DNA from: Balanoglossus misakiensis
Lineage: Eukaryota > Animalia > Hemichordata
Direction of reading: 5' to 3'
Length of the DNA: 64,000 bases
NCBI GenBank assembly: GCA_040954595.2
Contig: CM082597.2
Coordinates: 6,205,244 to 6,269,243, forward strand
Shown here: in pieces, positions 1-64,000 of the stretch
How the letters are laid out: the number at the start of each line of letters is the position of its first letter
How positions within the stretch are numbered: the first letter of the stretch is position 1
The notes under the pieces: generated by a model
Told to the model about the DNA's origin: nothing
Seen by the model: only the letters and a program-made list of their open reading frames with translations
Databases searched by the model: none
Program-made: the position numbers and the translations under genes

Positions 1-134
1 CAAAAGTAAGCCCTGAAGCAAAATGTGAGGTTAAAATGGCCCCTGATATTTATTTTGATAGCACATTTCCCTGAGGAAGTACGACTTAAACTCTCTGACA
101 GCATCAATCAATCAAAACATGTACTGTTAATAAC

Positions 135-372
135 GTGTCTGTAAATGAACCAGGTCTTTTAGCTACATAATTGTCTGTTATAAGCAGAACCCAGTCTTTT
201 TGCTACATAATTAATTTTCTGTTATATGCAAATGACCCCAGTATTTTGGCTAAATAATTAATTGTCTATTATATGCAAATGAACCAATTCTTTATGCTGC
301 ATAATTGTCTGTTATATGCAAATGTACCCAGTCTTTTTGCTACAAATTGTCTGTTATATGCAAATGAACCCA
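135..372. repeat. Tandem repeat, ~4 copies of a ~60 bp unit (tgtctgttatatgcaaatgaacccagtctttttgctacataat)
   Basis: Unit recurs directly with small indels, inside a GRAMD1 intron. Confidence 0.8.
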
Positions 373-575
373 ACGTAATATTGTGATGTTATGAGCCCGC
401 GGTCGTACATGCTTCAGTGGTAGACTGTCCTTGTTGTAAGATATGAAATAAAGAGCTTCAAGTCAAACGTACGGCTTAGAGAGATATAACATGCAGACAG
501 AGGGAAACCTCTTCAGCTGGAGTGTATACATACAGGGACCATTGATCATGCACACACACTTGATATAATACTTAC

Positions 576-679
576 ACATGTCTCCCATCTGAAGATATTA
601 GCATAGAAGCAAACCCAGTTCTGAGTCAGATACAGCCGACCATGGACGAGGATATCCTTCTGTAGAGCGCACGAGTAAT
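576..679 (-). CDS. GRAMD1: GRAMD1/Aster exon (GRAM domain core); gene continues beyond the left edge
   Basis: Reads (D)YSCALQKDILVHGRLYLTQNWVCFYANIFRWETC, nearly the same as the vertebrate GRAMD1 GRAM motif DYSCALQRDILLQGRLYLSENWICFYSNIFRWET. Bounded by tag| and |gtaag; 104 nt; phase 1 matches the preceding exon. Confidence 0.95.
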
Positions 680-2943
680 CTACCAAACAGACGAACAAAC
701 AGTCACCGGTTAAACATCAGAAGGTTTCGTTAATCATCAAATGAACCCAGCGTGTCACATGACACACCAGTGCTCCCTGCGATACACAGGTAATGACCTT
801 TGACCTACTACTCAAACCGTATTTGCATAAGTGATTACACTTGACGGTGTTGACGCAGAGAGACACAGTTATATTGAAATTTGAATTAAAACTGCAATCA
901 ATTTATAATTGTCGTTTACACTTACTTGTATAAATAAACTGATGGTGGGGTGAAAATGCTACCGTGTGTATCTCAAGCAATTATTTGACTTTTCTCAAAT
1001 ACATGTCAAAATCTTTAACAGTGATAGCTTCACCTGTAGGCTGGTTTTAGTGTTCATAACAAACCTTCACCACAGTATATAGCACAGAGCAGTTCATATC
1101 ATTAACTGCAACAGGTAACAAGTCAGAAGAGTCGCCATGGTAACAGCTGGATGAACCACATGCTACTAGTTCCCATGGTGAAAATGAGAGTTAAACCAAA
1201 ATGTGAGTTTGGGGACAGATCTCCATACCATATGGCTGCAACGACTGTCTATGCTACGACCGACCGACGTGGTGAGTTGTTAGATGCATGGCTCTTGTGC
1301 GAATGTAACCAAAGTGACAGCTATATGAATTATACATCCCTACATGCTGAGTGACATCATTTACCCCTCCCCCCCTGACAAATTGCTAAGGGGTGAACCA
1401 CCGACCCCCACCCCCCGGCCCCATCTAGATGAAACACTGAACCTACACTTTCATTATTTCTTCTACTAAATTTCATAATATAGTATTTCCACAGTTTCAA
1501 ACAAGCCTTACATTATCTTGAGTTTATGTCATAACAACACAACCATCAGAAAATATTATAATACATGTTTCTTTTAAGATAGATGAGTTAATTTTGGGCA
1601 AATTAGAACAGCTTTCCGTGTTGTTTTAACACACACAATACTGGACCCCTGACAAACACAAGCCAACAGGTTATGCCGATAGTTTCCATAGCAACAAACA
1701 AACATGCACTCTGAGAAAATGTGTCCCTGGAGACAGCTATGAAATATGCATGGATGTTTGAGATGCTATTATGTGTCATCCAGATGGCATTTACAACTAC
1801 TTGTTCTGGGCGTTTACACAGGATGGCCCCTGACAATCGCTCTGAAATCAACCTTTATCTCTGTATTTGACAAGTTCATCTGCAGCTGCAAAATGGCCGT
1901 GTCGTACGGGGTCAAAGTTCAAGTAATTCTGCTTTGTAAAAATTTTGTAAAAAATGGGCCGGTATCTGTAACTTTTGAATATTTTTGAGTATTTTTTGCT
2001 TTGTGTATCAACTACAATTATTGTTTTTATATTAGCTCTCAAATATTTTCTAACTTGACATGCTAAAGCCCCAGTAACTCTAGCTTCTAAGGTTGTTTTT
2101 CAGTATTTTTCTCCCATGCATCAAGTCCACTTTCTTGTTCTTCTCAACAAATCCTGTATATGAGTAATAGCCACTGTCATTGTTGAGAAATGAATTCAAG
2201 TCCGGACTTAAATTCAATTTTCATCAACAACAAGGGCTGTGTTGAAATAAACAACTACTGAGCAATTCTTCATGTTTTAAAAATTAGAACAAGAAACCAC
2301 AGTTGATACCCAAAACAAAAATGCTGTAAAAATAGCCCAGAGATGGAGTTATTGGTACTTTAAATTATCATGTTGTGTAGAGCTGTTGGGACCAACAATG
2401 TAATAAATAAAACAGAAAAATTATAACATGATAACAATAATGTCACTTTAATTATTTGGTCGTTACAAATTCTGATCATGGTCATAGCATTTATTTTTCT
2501 GATGCACAAGCCTCATTATAGGGATCTTTTAATATTAAATGACTTTTTCATCAATTAATTTGTTGCTTTAGTCAGGCCGCTGGCCATTAATTCCATATTA
2601 AAGGAGAGAATATAAATTTCTATCTGACACAAGAAAATGTTAAATATTAAATGTAAACATCGCACTATTCAGAATATATATTACACTTTCCATTATTAAA
2701 GATGTTGTGAGGTAGAAAAGAAAATGTCATGTTGAACTGAATAACCAAGTTGTACTTAGTCGACAGAAGACATTGTTTTTAATATGTGGGGATTTCGTAA
2801 TCGATGTGTGCATACTGGAATAGATATGTACTCCTGTAATGGGTAGTTTAATTTAACAGGGGCGGCACATGTTTATTTAAATGTACAGCCACAATCAGAA
2901 GTTGATAATATGTTTGTATTTACCCAGCAGTTAACTCACATAA

Positions 2944-3290
2944 AGCCCCTATAGCTGCCAAATTTCACATATTTTTTCCACAGTAAAATACTTCAAATAT
3001 ATTCCCTATCCTCTAAAATCCTCACCATAAAGCCATATTACTTGCATTTGCATCAGTTTGTCATCTCTTGGTGACGCATACCACGATAGCTTCGTACTGT
3101 TTGTATGGAGGGTGATTAAATCGGTGTGGCACCATTTTAATACATAGCGTTTTCAAATCGTACAGCCACAATCTGGCATCGATAAGGTGTTCACGTATAC
3201 CTATCAGTGAGTAAGCTTATTTAGATGGCCGATTTTAATTTGGAAAATAAAACCATGAAAATATTGCAAAAAGTGGCAGCTATAGAGGCT
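2944..3290. mobile_element. Non-autonomous DNA transposon, TTAA-flanked, AG...CT termini (Kolobok-like family B)
   Basis: Termini agcccctatagctgcc ... ggcagctatagaggct|ttaa; second copy at 58837-59185. Confidence 0.7.
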
Positions 3291-3566
3291 TTAAACAGAC
3301 TATTCTAAGTTCAGAAGAAAAATAATGAAAAGTTTTCAATAATTGGCAGCTTTTGGGGCTTTAAGTTTAAAATGTATCGTTCAACAGCCATATGGCAAGC
3401 ATGGTGAATGGCCAGTATTAGAATGAACACGGAACAGCCCCAAGTGTCACACCAACCCCACAGGGCCTGTGGGCATGCGAACAATACTGCAGATATCGGC
3501 ATGCAACGTTTGATGTCCGTTCAAATATCATCTATAATAGAAACCCAACACTTTGAAAACACTTAC

Positions 3567-3654
3567 CTACAACAAGTCTTTCACTTTCCGGAACACTTTT
3601 CCCGAAAATTCTCCTGAAATCTTCGCATTTACTCTTGTAACTCGGTGTCCAAAC
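3567..3654 (-). CDS. GRAMD1: GRAMD1/Aster exon (start of GRAM domain)
   Basis: VWTPSYKSKCEDFRRIFGKSVPESERLVV(D), matching GRAMD1 VLSPTYKQRNEDFRKLFKQLPDTERLIVD; ttgcag| and |gtaagt; 88 nt, phase 0 to 1. Confidence 0.93.
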
Positions 3655-4610
3655 CTGCAAATGCGATACGTGTATGTTATCACTGCGTTAGATAACAGAC
3701 AGGACTTTGCAACTATACTAACATTGTTCTACTGGAACCCCTATGTCAATATGTACACTGACAGTAGGCTTGGGATGGTCTGTGGTACACACAATGCACT
3801 TGGGTACCAGGTATGGGGCAGTACAGCACTTGAACTTTGGTCTCCAAAGTGTTCAAGGAAGATGTGCGTTGTAACTATGAGACAAAGGGGTTCTAAATGC
3901 ACAGCACGCTTTATGATATAAGTACATTGACATGTACCTCATATTTCTTTCAAGCCTGGTATTGCATTCAACCTCTCAACATACATACTCTCATACATTC
4001 AAAGACAGATATGCATTTCACAATACAGTGCCATACACACCCCCACACACACCCCCACACACACTGACATACATGTACAGGCAGTATACCTCTCAAATAG
4101 TTCTCCTGTCTGACACAAACATAACTGTTTTGCAAGTGAAGACAGATAACAATCAATAAAGGATTAGGCGGCCATGATGTAATAGGGTTTACACAGACAA
4201 TGGATTTCACCTCTCTACAAGTGTCTTGTCATTGTTTGTCTCACGCAAACATTCTTTGTTGACGATTTCCCATTTATTTATTTACATCTTCATTCATACA
4301 TTCATTCATTCAGGTCTCCCAACTTTTGACATTTTTTTTCAGTATATTTTCTTGTATTCAAACACATTGATATGTCATGTTTGTGTTCAGGTAAACACGA
4401 CAACCATATTACAAACAATGCATACATGTATTATTCATTCATTCATTTCTATGTTGATTAGCCTTCTCTGGCCTGAACCACTAGACTTTATATTATGTAC
4501 TAAGTCAATTTGTTAACTTGAAGTTACTAAGAATAGAACTCTGGCCTGCAAGGGTTACTCAATCAATCAATCAATCAATCCCTAAATGATAACCGAAAAG
4601 AATCAATTAA

Positions 4611-4958
4611 AGGGACAAAGTCTCTCTCTCGCTGCCCTTTTTTCCATTAATTATATTTGATAAGAGACAGCGTTTGTTATTCTACATGTGGATATATAGT
4701 GAATGAACGTTCAACCACACACAACTTCCATCCCTCTTATAGACAGGAGAGTGAAAAAACTCGCCAAAATGAATGATCGTTCTTTACCATTTATTCATTT
4801 GGGGCGAGTTTTTCCTCTCATATCCTACAAACGAGATGGAAGTTGTGTGTGGTCGAATGTTGATTCACCATATATCCACATGTAGAATAACATAAACGGC
4901 GTCTTGTATCAAACATAATTAATGGAAAAAAAGGCAGCGAGAGAGAGACTTTGTCCCT
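4611..4958. mobile_element. MITE with long TIRs and TTAA TSD (Kolobok-like family A), copy 1
   Basis: ttaa|agggacaaagtctctctctcgctgcc ... ggcagcgagagagagactttgtccct|ttaa. RR..YY termini with TTAA TSD fit Kolobok. Five copies in the window. Confidence 0.85.
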
Positions 4959-5255
4959 TTAATCAATCAATCAACCATTCAATCAATCAATGATACATTC
5001 ATTTATCCATTCATATATTCATTCATTCTTTCTTTCTTTCTTTAATGCCTACATTGAGATAGCCTGGTCCCCATACCCAGAGTGTTTTAGATCTAAGACA
5101 CACTTGGTATGGAGACTGGGCTAACATTGAGAGGACACAGTTGGACTTGCCTAAAAACTTACACGAAGACAGACTTATATACTCGTCAGGGATATTTTGT
5201 CCCACACTCGCCTGGAGTGTGAGATTCTATTAGTCCGCTATACATCTGTTATTAA

Positions 5256-5603
5256 AGAGACAAAGTCTCTCTCTCGCTGCCCTTTTTTCCATTAATTATA
5301 TTTGATACAAGACACCATTTGTTATTCTACATGTGGATATATAGTGAATGAACGTTCAACCACACACAACTTCCATCCCTCTTATAGACAGGAGAGTGAA
5401 AAAACTCGCCAAAATGAATAATCGTTCTTTACCATTTATTCATTTTGGGCGAGTTTTTACTCTCATATCATACAAGCGGGATGGAAGTTGTGTGTGGTTG
5501 AACGTTGATTCACTATATATCCACATGTGCATTAACATAAATAGTGTCTTGTATCAAACATAATTAATGGAAAAAAGGGCAGCGAGAGAGAGACTTTGTC
5601 TCT
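5256..5603. mobile_element. Kolobok-like MITE family A, copy 2
   Basis: ttaa|agagacaaagtctc ... gagactttgtctct|ttaa; abuts a GRAMD1 splice donor. Confidence 0.85.
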
Positions 5604-5612
5604 TTAACTTAC

Positions 5613-5817
5613 GTTATACCAATTGGATCCCTTTTTGTTGGATGACTTTCCACTTTTACTACTTTCACTCTTCTGCACTGACATGTCCGGTGTTCTCTCT
5701 CCACTGGACGTTTTTTCTGTCGATCTCTCTAAAGATGTGATGTCATCTGATGACCTAGATAGTGAATCTTTGGCTGGATCTGGTGTCATTCTAGCACTGG
5801 GCTGGGCAGGTGTGCTG
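5613..5817 (-). CDS. GRAMD1: GRAMD1/Aster exon, Ser-rich pre-GRAM region ending KKGSNWYN
   Basis: STPAQPSARMTPDP...SKSGKSSNKKGSNWYN resembles GRAMD1B KNSKKSQSWYN. Acceptor tacag| (NAGNAG), donor |gtaagt; 205 nt, phase 2 to 0. Confidence 0.88.
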
Positions 5818-5863
5818 CTGTATAGAATGCAAATGAGTACAAGGTCACTCAATGTCACTGGAT

Positions 5864-6131
5864 CTGGTTTGATTTCCAGGGTGCCTAGAATCCAGGCTCC
5901 CAGGCCTGTTAGACTGCCATGTATGTGTTAATCAGTAGGGCCTATACAAGACCCTCAGACCAATACAGTGCAAACCAGTGCGATTTGGTACATTTTACAG
6001 GGGGCTCAGACTGCCAAGTGTGTCCAAGTACGTATGAGAGCCATGTCAAGACAGTCAAAATACGTTTCAGAAGAAAAATGGCACATACGTATTTTACGGG
6101 ACTTGACACTCTAAACTGGTATGACACCCAG
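5864..6131. repeat. Dispersed ~270 bp repeat (other copies ~7327-7595 and ~10046-10272)
   Basis: Shared block caggcctgttagactgcc...atgacacccag. This copy is followed by agggttaa, suggesting a TTAA-transposon end. Confidence 0.75.
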
Positions 6132-9100
6132 CTAGGGTTAATCCAACTTATTAACTGAACTGAACGTCTGTTATGATTTATTGCTTATTGCGTCTGACTC
6201 ATGACCATTTGAGGTTGACAAACAACAAACAAACATTTGACAGTCACATGTGGTTTGAGTGACCAAATCTACAATGGGGATCAACACACACACACCACTG
6301 CTGGTATACGGTAGGACAACACACCGTAATCCCAAAATCAGACATAAGTTCAAAATGCATCTACATGATTAAATGAATACACAGTCTCATGACCTTGATT
6401 GAACCAAACTTTGATCATTTCAAGGTAGAACCAGTAAACCACACCTATTTTCGATGTATACCAGTTAGTATAATTGTCAACAAACAGCAGTACATGTCCA
6501 ATAAAACAAAAACAAATGCATTACTGGTATGCAAATTCATATCACAGAATCTATCAAGTTGTTGACAAACATACATATATACAGATATGCGCTAGACATG
6601 TACATAGACAGAATGTACAAATGGTGGACTGCTTATTCACGCAACACTGAAATCACAGTTGATTAGCCCAGGCCACTTAATGTAAACTTCCACCATATTG
6701 AAACACCAAACCTAACTAATATCAGTCTACGGAAAATGTAAAATACGGAAATAAAACCTATCTCGGACTATTTAAACTGATTAGTCCAAAATGTTAAATG
6801 ACAGTTCGACGTCGCAAGGGGTGGGGAAATATTAAATGGGGTTACCTGCCCGGTCATCCACGTAACACCGTGTGTTGGCCATTTCAAGATTTCGCCGGTC
6901 AAAGTACAAGTCCTGAAGTGTGTGTTGTGTGTGTGGTTAATTTATAACCATCAAATCCAATGTGTACACCTCACAGTATTACTATTAGTACATGGAGTCA
7001 CAACCTGGTATGACGGAAAACGTCACACACCACCAGTCATACTTTTCATCATAAAAATATTCATATGCGCAAACCCCATCAAAATCCCAGGATTTTTCTA
7101 AAAAAATTTCAGATCAAAATGCCACTATTTTAAATTGAGAAGCAACTTACTGAACCTCAATTATTGAAAAATTAGCCAGGCAGAAATATCCCACTGGATC
7201 TGAACGTACCACACGCAAGGAAACAATGGATTTGGACTGGGCCAAAGTTGTGAAAGGGTGAAATTTCGAAATATACCAGGTGCAAGACAGAAATTTAACA
7301 CCATAACGCTGCCAAGTTGGATGAAACTGGTTTGATTTCCAGGGTGCCTAGAATCCTGGCTCCCAGGCCTGTTAGACTGCCAAGTGTGTGTTAATCAGTA
7401 GGGCCTATACAAGACCCTCAGACCAATACAGTGCAAACCAGTGCGATTTGGTTCATTTTCTGGGAGGTTCAGATTGCCAAGTGTGTCTAAGTACGTATGA
7501 GAGCCATGTCAAGACAGTCAAAATATGTTTAAGAAGAAAAAGTGGCAAATACGTATTTTAAGGGACTTGACACTCTAAACAGGTATGACACCCAGTAGCA
7601 TTTAGTGTTAACTTAGGACTCGTATGGAGAGAGCATAGAGTGTGACATTTATGCTGTCTTGAAAGTCATGATACACTTATAATGGTTGGCCTACATTTAG
7701 ACAAATACGACACGTCTGTTACTCAAATAACCAGTGATTGCATTCGTGGGTTTGACTGGTACAAAAATTTAGTAGTACAAGCTTACAGCCAACTTACCCT
7801 TGACTTTGTCATTTTGGGTCTGGCAACTTGCTAAGAGGGTATGCTTGCTTACCTTGGCCCGACGCCTAGTACGTGACCACTACCACTGCGAAGTGGTCCA
7901 GGATGACCCTGCCGGTCGCAATTGTCATTTTGACAACGCCATGATTCATTAAGTTTACAGAATGGTTTGTTGCCAGGACAACATTCCAATTAAATCTCAA
8001 TATATCTTTGTAGATTCACAATGCAGTATATGCTGGACAGTGGCCAAACCAGACCCCCCCAGACCCAGACAGTCAGTAACCTTGAAACCACTGACCTTAC
8101 CTATTGTACATGATTGTACTTTCCATTTGAAATGTTCCCATGCTGAGAAAGGGCTAATCCATTTGATATTGGGCCAATGGGGGGTGGGGGTGGACTAGAT
8201 GAAGTACCTTGTCTAAAACCTGTAAAACCTGACTTATTCTTCTACTTGAATTCAAATGTTGCACAATAACAATGCATAGAGACCCTGTACTCATGCCTTC
8301 AATAATAATTGGGCACAGTAAGTAAATTCTTTGTTTTGCGTCCACTCAAAATTCTGAAAGGAAGGCGGCCAAGTGGTTATAAAACACACACACGCAATTT
8401 AAAGGTAAGTGGTCATCGCGCCGCGTGGGTGTCCCCCTTTGATGAGAATATGTCCTCCCATACCAGCGCAAACCCCACTGCAGTCGCCACGACCTTCTAG
8501 CATCTTCAGTTGCTGTCGTGCCCAGTCTAAGCTACAGTTGGCTGCTTCGTTCATTCTAAGAATGATCTAATTTTAGGGATTTGTGGATGAATTGTAATTT
8601 TTATGGACAAACAAACGCGGGACGATGACAGCTTCCCTTTAACACAAAACAATTTGCCTCCATTGACAGTTTTCTCATGCCAAATGCATATATACTCCAT
8701 TTTATGTCACTGCATGGTCCAATGACTGTAATATGACTGCATGAAGAATATTACTGCAATATAAAGCCATAGTTTATTTTGGGGACACAATATCATGTTT
8801 TTGTTATTTTTTCTCAAAAACCTATGAGCACTGACGCAAAACAAAGAATTTACTTACTCTGGCCTAAGCTACCTACTTAAAATGGAATAAAACTAGCTGC
8901 TACCAGTATTACTGTTAACTACATTATAAATATTTGATATATTATTCATGTCATGTATTCAGTGATGTGAAATTTAGCAACAAAAATTTAACTGTCATAT
9001 TATCATGTTCTCAGGCATTTTATACAGTATATATTATTGTGGAATATAAGGTTCTTTTGGAGATTAATGTGATCATGTGACAATTTAATAACACTTGGAT

Positions 9101-10880
9101 TGATATTTGAATTTATAATTTGACTGTTTTCCCATTTTTCTCATTCAATCCTTCTTTTAATACTGCAATATAGAAGATACAGCAACATTTCAGAAATGAC
9201 TTGGTGATTCATCTAGAGGGGGGGGGGGATTCAATTGGGGGATTCACCCCCTGTTGACATGTTGGCACCCTCTCGCAATTTGTCAGGGGGCAGTACCCCT
9301 TAAAATGATATCATTCACATGTTGAAGATATTACAGTCCCCCTTACCAGAGTGGAATTATCCCCCCCCCCAAAAAAAAAAAAAAATCTGGCAAAGGGGGA
9401 CATATCCCCCCTCCCCCCCCCCCCCCTGTTGATGCCATCCTGGATGAAATTGTGAAGCCACAGACGAATGCAAATAGATGTCTCAAAATATCACTCTACA
9501 TGATAATCAACAATACATACACAGATGAATACTAAATAAATGTTTGTTAATTAATTTGGAATTCCAAGCACACTGTTTAATGAATATTTAAATATCAGGT
9601 TGCATGGCTGTGTCTGGTGGGCCGGTCTTCCATACATGCCATACCAATTAACTAGAGAATAGTATTCAGTTTTTACACATCAGCTGCATATATACAATTT
9701 ACAATCATGTAGATGAGGGCCAACTATAGGGTTCTCACTGGAGTGCTTTTAGCCCATGTCCATGTTTTATTTGGCACTTGCATTTAGCTTATCAACACAA
9801 CCTATGCGTATACAGTCAGCATTATAATGTGCAACGTTTGAATTCAAGTCCGGACTAGAATTCATTTGTCAACAATAACAATGGCCGTTACGAAAACACA
9901 GGCTGTGATGACAAGTGTAGTACTGGGTATATTAGTATGGTGCTTGGAAGTTGGAGTAGAATGTGAAATTGCATTTGGTACGCTGAACAAAAATACTGAA
10001 AATATAGCCTAAAGTTATCGCTAATATCTCTTCAAGGATGTGCACAGGCCTGTTAAGCTGCCAAGTGTGTGTTAATCAGTAGGGCCCATACAAGACCCTC
10101 CGCCAAACCAGTGCAAACCAGTACGATTTGGTACATTTTACAGGGGGCTCAGACTGCCAAGTGTGTCTAAGTACATATGAGAGCCATGCCAAGGTTAGGC
10201 ATTCAAAATAAGAAGAAAAATGCACATACGTATTTTAAGGGACTTGCCACTCCAAACAGGTATGACACCCAGTAGCATTAGGGTTTTAATAGTACCCCCC
10301 CCCCCCCTAGACTTCATCCAGGGACCCCACCAACTTTTACCATCTTTTCTAGAATACAATCATTCCACAGCGCACGCAACATACCAGTACAATTTGTATC
10401 TTTGGTCTGAGAGTACAGCTAGGTATTCACGCAAAGTGGAATTTCACATTTGGCTAGCTAGAGTTCACTTCATTTCATGTAAGCGAAACAACGTCACCGA
10501 CACACATGATCTGAGCAATGACATTGATATGGGTGTTTGTAAGTTGTATGCAAAAATGCCTGCTATCAATATCAGTTCATGACCTGATATTATTCTTAGT
10601 ATATACCGGGTAGTATTAAGCACAGAAAGAAGGTGGTAGAATTACCTGCCCATCGGCGCTATTACCATATACACTTTCCAAAGAGGGTTAGGAAAAACGA
10701 GATCATTTCAATATACCGGTAGATACATTGTATATATATAATAGAATGTACGGAGTGCTTTGTTTGATTACAACATTTATTTGCAACTGCGTACATTCTA
10801 TTATAAAGCTCTAGTTCGTCTATTCAGCACTCTTGCAGTTTGATGAAGACATCATCCTACCACCTAGTTGTGTGTGTTTA

Positions 10881-11095
10881 TACTGTAAAACACTTTATTT
10901 TCACGAGCAATTAATTTTCGCGAAATACGCGAGAGCCAAAACAGCATGAAAATAAAAAGTCGCGTAAATTTTTTTTTTTGAAGATAATGATGCAGTGAAT
11001 GAAATAAGAGAACGTGAAAATTAATACTCGCTAAACAGTGGCCTTTCTTGATATCGCGAAAATTTTAACTCGCGAAAATAAAGTGTTTTACAGTA
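10881..11095. mobile_element. TA-flanked MITE, TIR tactgtaaaacactttattttc (Tc1/mariner-type TSD), copy 1
   Basis: Perfect terminal inverted repeats; other copies at ~18015-18205 (truncated) and 55038-55249. Confidence 0.8.
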
Positions 11096-12906
11096 TATTC
11101 TTCATCAATCATATTAACTTTTTTTCATAATAAAATTTTGTCTTATTTTTTATGCTAAATAGAGAAGGTATGCTAATTAGGTCTGATATGACCAACCTTG
11201 TAAGAGCTTGTGTTAATGCTGGTATACACTTGACAGTGCACAACATAAACCCAATACAGGTTCTATATTCCTAAACCACAGAGGTTAGCAAGTCCACTAG
11301 TCATAACTTTACTTGCTAGAATTATTTGTTCATTGAACACAGATTATTTTATTGGAATCAGTTTCACAATCTGAGACATATCAAATTGCAAGACTCTGAG
11401 AAAAAAATTTGGTGACTGACAGGTTTGTAGTGGCATTTTGGGAATAAAGGATGATGGGGTAGGGGATCGAAAAAGGCCACCTTGCCTCTGCAATGCTAAG
11501 TACAAAACTGTATTTTTGCAGTGTTCTCCCCAGGGTTTTGGGACAATCCAATTTGCATAACAATACAATCCATTGTTATGTTAATTAAGTTCTATTGTCT
11601 TCGCGAAATTAAAGAGTGGGGGCCACCGTGCTTGAATTGCTCCGGGGAGAACACTGTTTGGTGTACATGTAATTGTATATACGGAGAGTTGATACTCACT
11701 ACTGGCTGTACTTTTACTTCCGTCTTTCAACCGACAACAGACTACTGTTAGTTGAATGAGCCGATTGCATAGACGCGGACACATACCGCACAGCACTAGT
11801 TACAACGGAACTATCACAGGACACGACAGATTCCCAGACTCCCTGCCCGGGCAGATGGCCAGCACTGGCGAGACGTGGACCCGTGTAACCATGACACCAC
11901 ACCCAATGGAGGTCTAGGTGAACCACATTACTTTCAAGTCTCTCACTCGCGTCAATAGAAAAACCACCCAGAAGTTAGGGAGTCTGTTCTGCCTCAAGGG
12001 TTGTCCTAGTACCACCTAAGTACATGTGATATTTCCAGCACTGACGACTTTCAATTTACATTTATGTACAATTACTATCATTCTGATATTTTGGGGGGGG
12101 GGGGGGGGGGGAGTATGGCATTTAACTAATGAGAAAAAAAATACTGGTTTACATGAAAATTTTATGTATTCGCAATTTAATGAGAGAGATTATCATTTCC
12201 TGTATTCATCAATCGAACAGAACCTAGCATTATCTTTAATTCATCAACGTCACAGTAAACCTCTTCCTATCGCTGCATTCACCAGAATTTCTATGAATAA
12301 AAAATTAGATGATATGATTATCTTTCTGAATTTAAACTGAAATATAAGACACCTGTAAAACATTTAGAATCTGGAACAATCACTAGTTGGAGGATTATTG
12401 TCAGGAAATCAGGCGATTTGGTATCCTATGAAAAAATCAAATTTCAATCTGAACGTAGTGATTTTTCCTGATTTGTTTTGAGCAAAATGCCCTATCTCTT
12501 CAAAAATTGAAAGCAAAATTTTGCATCCGGGAGACAATAAAGAAGGATATTCATGTCTTCCAGGAAAGTTTGGCAAGAATGGTGTGAGCTTTAAAGGGAC
12601 ATTAGCTGCATCTTTTGGCTTTATTTCCAGTATTTTTGTTCTGTGTACCAAATAAAGTTTCTTGTTCTACTCCAAACAGCATGCTAATATACCCAGTAAT
12701 TTTGCACAAAAACCGACTATATGCATCTATGTAGGTTGTGTTAAAGGTATACAGTCATCTCCAATTTACATACGCCCATATATGACTGAAATGGCGTATT
12801 TCAGCGTTCTAAAGAACATAAGGTGGCGCTCTTTTTTTCATGTGTGCCACCCACTGAAAATCATTAGTGTGGCCTTTGTAGATTTTTCTTTTTTAACAGA
12901 CATTAA

Positions 12907-12990
12907 CCCTTTCACCACCATGGTTTGGTCCAAACCCATTGTTTACTATAATGGTTGGACCTCTATAGTGGGAACACGGGGGTGAAAGGG
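12907..12990. mobile_element. ~85 bp piggyBac-like MITE (ttaa|ccctttcacc...ggtgaaaggg|ttaa)
   Basis: CCC..GGG termini with TTAA TSD; other copies at 14949-15033, 16757-16841, 17801-17885 and a degenerate one at ~21810-21885. Confidence 0.8.
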
Positions 12991-13192
12991 TTAAAGCCAC
13001 ATAAACTTCCCCATCCATTGACAGAACCAAAAGTTAGTCTAACCTACGAGGTCAATGTCTCTACAAAGGCTGAGGTATTTTATGGCTGTTGCATTGTTCT
13101 ATGTTTGTTAGCGCTTTCGCTTTCTGTGATGTTTTTCTGTACAAGGGTCAAATTCTGGTCTGGCGGTGAAAGTGACTAACATCTATTGTTAA

Positions 13193-13542
13193 AGGGACAA
13201 AGTCTCTCTCTCGCTGCCCTTTTTTCCATTAATTATGTTTGATGTACAAGACACTGTTTGTTATTCTACATGTGGATATATAGTGAATGAACGTTCAACC
13301 ACACACAACTTCCATCCCTCTTATAGACAGGAGAGTGAAAAAACTGGGCCAAAATGAATAATCGTTCTTTACCATTTATTCATTTGGGGCGAGTTTTTAC
13401 TCTCATATCATACAAGTGGGATGGAAGTTTTGTGTGGTTGAACGTTCATTCACTATATATCCACATTTACATTAACATAACCAGTGTCTTGTATCAAACA
13501 TGATTAATGAAAAAGGGGCAGCTGGAGAGAGACTTTGTCCCT
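13193..13542. mobile_element. Kolobok-like MITE family A, copy 3
   Basis: Same TIRs and TTAA flanks as 4611-4958. Confidence 0.85.
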
Positions 13543-14948
13543 TTAACCCCACAGTCAACTTATCGCCACCTACTCAAACAAGGAAACCTGATTACTATTT
13601 CCACATTTTTTTCTCGATTTTCGATTCAAACCAGCGGACGACGGAACAGAGAAGTCATGTGACACCTGTGGATTCAGGAGATATTGTGCACGAACTCTGT
13701 CGACTTCAAAACTGGCTTATAAGAGACAGGTTAGTCACTCTTTATGTTTACCCATGATGCAACGGTACCAGAGGTAAGGGCTTCTACGGTCAAAGACACA
13801 CATCTTTCTTTTATGTTTGCCTCAGATTAAAGCCCCAGTATTTCTCGTGTGTATCCATTTTTCATCATCGAAAAATGCCCGTTTTTCCCGTACATTCATC
13901 ATGGAATACTACATAATGAAGATAGAAGAAAGGTTTGGGCAACTGTAGCTACGTGCAAGCTGTAAATATTGCCCGTAACACTTGAAATGATGCGCGGGTT
14001 TGTTTACAACGGAAATGTTGTACATGTCGATCAGCAAACGTGCCACTTTGACATTTGATGGTCAGACCATTTTCGGATTTGATCTGGTTCCATCGACTGA
14101 TTTCTCCCATAAAGTTATCTTCCCAAAATGTCGCCGAATTAGTGCGCATTTCTTCGCTGAGTCGCTTGATTTGGGGCGACCAAACCTCTTCCGCATAGAT
14201 TCACATTTGAGTGCGCATGCGCACTAGTCACGTGTGTCAACAGAGCCTGACTTTCTGTCCGGACAGAAAGTCATTCTTCACTCGTTATATTGTAAATTGT
14301 ATGAGTTTATGAGCAGAGCTGGGGATGATGACTGTTCGATTCAGTATCAATTATCATCTACTTTTAGAAATTATAGATGCCAATTCAAACAAAATTTTGC
14401 CCCTACGAGAAATACTGAGGCTTTAATAGAATCTCAGACTCCCAAGGACCTGGGATCATATTTCTCACACGAGTTGGGGATTTTCTGTCCCACACGAGCC
14501 GCAGACAGAATATCCCCGACGAGTGTGAGAAATATGATCCCAGGTCCTTGGTGTGTGAGATTATTTTTCTCACACGGTCACAAATTAGCCAAATTCCTTA
14601 AAAAACATTGAATAAATGACGCTGGAACTGTCGTCTGGGCATGTTGTAGTCTCTGTCCCTGTAATACACATCGCGCCATTGGATAACATTTAGCGCGCGT
14701 AGCAAAAGAACGCTCTGTCAACCAATCAGCGCTTGTGTCATATACAGCTTTCGGTTCAGTGAGTGTGTGAGAACAATTTGTTCTCACAGTCTGTTCTCAC
14801 ACTCCCAGCATGCCAGGAGTGTGAGAAACCTGCATCTTTGGCTGTGTGACAGAAATATATGACAGAACTTTCACACAGATTAAAATCTGCAGTAGATTCA
14901 GTACGCATCAGTACCAGTTGATTTTTTTTCCAGGCCAGTGATTTTTAA

Positions 14949-15033
14949 CCCTTTCACCCCCAGTTCCCTGTGTAGAGGTCCAACCTTACTATAGAAAACA
15001 ATGGGTTTGGACTGAACCATTGTGGTGAAAGGG
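14949..15033. mobile_element. piggyBac-like MITE copy
   Basis: ttaa|ccctttcacc...ggtgaaaggg|ttaa. Confidence 0.75.
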
Positions 15034-18000
15034 TTAAATTCACTAGTTGTTCATCAGACTGAAAAAAGAGCAACTTTGGCCATGTAAATCCAGGCTAAAA
15101 TTTGGGCTAGCCTAAAATTGTAATGTAGATGAATTTGGGCTGCCCCATCAGACTATTGATTTTAGATGCAGATATGATGAGACACCAGAAATTGAGACCA
15201 TTGATCTAATTCCCAGGGAGGAATATTTTCACATTGTCAGGTACTTATGACCAAACCTTATATAATTCATCAATTTACTGCCAAATCCATACTTTTAGGC
15301 TACAAGTGTTTCATGCAGTACTTGTATGTAGGACTTGATTGAATATTTGATGTTTGTAGAAACCCAACGCTTTAGGGAAGTAAGTGAACTGTATCAACAA
15401 GTCAGTAAAAGGATTGTTCAATCATGTATCTCGGTCACTGTTCAAACTTAAAACACGGTCACTCGAGTGACCGCGCTTAAAAATATCTGAGGCATTTATG
15501 GACTAATAAAGTCAGACTTTTTGATCTCAAATAGGCATTTGAAAAAGTGGGTCAGTGTCATGGTAATAACAATTGCATAAATTTGAGAGATAACATACTT
15601 TCCTTTACCATCTTAACCCTTTGAATGCCACATTTTCTGTCAAAATGTGGTGCAACATTTTAACATTTTCTCCCATTTTTCTCTAATTTTATCCCTGATT
15701 TTTAGACTAAGTGGACATAATTTTCCATTGTCTGCAGATCTTGATCAAAATTAGAGAAAAAATGTTGAAAAAGTTACGATTGTTTAATTTTTGAAAGATG
15801 ACGACGAGTTAACTATGGCGATGAAAAGTTTAAGAAGCAGGTCAGGTCGTTGAGTGGGCATGTAGCCTTAACCCTGTCGCCACCATGCTTCTGGTGAAAA
15901 CTGGGGGTGAAAGAGTAAAAGATTTTATAGGCACCTACGGAAAATTGGCTATAGTTACCATGGCAATCTAGCCAATCACAGATTTTCAGTGGGTGGCACA
16001 CACTAAAAAAGGAGCGCACCACATGTTCTTTAGACGGCTCAAATATGCCATTTCAGCCATATATGGGCGTATGTAAATTGGAGGTGACTGTTTGAAGACT
16101 GCATAGTTTCACAATAATCAGTTGAAACTGGGGCTCAGGTGTGCGAGCCTGTTGGCTTGATGGATCTGTCAGCCATTTGTTTTTCAGTGTGAGTTTCATA
16201 ATCGTCAACAATCTCTCCATGATCATGCCTGGTTTTGTTTGACTAAAGCAGTGATGCAGCCAATATCAGTGGATTTTCCTGCATGTAGTTAAGTAAGGTA
16301 GATATCAGCATTTCTTGTCACTAGTCCACATTCATATTATTTTCTCCAAACCTTTCAATTTTTTGTAATGCATTATTTCTTACAATATATCCCCAAGGTA
16401 TGTATCGTATTACCTAAAGACACTGTTTGTTTCAGAAATGCATGGGTCTATATTTCATGTTTAAAATGAAACTTCTCACTGTTACATAGCCATGTGTAGT
16501 TTCAAGAATGGCTTCAGCAATATCGCTATGAAGAGCTAAAAATCATTATTTGTCCTACCTGGATTTCAAAGTATTGTTACAAACAGAAGAATCAATTGTT
16601 CTACTGATATCATTAATGAGAAATAAATTCTGTCAGTTAAAATAAAACATCCCCAGTGAAGTATACCAAGTTACAGAAGGAATAATTTAAGAGACAGTGT
16701 TCGTGGTCTTCACTAAAACAATTCTTGACAGAAATGGTGTATATGTTTAATTATAACCCTTCCACCCCCAGTTCCCTCTTTAGAGGTCCAACCTTACCAT
16801 AGAAAATAACGGATTCGGACTGGACCATAGCGGTGAAAGGGAAAAATCTTACCTTGCTTGATCAGACCATGTTCGCGATTTGAATCTACTTTTAAATGTG
16901 ATAGGCGTGTCTGTACAAGAAACCTTGGACTTTCTACCCTGCTATTACCAGGCAGTAAATCTTTCTAAGAATTCCTGTGTACTATTTCCTGTATTGCCCT
17001 TTTTTTCAATGACTTCCCTCGAAGGTAACCTACACAGATGAAGAGTACCTGCCCACTCATTCGTCATAACATGTACTGGTACCAGTATTTTGTTACGTCT
17101 GTGAACAGTGATGGCAGTTATAGCCAGTAGCCTTCAGAGCCCAGGGTTCAACATTTAACAAGTCGTAGTTATTACTCCCATTAGTGGCAATTTAATAATC
17201 TGAAGAAACAGATTCCATTTCAAATATAACCATCAGCTGTTGCATCTGAATAGACTGGTCAGAATCAACAATGGACTGGATAAGTTCAGCTTGGAAGGGT
17301 CAGTATCAATCGAACTACCGTATAATAGCTGGTCGTGTTTTTCTGACGGTCAGACAACATTTTGGCATATCACATGTACATGTACTCATAAATTCTGTAT
17401 AATGAGCACCTAGAAATGTTGATGGTACTACTAGTGCTAATATTTACACTTTTTCCTGAAAATACTTGTAGTAGTTCTGCACTATGAAAACAGACATGTA
17501 ACTAATAATTCACATATATTACCACTAAACTAATCAGATTATTTTGCAATTTTATTTGATACCATTACCACATATTAAGTATCCACAATTTAAAAATGGA
17601 TTAGTATACTAAGGACATAATGCTAAAATATAATGTAATGTAAAGCTGAAATTCAGGGCAAAGTTTGCAGAGAACAGAACATATACTAGTATTGTACTAT
17701 TTCACCCTTTCCCTGGTATGCTTACACCATGATCAACTACATAAATCTGATTATTGCTTGTTATAACAGAATAGTCTCCACCTCTGTTTGATTTCATTAA
17801 CCCTCTCACCCCCAGTCCCCTCTATAGAAGTCCAACTATACCATAGAAAACAATGGATTTGGACCAAACCATGGTGGTGAAAGGGTTATAACAAACATAA
17901 TAGGCTTTCCTGACAGGACAACAAAGTTGACAATTCAACGATATGACCACAAGAGGGCGCTAGTACCAGCCAGAAAAGCCTTGTCTTGCAGCTTACAATA

Positions 18001-18927
18001 TCTTCCGACGAAGATACTGTAAAACACTTTATTTTCGCGAGCAATAAATTTTCGCGAAATACGCGAGATCCAAAATAGCGTGAAAATAAAAAGTCGCATA
18101 CATTTTTTTGAAGATAACGATGCAGTGAATGAAATAAGAGAACGCGAAAAATTAATACTCGCGAAACAGTGGCCTCTCTCGATATCGTGAAAATTTCAAC
18201 TTGCGGGTGCCCAGTGCGCAAGACATCAAGGCAAATGAAACAGATGAAACAACACTGCATGATTGTCATTTGGCCAGGATTAATAAACAAAGCAATACTC
18301 ATATTTCTAGAACACAATAACAAGATCTTTGTATACAGATCTAAAAGTACATTTTGATGATATCAGAATTATGCCAAAGAAACACTGCATATTCAACACA
18401 ACAAATTACAGCACAGTACAATACAATTACAACACTATTTACAATAAAATACAGAAGAACAACAATTATTAACCAAGATCTAATGGAAATGGAAATAGAT
18501 GAAAAAGCTAAGCGTCTAAAGTTTATTTACCAAAATATATGACAACAAAACAAAACAAGACAAAAGACACAAACACAATACGCTTTTATATCTCTACTAC
18601 AGCTTACCTTTTCTTACATGGAGTTTTAGTGTCAGACCTGTGTTACAACAAAATTTATAAAAAACCAACACTTTAAAACTAATTCACTTCTAACGTTCCT
18701 GGACAAACCGCTGATGTTAGAATACAATGTTCTGGTACATATTCAAACACTCCACTGACCACAGGCTAAAAATCACAGGTTTTAAAAATGTTGATTTATG
18801 TCTAAAATCGCATGTAAGTTACACGAAACTACCACTTTATTTTTCATTACTGCTTGCTACAACAAAATAGTCGTTAGTCGTCATCTCTGCTGGATTTCAT
18901 GACAATAGAGTTGTCAATTCATGCATA

Positions 18928-18947
18928 TGACCACTAGAGGGCGCTAG
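18928..18947 (+). promoter_or_regulatory. CTCF-like motif (second copy at 17944-17963)
   Basis: tgaccactagagggcgctag closely matches the CTCF core consensus CCASYAGRKGGCRS; motif match only. Confidence 0.45.
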
Positions 18948-19007
18948 TACAAGCCAGAGAAACTGGTCAGAACTGTCACAAAATATTCATGTACCATGTA
19001 ATCTTAC

Positions 19008-19073
19008 CTTTCATCCATAGAATAGGAACTATCCAGTTCACTCTCCTCGCGCATCGTGGGCAAGCCAGGTCTA
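19008..19073 (-). CDS. GRAMD1: Probable GRAMD1 exon 2 (symmetrical phase 2-2)
   Basis: ttattccag|T AGA CCT ... GAA AG|gtaag; 66 nt, open (RPGLPTMREESELDSSYSMDE); phases fit the neighbouring exons; no homology recognised. Confidence 0.6.
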
Positions 19074-19898
19074 CTGGAATAAATATCAAAAATAATTCAT
19101 TAACTTTTAATGTGAAAATGACTGGTACACAGCTGTTGGCAAAGTTGGAACATGAGAATATCCACAGTGACTTGACAACAAATAAATGTTAGGAGTTTGA
19201 AAGGTTGATCTCTGTATCCCCAGTATTTCAAACCCATGCTACCTTGGTATATGGCATGACAACCTGCTGACTGTACCAGTGTTTTTGGGGGTTTTTTGTC
19301 AAGTGCAGTACCCTGATATGTGTAACCAGGGTTCCCCAGTCATTTTACTAGGGTTCACCTTCTTATAATAATCAATACAGTCACGGAATTGGTAGCACTG
19401 AGGAGTGTTACAACAGTTCCCAAATCTGGAGCCTGAATTAAACACAATTCACAATTATCTTATCTGTCATATGAACTTGAAACTGCCCTTCCATTTTTGC
19501 AAACATAGAATTGACAGTCAGATACCTCAGGAGGTCAAATATCAAATTCCAACATACCTGTCCATCAAAACTCAAGAACATATTTCAATGCGAAAAAGTA
19601 TCTTGCATCCCAATAATGGCTGGGGCATAAAAGTGAAAGAGCTAATTTTGACTATTTCCGACCGTTCAACTAAGGTTTCTATAGCAATCAGCTTATTGCT
19701 TATAACCGATGCTTTTTCCTAGCCACCAGCTATTTTCTGCATCCCTCAATGCTACACATGCATATACCAGTACATTGTATCTTCTTCTATATGTTTATTG
19801 ATGAACTGATAGAGACCATGGTTAAATTGACCAGGCATCACCATATGGTTTCATGCCATATGTCACTTCACAGTTGTGTAAACTATCTGTCGACTTTA

Positions 19899-20165
19899 AA
19901 GGGCAACGATCGTCTTATGCGCATGTGCCAAACCAGAGACTCTGGCTACAAAAATTGTATACAGTCAAAGCTATAAGGCGGTGTGCTGTCCTAACAACAG
20001 ACAAGATGGTGGTGACCGTAGTCTGTGTCGGAGATCGGGGGAAAGACAGCAAAGTGGGCGAAAAGAAGGGACAAATCTAAAGTCTACTTCTTCCAAGGAA
20101 TCAAAGGCAGTCCACTATTTGAATACGTCGAACACAAAATTTCAAGAAAATTTGGATTGCAAATT
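19899..20165. repeat. Dispersed repeat (second copy ~52580-52855), likely a TTAA-transposon end
   Basis: Shared tgcgcatgtgccaaaccagagac...cagacaagatgg block; both copies begin after ttaa. Confidence 0.65.
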
Positions 20166-22528
20166 TTGAGCCCTGCATGATTCATTATGATCGATTGGAG
20201 GCTAGTATGATACGAAATATATACTCATTCACAATCCAAATCACTGTGACCCTTTCCTTCCCATACTGAGCCTTTCCTCAGCAGAGTAACCCTATCAGAA
20301 AAGTGACATCCGCCCCCCCCCCCCTGGAAAAAACTGACCTGTCCCTCACTTCAATATCCAACTCCAATACCTAATCAGTAACCTGGGTCATTGTTCACCA
20401 AGTAAGATTTCAATATTAATATAAATTCTTCTAGACTACAGAATGACCATAAAATGTGATTTAAATGTTTTACAACTTGTTATTTAAATAACCGCTCTTT
20501 TCAGTCTCAAGATCTCTGACCCTCTGACCCTGTCATCATATATAATAATACAAAACGTCCTTGAACACAAAACAAAGGTGTGATTCAAATTGTTGTAGAA
20601 ACTTAACAAAGGTATCCATTGTTTCACATTTGGTCAACAAGATGTCTGACATTGTGATCAAGGGGCCAGTGGGAAAACACCAAGCACCAGCTGATACTGA
20701 TATGAAAAGCATTGTTATGCAATAGTTACAATGCTATATTGTGTTCCTAGGAAAATTAGAATACAATGTATACTGGCATTATTGGTATTTCATGATCAGA
20801 TTCACTCTTGTATTTCTTTCAATATTCTGTGGATCGCGTGAAATATACAATCTCACCCCTGTTGACTCTAACATGATATCATGCTTCATTTTGTTTTTAA
20901 TTTATTCATGATCTTGTATGTTAATGTTAAAACCCTCTACTTTAATCCTAGAAATCAATACAAATCTAATGATCAAGTATTCTATGTATTATTGGAATCG
21001 TTAGAATCCAGGGGTGATATATTAAGTGGACAATTAATTTAATTAATATAACTGTATCAGCCAGGTGCTTTCTTACTTTGAAATTGATTTAAGTTCAATC
21101 TCATACAGTTAGTTTTGTTAAGCTTGAAATGTTTATTTCTCTCTTTAACAACCGGTATGAATTATTTCATGAAATACGTCAAGAAGTTAAAAATGCATTC
21201 ACTGAAAAAATAATATACATGTAAGATTCACACCCTATGTTAAAGGGGGTCCCGTCTTGATGAAACACTGCAACATTTCCCAACCTAATTAAAAATACAG
21301 TTGAGGTACTCAGGTAGACATTTTGTTGGCTGAAGGACTGCCTGCCCTCAATAGAAAACAGTAACACCAGTACCGGTATAATATGTGCTGGTAGTTATAC
21401 TTCCTGTGACAAAATGGCTGCTCTCTAGAGGTCATTGCATTTTATTAGCAAACAATAAAATTGTCACAAAAAGGCAATGCATGGGAAAATAAATGGTGAA
21501 ATATTTCTGTCTTCTTGTTTTGGTAACACTTATTGTTTGAAGAATTTAACAAATACAAAAAATTAGTAATATTTTAATTGACAAAATCTGTCGATCAACA
21601 TATGTTACAAAAAGTGCCAATTTGCCGGCTATAAATATCTCAACATAAATTGCATTTTGCATGGATATATCATATGCATAATTTTTTAAGACTAAATGTG
21701 TGATCATCTGAACCATACCCACAGGGTGTCCTATTAATAAATATTTATATTTTACCATTAAATTTAAAACCCTTTCATTTGAATGAAACCACCCCCCCCC
21801 CCCACCCCCACCCTTGTAGCAGTCCAACGTACTACCATAGAAAACAATGTATTTGGACCAAACCAAGCCATGGTAATGAAAGTGATAAACCAAAATTCCT
21901 TGTTTTAGACCAAAATCTATTTTGATAAGCTGACACTGTTTTGTGGTTTATAATTAAATTATTATGACTTAAAAATTCAATTACTGTCCTTTTAACCCAG
22001 AAATATAGTTAATCAATATTATTGTGAACGTTATTTTACTCAAATCGCCAGTTTTCATGCTCACACATACAGTGATGATGAAACCTGGAACTACAAATGT
22101 AACTTCAATGCCATAAAATAAACAAAGATAAACACATCGACATCATAATAAATCATGCATGACCGTGACATGTATGGACGAGGTCATGCACATCCTTTGT
22201 TTTTCTCGAATTTCTGCATACATCTCTCTTGTCAATTTTAGTGTAATTTGACCCGTCTTGTACTTAGATTATGTATCTGTCCGGCACAAATGATATAGGG
22301 GCTATAATACAGGACTTTGTTTGATCAGCCGATTAACTGTGTTTGAGTATAGTATGCTATTGTTAAATAATCTCTCGGCTGGCTGGCCTAATACTACCGG
22401 TACAATGACAGCTGTCAGAGACTGTGATTGATTCATGAAGGACTACAGGAATAGCGGTCTTGTTTACGCCATTATCTCACGTCAAACCTCTGTGAATGCG
22501 GTGAAATATTGGGGTTATATTTACTAAC

Positions 22529-22740
22529 CTTAGTGGAGGTGTCTTTGGCAGATCTTCACCAGTTAAATTCGAGCTCACCGACGTGTTTGCGTTGGTCGCC
22601 GCTGCCGATTCAGGAGGAATCAGTTTCTCATCCGCTGCATCCTGTACGTTGTCTCCGCTGGGATTTCCCTCCCCGTCGTCATGTTCTCGGTCCTTTTCTT
22701 TCACAATGTCCAGCAGCGTCTTCTGCGACAGAGTGGTCAT
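22529..22740 (-). CDS. GRAMD1: Probable first coding exon of GRAMD1/Aster
   Basis: GC-rich open frame MTTLSQKTLLDIVKEKDREHDDGEG...PKTPPL ending AG|gttagt (phase 2), matching downstream acceptors; promoter-like context upstream. The link to GRAMD1 is inferred from strand and phase. Confidence 0.65.
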
Positions 22741-24588
22741 CGTTTCAGCGAGTTGTGTAAGCACAGAGAGGAGTAATCACGGCGCTTGGACGGAAAAACT
22801 GACCAGCTTCATCAGCCTAGCCCCGTTCGATTTCACTGTCAGCCATTTTGGTATCAAAGTTGACCTTTGCCCCGAGTGAAAGTCATAAAATTAGGGAGCT
22901 GTAATAATTTATAAGGAGGGGAGGGTCAAAGGGATTAGATGAAAATCACTATAAATCAAAGCTGTAAGGAGGACCCGGGCATTTGATTAGGAAGGGAGTA
23001 CATTATCAATGTTTTGTATGCAACCATCAAAGGGCCAACATATCTCAATGCCCACAATTCCTCTGTGTGTATGTTTGTATGCATAATTAATCAGCCTACA
23101 TAAAATAATTATGTTAAATTTACATTTCAACGTTTTGCTCTACTGGTTACAAATACACGACTCGAACAAGCCACGCTGTTGCTGGCTGTGATTTAAATTC
23201 TAAAAATTAACACATTTATTTAATCATGAATTTTACAGTACAGATAAAAGATGGTAATTAAATTAAATTAAATTAACGTGGTCACTCTGATAGAACTATG
23301 GAACTCGGGTCAGACTGCAGAATGCAGGTGTTTTTTTCCAATGGCAGACACCAGTCAAAAATTGCTTTGCATCCATAACTGAGACCCGTTATTTCGGCCA
23401 CACCTCTCCAACTCTCATCCGTACCTCATCAGTTGTATGTGCCATATGTGCACACCAAGTTTCACTCAACGTAAACCCAAAGTTATTAACAATGACTACA
23501 CCCTTACCCAGACTTACTTTTAAGCCAACAAAATAACGTGTGGATGTATTAACGTTGAAACAACAATCAAATTTGTAAATCAGATTAAATGAGAAAAGGT
23601 TGAAGTGTACACGAATTGCTTGAGATAACTTGTCGATATTTTCACGCGTTTGCCTGGTTCACTGTCCCAATTCTACCGTTGGCTGCGCTATGCTCCGTGG
23701 ATGCGCTCCGAGTCAAGTGCTTCAAAGTGGTCGGTCTCTCAAAGCACAGGGGAGTGTCTCACGCCGTAAAGCACAGTTCAAACACAGCCGCGCATTTCAA
23801 ACCAGGCAAGCGAACTGGTAACTTCCGGTTTCTGGGCAACACGTTTATCAGCTGCAATAATTGTAACCCACGGGCCTTTATCTTACCTGCCCGTAGGGCT
23901 ACAATTCCTTCCCATAGAAAACGTGGAAATTTTGGCACAGCAGATCTGTTGTGCACAGAAACGGCCGAACTGGCGGCGAATCTCACCGTACCTTTACTAG
24001 AATCTTGCTTCCTGGTTATAAGCGATCACATCGACGCAAATCAAAGTTTCTAATTACTAGATTGTGATTGGCTAATAAATGAGTCATACAGAGACTTGGC
24101 GTCTGCTTATTCACATCTGACCGCAATTACTGATATCAATGTCAAGATTTTAAGAAGAGCTAGTGTCCTGTTTATGCGAAACAATTCTAAACATAGAATA
24201 GACTCATAATCGAGGGGTTTTTAACTGCACACATCTCTGTTTTCTGACTGTGTTTGCTGAAAAGGGCAATGTTTGAGAGATATGTTTCCCCGAGATATGC
24301 GTCCTAGCTAGTACATGTTGTTCCTCTAATTATATTTGGAGAGGAGAGTGTTGTATTTAAACTAAGTTTATGAAGATTTTCGTGAAACGCCATTCTGTGT
24401 GTACTGATGAGTGTGAAATTGCGTGATACAGTTGCTAACAATTAAGTTATCAAGAGCAGTTCAGATTTGTGCAAATAATTACAGACAAATTGAAGGTTAT
24501 AGCAAGCCAAGATAATCTCATGAATCCGTTCTATAATTTGACTGGGCTAACCAACATGTGTTTATTTTACCTTGTCTCAACAACTCAG

Positions 24589-24713
24589 GTGATCGAGAAG
24601 AAGACATCCAAGATGTAGAGTTTGAAGACTTGACAGAGCAAGATGAAGATGAAGAGGATGAAGATCTGTTGAAATCCATGGAAACAAGCTTCATCTCATC
24701 CCATGATGCTTAG
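24589..24713 (+). pseudogene. Orphan acidic terminal exon (DREEDIQDVEFEDLTEQDEDEEDEDLLKSMETSFISSHDA*), possibly a transposon gene remnant
   Basis: Branch-point gctaac, pyrimidine tract, cag| acceptor and an open frame to TAG. No upstream exon found. A solo AcademH-like TIR lies at 25471-25489. Confidence 0.4.
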
Positions 24714-25544
24714 GTTTGATTTGATTATCTTGGGATTTACATCTTTGTAGAGATGCATTTCTGCCAGATAATAGTTTAAATTAAAACAAATCAGATAAAC
24801 TTAAAAGATTCTTAAATGCCAAACAATGGCTGAAATGAAAACGAAAATGTATGTTTAAGACCCTATTCTGTTGGTAAATTTCGACCGGTGTATAAGGAAT
24901 TGGTATGCAAATTTGTATATTTGAAATGTGACACAAATATTGATCGTACAGAGATCTGAATGCACTGAAACAGTAAGTAGTGTCCTGTTAATTAACCAGC
25001 AATTTGCGTATTTTTTAACAAATTTGTGCAGTTATTTTTAAATCAATAGGTGCTCTGGATAATGTGTGAATATGGAATTAACCATATTAAGAGATACTTT
25101 GCAGTTCCTTATAAATCAACTACAAATTTGCATACATGTATTTGATAATCTTATGATAGATTTTTGAAATTTTACTCTATTTTATGAAAACTGTGATACA
25201 TTTAACAGTATCTTGTTGTATAATTGCTAACTCGGATATCCAATAAATGGATGCACATATTGCTATAAATCCAGTTAATGTATTGAATTTTGATGAAATT
25301 GTATAATAAACAGAAGTTAGCTTTGCTGGAAGACGAGGGTGAGTTTTTATGCTGTTTGTGTTGTTTTTGTTGTTGTTGTTGTTTTAGTTCTGGAAATGTG
25401 GTGCAAGGGATGCTATGCAATTTATCTTTCTCGCACAGCGCCCTCTTGAGACGAGAGAAAGAGTAAGAGAGTCTGGGTAACCGAGACTATTATACAGGTA
25501 CATTTTGGGATTATACCTGAGGTCAACAAGAATTCTGAGGTTCT

Positions 25545-25619
25545 GAAACTTCAGAGGGCTCTGAGGGGCTCTGACTCAGAGGGCTCTGACTCAGAGGGCT
25601 CTGACTCAGAGGGCTCTGA
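25545..25619. repeat. 15 bp minisatellite (ctcagagggctctga)n
   Basis: Direct tandem copies visible. Confidence 0.8.
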
Positions 25620-28600
25620 AAAGTCAACTCTACCAACTCTGCACTGCTCTTGATAAGACTTCAGTGCGTAGGCGAACGATTTGTCGCGCCTACCAGCTCG
25701 CTGTTACCATGGTGTCCAATTGACTGTAGTTGGGGCATGTTAGAATGCGGGTTAACTTTGATGAATTCTAGGGTGGGTTTAATGTACAGGCACAATCAGA
25801 GATTGATAATGTGCAAAGTAACTGTAAAGTACATAGATGGATGACACTATGTTCTTAGGTGTTGAAATCATTACATCCTCAGCTAAGTTATTCATAAGTT
25901 GTGTGTATTTGCCAATTTGTTCACAAGAAACTTATGATAGTTATATGAGATATTTAGCGAATGTCAGAACAACGTTATTAATGGAGACATTTCTGATATT
26001 GTAATTTCAATGCTAACTTCGGTACTTTTTTGGTAATGCATCGACATTTCTGTCGTGAAAATAATCTGCATAATTCTGCTGATAATTTCATTTTAAAAGT
26101 GAAGCACACAGCACCACAGGCCGGTTAGTTTATAATCGGAGTACACATGCAGTGGATTTTCCCGAGTGCTATTTTAGGCGGGTGACATCACAAGATCCTT
26201 ATCAATACGTTATACTTAGGTCCGTTGCCAAACACTTGAGTTTATTTTTTGCACAAGGCATGCCTCGTTTAATCATTATTTAAACAAAGTGACATTTTTA
26301 TAGAACTCTAAGTTTTGTTCCCCAAACTTGGAGTGCTCCTGCCTACGTCTTTTTCACTTCTAAGCTGACTATATAAACTTCTGAGAACATATTTTCGAAG
26401 ATTCCGTCTTACAGAGCAGTTTGTGGTAGACGAATACATTTCACCTGGAACTTCAAAAGGAAAGATTTGTCAGGTATTGTGTCATTTTCTTCCAATCAAA
26501 TACTTTTGAATAATTACCTCATGTCGACAACTAGCTCTGTAAACTGGAATCGAAAATTGCTTCGTCTTATCTATGATCCCCAACTAGTATTGTCGCGCTG
26601 CTTTCGACAACACTTACCAGACGTTCTAAGGTTTGAGAACAGATTTAAAACTAAACTTGATACATAGTGTAATCATGTTGTTCTCGGGACAAATAGGGGT
26701 CTGGTTATAAACCATCACAGAGAATTTCACTAAACAAAATGGCGACGATACCGACGATAAACCATATATATTCTGGAAGCTGAGTTTTTGAACTTTTGTT
26801 TGCGTTGCAAATATTATTAATCCCCGGAAATGGTGGCGATTTTGGGTTAAAAAAACAATGTTTTGATATTATGTCATAAAATTTAAAATAGGTAAAAAAG
26901 TTGACCATGCATCATGCATCTTAATATGTCATTCGAAACTAGAGTACACGTGCAAAAAAACGGTAATTTTGTTTTGCGTTATCTGCTTCCATTGAAGAGT
27001 AACAGCGTTTGAAAGTTAGATTTTTAGTAAAATTTGATCAAATTCACGGTGAGTTGTATTGTATCAGAGTTTATTCCCGCCAGGGACACTTTATCGACTA
27101 ACAAAAATACCGTTTTGTTAGATGGGTCATACACAATCATCAGTTAAAATTTGAGCAAATTCGGCCAACGCGGGGCGAGGCTATTTTCGTCTGAAGTTGT
27201 CAAGAGCAGCGAAAATGCAAACTGAGAAAAACGGCCATTTGCATTGTTGACACCTATTTGTTAAGCTGTGAACTCATTCAGAAAAGTGCTATTTTGGGGT
27301 GATTATGCACCATTTCCGCCAAGACGTATTAGTCAGGATGTGGGTCAGTATTAGGCCTACCGATTTATGCAAAAAAGTAAAGTTTGGCAAAAATCACATC
27401 TTTTCATGCAATGCCACCTTAACTGGAGAAATAACTCTCACAAATCTAGCTGAAGTAATGATTGTCATTTTTTGTAACCCGTCGTTTCTAAAACTAACCA
27501 AGTGTACCTGTCAGAACTTCCCCCATAACGTTTCTACATCACCGCAGGTCGTACGTGACGTCACTAAGCAAAGTGCAGAGTTTTAATATTTACATTATAA
27601 ATCCACATAAGACAGCCGCAACGTTAAAGATCGAGCCAACCCTAAATCTGGTTTGAATAAGCTTGCCAAAATATGATGTCTACTGCTATGCACTTGCTTA
27701 TTGACAATTAATACATTTAGTCTCCAGACCACAAATCACACTTTTCCCCAGCAAGGATGGACCTTGTCTGGACAAAGCACGACTGACACCCTTTTGAAAG
27801 CATAACATCGTACGAGACACATTATAATATCATGCTACCGTCCGCCATTCTGATTGGACGAAAGTGATTGTAAAATACTGTTTTACCACTGCCGGCAGTG
27901 GTAAAACAGGCCCCTGAACTAGCATGCAGCAGGGAAAATGTGCGGTTAAACCAAAGTCATGTGGGTTTAAACCAAATAAATAACATAAAACACTTGAATT
28001 TACGGACATTTTATTTTGGAACTGCTCTGCTCTGAATATTTTGCACTTTTGTCACTTTTTGTCGTCTGCTTCATGTTTAATGCTGACGCTGTTTCATTAA
28101 GAAATTGACACTGATATGCCACAAAATCAATTTTTGATATAATATAATACGCGTCTCTGCGGCAAATCCCCCCTCTACTGTCTATGGTGCTATTTGTCTC
28201 GAACTGTACCACGCCTGCGTCGTGGGTTAAAGCTTAGGCCTAAATAAGGTATTTGTCAACATATAGCTTTCATGGTTTCAGGTCAAGTGGGTGCCTCAGA
28301 TGTCAGGGAAAACAACTTTGATTTGCAGTGTGGTTGAGTGATTTATACCCATACGTATAATAAAATGTGCACTGCTCTTGATAAGACTTCAGTGCGTATG
28401 CGAACGATTTGTCGCGCCTACCAGCTCGCTGTTACCATATATAGTGTCCACTGAATTGACTGTAGTTGGGGCATGTTAGAATCCGTGTTATATGTGCCAA
28501 TCATAAACTCAATGTATGGATATTGAAGTATTGAATCGTACAGCATGTCGTGTTATGAAAATATCACAGAAAGAGGTTAACCTTGATGGATTCCAATGTG

Positions 28601-29026
28601 GGTTAATTTCAGATCTGTCAACTGCTTCAAATTGAACTGTGACCCTACCTGCCGGGATCCTTATTAAAGACTTTACGATCTTGCGTGCACTTGACATTTT
28701 CATGTCGGATTTATTTGTAAAATTTGAAATATTATTTAATGATTCTTTTAACTTGGACGAAAGCTTCACAAGTTAAATTGTCACGGTAAACCGGATATAT
28801 GGAGAGAGTGAGCTTTGGCTCGCGGGAATGTGTAAAGACATTGCAGGGGACTATGTACCGGCCACCGGCAAGCTACTAGTGCTAAGCTGAGCTTGATTTG
28901 ATCAGAAGGATTAAGACATTTAGTAGCCAGCAACGGGGCTCGGGGAGAAACTACTGTAATTTAACTGGAGTGGATTCTCTCTTCACATTCGCTTGCTACA
29001 ACACACACAGCAGAATGATGTTGACC

Positions 29027-29905
29027 TAGTCTGGTCCCCTGCCCCAATCCCACCGCTGGCTGCGCTACGCTAAAGGGAAAGGGGCCCGATTTCACACCCA
29101 GAAACCTGGGGAGACCACGTGATCATAAACAAGATGGATGCCTCCAATGTCCGTACGCCAGTCTAGTCTCGGTTACCCAGACGCCTTTGCTCTTCCGATG
29201 CTCTCCAGAAAAAGGGTCTGGGGAAATGCTATTGAAAGCTTTGTAAAACAAAATGGCCGATGTCACGATTTTGATCATCGCCTGATTGGCTGAGCTGTCA
29301 GTATGACCCGGGTCACTGCAATAGTTTCGACAATCGTCTCCCAAAGATATTTCATATAATTTCTCCAACAATGCTAACAGAGGACGCCTTTTGCCTTTCG
29401 CATCAACCAACAAGTACCGGTCTCTTGATATGAAGATACGACAAAAAATCACACATTGTCGAGAGTCAGTGACCCGGGTCATACTGACAGCTCAGCCAAT
29501 CAGGCGATGATCAAAATCCTGACATCGGCCATTTTGTTTTACAAAGCTTTCAATAGCATTTCCCCAGACCCTTTTTCTGGAGAGTATCGGAAGAAGCAAA
29601 GGCGTCTGGGTAACCGAGACTATACGCCAGTCAAGATTCATCCAGACAGTTTATTTTGTTTCGTTTGTTGTAAAGTTGAAAATCGAATGATAAACATTAA
29701 TCACGGTTACTAGAAATAGTAACCGTGCATTAATGGAGGTGAAGGAGAGAACGGGAAATGAGTATCTTACAAAAACATATCAACTTAACAACTTAATGTT
29801 CGTATGTATTGACCAATGAGAGCCATGTTTACAATAGGCCGTGCCTGACTCTTTCCCTTTAGCGTAGCGCAGCCAGCGGTGGGATTGAGGCAGGGGACCA
29901 GACTA
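29027..29905. mobile_element. Non-autonomous AcademH-like DNA transposon (outer), TAG..CTA termini, 10 bp TSD
   Basis: ~55 bp TIR tagtctggtcccctgcc...; TSD gatgttgacc at 29017-29026 and 29906-29915. Confidence 0.85.
29164..29622. mobile_element. Non-autonomous AcademH-like DNA transposon (inner, nested), ~155 bp TIRs, 10 bp TSD
   Basis: tagtctcggttacccagac ... gtctgggtaaccgagacta; TSD tacgccagtc at 29154-29163 and 29623-29632. Confidence 0.88.
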
Positions 29906-30673
29906 GATGTTGACCGACCCAAAGTCGCAGCATCTGGATAATTGATACATATTCTCAATAATGGATATACGCCTCTCATCTGATGGCGCTTCTTCGCCAC
30001 AGGCACCCACAATCAACTTGATGAATCCCCAGGCCTGTTCTTCTCCACAATGGACCGTCCAGCATCCCCTATCAGAACCCCCTTGCAGACCTCCATGGCC
30101 TTCCGTCCAGAACTATCATAGTTGTCGAAGATGTCAATCATTCTCTTCTTCAGCGCGTTTATGCTCGTTTTCATGCTGACAACTAGGTCTGATTCGAAAT
30201 GAGCCAGCTGCTCCTTGATCATGGCATGGCTTCCCCAAGTCCTGGGCACTATGATGGGTCAGGTCTCAGAACTGAGAGAACATAGTCCTCTTTCGCGTGT
30301 GGCACGCCAAGAATCTTCCATTTTAGTTTCCTACCCGGACAAGGCACCACAGAAGTCTTTAAACATTAAACGTCAGCAGCCATGCTCTCTTTCACGAGCA
30401 GCTCACAGATTGTGTAGGCTGTGATTGGTCAACAATATCACAAAGCATTCCACTGCATGAAGACAGCTAGGCATTATTTGGAGAAAAAATGTGTAGATGT
30501 ATAACTTATGAATTATCAAACCAAAGTAAACAATACAAGTCTACTTGATACTGCTATTTTTTATTTACTTGATACTGATATGTTCTTTGATAGGTGTGAC
30601 AGATATATTGCATTCTGTTGTTAAAACTTTGAAGTACTCCACACACTGAAGTGAGCTGGAAATATAACCGAAG

Positions 30674-30734
30674 ATGGCAGACTTTGATTGGTTTACGGAG
30701 TATCTTATAAGGCTGGCAGATGACATCGGAAATG
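30674..30734 (+). CDS. FADD-like adaptor, coding exon 1 (start of DED)
   Basis: aagATGg start; MADFDWFTEYLIRLADDIGN then G|gtgagt (phase 1), joining exon 31037 in frame. Confidence 0.8.
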
Positions 30735-31036
30735 GTGAGTGTACATTATAATGTTTTTATCCCTAAGTGAGTGGTGCTCTGAGACACTCATGGATGTCTA
30801 CCCATCTATAATGACATCATAGACAGCCCTTCAAACAGTATATCTACATCCTCAGTCACACATGCTTGAACTGATTTTATGCAAACTTGACACAAGGACA
30901 AAACTCTGTCATCCCATTTTCAATTTGAAATTTTAGACAGTGATCAGCTACTGTAATTTTAAAGTTTTTCTCGAGAGATTTATTTCCAGAAAAGGGTTTA
31001 CTTTACTATAATCTTTTCTTTTTTTTGCATTTACAG

Positions 31037-31371
31037 ATGACTTGATTAAATTGGTAGAAGGACTGGGTGCCTTAAAGAAACCTTCAATACCTACAGTTGT
31101 GAGGGAAGAAATTTTGAGAGAGAAACGGGCATATGTTTTGTTTGACAAGTTGGTAAAGTCTGGACATTTATCAAGGGACAAACCTGAGACACTTATTCAT
31201 CTGTTGAAAACTGCCAGACTTAACATGTTAGCAAAGCATGTAGAAGTTCGATATGAGAAAATGTTTGACAAAGACTATCCATATGATGAAGTGACAAGAG
31301 AAGCAGAGTCCAGGCCTAAAGTATCCACCACAGGATCTTATGGCAAGGACTTGCAGAATTTTACAATACAG
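31037..31371 (+). CDS. FADD-like adaptor, exon 2 (death effector domain)
   Basis: DDLIKLVEGLG...EEILREKRAYVLFDKLVKSGHLSRDKPETLIHLLKTARLNMLAKHVEVRY follows the DED pattern (LFxxLxxxGxLSxD..L..LL). Strong ttacag| acceptor; 3' boundary uncertain. Confidence 0.75.
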
Positions 31372-31767
31372 GTATGCATTTGTATTATGCAAATACCATG
31401 TTCACCCAAAATTATGATTTTGAAAGAGATGAAATGATAAAAAATAGACTATCTTCAGCTGGTCAAAGTGATAGAAACAAATGGAATTATAAAGTCATCT
31501 GTGCAGTTCAAATGGTCATGGTTTGATGTTGTCGTCACCAACCACAGACCAAGTCCTACATAATGGTTTGAATGCTCGCATTTGTGAACTAATGAGCCAA
31601 ATGTACATTGGGCACTAAATTGAAAATTTAATTTTGAAAAGAAATGGTGGTTAAGCATTTTGAGCAGTTGAACACTTAGAGTACCTGTGGTAATTGAAGT
31701 ATATTTTAATAGGAATTCTACACACAAGAATGAATTCAGCAGTGTTCACATACTTCAGGTTTTTCAG

Positions 31768-31988
31768 ATGTCGGTGATGTTGCTGCTAGCAGTGCAGTTA
31801 GTTCAGCTGCAACACAGATTGAGATGACGACAATGATGAAAGATCCAGAAGGTGAAACCACAAGTGTACAACACCACATAGACAGACATGATTTTAATCA
31901 ACTATATTCTTTGATGACAAGACTACTGTAGTTACAATCACCTATAGGCAACAAACTGATCCAGCTGTTGAGGACACTACAACCGCAG
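31768..31988 (+). CDS. FADD-like adaptor, putative linker exon (boundaries and frame unresolved)
   Basis: ttcag| and cag|gtaaac flank it. The 5' part reads VGDVAASSAVSSAATQIEMTT.. and the 3' part DDKTTVVTITYRQQTDPAVEDTTTA, in different frames. Confidence 0.4.
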
Positions 31989-32202
31989 GTAAACTTACTT
32001 TAGAAATCATCAGTGGAAAAGATGTGCAGAAATTATAGTCCAAAAAAGACACAAGATTTGAATAGTATGTATTTCAATGTTAGATAATAAATTCTATATT
32101 ATTTGGTTTTACATGTAACTACTGCTTATGAATGTATCAATGTTTTTTTATTTACAACAGCTGCAATGAATGGATTAATCCTATTCCTGTGTTTTTATTC
32201 AG

Positions 32203-32507
32203 TTGTCAACGCGGAGACACAGTACAGAGTTGACAAGGAACTAGATGAGAACGGTTGGAAGAACACAATCAGGAATCTGTTCATCGACGATGGGAGGGAT
32301 GGTGACAGAATTCTGGAAAATGCGGACCATGACCACAGAAAATTCGAGGAGAAGAAGTACGCAAGTCTGACAGAATGGAAGAAAAGGAGGGGCTATAAAG
32401 CCACAAATAGCGCATTGCAGCATGCTTTGAATAAAGCCGGGTGTATTTCGTTGGCGTCTACCCTTTCTAACGATTCGACCGAAGGCATACATTGCACACA
32501 GGTTTAG
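32203..32507 (+). CDS. FADD-like adaptor, last exon (death domain)
   Basis: ELDENGWKNTIRNL...ILENADHDHRKFEEKKYASLTEWKKRRGYKATNSALQHALNKAGCISLA shows the death-domain signature (WKxLxRxL...WxxxxGxxATxxxLxxAL); ttattcag| acceptor; TAG stop. Confidence 0.85.
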
Positions 32508-32714
32508 TGTCGCCATATTTTGCAAAATGTGTACATGTAGCACATAAAAGTGTTGTACGTTTTGCGTTTAGTTTTGAAATATCGTTTCCGTCATTTGTGC
32601 GTATACCAAGACGTGATCAGAAAGCTAATGATCTGCTAAAGAAATCCCTTCACGTTTACTTGACATCAACGCTTTTATCACTCGACTTTGGTTTAACTAT
32701 AGAGGAACAAAATG

Positions 32715-33270
32715 AATCATACATGTTGATACTTGCAAGATTTTGCAACCACATTACATCGCATACTCTTATGTTGGTTTATAATGCTATTTTTTCTTTC
32801 TATAGTTGACTACTGTTGCACTGTTTGGGGCAACACATCAAAAACCAATCTACAGAGAATTTATAAACTTCAGAAAAGAGCCGGCAGAGTAATTTTAGGA
32901 GTAGACATTACATTTCCTTCTCGTTCTCTTCTGACAACTCTTCATTGGTTGCCCATTGATCTTAGAATCGAGTATTTCATTGCTGTTCAAACTTTCAAGA
33001 TACTACATGGCCTGACGCCTGATTATTTAAATGAATTTTCCTATGTTTCTGACATGTACAATTTTACCACTAGATCTGTCAGCAACGCTAATTTGTATGT
33101 GCCCACTTTTAAAACAGCAACTGGGCAAAGGTCTTTTATGTATCGAGCATCAAATATCTGGAACAATATTCCCCTGTCTATAAGAAGTATATAAAGTCTG
33201 TCACAGTTCAAGTCACAACTACGTAACTTTTTTCACACTAAATTTATAAATGAAGGTTCATCACTTGATT
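32715..33270 (+). mobile_element. 5'-truncated, disrupted CR1/L2-group LINE ORF2 C-terminus
   Basis: DYCCTVWG...KLQKRAGRVILG...LHWLPIDLRI...GLTPDYL...RSFMYRASNIWNNIP; frameshift near 32790 and a premature stop. Confidence 0.88.
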
Positions 33271-34093
33271 AGATTTCATAAATAAGTCCGTCATTGTGAC
33301 TTGATTTGACTTTTACAGTGTTTTTCTTTTTTTCTTTCCTATTGCTTTGTTTCAAATCTGGCCGTTACGTTCTACTGATGTGTGCGTTTTCGTTTTGAAA
33401 GTGTAATTAATTACTATTCAAAGCATGGTAGTGATGTCATCATCGCTTTTATGGGTGCTTCAAAAATATAATACATTTTAAGTTTCTGTACACTGTATAC
33501 TGTATCAGTTTTCTTCTGTGTTGGTATACAGACTTCAGCATAATATATGCCGGGGTTCATACTAGTATATCTCCAAAGGATTTACTGTCATAAATAGTGT
33601 AAAACAATTTTGGATCTTGTCCATAAAGCTTTTCAATATTTGCATTGATGATTTGAGTTTTAAGCTGTCGATCTCGAAAAATGAGGAATTTTCATAAAAA
33701 GTTAATGTATGCTGACGATAATGATTTAATTAGCCGTTCCTTCATGTGGACTCAGAACAATATTTGTAGATACTATGGTGTTACGATACGCATGTATGTA
33801 TTTAGATTGTACTTAATTTCAGAAGAGAATTTTTAATTTTGATAATTAGAAAGATATATAATTTTGGGAACCGTTTGACTCGATGCTCAAGTCATTACTT
33901 TTGTAACCTTGGCGTTTCATTGTACACCTTGTTTAAGTTGATAATCAATAAATAGAAGAGTTAAACTTGCGACCAAGATGTTTGAGTGAAATAAGTGTAT
34001 ATCGATTAACAATATTGATTTACCCTAGATAAAGCTACTTTAGCCCAATGCAGTCACTGCTTTTTTTTAGTAGAGAGAGGGATTCTTCTCGTT

Positions 34094-34205
<112 letters not shown>

Positions 34206-37200
34206 ACACAGCACCTTTCATACACGCCATTATGATCTCACAAGTCGTAAGGGAAATGATAATTATTCTTTTTTCCAATATTATTTTCACTTTACTATGG
34301 AAATCCGGTTGTGGTCCGAAGTTATACACACGGCGCCCTCTACAGGGGAAAACAGTGAATCGTGCACCTTCGGGAATTTTCGGAATGAAATATGGTGGAT
34401 TGATAATACTAGTAGTCGGACTTTTCGCTAAATTTCTGAAGATTCCGAAGAATTGAATCGGCCAGGGAATCAGGGTGAGTAAATTTAAGGTTATTGTTTG
34501 ACATGGTGAACAAAGACTGCGATGATTTTGAAAATATGTCAAGTTCTGTATCATGAAACCGATGTTCTTGACTGTCAATTTCGGACCAGTGGAGTGTAGA
34601 ATCTAGAACTATGACATCATCAGTCCAAAATCAATGGCGTTGTTATGGACATTATTACGCATTTCATTTGGCGGTATTTTTGAATAGGCCTTCAGGGCGC
34701 CCGATCCCAGGGTTCGATATCCCTCTTTTTATGACATGGTGGGCCGTGTGGACCACCAAATGCAAAATATGGTGGTCAATGATGCATGTTTACGGTATTT
34801 ACCATCTAATAAATGTATCTAATTATACATGCAAATTAGGCCGCGCGGCAGTAAGGGGTCAGAGGAATTGAAGGGGGGGGGGGCTTAAATTTTTTTCCAA
34901 GGCATTGAGGGGGGGGGGGGGATCAGAAAAAAATTAACATTTTTTTTCAAAAATCCTGCTACCCCTACTCTTTTTCTTTCTATTTCATTCAGTAACTTGC
35001 AACTCACACAAAGCTGGGAAATCTGAAAATGGTCGCTCAGCTCAGCTTTTATTGTTAGGGGAGAACCATTTGATTTCTAGGGGAGGGGATGGAGGATTTG
35101 GGTTATTTACAGCATTTTTTTGATTGCCAGTCCATCTTTTCCCTCAAGGTAATGCAGAAGCAAGTTATGTTTTCCTCTGCACCATCTGCCAACAATCCCC
35201 TCCCCCCTCAAAAAATCCTCGCGTAGGGCTCTCCAAGTTTTGCTCAAAAGTGGGGGTTACACTACATTCTGTCGCATAGGCAACTTCAATGCCACATGTG
35301 AAGAAGATGCTCACAAAATGAACATGAAGGACAAAATCAAGAAAGATTCCTCCTTGCAAAGTAAAATCAGTTGGGTGTCCAGCTCAGATCAAGTTGTAAC
35401 TTGTACCATCTGTATCCATGTCAATCTCATTTTGAAGGTGTTGCTTTTTTTAGTATGGAAAATGGATGGAAAGTCACACATTTATCCTTGGGTATTTTTG
35501 GCGTGTGTTAGTTTTTTTAAAGCTGTATTACAACTGTTGCATTACAGTGCATGTTTTTGATATCAAGGTTAACATATTACACCATTTGAACTCTAAAATA
35601 TTCAGTGGAATGTCCTGTTACATGGAATGAAAGTTGACACACTGACCACACAGCCACAGCACAGCAATTCAGGTGCAAATCTAATTATTGAAATTTGGTA
35701 TTTTACACCTTCAGTTGAAAGCAAACTTCAACAATGAACTGGACAGGATGAATACAGTTATCCAGAGAAAACAAGAAGAACTGACAAGACCACGGCCAAG
35801 CTTCTGAAGGTCAAGTGAAAAAAGTGTTGAAAGAAAATTATCAGTTCTTGAAAGACAAGGGACTCATCGGTAAGTAAAACATGCTCTTATGTCCGGTTTA
35901 CACCATTTGAACGCTTTACAACTGCTTTCTTTTCATGGACTTCTCTGCTAACCGGGACGGAAATCAATGTTGTGACGCCGCCGGAAACAGTCCAGCCAGC
36001 CATTTGATGCTTTGTAGTCATCCACTTTCAAGTTGTTGAGTTGTGGGAATCACCCATGATGGAGGAAATAATGTCGGATTGACAAAGACAACACACCAGA
36101 ACTTTCCTTTCACAATACGGAGTAGAGATTAACATCCGGGCACTTTATTACGAACTGCACCTCTTGAGGGCGCTTGTCATATGTATCAGTACTATCCAAT
36201 GATTACATAAGTGCATTTGCATTACTATGAGATCATAATGAATATGTATTCTAACACAAGTCCTTGGCAAAAGGGCGCGTTCTTGAAGGGAGCTGACAGT
36301 ACTGGACTCTTGAGAGTGTCTAGTACAGTACTACCACACTTTGGTTGAAATAGATTATTTCTTTGGTATGGCTGGACTCAACAACTGAAAAAAATGGTGA
36401 AAGGGTTTACAATACATGTGAAAAATACACTTCTAAAAATATCACAATCAGCTGTGGACACACATGTAACTTTGCAACATTTATGCACATTAAATGTTGC
36501 AATTTTAACCCAGGCAACATGACAGATTTGACTACTTTTTAACAAAGTATGGTGGTGTTCTATTACAGGCTTTCAACTGCCTATGCAATTTGTTTACATT
36601 TTACGCAAAGTAAATTGTGAATGCGTATTGAAGTACGAATTGGAAAAAATCTAACGGAACCTGTAGTTGACGTCATGTTAGCATTTTGTAAATGTGGCCA
36701 GTTCTAGCATGCCGCCAGACAATTTATATTTAAAGACATTGATACATGTTTACTTACCAATGATTTCTATTCTGGAAATCTTGATTTTGTTTTCAACTTT
36801 CTGTCTTGCAGGAGCTTTCCATGTGACCTGAGAAGACCAGGATGGGGAGAGTCTTGATGTTGAATATTGCAGAAATGGATGTACACTACTACTGTACAGC
36901 TGATCATTGAGGAGGGGAGTAATATTTTTTATTTATACTATGTGTTTTATTCTTTAGCTTGGATGGTGCAGAATTGCATACACTAGCCTGCTGCAAAACA
37001 TGGTATATTTGCATATTTCGAATGTTCAAATGTAAATTTCCAGTAAGGAGGATACGTGTATTGAATTGAGTTGGAACAATTATAAATACAATGATGATCG
37101 AAAGAAAAATTTAAAATTGAGAGCAGTTAATTTGAGAACGAAATGTGTATTGAGAACTGTACAATGGATACAACCAAGAGTAACTTTCACTGAAGACCAG

Positions 37201-37429
37201 TGCGTTGGGTTTTGTCATCATAAAGGTAAGATTGTGCATTGTAGACTGCAATTTGATTTAAGACAGAACATTTTAATAAAGTGTAAAATACAGAAATAAT
37301 TTAATAATAGACAGGGATAATAGTACCAAGTGAAGATCATAAATTATTATTTTGAGTGTTAATAGGATAGGGTATGATAAAGTTGTATTAAACAAGAACC
37401 CCCCCCCCCCCCCTATGAAATGTTGACTA

Positions 37430-37899
37430 TGCAGATAATGTGATAATAATGTTCAAAGTTAGGATGAAGATGATAAAACAATAAATAACAACCACAACAA
37501 TAATAATAATGATGATGATGAGATGATGATGTTGATAATACAAAAAATAATAACTAATGATGATTACACTAATGATGATATAATGATATAAATAATAAAA
37601 GTTGTGATGATGATGATGATGATGATTAATAATGATGATGGAGGTATTGATAATAGAACAAATAATATAATGATGATTACAGTTATGATACAATATAAAT
37701 AAAATTGGTGATGATGATTATGATGTTGATTATGATGATTTAATTGATAATGATGATGGAGATGTTGATAATGATATATCGAAAAAATAATAAAAATGAC
37801 GAAGATGAACATAAAATGACATAATTTGACATAAAATATAATATGATATAAAAAAATAATTATTATAATGACAACGATGATGTTGATGATGTAACAAAA

Positions 37900-37938
<39 letters not shown>

Positions 37939-38040
37939 GTGATCATGATAATAACAAATGATGATAAAATAACGGAAATAATAAAAATTAATAGGATTAA
38001 TTTAATGATGATAGTGATGATGATGATGATGATGATGAGT
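37430..38040. repeat. (GAT/AAT)n low-complexity tract
   Basis: Direct reading; explains spurious His/Ile-rich ORFs. Confidence 0.9.
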
Positions 38041-39639
38041 ACTTTATAGTTTTGTATGCATTCAGTGTGGTATTGTCAGATTCCGGTGGATCTTTAGGAT
38101 ACTATGAGATGTAAAAGGCTGGATAATGAATATTGTTCGAGAAGGTATAGGTGGTGATTAATTGATTCCTAATGGTCTTAATGTAATCCAAAATAATGTT
38201 GTGTCTGTTAGATTTGGCGTTGTGGTCGTAGTGGTATAAAGTAACAAAATAATAATGTTAGTGAAGGTTTTTTTAGCTATAAATATGACACATTGATGTA
38301 TTTAATCCAAACAGTCAGTCACATTCGTCTTAAATATTCGTCTGAATTGGTAGCCTTAACACTATGCATAGTTGATATTGCATACTTTGTGATTCTGTGT
38401 ACAGAGTTTTGTGAGACAGACGATTCTGTGTACAAATTAAAGTAAGATGAGCCCAGTACATTGAGCTGTTGGTGAAAACATTTATGACTGGTATAGATAA
38501 ACATTGCTATGACTGTTATTGGTGTATTAAATGTTTCTTTTTTCTAGGAACGACACTGCAGTTTTATAGACTGTGGTGTTTAATGTGTTTTTGTATAATA
38601 TTCAATTTCAGCATCTAATTTATACAAATAATAAAATAAGAATGCATTTGTTTTTTATGTAAATCTCATAATAGGTTGTATCATTGGTGATGGTATCAAG
38701 AAAAGAGAAGACAGTTGCAATACATTAATGAACTATTCTTTTCTCAGGGCATCACTAACGATATTTTTCACATGGACTCGCTATAATATGTCAAATATTA
38801 GGTTTTTGCTGATAATGTCTGGAAACTCGCATATGTAACGCAATGACACTGCAGTTGGATAGACTGTGGTATTTAACTTGTTTTTGTATAATATTCCATT
38901 TTGGTTGTATCAAGGTGCACCTTGTACAGGGTTTCATATGTGACTAAAATTTGGGTGTCCCCATTCTGACCTGGCCAGTCAGATTTGGGGATTACATACC
39001 TTGCACTCGCAAACATGACATACTGTACAAGTAACCACTCACTCAAAGTATTGATAAGTAAAAGTTTCTGATTTATTAAACTGGTATAATTGTGATCACA
39101 ATGTATTTGTATTGAATTAATGATTTCATTCCAGATGATGTCATTATGTATTATATAACATTTTTATTCCAGGTGTGTATCTTATATAATTAAACATCGC
39201 ATACTATGACTTTTGTTTTCCAGATATGTACCTGTATTTTATTGCGTTTAAATACCATTCAGTCAGTTTCACCAACAGCTCATTGTCTTCCCCCTTTTCA
39301 CCAATACAGTGAGCATTCATTTGTATTGGAAAGCAATTTGTCTGTTTGGGAAATTGCAGTAATTTAATAAATCAAAATTCAGAATTACTGGTGTATAATA
39401 TCAGCTATGCATATTAATAATTACCATTTGAAAGTTTAATATTACAATATTTATAGACTTCATAAATTACACACTGATAATAATAAATATATTTAAGAGT
39501 ATAATACAGCTAGATAATAAAAACTAGTGACTATAGATTTTGTAGAATGCCATAGGTTGGGTTTCTGATTTTTATGGGTCGGTTAACATTCTGATTTCAT
39601 TCCTGTGATGGTGGTGGCAGTCTTGATGTTAATTGTTTT

Positions 39640-40390
39640 TACTAATTGTCATGGCGATGACTTTGATGGTTGGTCTGATGTTGATGGTGGTCTTATGATG
39701 ATGATAGTGGTGATGACGATGATTTAAAACATAAATAATAAATGTGTAAACGATGATTGTGACGATTAAAAGATAAATAAGAAATATGAAAATGATGATG
39801 GTGATGATTAAAAGATCAAAAAATGTTTAGATGATGATGATGATGGCGATGATGATGATGATGATGATGATGATGACGGTGATTTAAAACATAAATAATA
39901 AATGTGTAAACGATGATTGTGATGATTAAAAGATAAAAAAGAAATATGTAAATGATGATGGTGATGATTAAAAGATAAAAAAATGTTTAGATGATGATGA
40001 GATGATGGCAATGATGATGATAGTGGTGATGACGATGATTTAAAACATAAATAATAAAAATGTAATCGGTTATTGTGATGATTAAAAGATAAATAAGAAA
40101 TATGTAAATGATGATGATGATGATTAAAACAAACAAGAAATATTTAACTAACGATGGTGATGATTAAAAGATAAATAAGAATTATGATGATGATGACGAT
40201 TAAAACATAAATAAGAAATATGTAAATGATGATGGTGATGATTAAAAGATAAAAAAATGTTTAGATGATGATGATTATGATGACGATGATTAAATGATAA
40301 ATAATAAATGTGTAGACGATGACAATGATGATTAAAAGTTAAACAGCAATGATGATGATTGTGATTAAAAGATAAATAAGGAATATGTTG
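39640..40390. repeat. Compound tandem repeat of (GAT)n and ttaaaagataaataagaaatatg units
   Basis: Recurrent units visible. Confidence 0.85.
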
Positions 40391-40857
40391 TTTTTCATGA
40401 AGCCACAGTTGTGAAGCTTAATTTGTATTAATAAATGTCAAGTAACCGTAGCAAAAGGCATAATTTAGTAATTACATGTATATTTAATATTAGGGGATAA
40501 TTAAATTTGTAGGACTAAATTGTAATGATGATTTTCTAGTAAGGGGGTAAAACTAGTTAAAGGTCTCAGCAGATAGCAATTAGTTTAGATACATAATATG
40601 TAGAAAGGCGATAACTACAGAATTGTTAATAATTTGTAGAAGTTTCAGTCCCCCATGGGACTGTTATTGTGAGTGAGTACTGGTCCATGTTTCTGCCATG
40701 GAAGTAGAGATAGTTTCACATTTTTAAGTCAATTGGGTAATTAAGTATGTTTATCAGAGCCTAGGGTTTTACAACGCGCATCAGCTAGCTAACTATCCAA
40801 CTAAGATAATATATTAATATTTCCTATTTATTATTTGTTGCAGGCGATGGGGATTGT

Positions 40858-42440
40858 TAGCAGCCAAGTTGCAGTCCATAGCAATCAGTTATACTTGTCA
40901 TATTTACACAATTTTTCTCATTAGTTTCAGATTCCCATGATGCAATATATCCTCCGGTCCAGATGCCAAACTGGTAACTAGGTAACATGATTCCTGTGGT
41001 GTGAGTATGCAAATTAATTTTGTGTCACCAGCCATTGAAGTACATTACATTCCTAAACCACAATGAAAATCTGAATGTCCCAGAAAGCCAAGATCATGAT
41101 ATGGCTTACAGTCATGTGACACCTCTGCGTCGCTTGTGTTGACCTGAAACACTTTGCACTAGTTGCCTTGAATTTCATTATTTTTATCTTATATTGTCGA
41201 TAGTCCAGAACTAGAAACAGCTGTACACCCTACAAGAAAAAAAATAAGTCTTAGCCAAGTTGCAGTCCATAGCAGTTAGTTATAATTGTCTAATTACACA
41301 TTTTTTCTCATTAGTTTCAGATGTCCATGATGTAAAATATCCTCCAGTCCAGATGCCAAACTGGTAACTAAGGCATCATGATTCCTGAAGTGTGAGTATG
41401 CAAATTAATTTTGTACGACCAGCCATTTGAACTACATAAACCACAGTGCAGTTCTAAATGTCACAGAAGGCAAAGATTTGTCCTTATATGTCCAGCACAT
41501 AGACACATTTTCCAGTTTTTGTTTGATACAAAAATACTATTTATATTGACTTATTTTTCTCTTTTTGCAGGTAACACTACAGTTTCCATCTGATGATCAA
41601 CAACTGCCAACCAACATGAAGATTTGTGCATGCCTGTACTGCAGCCAAGCAGATTTCACAGGTAACATTCAAGCTACAAACAGCAATAGTGGGGCATGTG
41701 GTACAATTATTCTAATATGACTTGACTGCAATTTCATGAAAACTTGGTATATACACGATATACTGTGACGTATATATGTACATCAATTTATTTTGCATAT
41801 TGATCTAGTATGGCTACCAAGCAGCCATCTTTAGTAAACAAAAAAATCAAGCACAGCGCCATTAGAAGGCCATGCCAGAACCAATTCTATTTTGACACAG
41901 GAGCATGATGTAATTTACACAGTTTTTCTTATTATTTTTTAGATTTCCCTGATGCCACATATCTTCCAGCCCATGATGCAGTATATTCTCCAGTCCAATG
42001 GTAACCAGGTAACATGTGTGTGGTGCGAGTATGCAAATTAAAATTTGTGTGAGCAGCCACTGAAGTATATTACATCCCTTCAGCACAATGAAAATTTGAA
42101 TGTCACAAAAAGCCATGATTTGTCCATACATTCGCGCACAATAGTATGGCCTCTTGTATACATGAAGGCAGGAGATCATTTGTCCATAGATACATTTTAC
42201 TGTCATTTTGTTTAACAAAAATACCGTCATTTTTTTCTTATCTGCAGACAACAGTTTATATCTGATGAGCAACATCTGCCAGCCTAGATCTGTGTATGTG
42301 TGAAGCAGGTTAGCAGATTTCAAAGGTAACAGTTAAGCTGCAAACAGCATTAGCTGGGCTTATGGTACAACTATGACTTGACCCCAATTTCATTAAAACT
42401 TGATGCATACAAGTGTACTATGAGGTACATCAGTTTGATC
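40858..42440 (+). repeat. Three degenerate direct copies of a 400-650 bp segment
   Basis: Block tttcagat..ccatgatg..atatcctcc.gtccagatgccaaactggtaacta...gagtatgcaaatta recurs at ~40925, ~41315 and ~41940. Confidence 0.7.
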
Positions 42441-42777
42441 CAGTATGGGCACCAGGCATTATTAAATAAAACATTCAGAAATCAAGTGTACATTGTGCCT
42501 TTGGATCAAGTTACATCAAGTTATGTACTGCACTGTGAAACATACATGTGCCATCAGGGACACTGGGGAGTATGTATGGTGGCCTGCGGAATATAGCATG
42601 GATGATCAAACATTGGATGTGATGACTGGAGGCTATCGGGAGCCCAACACACCGACATGGAAGTCAAATTTTCATTCTGTCCAATTAAAAAGCTGTCTCG
42701 GATGGGCGGTAGTTTAACTCACTGTGTACTGGTACATGCATGTCAGTTTTTGTCTTTGTATGATCCTGTATGGTGAC

Positions 42778-43025
42778 TATCAATCAATCAATCAATCAAT
42801 CAGAGAAATTTGTATAGCGCCAGTATCTATAACAAGTGTCATACTCAAAGGCGCTTGTGCTCATTGGCCCACACCATATGCTCTTGCGAAATAATGCGTC
42901 TTCAGTCTTTTCTTAAAGATACTCAAACTTGGAGCTTGACGAATGTCTTGTGGCAGAGAGTTCCACAGTTTCGGTGCAGCATGTAAGAATGCTCGGCCAC
43001 CGTATGCGGCCACTGTTCCAATTTT
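42778..43025 (-). mobile_element. L2-type LINE 3' end with (GATT)n tail
   Basis: YGGRAFLHAAPKLWNSLPQDIRQAPSLSIFKKRLKTHYF, short 3'UTR with agcgcctttgag...ggcgctatacaaat, then gattgattgatt. Confidence 0.85.
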
Positions 43026-43542
43026 CACGTCTCGGACAACATCATTCAAACAAGCATATTTCAGACACACCTTCACCGTTGACAGCTCTCTGCTGTCCAT
43101 GCGTTTGAAAAGCTGCGTCTTTGATGTTGACACCTCAGACGTTCTCCATCTACGGGAGTCATGCATGCAACCTGCTGCTTTTATTTGAATTATCAAGGAT
43201 GGTGCGATACATCTGCAGTGGCAAATACTTGACCAAAACCGCAGCGACGTGAGATGTGATTTTCACGTGTTTACACCTGAGTGTGAAATCTTACACTGTC
43301 AAATGCTATGATACATGAAAGTGTGACACTTTGTTGTCATAAAATGATTAACGTATACAATGACAAGGACGTTCTTTACAAATTCAACTGCCCATTACAA
43401 CATAAATATAAGAATTGACTAAATTGTTAGTATTCCTGCGGAAATGTCACAGACCTAAGAGAAAACAGCTTACAGCTCCTCGACCCGGCTAATTAAATAT
43501 TCATGAGCCATACCAAACCACTCAGATAATCGGTGTTTCACT

Positions 43543-43710
43543 GTATATGTATGTATGTATATATGTATGTGTGTGTGTACATCTATGTATTTATGTATGT
43601 ACATGTCTGTCTGTCTGTCTGTCTGTCTGTATGTGTGTATGTATGTACGTATACACATGTATGTATGTGTGTATGTATGTATAAAATTGTATGTATGTGT
43701 GTGTGTATGT
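43543..43710. repeat. Mixed (TATG)/(TG)/(TCTG) microsatellite
   Basis: Direct reading. Confidence 0.85.
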
Positions 43711-46109
43711 AATGCATGCAGTGTTGGAAACTACTGCCCATCCTCCCATCCGAGACTGGTAACTTTTTAGTATATATGTATATGTACATACGCATGTTCG
43801 ATGTATGTATGTGTGTTTATGTGTGAAGTTTAAATGTCTCTTGGTTCCTATGACAAATCAATACAAGGTACGGTAAGTGTAATAGGTCATTTTCTGTTTA
43901 CAGGAAAGAAGAGGATATGTGTGTACCAGTATGGAATCAATAGCCAGAGCAGCAGATGCAGAGACGCTTCTTTGGACCAGATGACTTTCTTTTCAGTGGA
44001 GTAAACCAACTTTGTGTGATTTTATCGTCATTTCAAGAACTGAACTCTCCCCCCCCCCAATGGGTTACATTTGAACATTAATCACTCCCAACCTTAGTTA
44101 TTATGATCCATAGTCCAATTTTTGTATTGTTATCCCAGAGAGAGAGACAGAGCAGGTTAAAATTAAATTGCAATGTGTATATTTCAGTATTGTCAGTCTT
44201 GCCATTGAAATTGAATATTTTCTAATAAAGCTCATCATCTTGTTTTATTAATTCCTAAATTATTGCTCTGATTTGTTCAGTATAACCTGAAGGTTGTTGT
44301 GTCCTATAGGCACAATAAGCATTGCGCGCAACAAGTAATTAGTGTAAATTATTAAAATTAATACTAACGGCACTGGATACAGCAGCTTTCAGGTGTTTAC
44401 CATTTAGCAGCGCATAAAGAAAAAGTTAACAACCAACATACGCTAAATGGTAAACAAAAGAAAAAGGAATTAAAACTTTCCTGTATTGGTACAAAATGTG
44501 TGTGAAACTGTTGTGTTTGGAAAGCAAACATGACAATGAACAGTAAACCACTACTGCATGTGGTTCGACTTGCTCTCTCTCTCTCTCTCTAAATTTGAAT
44601 TTTCATTTTATTGTACTATAGGCATGATTCACTGGTATTGTACATTTTGAAAGTATGATTTGATTATTTGGAAGAAAGGTTTAATGGCCATGTTTTCATG
44701 ATTAATATTGAAGTATGAATATGTACATTTAAGGTTATAACAGAAAAACCTGGGTCAGTAAAACTGCCGCAACATAAGTAGTCGACTACCTGACCCTTGA
44801 ACTTTTAATTAATCATGTGACCCGGCAGCCATCTTGGATTAAATATTAAAATGGACCTCATTTGCTTAACAAATGAGGAATCAAAATTCTGTAAACAATC
44901 TTATCCTACATGCCCCTTTACAAGGTCCTAGGCCAAAATTTCTAGAGCATTATTTTTCGTATCCCATGACCTTTGACCCAGCAATTGGCCTCCAACTGCA
45001 ATTAAGGTATGGCCACATTTTAAACTGTGGCATTATGGTCTATGTAATGGTCATGGACAGCTAGTGTCTATTATCCAGTGACCAACATGGGACCAAAATA
45101 AAAGTCAAATTTTGGGAGTTCCCCCTGACCTCTGAAGGTATTTAGTATGTGCATTAACCAATAGAGCCAGAGGACTGGTTTTGTTAGACATTCAAGGAAA
45201 TGGGGGCAACATGTAACCACCATATTTTGTGGTTACCCCCCTGACCTTTCACTCTTATTAATTATGCACATATTTAATTCTACCTAGAATTTTGTGCATA
45301 TCTAATTATAGGCTTGCAAATAGACCTTAGCTGATGTTTGGGGGAGAGGTAGCATTATGGAATAAAATTGTTTTGCCAACATGATGTGAATTACGAGATG
45401 ATTATAAAAGGGGCAGGCTTCATATTTGATCAAATGAAGCACATAACTTGAAAGGTTAACCCCTTGACATTTGGCCCTCATTAATTATGTGCATATCTTA
45501 TTCTAGGCTAACCAATAGGGCTTGAGCTCCATTTTTTGGTGGACAGAGACCATTATGGCTTCATTTGGCCATTATGTCATGTGACCTTTATGACCTTTGA
45601 CCTCAATGTCACATAGTTGAATATTAATGACCTTTTAAGTGCTCAAAGGTTCACATTTTGTGTGATGAAGCGCCCTGTGGTGCACTGTCCCTGACCTCAA
45701 ACATTATGAAATGAAATTCTAGGCAAACAAATAGAAAAGAGGTCTTTATCGTTATAATTAAGGTCAATTATGTGATCAAAATATTTGGCCAACATGTCAC
45801 ATGACCTTGACCTTAAAAGTGGCTTATTTGCATGATCTTTGGACATGCTTTGGCCTGGCAATGCTTCTTGTAGCTTTAATTTATTATTTATTTTTTTATT
45901 TGTTTGTTTGTTGTGTTTGTTTGTTTTTGCCTGTTTGTTTATGTATTTTTGTTTGTGTATTTGAATTTGTTTGTTTTATTAGTTTGTTTTCTTGTTTGTT
46001 TACTTGTTTATCCAGAAATCCATCCATTCATTTTTTTGTGTATGTGTGTGTGTGTGTGTGCGTTGGTACGTGTATATTATGTATGTTTGATTTTTTCTGT
46101 GGAGGGACA

Positions 46110-46900
46110 CAAGTTTTTGTGTCTAGGATTTTTGTTAGGTGTCTGGGAGTTGTATTGCCATGTATGTAATTTTGAATCGTATTTTAATTTCCATGATTTT
46201 TTGGGTGTCTGGGAATTTTCTGGTTGTATTTGGCATCCATGATTGCCATTGCTGATTTTTTTAATTCTATTGAATGTTCATAAGTTTTTGGTTCTGGGAG
46301 GTGTGTGGTTTTTGCTGTCTCTGATTGCCGTGGTTGTCTTTTTAAATTCTTTTGAATGGTCATGATTTTTTGGGGGTGCGTTAAAGTGTACTGGGTTTGC
46401 ATTTAGACTTCTGTGATTTCCATGGTTTTTTGGGGGAATTTGTGGTTGAATGTTCATACGTTTTTGGTGTCTGGGAATTCTGTGGTATTTGCTGTCTCAG
46501 ATTGCCGTGGTTGTCTTTTCTTTTGAATGGTCATGATTTTTTGACTGTCTGAAGGAGTTATGGGTTTGCATTTAGACATCTGTGATTGCCATGGTCTTTT
46601 GGGGGGGGGGTGTAGTTGAATGTTCATAAGTTTTTGGTGTCTGGGAATTCTGTGGTATTTGCTGTCTCTGATTGCCGTGGTTGGCTTTTCTTTTGAATGG
46701 TCATGATTTTTTGACTGTCTGAAAGAATTCTGGGTTTGCATTTAGACATCCGTGATTGCCATGGAAATTGTAGTTGAATGTGTAAAGTTCTTGGTGTCTA
46801 AGAGATCTGTTGTTGTATTTTGGCATTTGTGATTGCCATTTCCTGTGTTTTTTTGAATTCATATTGAATTTTCATGATTGTTGGAGGAGTTTGGTGGTTG
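46110..46900. repeat. Tandem repeat, ~170 bp unit, ~4-5 degenerate copies
   Basis: gaatgttcataagtttttggtgtctgggaattc...gattgccgtggttg recurs at ~46272, ~46448, ~46618 and ~46776. Confidence 0.8.
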
Positions 46901-47379
46901 TTTTCTGGCATTTTGACGAAGCTGGTTCGAACCCGCGTTCCGAAGAAATCCCAAGATCGCGATCTTCAATTCATTTTTAGCTTTTCACTTTTTTTTGCAG
47001 TGTTCTTTCCCGTGACATAAATAATAAATATATATGTGTTTTTTGTGTGTACCGTATTTTAAAGTTATTACGATTAAATTGTTTGTCTCATTTATCCCCA
47101 ATGTTGAAATTTTTTCCTCGATGTTGGGTGCCTTTAATGAAGTTTTCCCAATGGCTATAACAGATGAGAAGGTTTCAATTTGCAATATTTTTGAGAATAC
47201 AGTGTGTATAGCATGACTTACCAGATGTAAAAACTTTTGCAATAGATCCTTCAAGTCCAGTGTAGTTTCCTGGGATCAGTTCATTAGTTGATTTTCACAC
47301 GCGCGCGCTGAACAGTTTTAAATACCGGTATATCTGTTTTTATTCTTCACATTTTAATGTGAACATTATGATTTTGCTT

Positions 47380-50300
47380 TTGCTTGACATTTATACTTGC
47401 ATAGATCAGGTGACTGTACACATTTGTTACATGCTTATGCATGTTTGAGTGTTTACAGTGCTTTGATTTTTTGATACTTTTTTAAATACATAATGTGTTT
47501 GCAGAAGCCTTATAGGCATATTTCGGTTATAATATTTAGGGGGCATAATGGGGAATTTTCGCTCATAAATTGAATAACATCGAGCCTATAAATCATGGCT
47601 TACAGGCAACACATTATATACACCTTTTGAACAATAAGACATTTTACTTTTTGGTTTCAATTTGCTTTTACTTGACATTTTAGAGTATTTTTAACAGTTT
47701 TGGTGCGTTTGCATGTGATTTTGTACAGATTATTGTACAGATTTGTCACATGCTTAGGCATTGTGTGCGTGTTTACATTTCTTTGAAATTTTGTTGATTT
47801 TTTAAAGACATAAATAATGTGTTTGCTAAAGCTGTATAGGCATATTTCAGTTATAATATTTAGGGGGGGGAATGGGGAATTTTTGCTCATAAAATGAATA
47901 ACATTGAGCCTATGAAACATGGCTTACAGGCAACACATTATATACACCTTTTGAACAATAAAAAACTTTACTTTTTGGCATTTACTTTAAAAGTTTTCTT
48001 TATTTAATACCCTCAGTTATTTTACATTGAATATTCATTTTTTACCCTGAATAGTTTGGGGTCTTAATGAAAGTTTTCTGATAACTATATCAGATGAGGT
48101 TCCAATTTACCTCTACTTGACATTTTAAAGTATTTATTTTTTTAACAGTTTTAGTGTATGAGTATGTGATTTTCGTACAGACTATTGTACAGATTTGTCA
48201 CATGCTTATGCTTTATGTGAGTGTTTACAGTTCTTTGAATTTTTAATTTTTTTTATAAAGACATTAATAATGTGTTTGCAGAAGCCTTATAGGCATATTT
48301 TTGTTATAATATTTAGGGGGGCATAATAGGGAATTTTGCTCATAAATTATATATCATCAAGCCTATGAAATATGGCTTACAGGCAACACATTATATACAC
48401 CTTTTGAACAATAAGATTTTTTACTTTTTGGTTTCAATTTGCTTTTACTTGACATTTTAGAGTATTTTTAACAGTTTTGGTGAGTTAGCGTGTGATTTTG
48501 TACAGATTATTGTACAGATTTATCACATGCTTATGCATTGTGTGCGTGTTTACAGTGCTTTGATTTTTTGTTTATTTTTTATAAATACATAATGTGTTTG
48601 CTAAAGCTATATAGGCATATTTCGTTATAAAATTTAGGGGGAAAATGGGGAATTTTCGCTCATAAATTGAACAACATTGAGCCTATGAAACATGGCTTAC
48701 AGGCAACACATTATATACACCTTTTGAACAAAAAAATACTTTACTTTTTGGCATTTACTTTAATAGTTTTCTTTATTTAATACCCTCAGTTATTTTACAA
48801 TTGAATATTCATTTTTTACCCTGAATGTTTTGGGGTCTTAATGAAAGTTTTCCAATAACTATATCAGATGAGGTTCCAATTTACCTCTACTTGACATTTT
48901 AAAGTATTTATTTTTTTAACAGTTTTAGTGTATGAGTATGTGATTTTGTACTGATTGTTGTACAGATTTGTCACATGCTTATGCATTCTATGAGTGTTTA
49001 CAATTCTTTGAATTTTTATTTTTTATTTATAAAGACATTAATAATGTGTTTGCTAAAGCCTTATAGGCATATTTCGGTCATAATATTTAGGGGGGCATAA
49101 TAGGGAATTTTCGCTTATAAATTGAATAACATCGAGCCTATGAAACATGGCTTACAGGCAACACATTATATACACCTTTTGAACAAAAAAATACTTTACT
49201 TTTTGGCATTTACTTTAATAGTTTTCTTTATTTAATACCCTCAGTTATTTTACAATTGAAAATTCATTTTTTACCCTGAATGCATGGTTTGGGGTCTTAA
49301 TGAAAGTTTTCTGATAACTATCTCAGATGAGGTTCCAATTTTCCTCTACTTGACATTTTAAAGTATTTATTTTTTTAACAGTTTTAGTGTATGAGTGTGT
49401 GATTTTCGTACAGATTATTGTACAGATTTGTCACATGCTTATGCATTATGTGAGTGTTTACAGTTCTTTGAATTTTTGATGATTTTTTCAATACATAATG
49501 TGTTTGCAGAAGCCTTATAGGCATATTTCGGTTATAATATTTAGGGAGGCATAATAGGGAATTTTTGCTCATAAATTGAACAACATCCAGCCTATGAAAC
49601 ATGGCTTAGAGGCAACACATTATATACACCTTTTGAACAATAAAAAAACTTTACTTTTTGGCATTTACTTTAAAAGTTTTCTTTATTTTATACCCTCAGT
49701 TATTTTACATTTGAATATTCATTTTTTACCCTGAATAGTTTGGGGTCTTAATGAAAGTTTTCTGATAACTATATCAGATGAGGTTCCAATTTACCTCTAC
49801 TTGACATTTTAAAGTATTTATTTTTTTAACAGTTTTCGTGTATGAGTATGTGATTTTCGTACAGATTATTGTACAGATTTGTCACATGCTTACGCATTCT
49901 ATGAGTGTTTACAGTTCTTTGAATTTTTTTTTTTTTTTTATAAAGACATAAATAATGTGTTTGCCGAAGCCTTATAGGCATATTTTTGTTATAATATTTA
50001 GGGGGGCATAATAGGGAATTTTCGCTCATAAATTGAACAACATTGAGCCTATGAAATATGGCTTACAGGCAACACATTATATACACCTTTTGAACAATAA
50101 GAAATTTTACTTTTTGGCATTTACTTTAAAAGTTTTCTTTATTTAATACCCTCAGTTATTTTACAATTGAATATTCATTTTTTACCCTGAATGGTTTGGG
50201 GTCTTAATGAAAGTTTTCCAATAACTATATCAGATGAGGTTCCAATTTACCTCTACTTGACATTTTAAAGTATTTATTTTTTTAACAGTTTTCGTGTATG

Positions 50301-51075
50301 AGTATGTGATTTTCGTACAGATTATTGTACAGATTTGTCACATGCTTATGCATTCTATGAGTGTTTACAGTTCTTTGAATTTTTTATAATTTTTTTATAA
50401 AGACATTAATAATGTGTTTGCAGAAGCCTTATAGGCATATCTCGGTCATAATATTTAAGGGGGCATAATAGGGAATTTTCGCTTATAAATTGAATAACAT
50501 CGAGCCTATGCAACATGGCTTACAAGCAAAACATTATTTTTACACCCTTTGAAGAATAAAAATACTTTACTTTTTGGTATTTACTTTAAAACTTTTCTTT
50601 ATTTTATACACTTACAGTTATTTTACATTTGAATATTCATTTTTCCCCTGAATGTTTTGGGGTCTTAATGAAAGTTTTCCAATAACTATATCAGATGAGG
50701 TTCCAATTTACCTTTACTTGACATTTAGTATTTATTTTTTAACAGTTTGGGTGTATGAGTGTGTGATTTTTGTACAGATTATTGTACAGATTTGTCACAT
50801 GCTTATGCATTATGTGAGTGTTTACAGTTCTTTGAATTTTTATTTTTTATTTATAAAGACATAAATAATGTGTTTGCAGAAGCCTTATAGGCATATTTTT
50901 GTTATAATATTTAGGGGGGCATAATAGGGAATTTTTGCTCATTAATTAAATATCATCAAGCCTATGTAACATGACTTACAGGCAACACATTATTTACTCC
51001 CTTTAAACAAAAAAAACCCTCAGTTATTTTACAATTGAATATTCATTTTTTACCCTGAATGTTTTGGGGGTCTTT
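47380..51075. repeat. AT-rich satellite array with ~455 bp and ~320 bp units
   Basis: Marker atggcttacaggcaacacatt at ~47594, 47918, 48371, 48691, 49146, 49600, 50057, 50514 and 50970. Confidence 0.92.
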
Positions 51076-51635
51076 CTATTTTTATATGAAATTTATGACT
51101 TTGAGTTTGCTTGACATTTTAAAGTGCTGAAACTTATGGAACTTAGTTTGGATGAGATTTATTCTCATACATATTAAGTTCCACCAACTATAACATTGAT
51201 AATTGTTTCAGAAATTTTTAAGTCATTTGACAAAAACTAATGAAACGTAGTTTGGATGAGATTTATTATCATTCACATTAACTTCCACCATCTATAACAT
51301 TTGGTAATTTTTTCAGACATTTTTGTCATTTGACAGTTACATTTTTTCAGAAGGCATTAATGCAATTGTAAACTTCATTCATGATTACCTACGCTTTCCC
51401 AGATGATTTTTTCCCTATCCCGAAATAGGTTTTTCTCTGGGTTTTAGTGCGGGGTAAATTGTCAGTTTGTGCAGTCATTCTAGTCTAGAATAAAGTACAT
51501 GAGCCACTTCTCTCATGTAAAATTGACCTGTATTGTGTGTGTGTATGCATTTGGATGTGGTAGTTTGCAGGCTGGTTGGAATGGAAATGGCGACTATTCA
51601 CTGGAGTGGGTTGGGTGTTTGAATGCGTAGAGAGC

Positions 51636-52198
51636 TACAGTCAAACCTCTCCATAGTGTCCAGTCAAGGGACTTTCCTAAACTGGCCTTTGTAGACAGGT
51701 CATTCTCGCCCCACCAGACTACGGATTTCTTTCGTTTCACTATCGATATCACGTACTCTGGTTAAAATGGAGTACTGCGCTGGTATTTGAACATATTGGT
51801 AATGCATATTCATGAGATGACATCATTATAATCTGGCCAATCAAAGCCCGTCTCTCAAGGAGAGCTGGGACAAGAGCACTTCTCAGAGCACTGCCACTGG
51901 AAGCCGCCATGTTGTTTAGAATGAGATGTAATGAGATGCATGAATGGGATGTAACAAGCAATCTGATTGGTTGTTGGATGTACTATGAAAGCGCCTAGAC
52001 CAAATACTGAATACATGGCAGTATTATACCACAGCCTATTTGCGGGGAGCAGAGCGCTGCCGTAAAAGGGCCGTGGTTTGCGACGATGAGACAGGTGGCC
52101 TTTATACAGAGGTCAATTAAATGCACATGCGAATTGCACAGGAATTGTAACAAAGTGGCCACTATATAGAGGTGGCCACTGACAGGGGTTCGACTGTA
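51636..52198. mobile_element. TA-flanked pogo/Tc1-type MITE (tacagtcaaacc...ggttcgactgta)
   Basis: CAGT..ACTG termini with TA flanks; imperfect TIRs. Confidence 0.6.
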
Positions 52199-53525
52199 GT
52201 GGATTTTGTGCATCAGTCATTAGTACAAACTTGAAATGGTAGCGTCTAATGCGAATCAACATGGAAACCTTAAAAGCAGAAGGAAATATATTAACACTTT
52301 CCTCTGGAAAGCTGCATTGGGAAGGAGTAAACGTGTTGTGGGGAATGTTGGGGAGGGGATCTGGTGGAATAGCCATGCTGTTCTGTCAATACCCCCTGGT
52401 TGCAATGTCATTAACATCTCCCTGAACAAATGGGACATATAACATGAATATTTAATGAGGAATGAGATGGGGGGGGGGGTGAAACATGTTGCATGGGAAC
52501 AGCCTCAGTGATGACTCATCATAGTCCGATGACGATGCAATATGATACAAGCAGAAGTTGTAAAATGACTTTGGACTTAAATGGCGACAATCGTCTTGTG
52601 CGCATGTGCCAAACCAGAGACCCCTGTCACAAAAATTGTATACAGTCAATGCCATAAGGCAGTGTGCTGTCCTAACAACAGACAAGATGGCGGTGACCAT
52701 AGTCTGTCTCGGAGATCAGGAAAAACCAGCAAATTGGGTGAAAGGAATGGACAAAACTAAAGTCTACTTATATGGTGCACATGAAATATGAAAGGAGGCG
52801 AAGGCAGTCTACTATTTGAATGCCTTGAGAGCAAAATTTGCAGAAATTTGGACGAAATGTTTGTACACACAAATATGGTCAAAAGTTTAAAAGTAAACAA
52901 ATGTAATTTGGAGATTATGGGAACTGGTCCGTTAGGGTCATCCACTTCTTTGATACAGTCTGTGTCAAAAGGCCACTGACCCCCCCCCCTCCCCATGCAA
53001 AGCAGAAAGGGCCTCCCCTTGAATTTCACAAATGGGGTGACTCATATTTTATCACGAGAGAAATCAGAAACCATTAATATATAGACTAAATATTTTTTTT
53101 TTTTTGCAAATTAGCCACTGCTCTATCAGAAATTCCTTGGAAGAACATCGCCTGGCCTAAGGCATTGAGAAAATTAAGTTTATCAAAATTTAGGGGCTGT
53201 TCTACTTGAGTATGACATGTATAATCGTTTACCGTAACATGTTTTACTATAGTATAACATACAAAGTTGCGGCAATTAAATATTTTCATATGCATCAATA
53301 GCTCACGGACACAATAGTTGGTGATAAAAGCACATCAATTTAAGAACGCACACACAATGACCTTTCTAGCAATACATGTTAAAGTTTGTTGGAGAAACGA
53401 AATACAGTTCATAAAAGTATAGAAATGTTCGGTACAAAATATGGATGAGGAAAAATGGCGCAAGTTTAAACCCCGGTGCGAAACTATTCACCTCGCCCAA
53501 TGGGGGCGCTCTGCTACACTCGGCC

Positions 53526-53574
53526 CAGTCTGGTCCCCTGCCCCATTCCCACCGCTGGCTGCGCTACCAGACTA
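53526..53574. mobile_element. 49 bp minimal derivative of the outer AcademH-like family, 9 bp TSD
   Basis: cactcggcc|cagtctggtcccctgccccattcccaccgctggctgcgctaccagacta|cactcggcc. Confidence 0.75.
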
Positions 53575-53994
53575 CACTCGGCCTTTGGTAAACCAGCGCA
53601 TGCGCACAACCATTGGGCATGGAAAGCGTTCAAGGCACTGGAGGTCAAGCGTTATTTCAAAACAACCGCCTAACAATAAACCGGGTTTTACCGTTAATTG
53701 GCGTCAATTGGAAAATCTTGAAATGTACAGGTACACACCCGCAATGATGAAGTTTCGCCTTCGCTTACCTCGATGACAAAGTTTGTGGTGAACATTAAAA
53801 GAGCTTTACCAACAGAAACTCTGACGATGACAGTAGATCCAAATTTATCCATCCAGCTACCAACCTGGCTTCGCAAATGATCGCCATTCACCGAATGATG
53901 GATCTTGGATAAAGCTATGTCAACGAAAAATGTGTTGACCTAAGTCATATTTAGACAAATGTGACAGAGTCTTTCTCGACACGTATAAACATTT

Positions 53995-54084
53995 TCTGTT
54001 GTCTGTCTGTCTGTCCGTCTGTCTGTCGGTAGGTCCGTCTGTCTGTCTGTCTGTCTGTCCGTCCGTCTGTCTGTCGGTAGGTCC

Positions 54085-54147
<63 letters not shown>

Positions 54148-54192
54148 AGTCAGTCAGCAGGTCTGTCTGTCTGTCTGTCTATCAGTCTGTCT
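53995..54192. repeat. (TGTC)n microsatellite
   Basis: Direct reading. Confidence 0.95.
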
Positions 54193-55037
54193 ATGATATA
54201 AATGGAATCAAAATGGGAAGGATTATGATCTGCTGGGTACCTCTGTTAGTATGTTGGATGCAGGTGGAAATGTACTCTCAGCTTTCGGACATGGCTGATT
54301 CCCCACAGAAGTCCCTATACGAGGGAAACGTCCGAAGGGTGACGGATGTACTATGTGCAGATGTTTTCGGGATTATTACTCCATATTTTCGTTTATAATC
54401 TGGGCGTGTTTCTTCCACCCCGGGTTTTGAGACTTCTTTTGAAAACGTATAAAATTCAATCAACATTATAGAACGAAATAATACCTTTCAGTAGGTCGAT
54501 CTTTGTCGGCGGATTTTCCACTAATCTTATTAGTTGCCCGATTCCTCCCACCATACGGGTAACACCATAGATAATTTTCTGAGATTTCTTCCCGTATGTA
54601 ACTCAGATTACATAGCATGACTCACCGAGACACACCATACTCAATAAATAGTGAGTGTTTTTCAAGGAAAAGAGATCTCAAATTGGTTAGTATCTTAACA
54701 CAGGTCCGGGTAGGTACATGTTCTTCATTCAATTGTCTTTGCATGGGGTGAACCATTACATTTTCCTCAGACGGTATGTTTGCAGTTGACTGCTGCGTGT
54801 GCGAAATATTCTTTGAAATTCAATTTTGATGATCGATACCATGCTAGAGAATCCGTTTTTGTTATTTTGATTTCAAAGTTCTACTGTAGAACAATAACAA
54901 ACAGCCCCATGCTTGCGTTAGGAACTAGACATAGTTTTCGTTCTGTGTCTGTACCAGCCAGCCTACCTACCTACCTATCTACCTTGCTACCACTTGCTAC
55001 GTACGTACGTTCGCGCGTGCGTATGTGTGTATGGGTA

Positions 55038-55249
55038 TACTGTAAAACACTTTATTTTCGCGAGCAATTAATTTTCGCCAAATACGCGAGAGCCAAAATA
55101 GCGTGAATATAAAAAGTCGCGTAAATTGTTTTTGAGGATAACGATGCAGTGAATGAAATAAGAGAACGCGAAAATTAATACTCGCGAAACAGTGGCCTCT
55201 CTTGATATCGCGAAAAATTTAACTCGCGAAAATAAAGTGTTTTACAGTA
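55038..55249. mobile_element. TA-flanked MITE copy immediately upstream of the lectin gene
   Basis: Same TIRs as 10881-11095. Confidence 0.8.
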
Positions 55250-55308
55250 TATGCAGACAGGTATATAATCACAGTTCCTCTTTTTTCAAGTTTCGGATAA
55301 CGCTCACA

Positions 55309-55377
55309 ATGGATTTGAGATTGTTTGTTTTGTTCGTCTGCGCTATGTGCGTGCAAGCACAAGACCATGGTATTGGG
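55309..55377 (+). CDS. C-type lectin exon 1 (signal peptide)
   Basis: acaATGg start; MDLRLFVLFVCAMCVQA-QDHGIG (hydrophobic core, VQA cleavage site); |gtaagt donor; tatataa ~45 bp upstream. Confidence 0.75.
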
Positions 55378-55480
55378 GTAAGTAACCATACATCACGAGT
55401 ATAAAGAAACTTTGTTGCGGTTTGTGTTTACGGTGTTTAGACTGTCACACCAGAAAGTAAAGTATTCCTACAAATCTTAA

Positions 55481-56592
55481 AGGCACATGAGCTGCAACTG
55501 GATAAAGAAAAGTTTTGAATCATCCTCTGTATGCCTTTAATTATGTCTATAAAATGATATTTCATGATAGTATATCAAGATCAACACTTATTTATGACAA
55601 AATGGCCAAAAATTACAGAAACTCGAAAATTCCTGCAATATTGCAATGAAAAATGAAAATGTAATATCTCAGTGGAGTACATTTAATTCCATAAGTTCTC
55701 GTGGATGAGACCATGCTTTTTTTTTTTCTTTTTTTTTCTCTTTTATTAAAAATCCTTACGTAATAAATGCAAAAGAGATAGAAAAATACAATCAAATCAA
55801 ATTATAAACTTTTTCAAATATATCCATTATGTTGGCTCTGCAATATATTTTTTTCTCTATGTTATATCTTAACTTAAATTCGTTCTTAAATACAACTTCA
55901 ATTGGTGTGTTCGTGTGACATATCCAATACTTATGAATGCTCCATTTACCCAGCAAAATCAAAAATTGTAGTACAAGGTTATAGTCTTTTGGGATGGTGT
56001 TGTCAAAAGAGTCAGCGAAAATTATATTAAGAGGAGTCACTCGTAGTGTTCTCCCTGTAATATTACAGATAATGTTGTTGACCTTTGTCCAGCACCTTTC
56101 AGCAATTTTACAATCTAAAAATCTATGTTCCAAGGAATCTTCTTGAGGACAAACAGGACAGTACATATAGTCTTTCAGCTTCCAAAAATACAAATATTTG
56201 TTGCACGGAAGTAAACGGTTTAAAAGTTTCCATTGAAAAGCTCTAAGTTTTATCTCGTAAGTAATGGTGTACACACGTTTCCAAATGTTACGACTTACCA
56301 CATCAATATCCCTAGGTGTAACTTGAAGATTGTGAAACCATTTTTCAAGACCATGCTTTGTTTATGAAATTTCATACCCAAAAATACAATGTCTTCATTT
56401 TCCCACGGTGGCGGCTATATTCCTTTGCGGCAAAGCTTTATTGTGTATCTGGTTAAAACTTGCATATGCACTCATATTTGGGGTTTATAATGCTTGTGTA
56501 TAGTTCAGTGCCTTCATCTGCGTGGTCTAATGGTTGTACAGTTTGGAAGAAAATTATGAAAAATTATCCCAAAAGTTGCAACGTATGTGCCT
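55481..56592. mobile_element. TTAA-flanked Kolobok-like element carrying a nested LINE
   Basis: ttaa|aggcacatgagctgcaact ... agttgcaacgtatgtgcct|ttaa. Confidence 0.7.
55720..56347 (-). mobile_element. 5'-truncated L1/Tx1-clade LINE (zf-RVT C-terminus) with A-rich tail and 12 bp TSD
   Basis: KLRAFQWKLLNRLLPCNKYL...CPVCPQEDSLEHRFLDC (CCHC-type motif); T-run at 55717-55747; TSD agaccatgcttt at 55708-55719 and 56348-56359. Confidence 0.88.
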
Positions 56593-56665
56593 TTAACAAT
56601 ACACATGCGTTCCTGCCATTTTTAAGGAGAAAGCATATAAGTTAACATGCATTTTCCACTTTCAG

Positions 56666-56695
56666 GGAATTAACCGCCGTTCACCAAGGTTCGGG
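56666..56695 (+). CDS. Putative lectin micro-exon A (GINRRSPRFG)
   Basis: ttttccactttcag|30 nt|gtaagc; phase 0-0. Confidence 0.6.
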
Positions 56696-56769
56696 GTAAG
56701 CATGTTCACTCTTTTGTTTTAATTTTATTCTAAACTTTTTCACCACCATCATGGTTCTACCCGGCCTAA

Positions 56770-57084
56770 AGGGACCAAGTCTCTCTCTCGCTGCCCTTTT
56801 CCATTAATTATGTTTGATACAAGACACTGTTTGTGTTATTCTACACGTCAATATATTGTGAGTCAATGTTCAACCACACACGACTTTCATCCTACTTGTA
56901 GACGCGAAAGTGAAAAACTCGCCAAAATGAATAATCGGTGTTTACCATTTATTCATTTTGGTGAGATTTTTACTCTCATATCCTACAAACAGGATGGAAG
57001 TTGTGTGTTGTTGAATGTTGATTCATATCCACATGTAGAATAATACAAATGCTGTCTGGTATGCGAGAGAGAAACATTGTTCCT
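56770..57084. mobile_element. Kolobok-like MITE family A, copy 4 (truncated copy 5 at 57240-~57536, opposite orientation)
   Basis: Same termini and internal sequence as 4611-4958, more diverged. Confidence 0.8.
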
Positions 57085-57174
57085 TTAACAAAAATTTACT
57101 TTTCGTAGCGTTCCCGTCAATTTAATGTAAAAAAAACATATCAGTCGACGACAACATGTATTTTCCCCTTTCAG

Positions 57175-57204
57175 GGTATTAACCGCCGTTCACCAGTTTT
57201 CGGG
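57175..57204 (+). CDS. Putative lectin micro-exon B (GINRRSPVFG)
   Basis: ttttcccctttcag|30 nt|gtgaga; paralog of micro-exon A. Confidence 0.6.
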
Positions 57205-57952
57205 GTGAGAATAAGTCCTCACTTTGTTTTTAATTTTAAAGGGACAAAGTCTCTCTCTCGCAGCCATTTTTTTCATTAATTATGTTTGATACAAGACACC
57301 GTTTATGTTATTCTACATGTGGATATATAGTGAATAAACGTTCGACCACAAACAACTTCCATCCCGTTTGTAGGATATGAGAGTAAAAATCTCGCCAAAA
57401 TAAATAAATGGTAAACACATAGATTATTCATTTTTGTGAGTTGTTCACTCTTGTGTATACAAGCGGGATGGAAGGTGTGTGTGGTTGAACATTGATTCAC
57501 TATATATCCACACGTTCATTAACATAAAACGGTGTCCGGTACCTTTAGGCTTACTTGAGTGCTTCTACGAGTGAGGCACCACAGCTTTTAACATGAAAGC
57601 TCGTTATATATTGGGGATTCAGAAAGAAAACGAGTTTATTTAAAAAGTGTTATGAGAGATATAGAGATATAAAAACATGGATCATGTCAGTTACTCAAAA
57701 CATGTGTGTTCCGACTCACATCATTTAAATGTGGCTAAGCTAATCAAATTACGCGTACCTTGGGAATTAGGGGAGTTACTTGCTACCAGGGCAGGGTTTG
57801 GCCAATTCTGGAAAATTGGTACCAAATATTTTTCTATATGTTTCTTAAACCTAGTAATTTGTTTATTTTGAATGAACGTTGGATCTGTTTGATGCCATAT
57901 TATGATCGATAATTAAAATGTGTTTCTTTACTTTCTTTGGATATCTTACTAG

Positions 57953-57971
57953 ACCGGGCATGCCCTAGCAG
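57953..57971 (+). CDS. Putative 19 nt lectin micro-exon (RACPS-R)
   Basis: tcttactag|accgggcatgccctagcag|gttagt; ends in phase 2 as the next exon needs, and supplies a CP motif typical of long-form CTLD starts. Confidence 0.6.
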
Positions 57972-58020
57972 GTTAGTGAACATCTATGTCATTACGTTTG
58001 ATATTTAGTGGATAGGTTTT

Positions 58021-58217
58021 TACACACACATACATACATACATACATACATACATACATACATACATACATACATACATACATACATACATACATACATA
58101 CATACATACATACATACATACATACATACATACATACATACATACATACATACATACATACATACATACATACATACATACATACATACATACATACATA
58201 CATACATACATACACAC

Positions 58218-58270
<53 letters not shown>

Positions 58271-58290
58271 TACATACATACATACATACA
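58021..58290. repeat. (TACA)n/(CA)n microsatellite in a lectin intron
   Basis: Direct reading. Confidence 0.95.
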
Positions 58291-58365
58291 ATTTCTCAAC
58301 AACAATCAAAATGTCCCTTTGAACATAGACTTAACTCTCACTTATTTCTGTCACTTCACATGAAG

Positions 58366-58761
58366 ATTCACCGTACGTGTTGATGGCGACTGTATGTGTA
58401 TGGTCTATGAAGTTTACTGCCAGCAACCTGATGACAACCGTCCCTATTTCCACGGTGCCGAAAACCATTGCACGGAGGTGTCTGTGAGCCCACATGGACC
58501 CAAAGGCCGGCTGGCCATTCTCAGAAACAGCACCATCGACTCCATGGTGCGCGACTTCATCAAGACGAACAACTTCCACCAACCGCCCTGCATCACTAGA
58601 CATGGATTCTGGATTGGTTTGCTTGACCATCTGGAAGAGGGGAAATTTGTCTGGAGCGATGGGGGCGCACTCTGTCAAGACGACTTCAGGAACTGGGCTC
58701 CCGGTGAACCCAACAACAACGTCAACAAGGACCCGAACGGACAAGGTTGCGTTCAGTTATG
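58366..58761 (+). CDS. C-type lectin domain, main exon
   Basis: FHGAENHC...GRLAIL...FWIGLLDHLEEGKFVWSDG...FRNWAPGEPNN...CVQLW contains the WIGL and EPN motifs; TG|gtaag donor. Confidence 0.93.
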
Positions 58762-58836
58762 GTAAGAAGTTCATTACAGTCGAAGGAATCAGATATGTTT
58801 GTCGTACAAAACGTGGTCTCGCTGTTTTGTCTTTAA

Positions 58837-59185
58837 AGCCCCTACAGCTGCCCAATTTCACATTATTTATACAGTTAAATACTTCAAATATATTCCCTAT
58901 CCTCTAAAATCCTCACCATTAAGCCATATTACTTGCATTTGCATCAGTTTGTCATCTCTTGGTGACGCATACCATGATAGCTGCGTACTGTCTGTATGGA
59001 GGCTGATTAAATCGGTGCGGCACCGTTTAAATACATAGCGTGTTGGAATTGCAACATCAATCACAATCGAGCATCGATAAGATGTTCATGTATACATATC
59101 AGTAAGCTTATTTAGATAGACCAATTTAAGTTGGAAAATAAAATCACGAAATAATGCAAAAATTAAAGTGGCTGCTCTAGAGGCT
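58837..59185. mobile_element. Kolobok-like family B copy in a lectin intron
   Basis: ttaa|agcccctacagctgcc ... ctctagaggct|ttaa; homologous to 2944-3290. Confidence 0.75.
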
Positions 59186-59313
59186 TTAAATACGATCATT
59201 GTTCTCATAAAAGAATATTCTCACAACATCTGTCCTGGTCGAACGATTTCTACAAATACATTGTAGCCTACATGTACACAGCTACCAATATGCTAACTGT
59301 TGATATCTTACAG

Positions 59314-59393
59314 GTATCGATTTGGACACGATGGTTTATGGGATGACGAATACTGTGACGTCAAACCAAAGGGTTTCGTTTGTGAAATTCCAG
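59314..59393 (+). CDS. C-type lectin exon (WDD motif and final CTLD cysteines)
   Basis: (W)YRFGHDGLWDDEYCDVKPKGFVCEIP; ttacag| and |gtacga; phase 2 to 1. Confidence 0.92.
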
Positions 59394-59572
59394 GTACGAG
59401 ATGAATATAGTAATCGAAAATACACATAGTAGGAAATTATTTTCAATTTGTGATATTTTCGTTACATTAAGGTGCGAAAGAATGGAGACCACATAATGAA
59501 CAGAAGTTGCATGATTTTAAAATTTATGAGTTTTCACTGAGTCAATTTTGTTTTTATTTTTTGTCTTTCCAG

Positions 59573-59613
59573 ATCCGTACTGCTTCAGTCTTCAAACCAG
59601 TGCCAGTGGCTGA
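59573..59613 (+). CDS. C-type lectin last coding exon
   Basis: Strong pyrimidine tract with ccag|; (D)PYCFSLQTSASG*; AATAAA at 59794-59799. Confidence 0.8.
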
Positions 59614-60132
59614 ATGTGAACATGATTTAGCCCGCACCAAAGAAATGACATGACCGTGATTATGTTATGCTTTTAGAAAGATAAATTCATTCTCGATCTG
59701 GTCCTTTTCATCAAATGAGCTCATGTGTGCATGGTTGCCTGTAGTTACACAATTTAATAGTCTTTCGCTGTTTACTTAGTAGAGATGCATAACAATAAAA
59801 TAAATCATAATCAACCCAATTGTTTACTCTTTATTTTGTGTATTTTAGCTAAGAATTTGACACGCATGTTCTGATTTGCGGTTGTCTAGTGCGCATGCGT
59901 CATTCTCAGGCTTTGTCATAGTAACCTTTACTCCGTGAACTTGACAATATGGCCCCATAACCACAAAGCATTGATTTTTCAACACATAGCCAGGGAGATT
60001 TATCAAGCAACATGGATGAAATCTAGTTTTATATTAGCAAGGACGACAAGAGTGTTGCCCTTATAAAAATTCAGAATTGTTTGTGAGAGAGAGGGAGGCC
60101 ACGGTTTCGACACGGATTACTAGAACAGGGAC

Positions 60133-60213
60133 AAGTCTCGGTTACCCAGACCCCTCTGCTTCTTCCGTTTGGGCACTCCAGAAGAAGCAGAGGAGTCTGG
60201 GTAACCGAGACTA
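60133..60213. mobile_element. ~80 bp hairpin derivative of the inner AcademH-like family
   Basis: agtctcggttacccagac...gtctgggtaaccgagacta with a degenerate 10 bp TSD (gaacagggac / gaacagcgcc). Confidence 0.7.
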
Positions 60214-60619
60214 GAACAGCGCCAAGCAGTGTGGGCAAGTAAAAATACTGAAGCGAAGCTATTCAGCCTCTTTCGCAAATTACAATATTAACCGCAATAG
60301 TACTGTGAACGGAAGCCTAGAGGAACAGAAACATCAAGTAGCGTTCATGATAATGTTATGCTTTTATTGAGAAACGTTGAAATGGGCAGGTTTAAAAAAA
60401 TAAGGAAACCCCAAAAAGGCCAATATTTCATCGTGGTAAACGATGGGTAAGTTGTTAGAGGCGTCTTTCGCAGACAAGCAAGGTGACCTCGTATCGCTCG
60501 TTTTACCTTGTCCGTGATATGTATGTTGATGACATACGCAGTTTGCAGGCTTGTTTATAAAACGTGATTTACGACGGTGATGTCTGTACATTTTCACTAC
60601 ATGTACTGTTTTATAAAGT

Positions 60620-60660
60620 CTGCGGAAGAGGCTTAGTCACGTGACTGTGGTTTGCACTAC
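60620..60660. promoter_or_regulatory. Candidate promoter of the LRR-caspase gene (ETS-like cggaag and palindromic E-box AGTCACGTGACT)
   Basis: Motifs seen directly, followed by a possible donor (ccg|gtatgt, ~60753) and a non-coding exon candidate at ~62525-62695. Confidence 0.35.
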
Positions 60661-62295
60661 ATCCTTCCTGCTTGTAAGTTGAACGATGGAGATTTTCACC
60701 TTGTAGCGAATTGTTCATCAAATGTTCTGAAGTCACCCGATATATCGGACCGGTATGTAGCTTTAGCTTTCTAAGGCAAGTGCTCTTTGAATTAATTTTC
60801 GTGTTTGTTGGTCAGAATCATGTACACAGCCGAGACTCGAAATGTCGTGTACGACTAGACAGTGTAGACAAATATGGCGACTGTAATGAGTAAACAACAT
60901 CATAGCATGCTTTGGAAATGAAATGAAATGAAATGAAATGGTGGTGGTTTTTGCCGAAATTGCAATCGTTGCCAACACTTATTAAGCAGCTACAGCCAAT
61001 GACCACCCGATATAGTTTAGAATGTAATAGTTAATGTGCTTTTCTGAACAAAAAACATGACAATGTTCAAGAAATATAAATCACGCCTTCTGTAAACGCC
61101 CACTCAAAAACACCAAACGCCAACGTTCCTGTTTCCATGTCACCTGTAGTTACACCACAGGGAACATAAAACATGATATAGGTATATTGTTGTTGGTGTT
61201 GATGTTTACGTGCTTTTGTTAATGTTGTTGGAAAATAAAATAGGTGCATTGTTAGATCCCCTTTGGTTATGTATATATGTACCATGGGACCTTATGGAAT
61301 CGGTTGCGTATGTCTGTAATAATAATTTGTTTGTTTATATTGTTGTTGTTGTTCAACTTGTTGGCTAATAAAATTGAATCCATAAGTTGTCGGTGTTGTA
61401 ATTTGTAAATAATATCAAAAGAACAACAATTACTGGGGCCCGCTCTAAAACTAGGGTTAGGGTTTTCTGGTACATCCATGGTTGGGACCCAGTGTTTTTC
61501 ATAGTTGTGGAGCCCTAGTAATTATGTCGTTCTTTTTCTCTTATTCACAACGCCAACAAGGTAAAGGAATCAATGTTTTTATCAAACAGCAAAATCATGT
61601 CAACAACAACAACAACAACAACAAAACATACCAATATCATATAACTCTGACATTCTTGCATGGCTCGAAATTAACTAGCCTGTCACATGCCAACTGACTA
61701 CTAACTTTGCAAAATGGTAGTCACCACAACTTCCACAGTTTGTGTTCATCGGGAGACCAAGATGTTTTTCGTATGGAACTTGAAATTTAGTTGTGTGTGT
61801 TTTTCCAGATATGCAGCAAACCTAGTACAAAGACTGACAGAAAATGTGCTTTTCACGTGCAACAGGAAATACTGGTACATGTGCTTGTATCATGGTATAG
61901 TACACGTACTCAGTTATTTCCTGTTGTTTGGCCAACAATTGACCTCATAACCTTTTGGCAACATGGAACTTGATTCAAAATGACAGTGGCCTCAGGGAAA
62001 AGGTTTATTGTAGTGGTTGTCAGTCATGAATTTTGAAATACAGCATTGTTTTACAAAAGGAAATAATTATAGACATTATTGTCAGACGGTCACTGATAAA
62101 AGAGTAGAGGTCAGTTTAGTTCCAGGAATGAGTGACTGTATGTCGTGCGCTTTCTACCTGTGGTATTTCTGAAATATTATCTTCCTAGTTGATGTGAATT
62201 CCACTATTGTGCATGCCCTCTCAATAGCCAGTCCTAACAGCACAGTAACCAAACTAGAGCCATGGGGTATACAGAATATTGTATCTTTCTCCCCA

Positions 62296-62334
<39 letters not shown>

Positions 62335-62894
62335 ACACGTAAGGGTCAATTAACTTTTAACAATTAATTTTTATGTTTTTTTTTAGGTCCCTTTGGTGTA
62401 TCATTATGTATACCAGTGGGACCTTATGGGATTGGTTGCATCTGTATGTATGTATGTAGGTCTGTCCACATCAAACACTCGAAAACTGTTGCGCATATTA
62501 CCTCAATATTTTTTTGTTTTTCAGATGTTTGTGGCTGTCGAGTTCACCGGATAATCACACTGCAGTAGAGGGAACTTGTCGCAGAAGATAGTGTTTCAAA
62601 GGTGTTGCAGGGAGCAGTCAACAAACGGAAAACAGGACATTGGAAATTCGATCTCTCTGATTATAATTAATTGTAATGACTGACTGATACAGAAGGTTAT
62701 GGACATTACATGCACAGAAACGGAGAAACTAAATTCGATGTCAGAAAGGAGATTTATTTCATCATGTATAAGTGTGTGACATTGAGGTTCATTTATTTGC
62801 TATCTGATCAATAGGCACTTCACAAAGTGTAAATTGCAAAATAGCTGTTCCAGTTTAAATTTTCTTTGACAAGGTTAGGACAAAATAGTACAGC

Positions 62895-63741
62895 ATGTCG
62901 ACTCCCATTGAGTTTCTCAATTCAGATTTGATATTAGTGCCTTCGGAAATCTGCAAGAGGAAAGATGCCAAACAGATATGGCTATGGCATAATAGACTCA
63001 CATACCTGCCAGATAAATTCAGCAAATTGAAAAGGTTGAAAGAAGTGTATTTGAACGGCAACCAGTTTTCAACGTTTCCGACAGTGCTATGTGGTCTCCA
63101 CTCGCTGAAGATTTTAGACTTGTCCAGCAATAACTTGAGCAGTCTCCCGTCGGACATGCATCTGTCGAATCTAAGCAAGCTTGTTCTGGTCAGTAACCAG
63201 TTCCAGAGATTTCCGGAAGAAGTTGTGGAAATGAAAGCATTGGAGGAACTGTACTTGGGTTGGAATAAGCTGAGCGCTCTTCCGGCTTGTGTGTCCCGGA
63301 TGAAAAAGCTGTCAGTCCTTCGAGTCAACAACAACGAGATTGTTGTCATCCCAGAAGAGGTTTGTCAATTAGAGAGTTTACGGGAGTTCAACGTTTCGGA
63401 CAACCAAGTCGTCAGTATAAACACGGTGATGCAGTCCCTGCTCGAGTCCTTGCCTGCCTTCTGTTACTCCGGCAACCCCTGTCATCACACTGATGCACCG
63501 GTTGCTAGGAGAAGAAGTGACATCATCGTCCTGAGACCGGTGACTCCTCCTCCTCCTCCTCCTCCTTCGACGGTTTCCATGGTGACAAGTCCTGACAATG
63601 ACGACATGTATGACTGCTACAAGATGGACACAGACCCGGTGGGCATCGCAGTTATCATCAACAATGTGGAGTTCAGGAGGAATCATAATGATCCAAGAAG
63701 TAGACAGTTACCAGACAGACCTGGCAGTGAAGTAGATGCAG
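62895..63741 (+). CDS. LRR-caspase fusion protein, first coding exon (about 7 LRRs, Pro-rich linker, start of caspase p20); continues beyond the right edge
   Basis: LxxLxLxxNxL repeats of ~23 aa ending in a GNP cap, then YKMDTDPVGIAVIINNVEF...LPDRPGSEVDA (compare caspase-3 YKMDYPEMGLCIIINNKNF...RSGTDVDA); donor G|gtatat after 63741. Confidence 0.9.
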
Positions 63742-64000
63742 GTATATATACATGTAAATCTCTCGACACCACAGTCAACTTGTCCTCATTTTTAGAGAAT
63801 TTTTGTAATTTACAAAATAAAGAAAGCTTAACCATGGTAAATATGGAGAAAAGTTTTCATTAGTAGCATCTTACATTATTAGTGAATTTACATATCTAGG
63901 TAAATTTAATAGGTAAAATAACATACTAGCTAAAAAGACATGTTTTATTGTAACACACGTCATCCACAGACTATGTTCTCATTCGTCAATTGCTAGTCAC

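Follow-up and report, generated by a model that had tools for sequence, protein, structure and literature searches.

An LRR-Caspase Gene of the Acorn Worm Balanoglossus misakiensis, with Active-Type and Catalytically Dead Relatives in the Caspase-8 Clade

Introduction

Animal initiator caspases are recruited via CARD, DED or Death domains, and their general biochemistry is one of clustering, dimerization and cleavage at an inter-subunit Asp; caspase-8-type domains normally need induced dimerization. Leucine-rich-repeat (LRR) proteins are coupled to caspases in the PIDD1-RAIDD-caspase-2 system and in NLR inflammasomes, where death-fold adaptors connect separate chains. Here we analyzed a gene in a 64,000-nucleotide stretch of DNA (the window) from the acorn worm Balanoglossus misakiensis that encodes LRRs and the start of a caspase domain in one exon. 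Its full-length relatives fall into hemichordate orthologues that retain the catalytic residues (group A) and LRR-pseudocaspases that lack the catalytic Cys (group B). Like the PIDD and NLR platforms, an LRR-caspase would couple a cytosolic LRR protein to caspase activation; unlike them, the Ptychodera flava orthologue (P0006) had no NACHT/NB-ARC, ZU5, Death or CARD domain in a Pfam scan, which also found no DED. With caspase-8/10 (DED-DED-caspase; MEROPS C14A), the likeness extends to the caspase domain, which in groups A and B falls in the same clade, and to the QACQG motif, His-Cys dyad, S1 residues and long L1 loop of the group A orthologues. The LRR-caspase differs in having seven LRRs and no DEDs, so that it would not be recruited through FADD or DED filaments.

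The combination of LRRs and a caspase has been named before. Zhang et al. (2008; PMC2575513) list “LRRs-caspase” among the hybrid genes of amphioxus, with QACXG kept, and propose that it links pathogen recognition directly to apoptosis as a “shortcut”. None of the 16 cDNA-verified rows in their Additional Table 5 is an LRRs-caspase, which stands there as gene models only. What they share with the family analyzed here is a single chain that holds both LRRs and a QACXG caspase, together with the proposed role. A sequence-only reading of the window had not recognized this architecture as a characterized one, which holds experimentally but not in print, the amphioxus gene models having been named in that paper. 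The same reading offered the sensor shortcut as its own inference; the idea was already published in 2008 (PMC2575513), and the catalytic residues retained by the group A orthologues speak in its favor. The accessible portions of PMC2858798, PMC8195603, PMC11508797 and PMC10155998 contain no mention of an LRR-caspase family, and a term search for LRR in the accessible text of PMC3196919 gave 0 matches. Nor did the searched literature, to which most subscription journals do not belong and beyond which a survey may mention them, describe any LRR-caspase from hemichordates or echinoderms, group B included. Public annotations already contain these LRR-caspase proteins under generic names. What appears to be undescribed in the literature searched is a family derived from caspase-8 that has both an active and a dead branch, and not the architecture named earlier for amphioxus. 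At about 550 amino acids, this conserved, LRR-bearing offshoot of caspase-8 is compact and intact and lets the “shortcut protein” hypothesis of 2008 be tested on a natural example, and the ligands of its LRRs, once found, would reveal new inputs to caspase signaling in the sister group of the chordates.

Results and Discussion

A single open exon joins an LRR array to the start of a caspase domain

We confirmed that the LRRs and the caspase start lie in one open exon, with which the coding part of a genuine animal gene begins. The frame on the + strand runs from the ATG at 62895-62897 to a splice donor (GCAG/GT) whose last exon base is 63741 and whose GT occupies 63742-63743. The features of the locus are:

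62860-62873, + strand: candidate splice acceptor, a pyrimidine tract followed by AAG (predicted from the sequence)
62874-62894, + strand: predicted 5′ UTR that includes an in-frame stop, the exon opening at 62874 if the acceptor is used
62886-62888, + strand: in-frame TAG, 9 nt 5′ of the start codon (sequence)
62895-62966, + strand: start codon and N-terminal cap or partial repeat, residues 1-24, collinear with the N termini of the P. flava and Glandiceps talaboti orthologues
62967-63482, + strand: seven cytosolic LRRs of 22-24 residues and a C-terminal cap ending in GNP, residues 25-196 (Pfam, orthologue alignment)
63483-63608, + strand: variable linker, residues 197-238 (42 residues), containing the Pro run encoded by (CCT)7 and, abutting the caspase domain, an acidic motif that is conserved
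63609-63741, + strand: opening 44 residues of a large subunit of caspase-8 type, with strand 1, the long L1 loop and the S1 Arg, R275
63742-64000, + strand: start of an intron, donor GT, phase 1 (sequence)

Re-reading of the sequence and Pfam bore out the extent (62895-63741) and content that the sequence-only reading had given for the exon, the LRR region matching LRR_8 with an E value of 1.4e-21. The roughly seven cytosolic-type LRRs with a GNP cap that it described are seven full repeats, starting at residues 25, 48, 71, 93, 116, 139 and 162, and a cap strand that reaches GNP at residues 186-196. It was also right that the exon product has no signal peptide; neither this nor a membrane stretch was found, the maximum 19-residue hydropathy being 0.74 in the first 40 residues and 1.17 overall. 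The S1 Arg that it had placed in the caspase start aligns as R275 (codon 63717-63719). The poly-Pro linker fared less well: its seven Pro are present but encoded by a lineage-specific microsatellite (63546-63566) that the orthologues do not conserve as a feature. Just ahead of the large subunit, the window exon and both orthologues have an acidic motif in common, which is a candidate self-cleavage site.

The same reading took the LRR array for the N terminus of the protein, in agreement with the in-frame TAG upstream and with the P. flava and G. talaboti orthologues, both of which begin at the equivalent Met. If the array were internal instead, the exons at 30674-32507 for a DED (E 5.7e-4 to 8.8e-4) and a Death domain (E 6e-5), on the same strand and about 30 kb upstream, could be spliced onto it to yield a DED-DD-LRR-caspase, and an AG does stand directly before the start codon. 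However, that AG (62892-62893) is preceded by pyrimidines at 6 of 20 positions, while the better acceptor (62874) runs into the in-frame TAG. The Death exon ends in its own stop (32505-32507), a lectin exon intervenes, and the two orthologues start without any death-fold domain. We find an internal LRR array scarcely credible.

The caspase piece is weakly recognizable on its own (Pfam Peptidase_C14, E 0.26), and all 60 matches listed in a PDB search were caspase-3 or -8 (best E 0.076). Compared with its relatives, it scores far above chance by alignment (100-195 overall, versus maxima of 44-51 in 500 shuffles), with scores for residues 233-282 of 195 against P0006, 161 against the G. talaboti orthologue (P0008) and 128 against oyster caspase-8, for which the shuffle maxima were 48-50. 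The long L1 loop is closest to that of molluscan caspase-8. The catalytic His, the catalytic Cys and the small subunit are encoded beyond position 64000, so all statements on catalysis by the window gene rest on its orthologues, from which we infer that the gene continues into intact catalytic exons. Because these exons lie outside the window, and because group B demonstrates loss of catalysis (Cys gone in 8/8), one may ask if this copy is a decoy or a broken gene, with an inactive caspase, with exons lost or with a product limited to the LRRs by intron retention. The exon is, however, of group A, with the S1 Arg and L1 loop kept and a large subunit 69% identical to that of P0006 over 49 positions; its frame is intact, and its GT donor leaves a phase-1 G compatible with the next residues of the orthologues (Glu, Gly). 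A decoy or broken copy is, in our judgment, very improbable. Reading on into the intron from 63742 yields 41 residues, unlike the helix that comes next in the orthologues, before a stop at 63861-63863. When the gathered proteins shorter than 1700 aa were compared with the window by tblastn, no additional exon for a caspase or an LRR came up.

Hemichordate orthologues carry a complete caspase

P0006 (XP_070548498.1, 551 aa, named “caspase-8-like” in its source) and P0008 (XP_077985432.1, 565 aa) align with the exon over 100% of its length, at 48 and 47% identity, respectively, and were the only two proteins with both LRRs and Peptidase_C14 among the best 120 of 522 matches in a search of longer proteins. 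The window LRRs are 53% and 50% identical to those of P0006 and P0008, versus 32-36% for group B, which places the exon in group A. Both full-length orthologues have SHG, QACQG and a complete caspase, with all S1 residues and the His-Cys dyad (equivalents of Arg179, His237, Gln283, Cys285 and Arg341, in what we take to be caspase-1 numbering), and share a D-A-L-P motif in the inter-subunit linker. Pfam found no DED in the window exon, and there is none among the precomputed domains of P0008.

The large and small subunits of the caspase fold, of which the window holds the first 44 residues, are both present in P0006 (Pfam, Foldseek), where Pfam also recognized LRR families (Peptidase_C14, E 1.8e-57). 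Its best caspase matches in the PDB by sequence were caspase-8, and the top three Foldseek rows were entries titled caspase-8/caspase-3 peptide complexes, with a TM score by target of 0.83 against caspase structures. The AlphaFold model of P0006 (mean pLDDT 61, with 79-94 over most of the LRR and values below 50 in the linkers) shows a predicted LRR solenoid and caspase fold on a disordered tether. Structure neighbors of P0006 in the ESM Atlas were caspase clusters and LRR clusters, separately; neither P0006 nor the group B protein P0296 had a usable feature match there. Within group A, identity was 0.52-0.53 for the LRR and 0.58-0.71 for the subunits but 0.19-0.34 for the linkers, a pattern as expected if purifying selection acts on both domains. 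We judge the LRR-caspase gene to be conserved and probably catalytically active. The matches listed contained one group A protein per hemichordate species and none outside the hemichordates, the latter being weak evidence of absence. A search of metagenome contigs for related loci gave 62 pattern matches, of which 0 were confirmed.

The caspase domain nests in the caspase-8 clade

The sequence-only reading had called for a caspase-domain phylogeny, and we built trees of 55 rows (LG+G4) and 34 rows (C20 mixture), picked from 141 caspase-profile matches. The rows dropped were mostly teleost caspase-8 and unnamed near-duplicates, along with the window fragment, too short to include. Groups A and B fell inside a clade with every sampled DED caspase-8/10, with support of 99/95 (55 rows) and 97/96 (34 rows); this clade also includes seven (55 rows) and three (34 rows) unnamed rows without an annotated DED, and the trees are free of named ambulacrarian DED-caspase-8, c-FLIP, caspase-2 and caspase-9. 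By these trees, groups A and B nest in the caspase-8 clade without carrying DEDs. A caspase-8-clade domain without tandem DEDs makes these proteins caspase-8 derivatives and not canonical members of caspase-8/10. The suggestion in that reading that the LRR replaces a death-fold prodomain is thus in line with both the tree and the domain content of P0006, in which the LRR sits on a caspase-8-type domain with no death-fold domain.

Both best trees joined the two groups as sisters on weak support (82/86 for 55 rows, 69/24 for 34 rows). The register of the A and B repeats was better than in most permutations (rank 48 of 5040), although the register was picked by the aligner, and the group B LRRs ranked 15-220 among about 300 LRR matches of group A. 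In view of this sister support, the 15-220 ranks and the differing concave faces, we do not take a single origin of the two groups as established; the LRR comparisons do not settle if there was one LRR fusion or two. A further candidate relative, P0335 (Branchiostoma floridae XP_002614028.1), is an LRR-Roc-COR-caspase of 1609 aa with QACRG that fell outside the clade and was rejected from groups A and B (p-AU 0.0104, 34-row tree). It is a Roco GTPase with a caspase at its end, of separate origin, and the one amphioxus protein with LRRs and a caspase among the matches listed here; it may differ from the models of Zhang et al. (PMC2575513).

A family of LRR-pseudocaspases in echinoderms and an acorn worm

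A search with P0006 returned six LRR + caspase proteins among the 120 matches listed, the query included, and a profile search returned five among 120, none of them new. An exhaustive profile search (150 matches listed, the remainder being long LRR proteins) added Patiria miniata XP_038068936.1, P. flava XP_070570358.1 and one amphioxus protein. Altogether, 12 of the 435 gathered proteins matched both LRR and caspase profiles, a count that includes the query and the seven members of the profile. Group B comprises eight full-length proteins (P0126, P0130, P0132, P0134, P0241, P0296, P0435 and P0361) from Anneissia, Antedon, Amphiura, Patiria (two near-copies) and P. flava, plus two unnamed near-copies, and so ranges over crinoids, a brittle star, a sea star and an acorn worm. 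The catalytic Cys is missing in all eight and the His in five (it is kept in three); the small-subunit Arg is missing in 4/4 proteins examined. Pfam found no DED in P0296, P0361, P0126 or P0132. The source names vary, from “caspase-8-like” and “caspase-2-like” to a Ras GEF label. In group B, an N-terminal motif and the LRR face are almost invariant, and the C-terminal strand of the caspase dimer interface is retained.

The presence of group B in a hemichordate and three echinoderm classes suggests that it likely dates to the ambulacrarian ancestor. Group B thus represents a pseudo-caspase, apparently undescribed, that is conserved from crinoids, brittle stars and sea stars to acorn worms and can be reached in a laboratory model, Patiria miniata. 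Active-type group A and catalytically dead group B coexist in P. flava, and a group B caspase-8-clade domain without the catalytic Cys beside group A resembles the c-FLIP/caspase-8 pair. PDB entry 3h11, among the P0006 matches, is presumably that pair. Unlike it, groups A and B carry LRRs and no DEDs, B also occurs in echinoderms in which no A was found, the LRR faces of A and B are unlike each other (0.18 versus a control of 0.14), and the likeness was drawn from trees without c-FLIP.

A conserved concave face and a proposed fixed partner

Among the three group A proteins, concave-face positions were identical in 108 of 168 comparisons in register (0.64) versus 102 of 1008 off register (0.10); other exposed positions reached 0.24. 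The figures for four group B proteins were 0.73 in register, 0.11 between different repeats and 0.29 at other exposed positions, and the A-B comparison in register gave the 0.18 cited above. Invariant columns made up 14 of 28 concave versus 7 of 56 other positions in group A, and 14 of 28 versus 4 of 56 in six group B proteins. The conserved concave positions of group A include exposed Trp residues. Thus, each group appears to have retained a ligand surface of its own over long times. LRR receptors for pathogens typically have hypervariable faces and expanded gene families. A concave face conserved within a group is the opposite of what diversifying receptors display and favors a fixed partner.

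We propose that the gene encodes a hemichordate caspase-8-derived protease in which seven LRRs stand in place of two DEDs, and that its LRR face docks on one conserved intracellular partner to bring about dimerization and self-activation without a FADD-type adaptor. This proposal draws on three group A sequences, and we hold the arguments for and against it to be about evenly balanced. In the proposed mechanism, the LRR face would dock the protein on one fixed intracellular partner, and clustering on that partner would, by the general biochemistry of initiator caspases, lead the caspase domains to dimerize. The dimer would then self-cleave at the inter-subunit Asp, in the D-A-L-P motif, and could be released from the LRR by a cut in the acidic motif that precedes the large subunit. 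The freed protease would cut Asp substrates, such as effector caspases. The conserved face also fits a conserved microbial ligand or a substrate.

A microbial ligand is the premise of a one-component pathogen sensor, in which the LRR itself would contact a microbial molecule or effector, and clustering brought about by this ligand would switch on the caspase to kill the infected cell. LRRs and an active-type caspase in one chain suit such a sensor, as does the presence in the window of a C-type lectin exon and of a gene that combines DED and Death domains; it is also the role already proposed for the amphioxus LRRs-caspase models in PMC2575513. But the concave face is conserved and not variable, P. 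flava has one group A and one group B protein among the 120-150 matches listed, and a NACHT-type oligomerizer is absent. A pathogen sensor is therefore unlikely in our estimate, and the term sensor, as used in the sequence-only reading, is doubtful in the pathogen-receptor sense, given a conserved ligand face and one group A protein per species among the matches listed.

We give similarly little credence to the LRR as a substrate-targeting, localizing or autoinhibitory module of a non-apoptotic protease, that is, one that does not drive dimerization. A conserved concave face would suit a fixed substrate or an intramolecular contact, and the group B face is equally conserved, albeit different, where the catalytic Cys is gone, which implies that the LRR-caspase layout has value without proteolysis. 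The variable, predicted-disordered linker argues against a fixed intramolecular clamp, however, and the usual need of caspase-8-type domains for induced dimerization argues for the LRR as dimerization driver, as in our preferred reading of docking on one partner. Extending that preferred reading to both groups is more tentative still. An adaptor-free caspase-8 pathway may have existed in ambulacrarians since their common ancestor, when one DED-to-LRR swap would have given rise to an active LRR-caspase and a dead sister that tunes, in the manner of c-FLIP, either the LRR-caspase or canonical caspase-8, each with its own conserved LRR ligand. If true, this would represent a natural initiator caspase activated without any death-fold domain, and the caspase-8/FLIP switch would have been invented a second time, independently.

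Surroundings of the gene and other observations

The window contains other features upstream of the LRR-caspase exon:

about 30674-32507, + strand: four-exon FADD-like gene, DED-linker-Death (Pfam, E values as above)
30674-30734 and 31037-31371, + strand: DED of that gene, split over two exons in compatible phase 1
near 31760-31988, + strand: Ser/Thr-rich exon of that gene
32203-32507, + strand: Death-domain exon, ending in the TAG at 32505-32507
32730-33194, + strand, and 42861-43262, - strand: retroelement-like fragments, LINE ORF2 tails by eye, no Pfam match
55792-56361, - strand: retroelement-like fragment (zf-RVT, E 7.7e-8)
58364-58762, + strand: C-type lectin domain exon, about 4 kb upstream of the LRR-caspase (Pfam Lectin_C, E 2e-6)

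The FADD-like gene is possibly a remnant neighbor of a caspase-8 locus. About 2 kb upstream of the ATG, at 60634-60646, lies the palindromic GTCACGTGAC, which we take to be an E-box, and a motif at about 60870-60885 presumably resembles a YY1 site; the two possibly mark the promoter and non-coding first exon of the LRR-caspase. A sigma-70 promoter scan of the window, with a bacterial model inapplicable to an animal, gave no match. Another caspase with a partner outside the death fold was seen in the ESM Atlas, where a 92-member arthropod cluster combines a protein kinase with a caspase domain.
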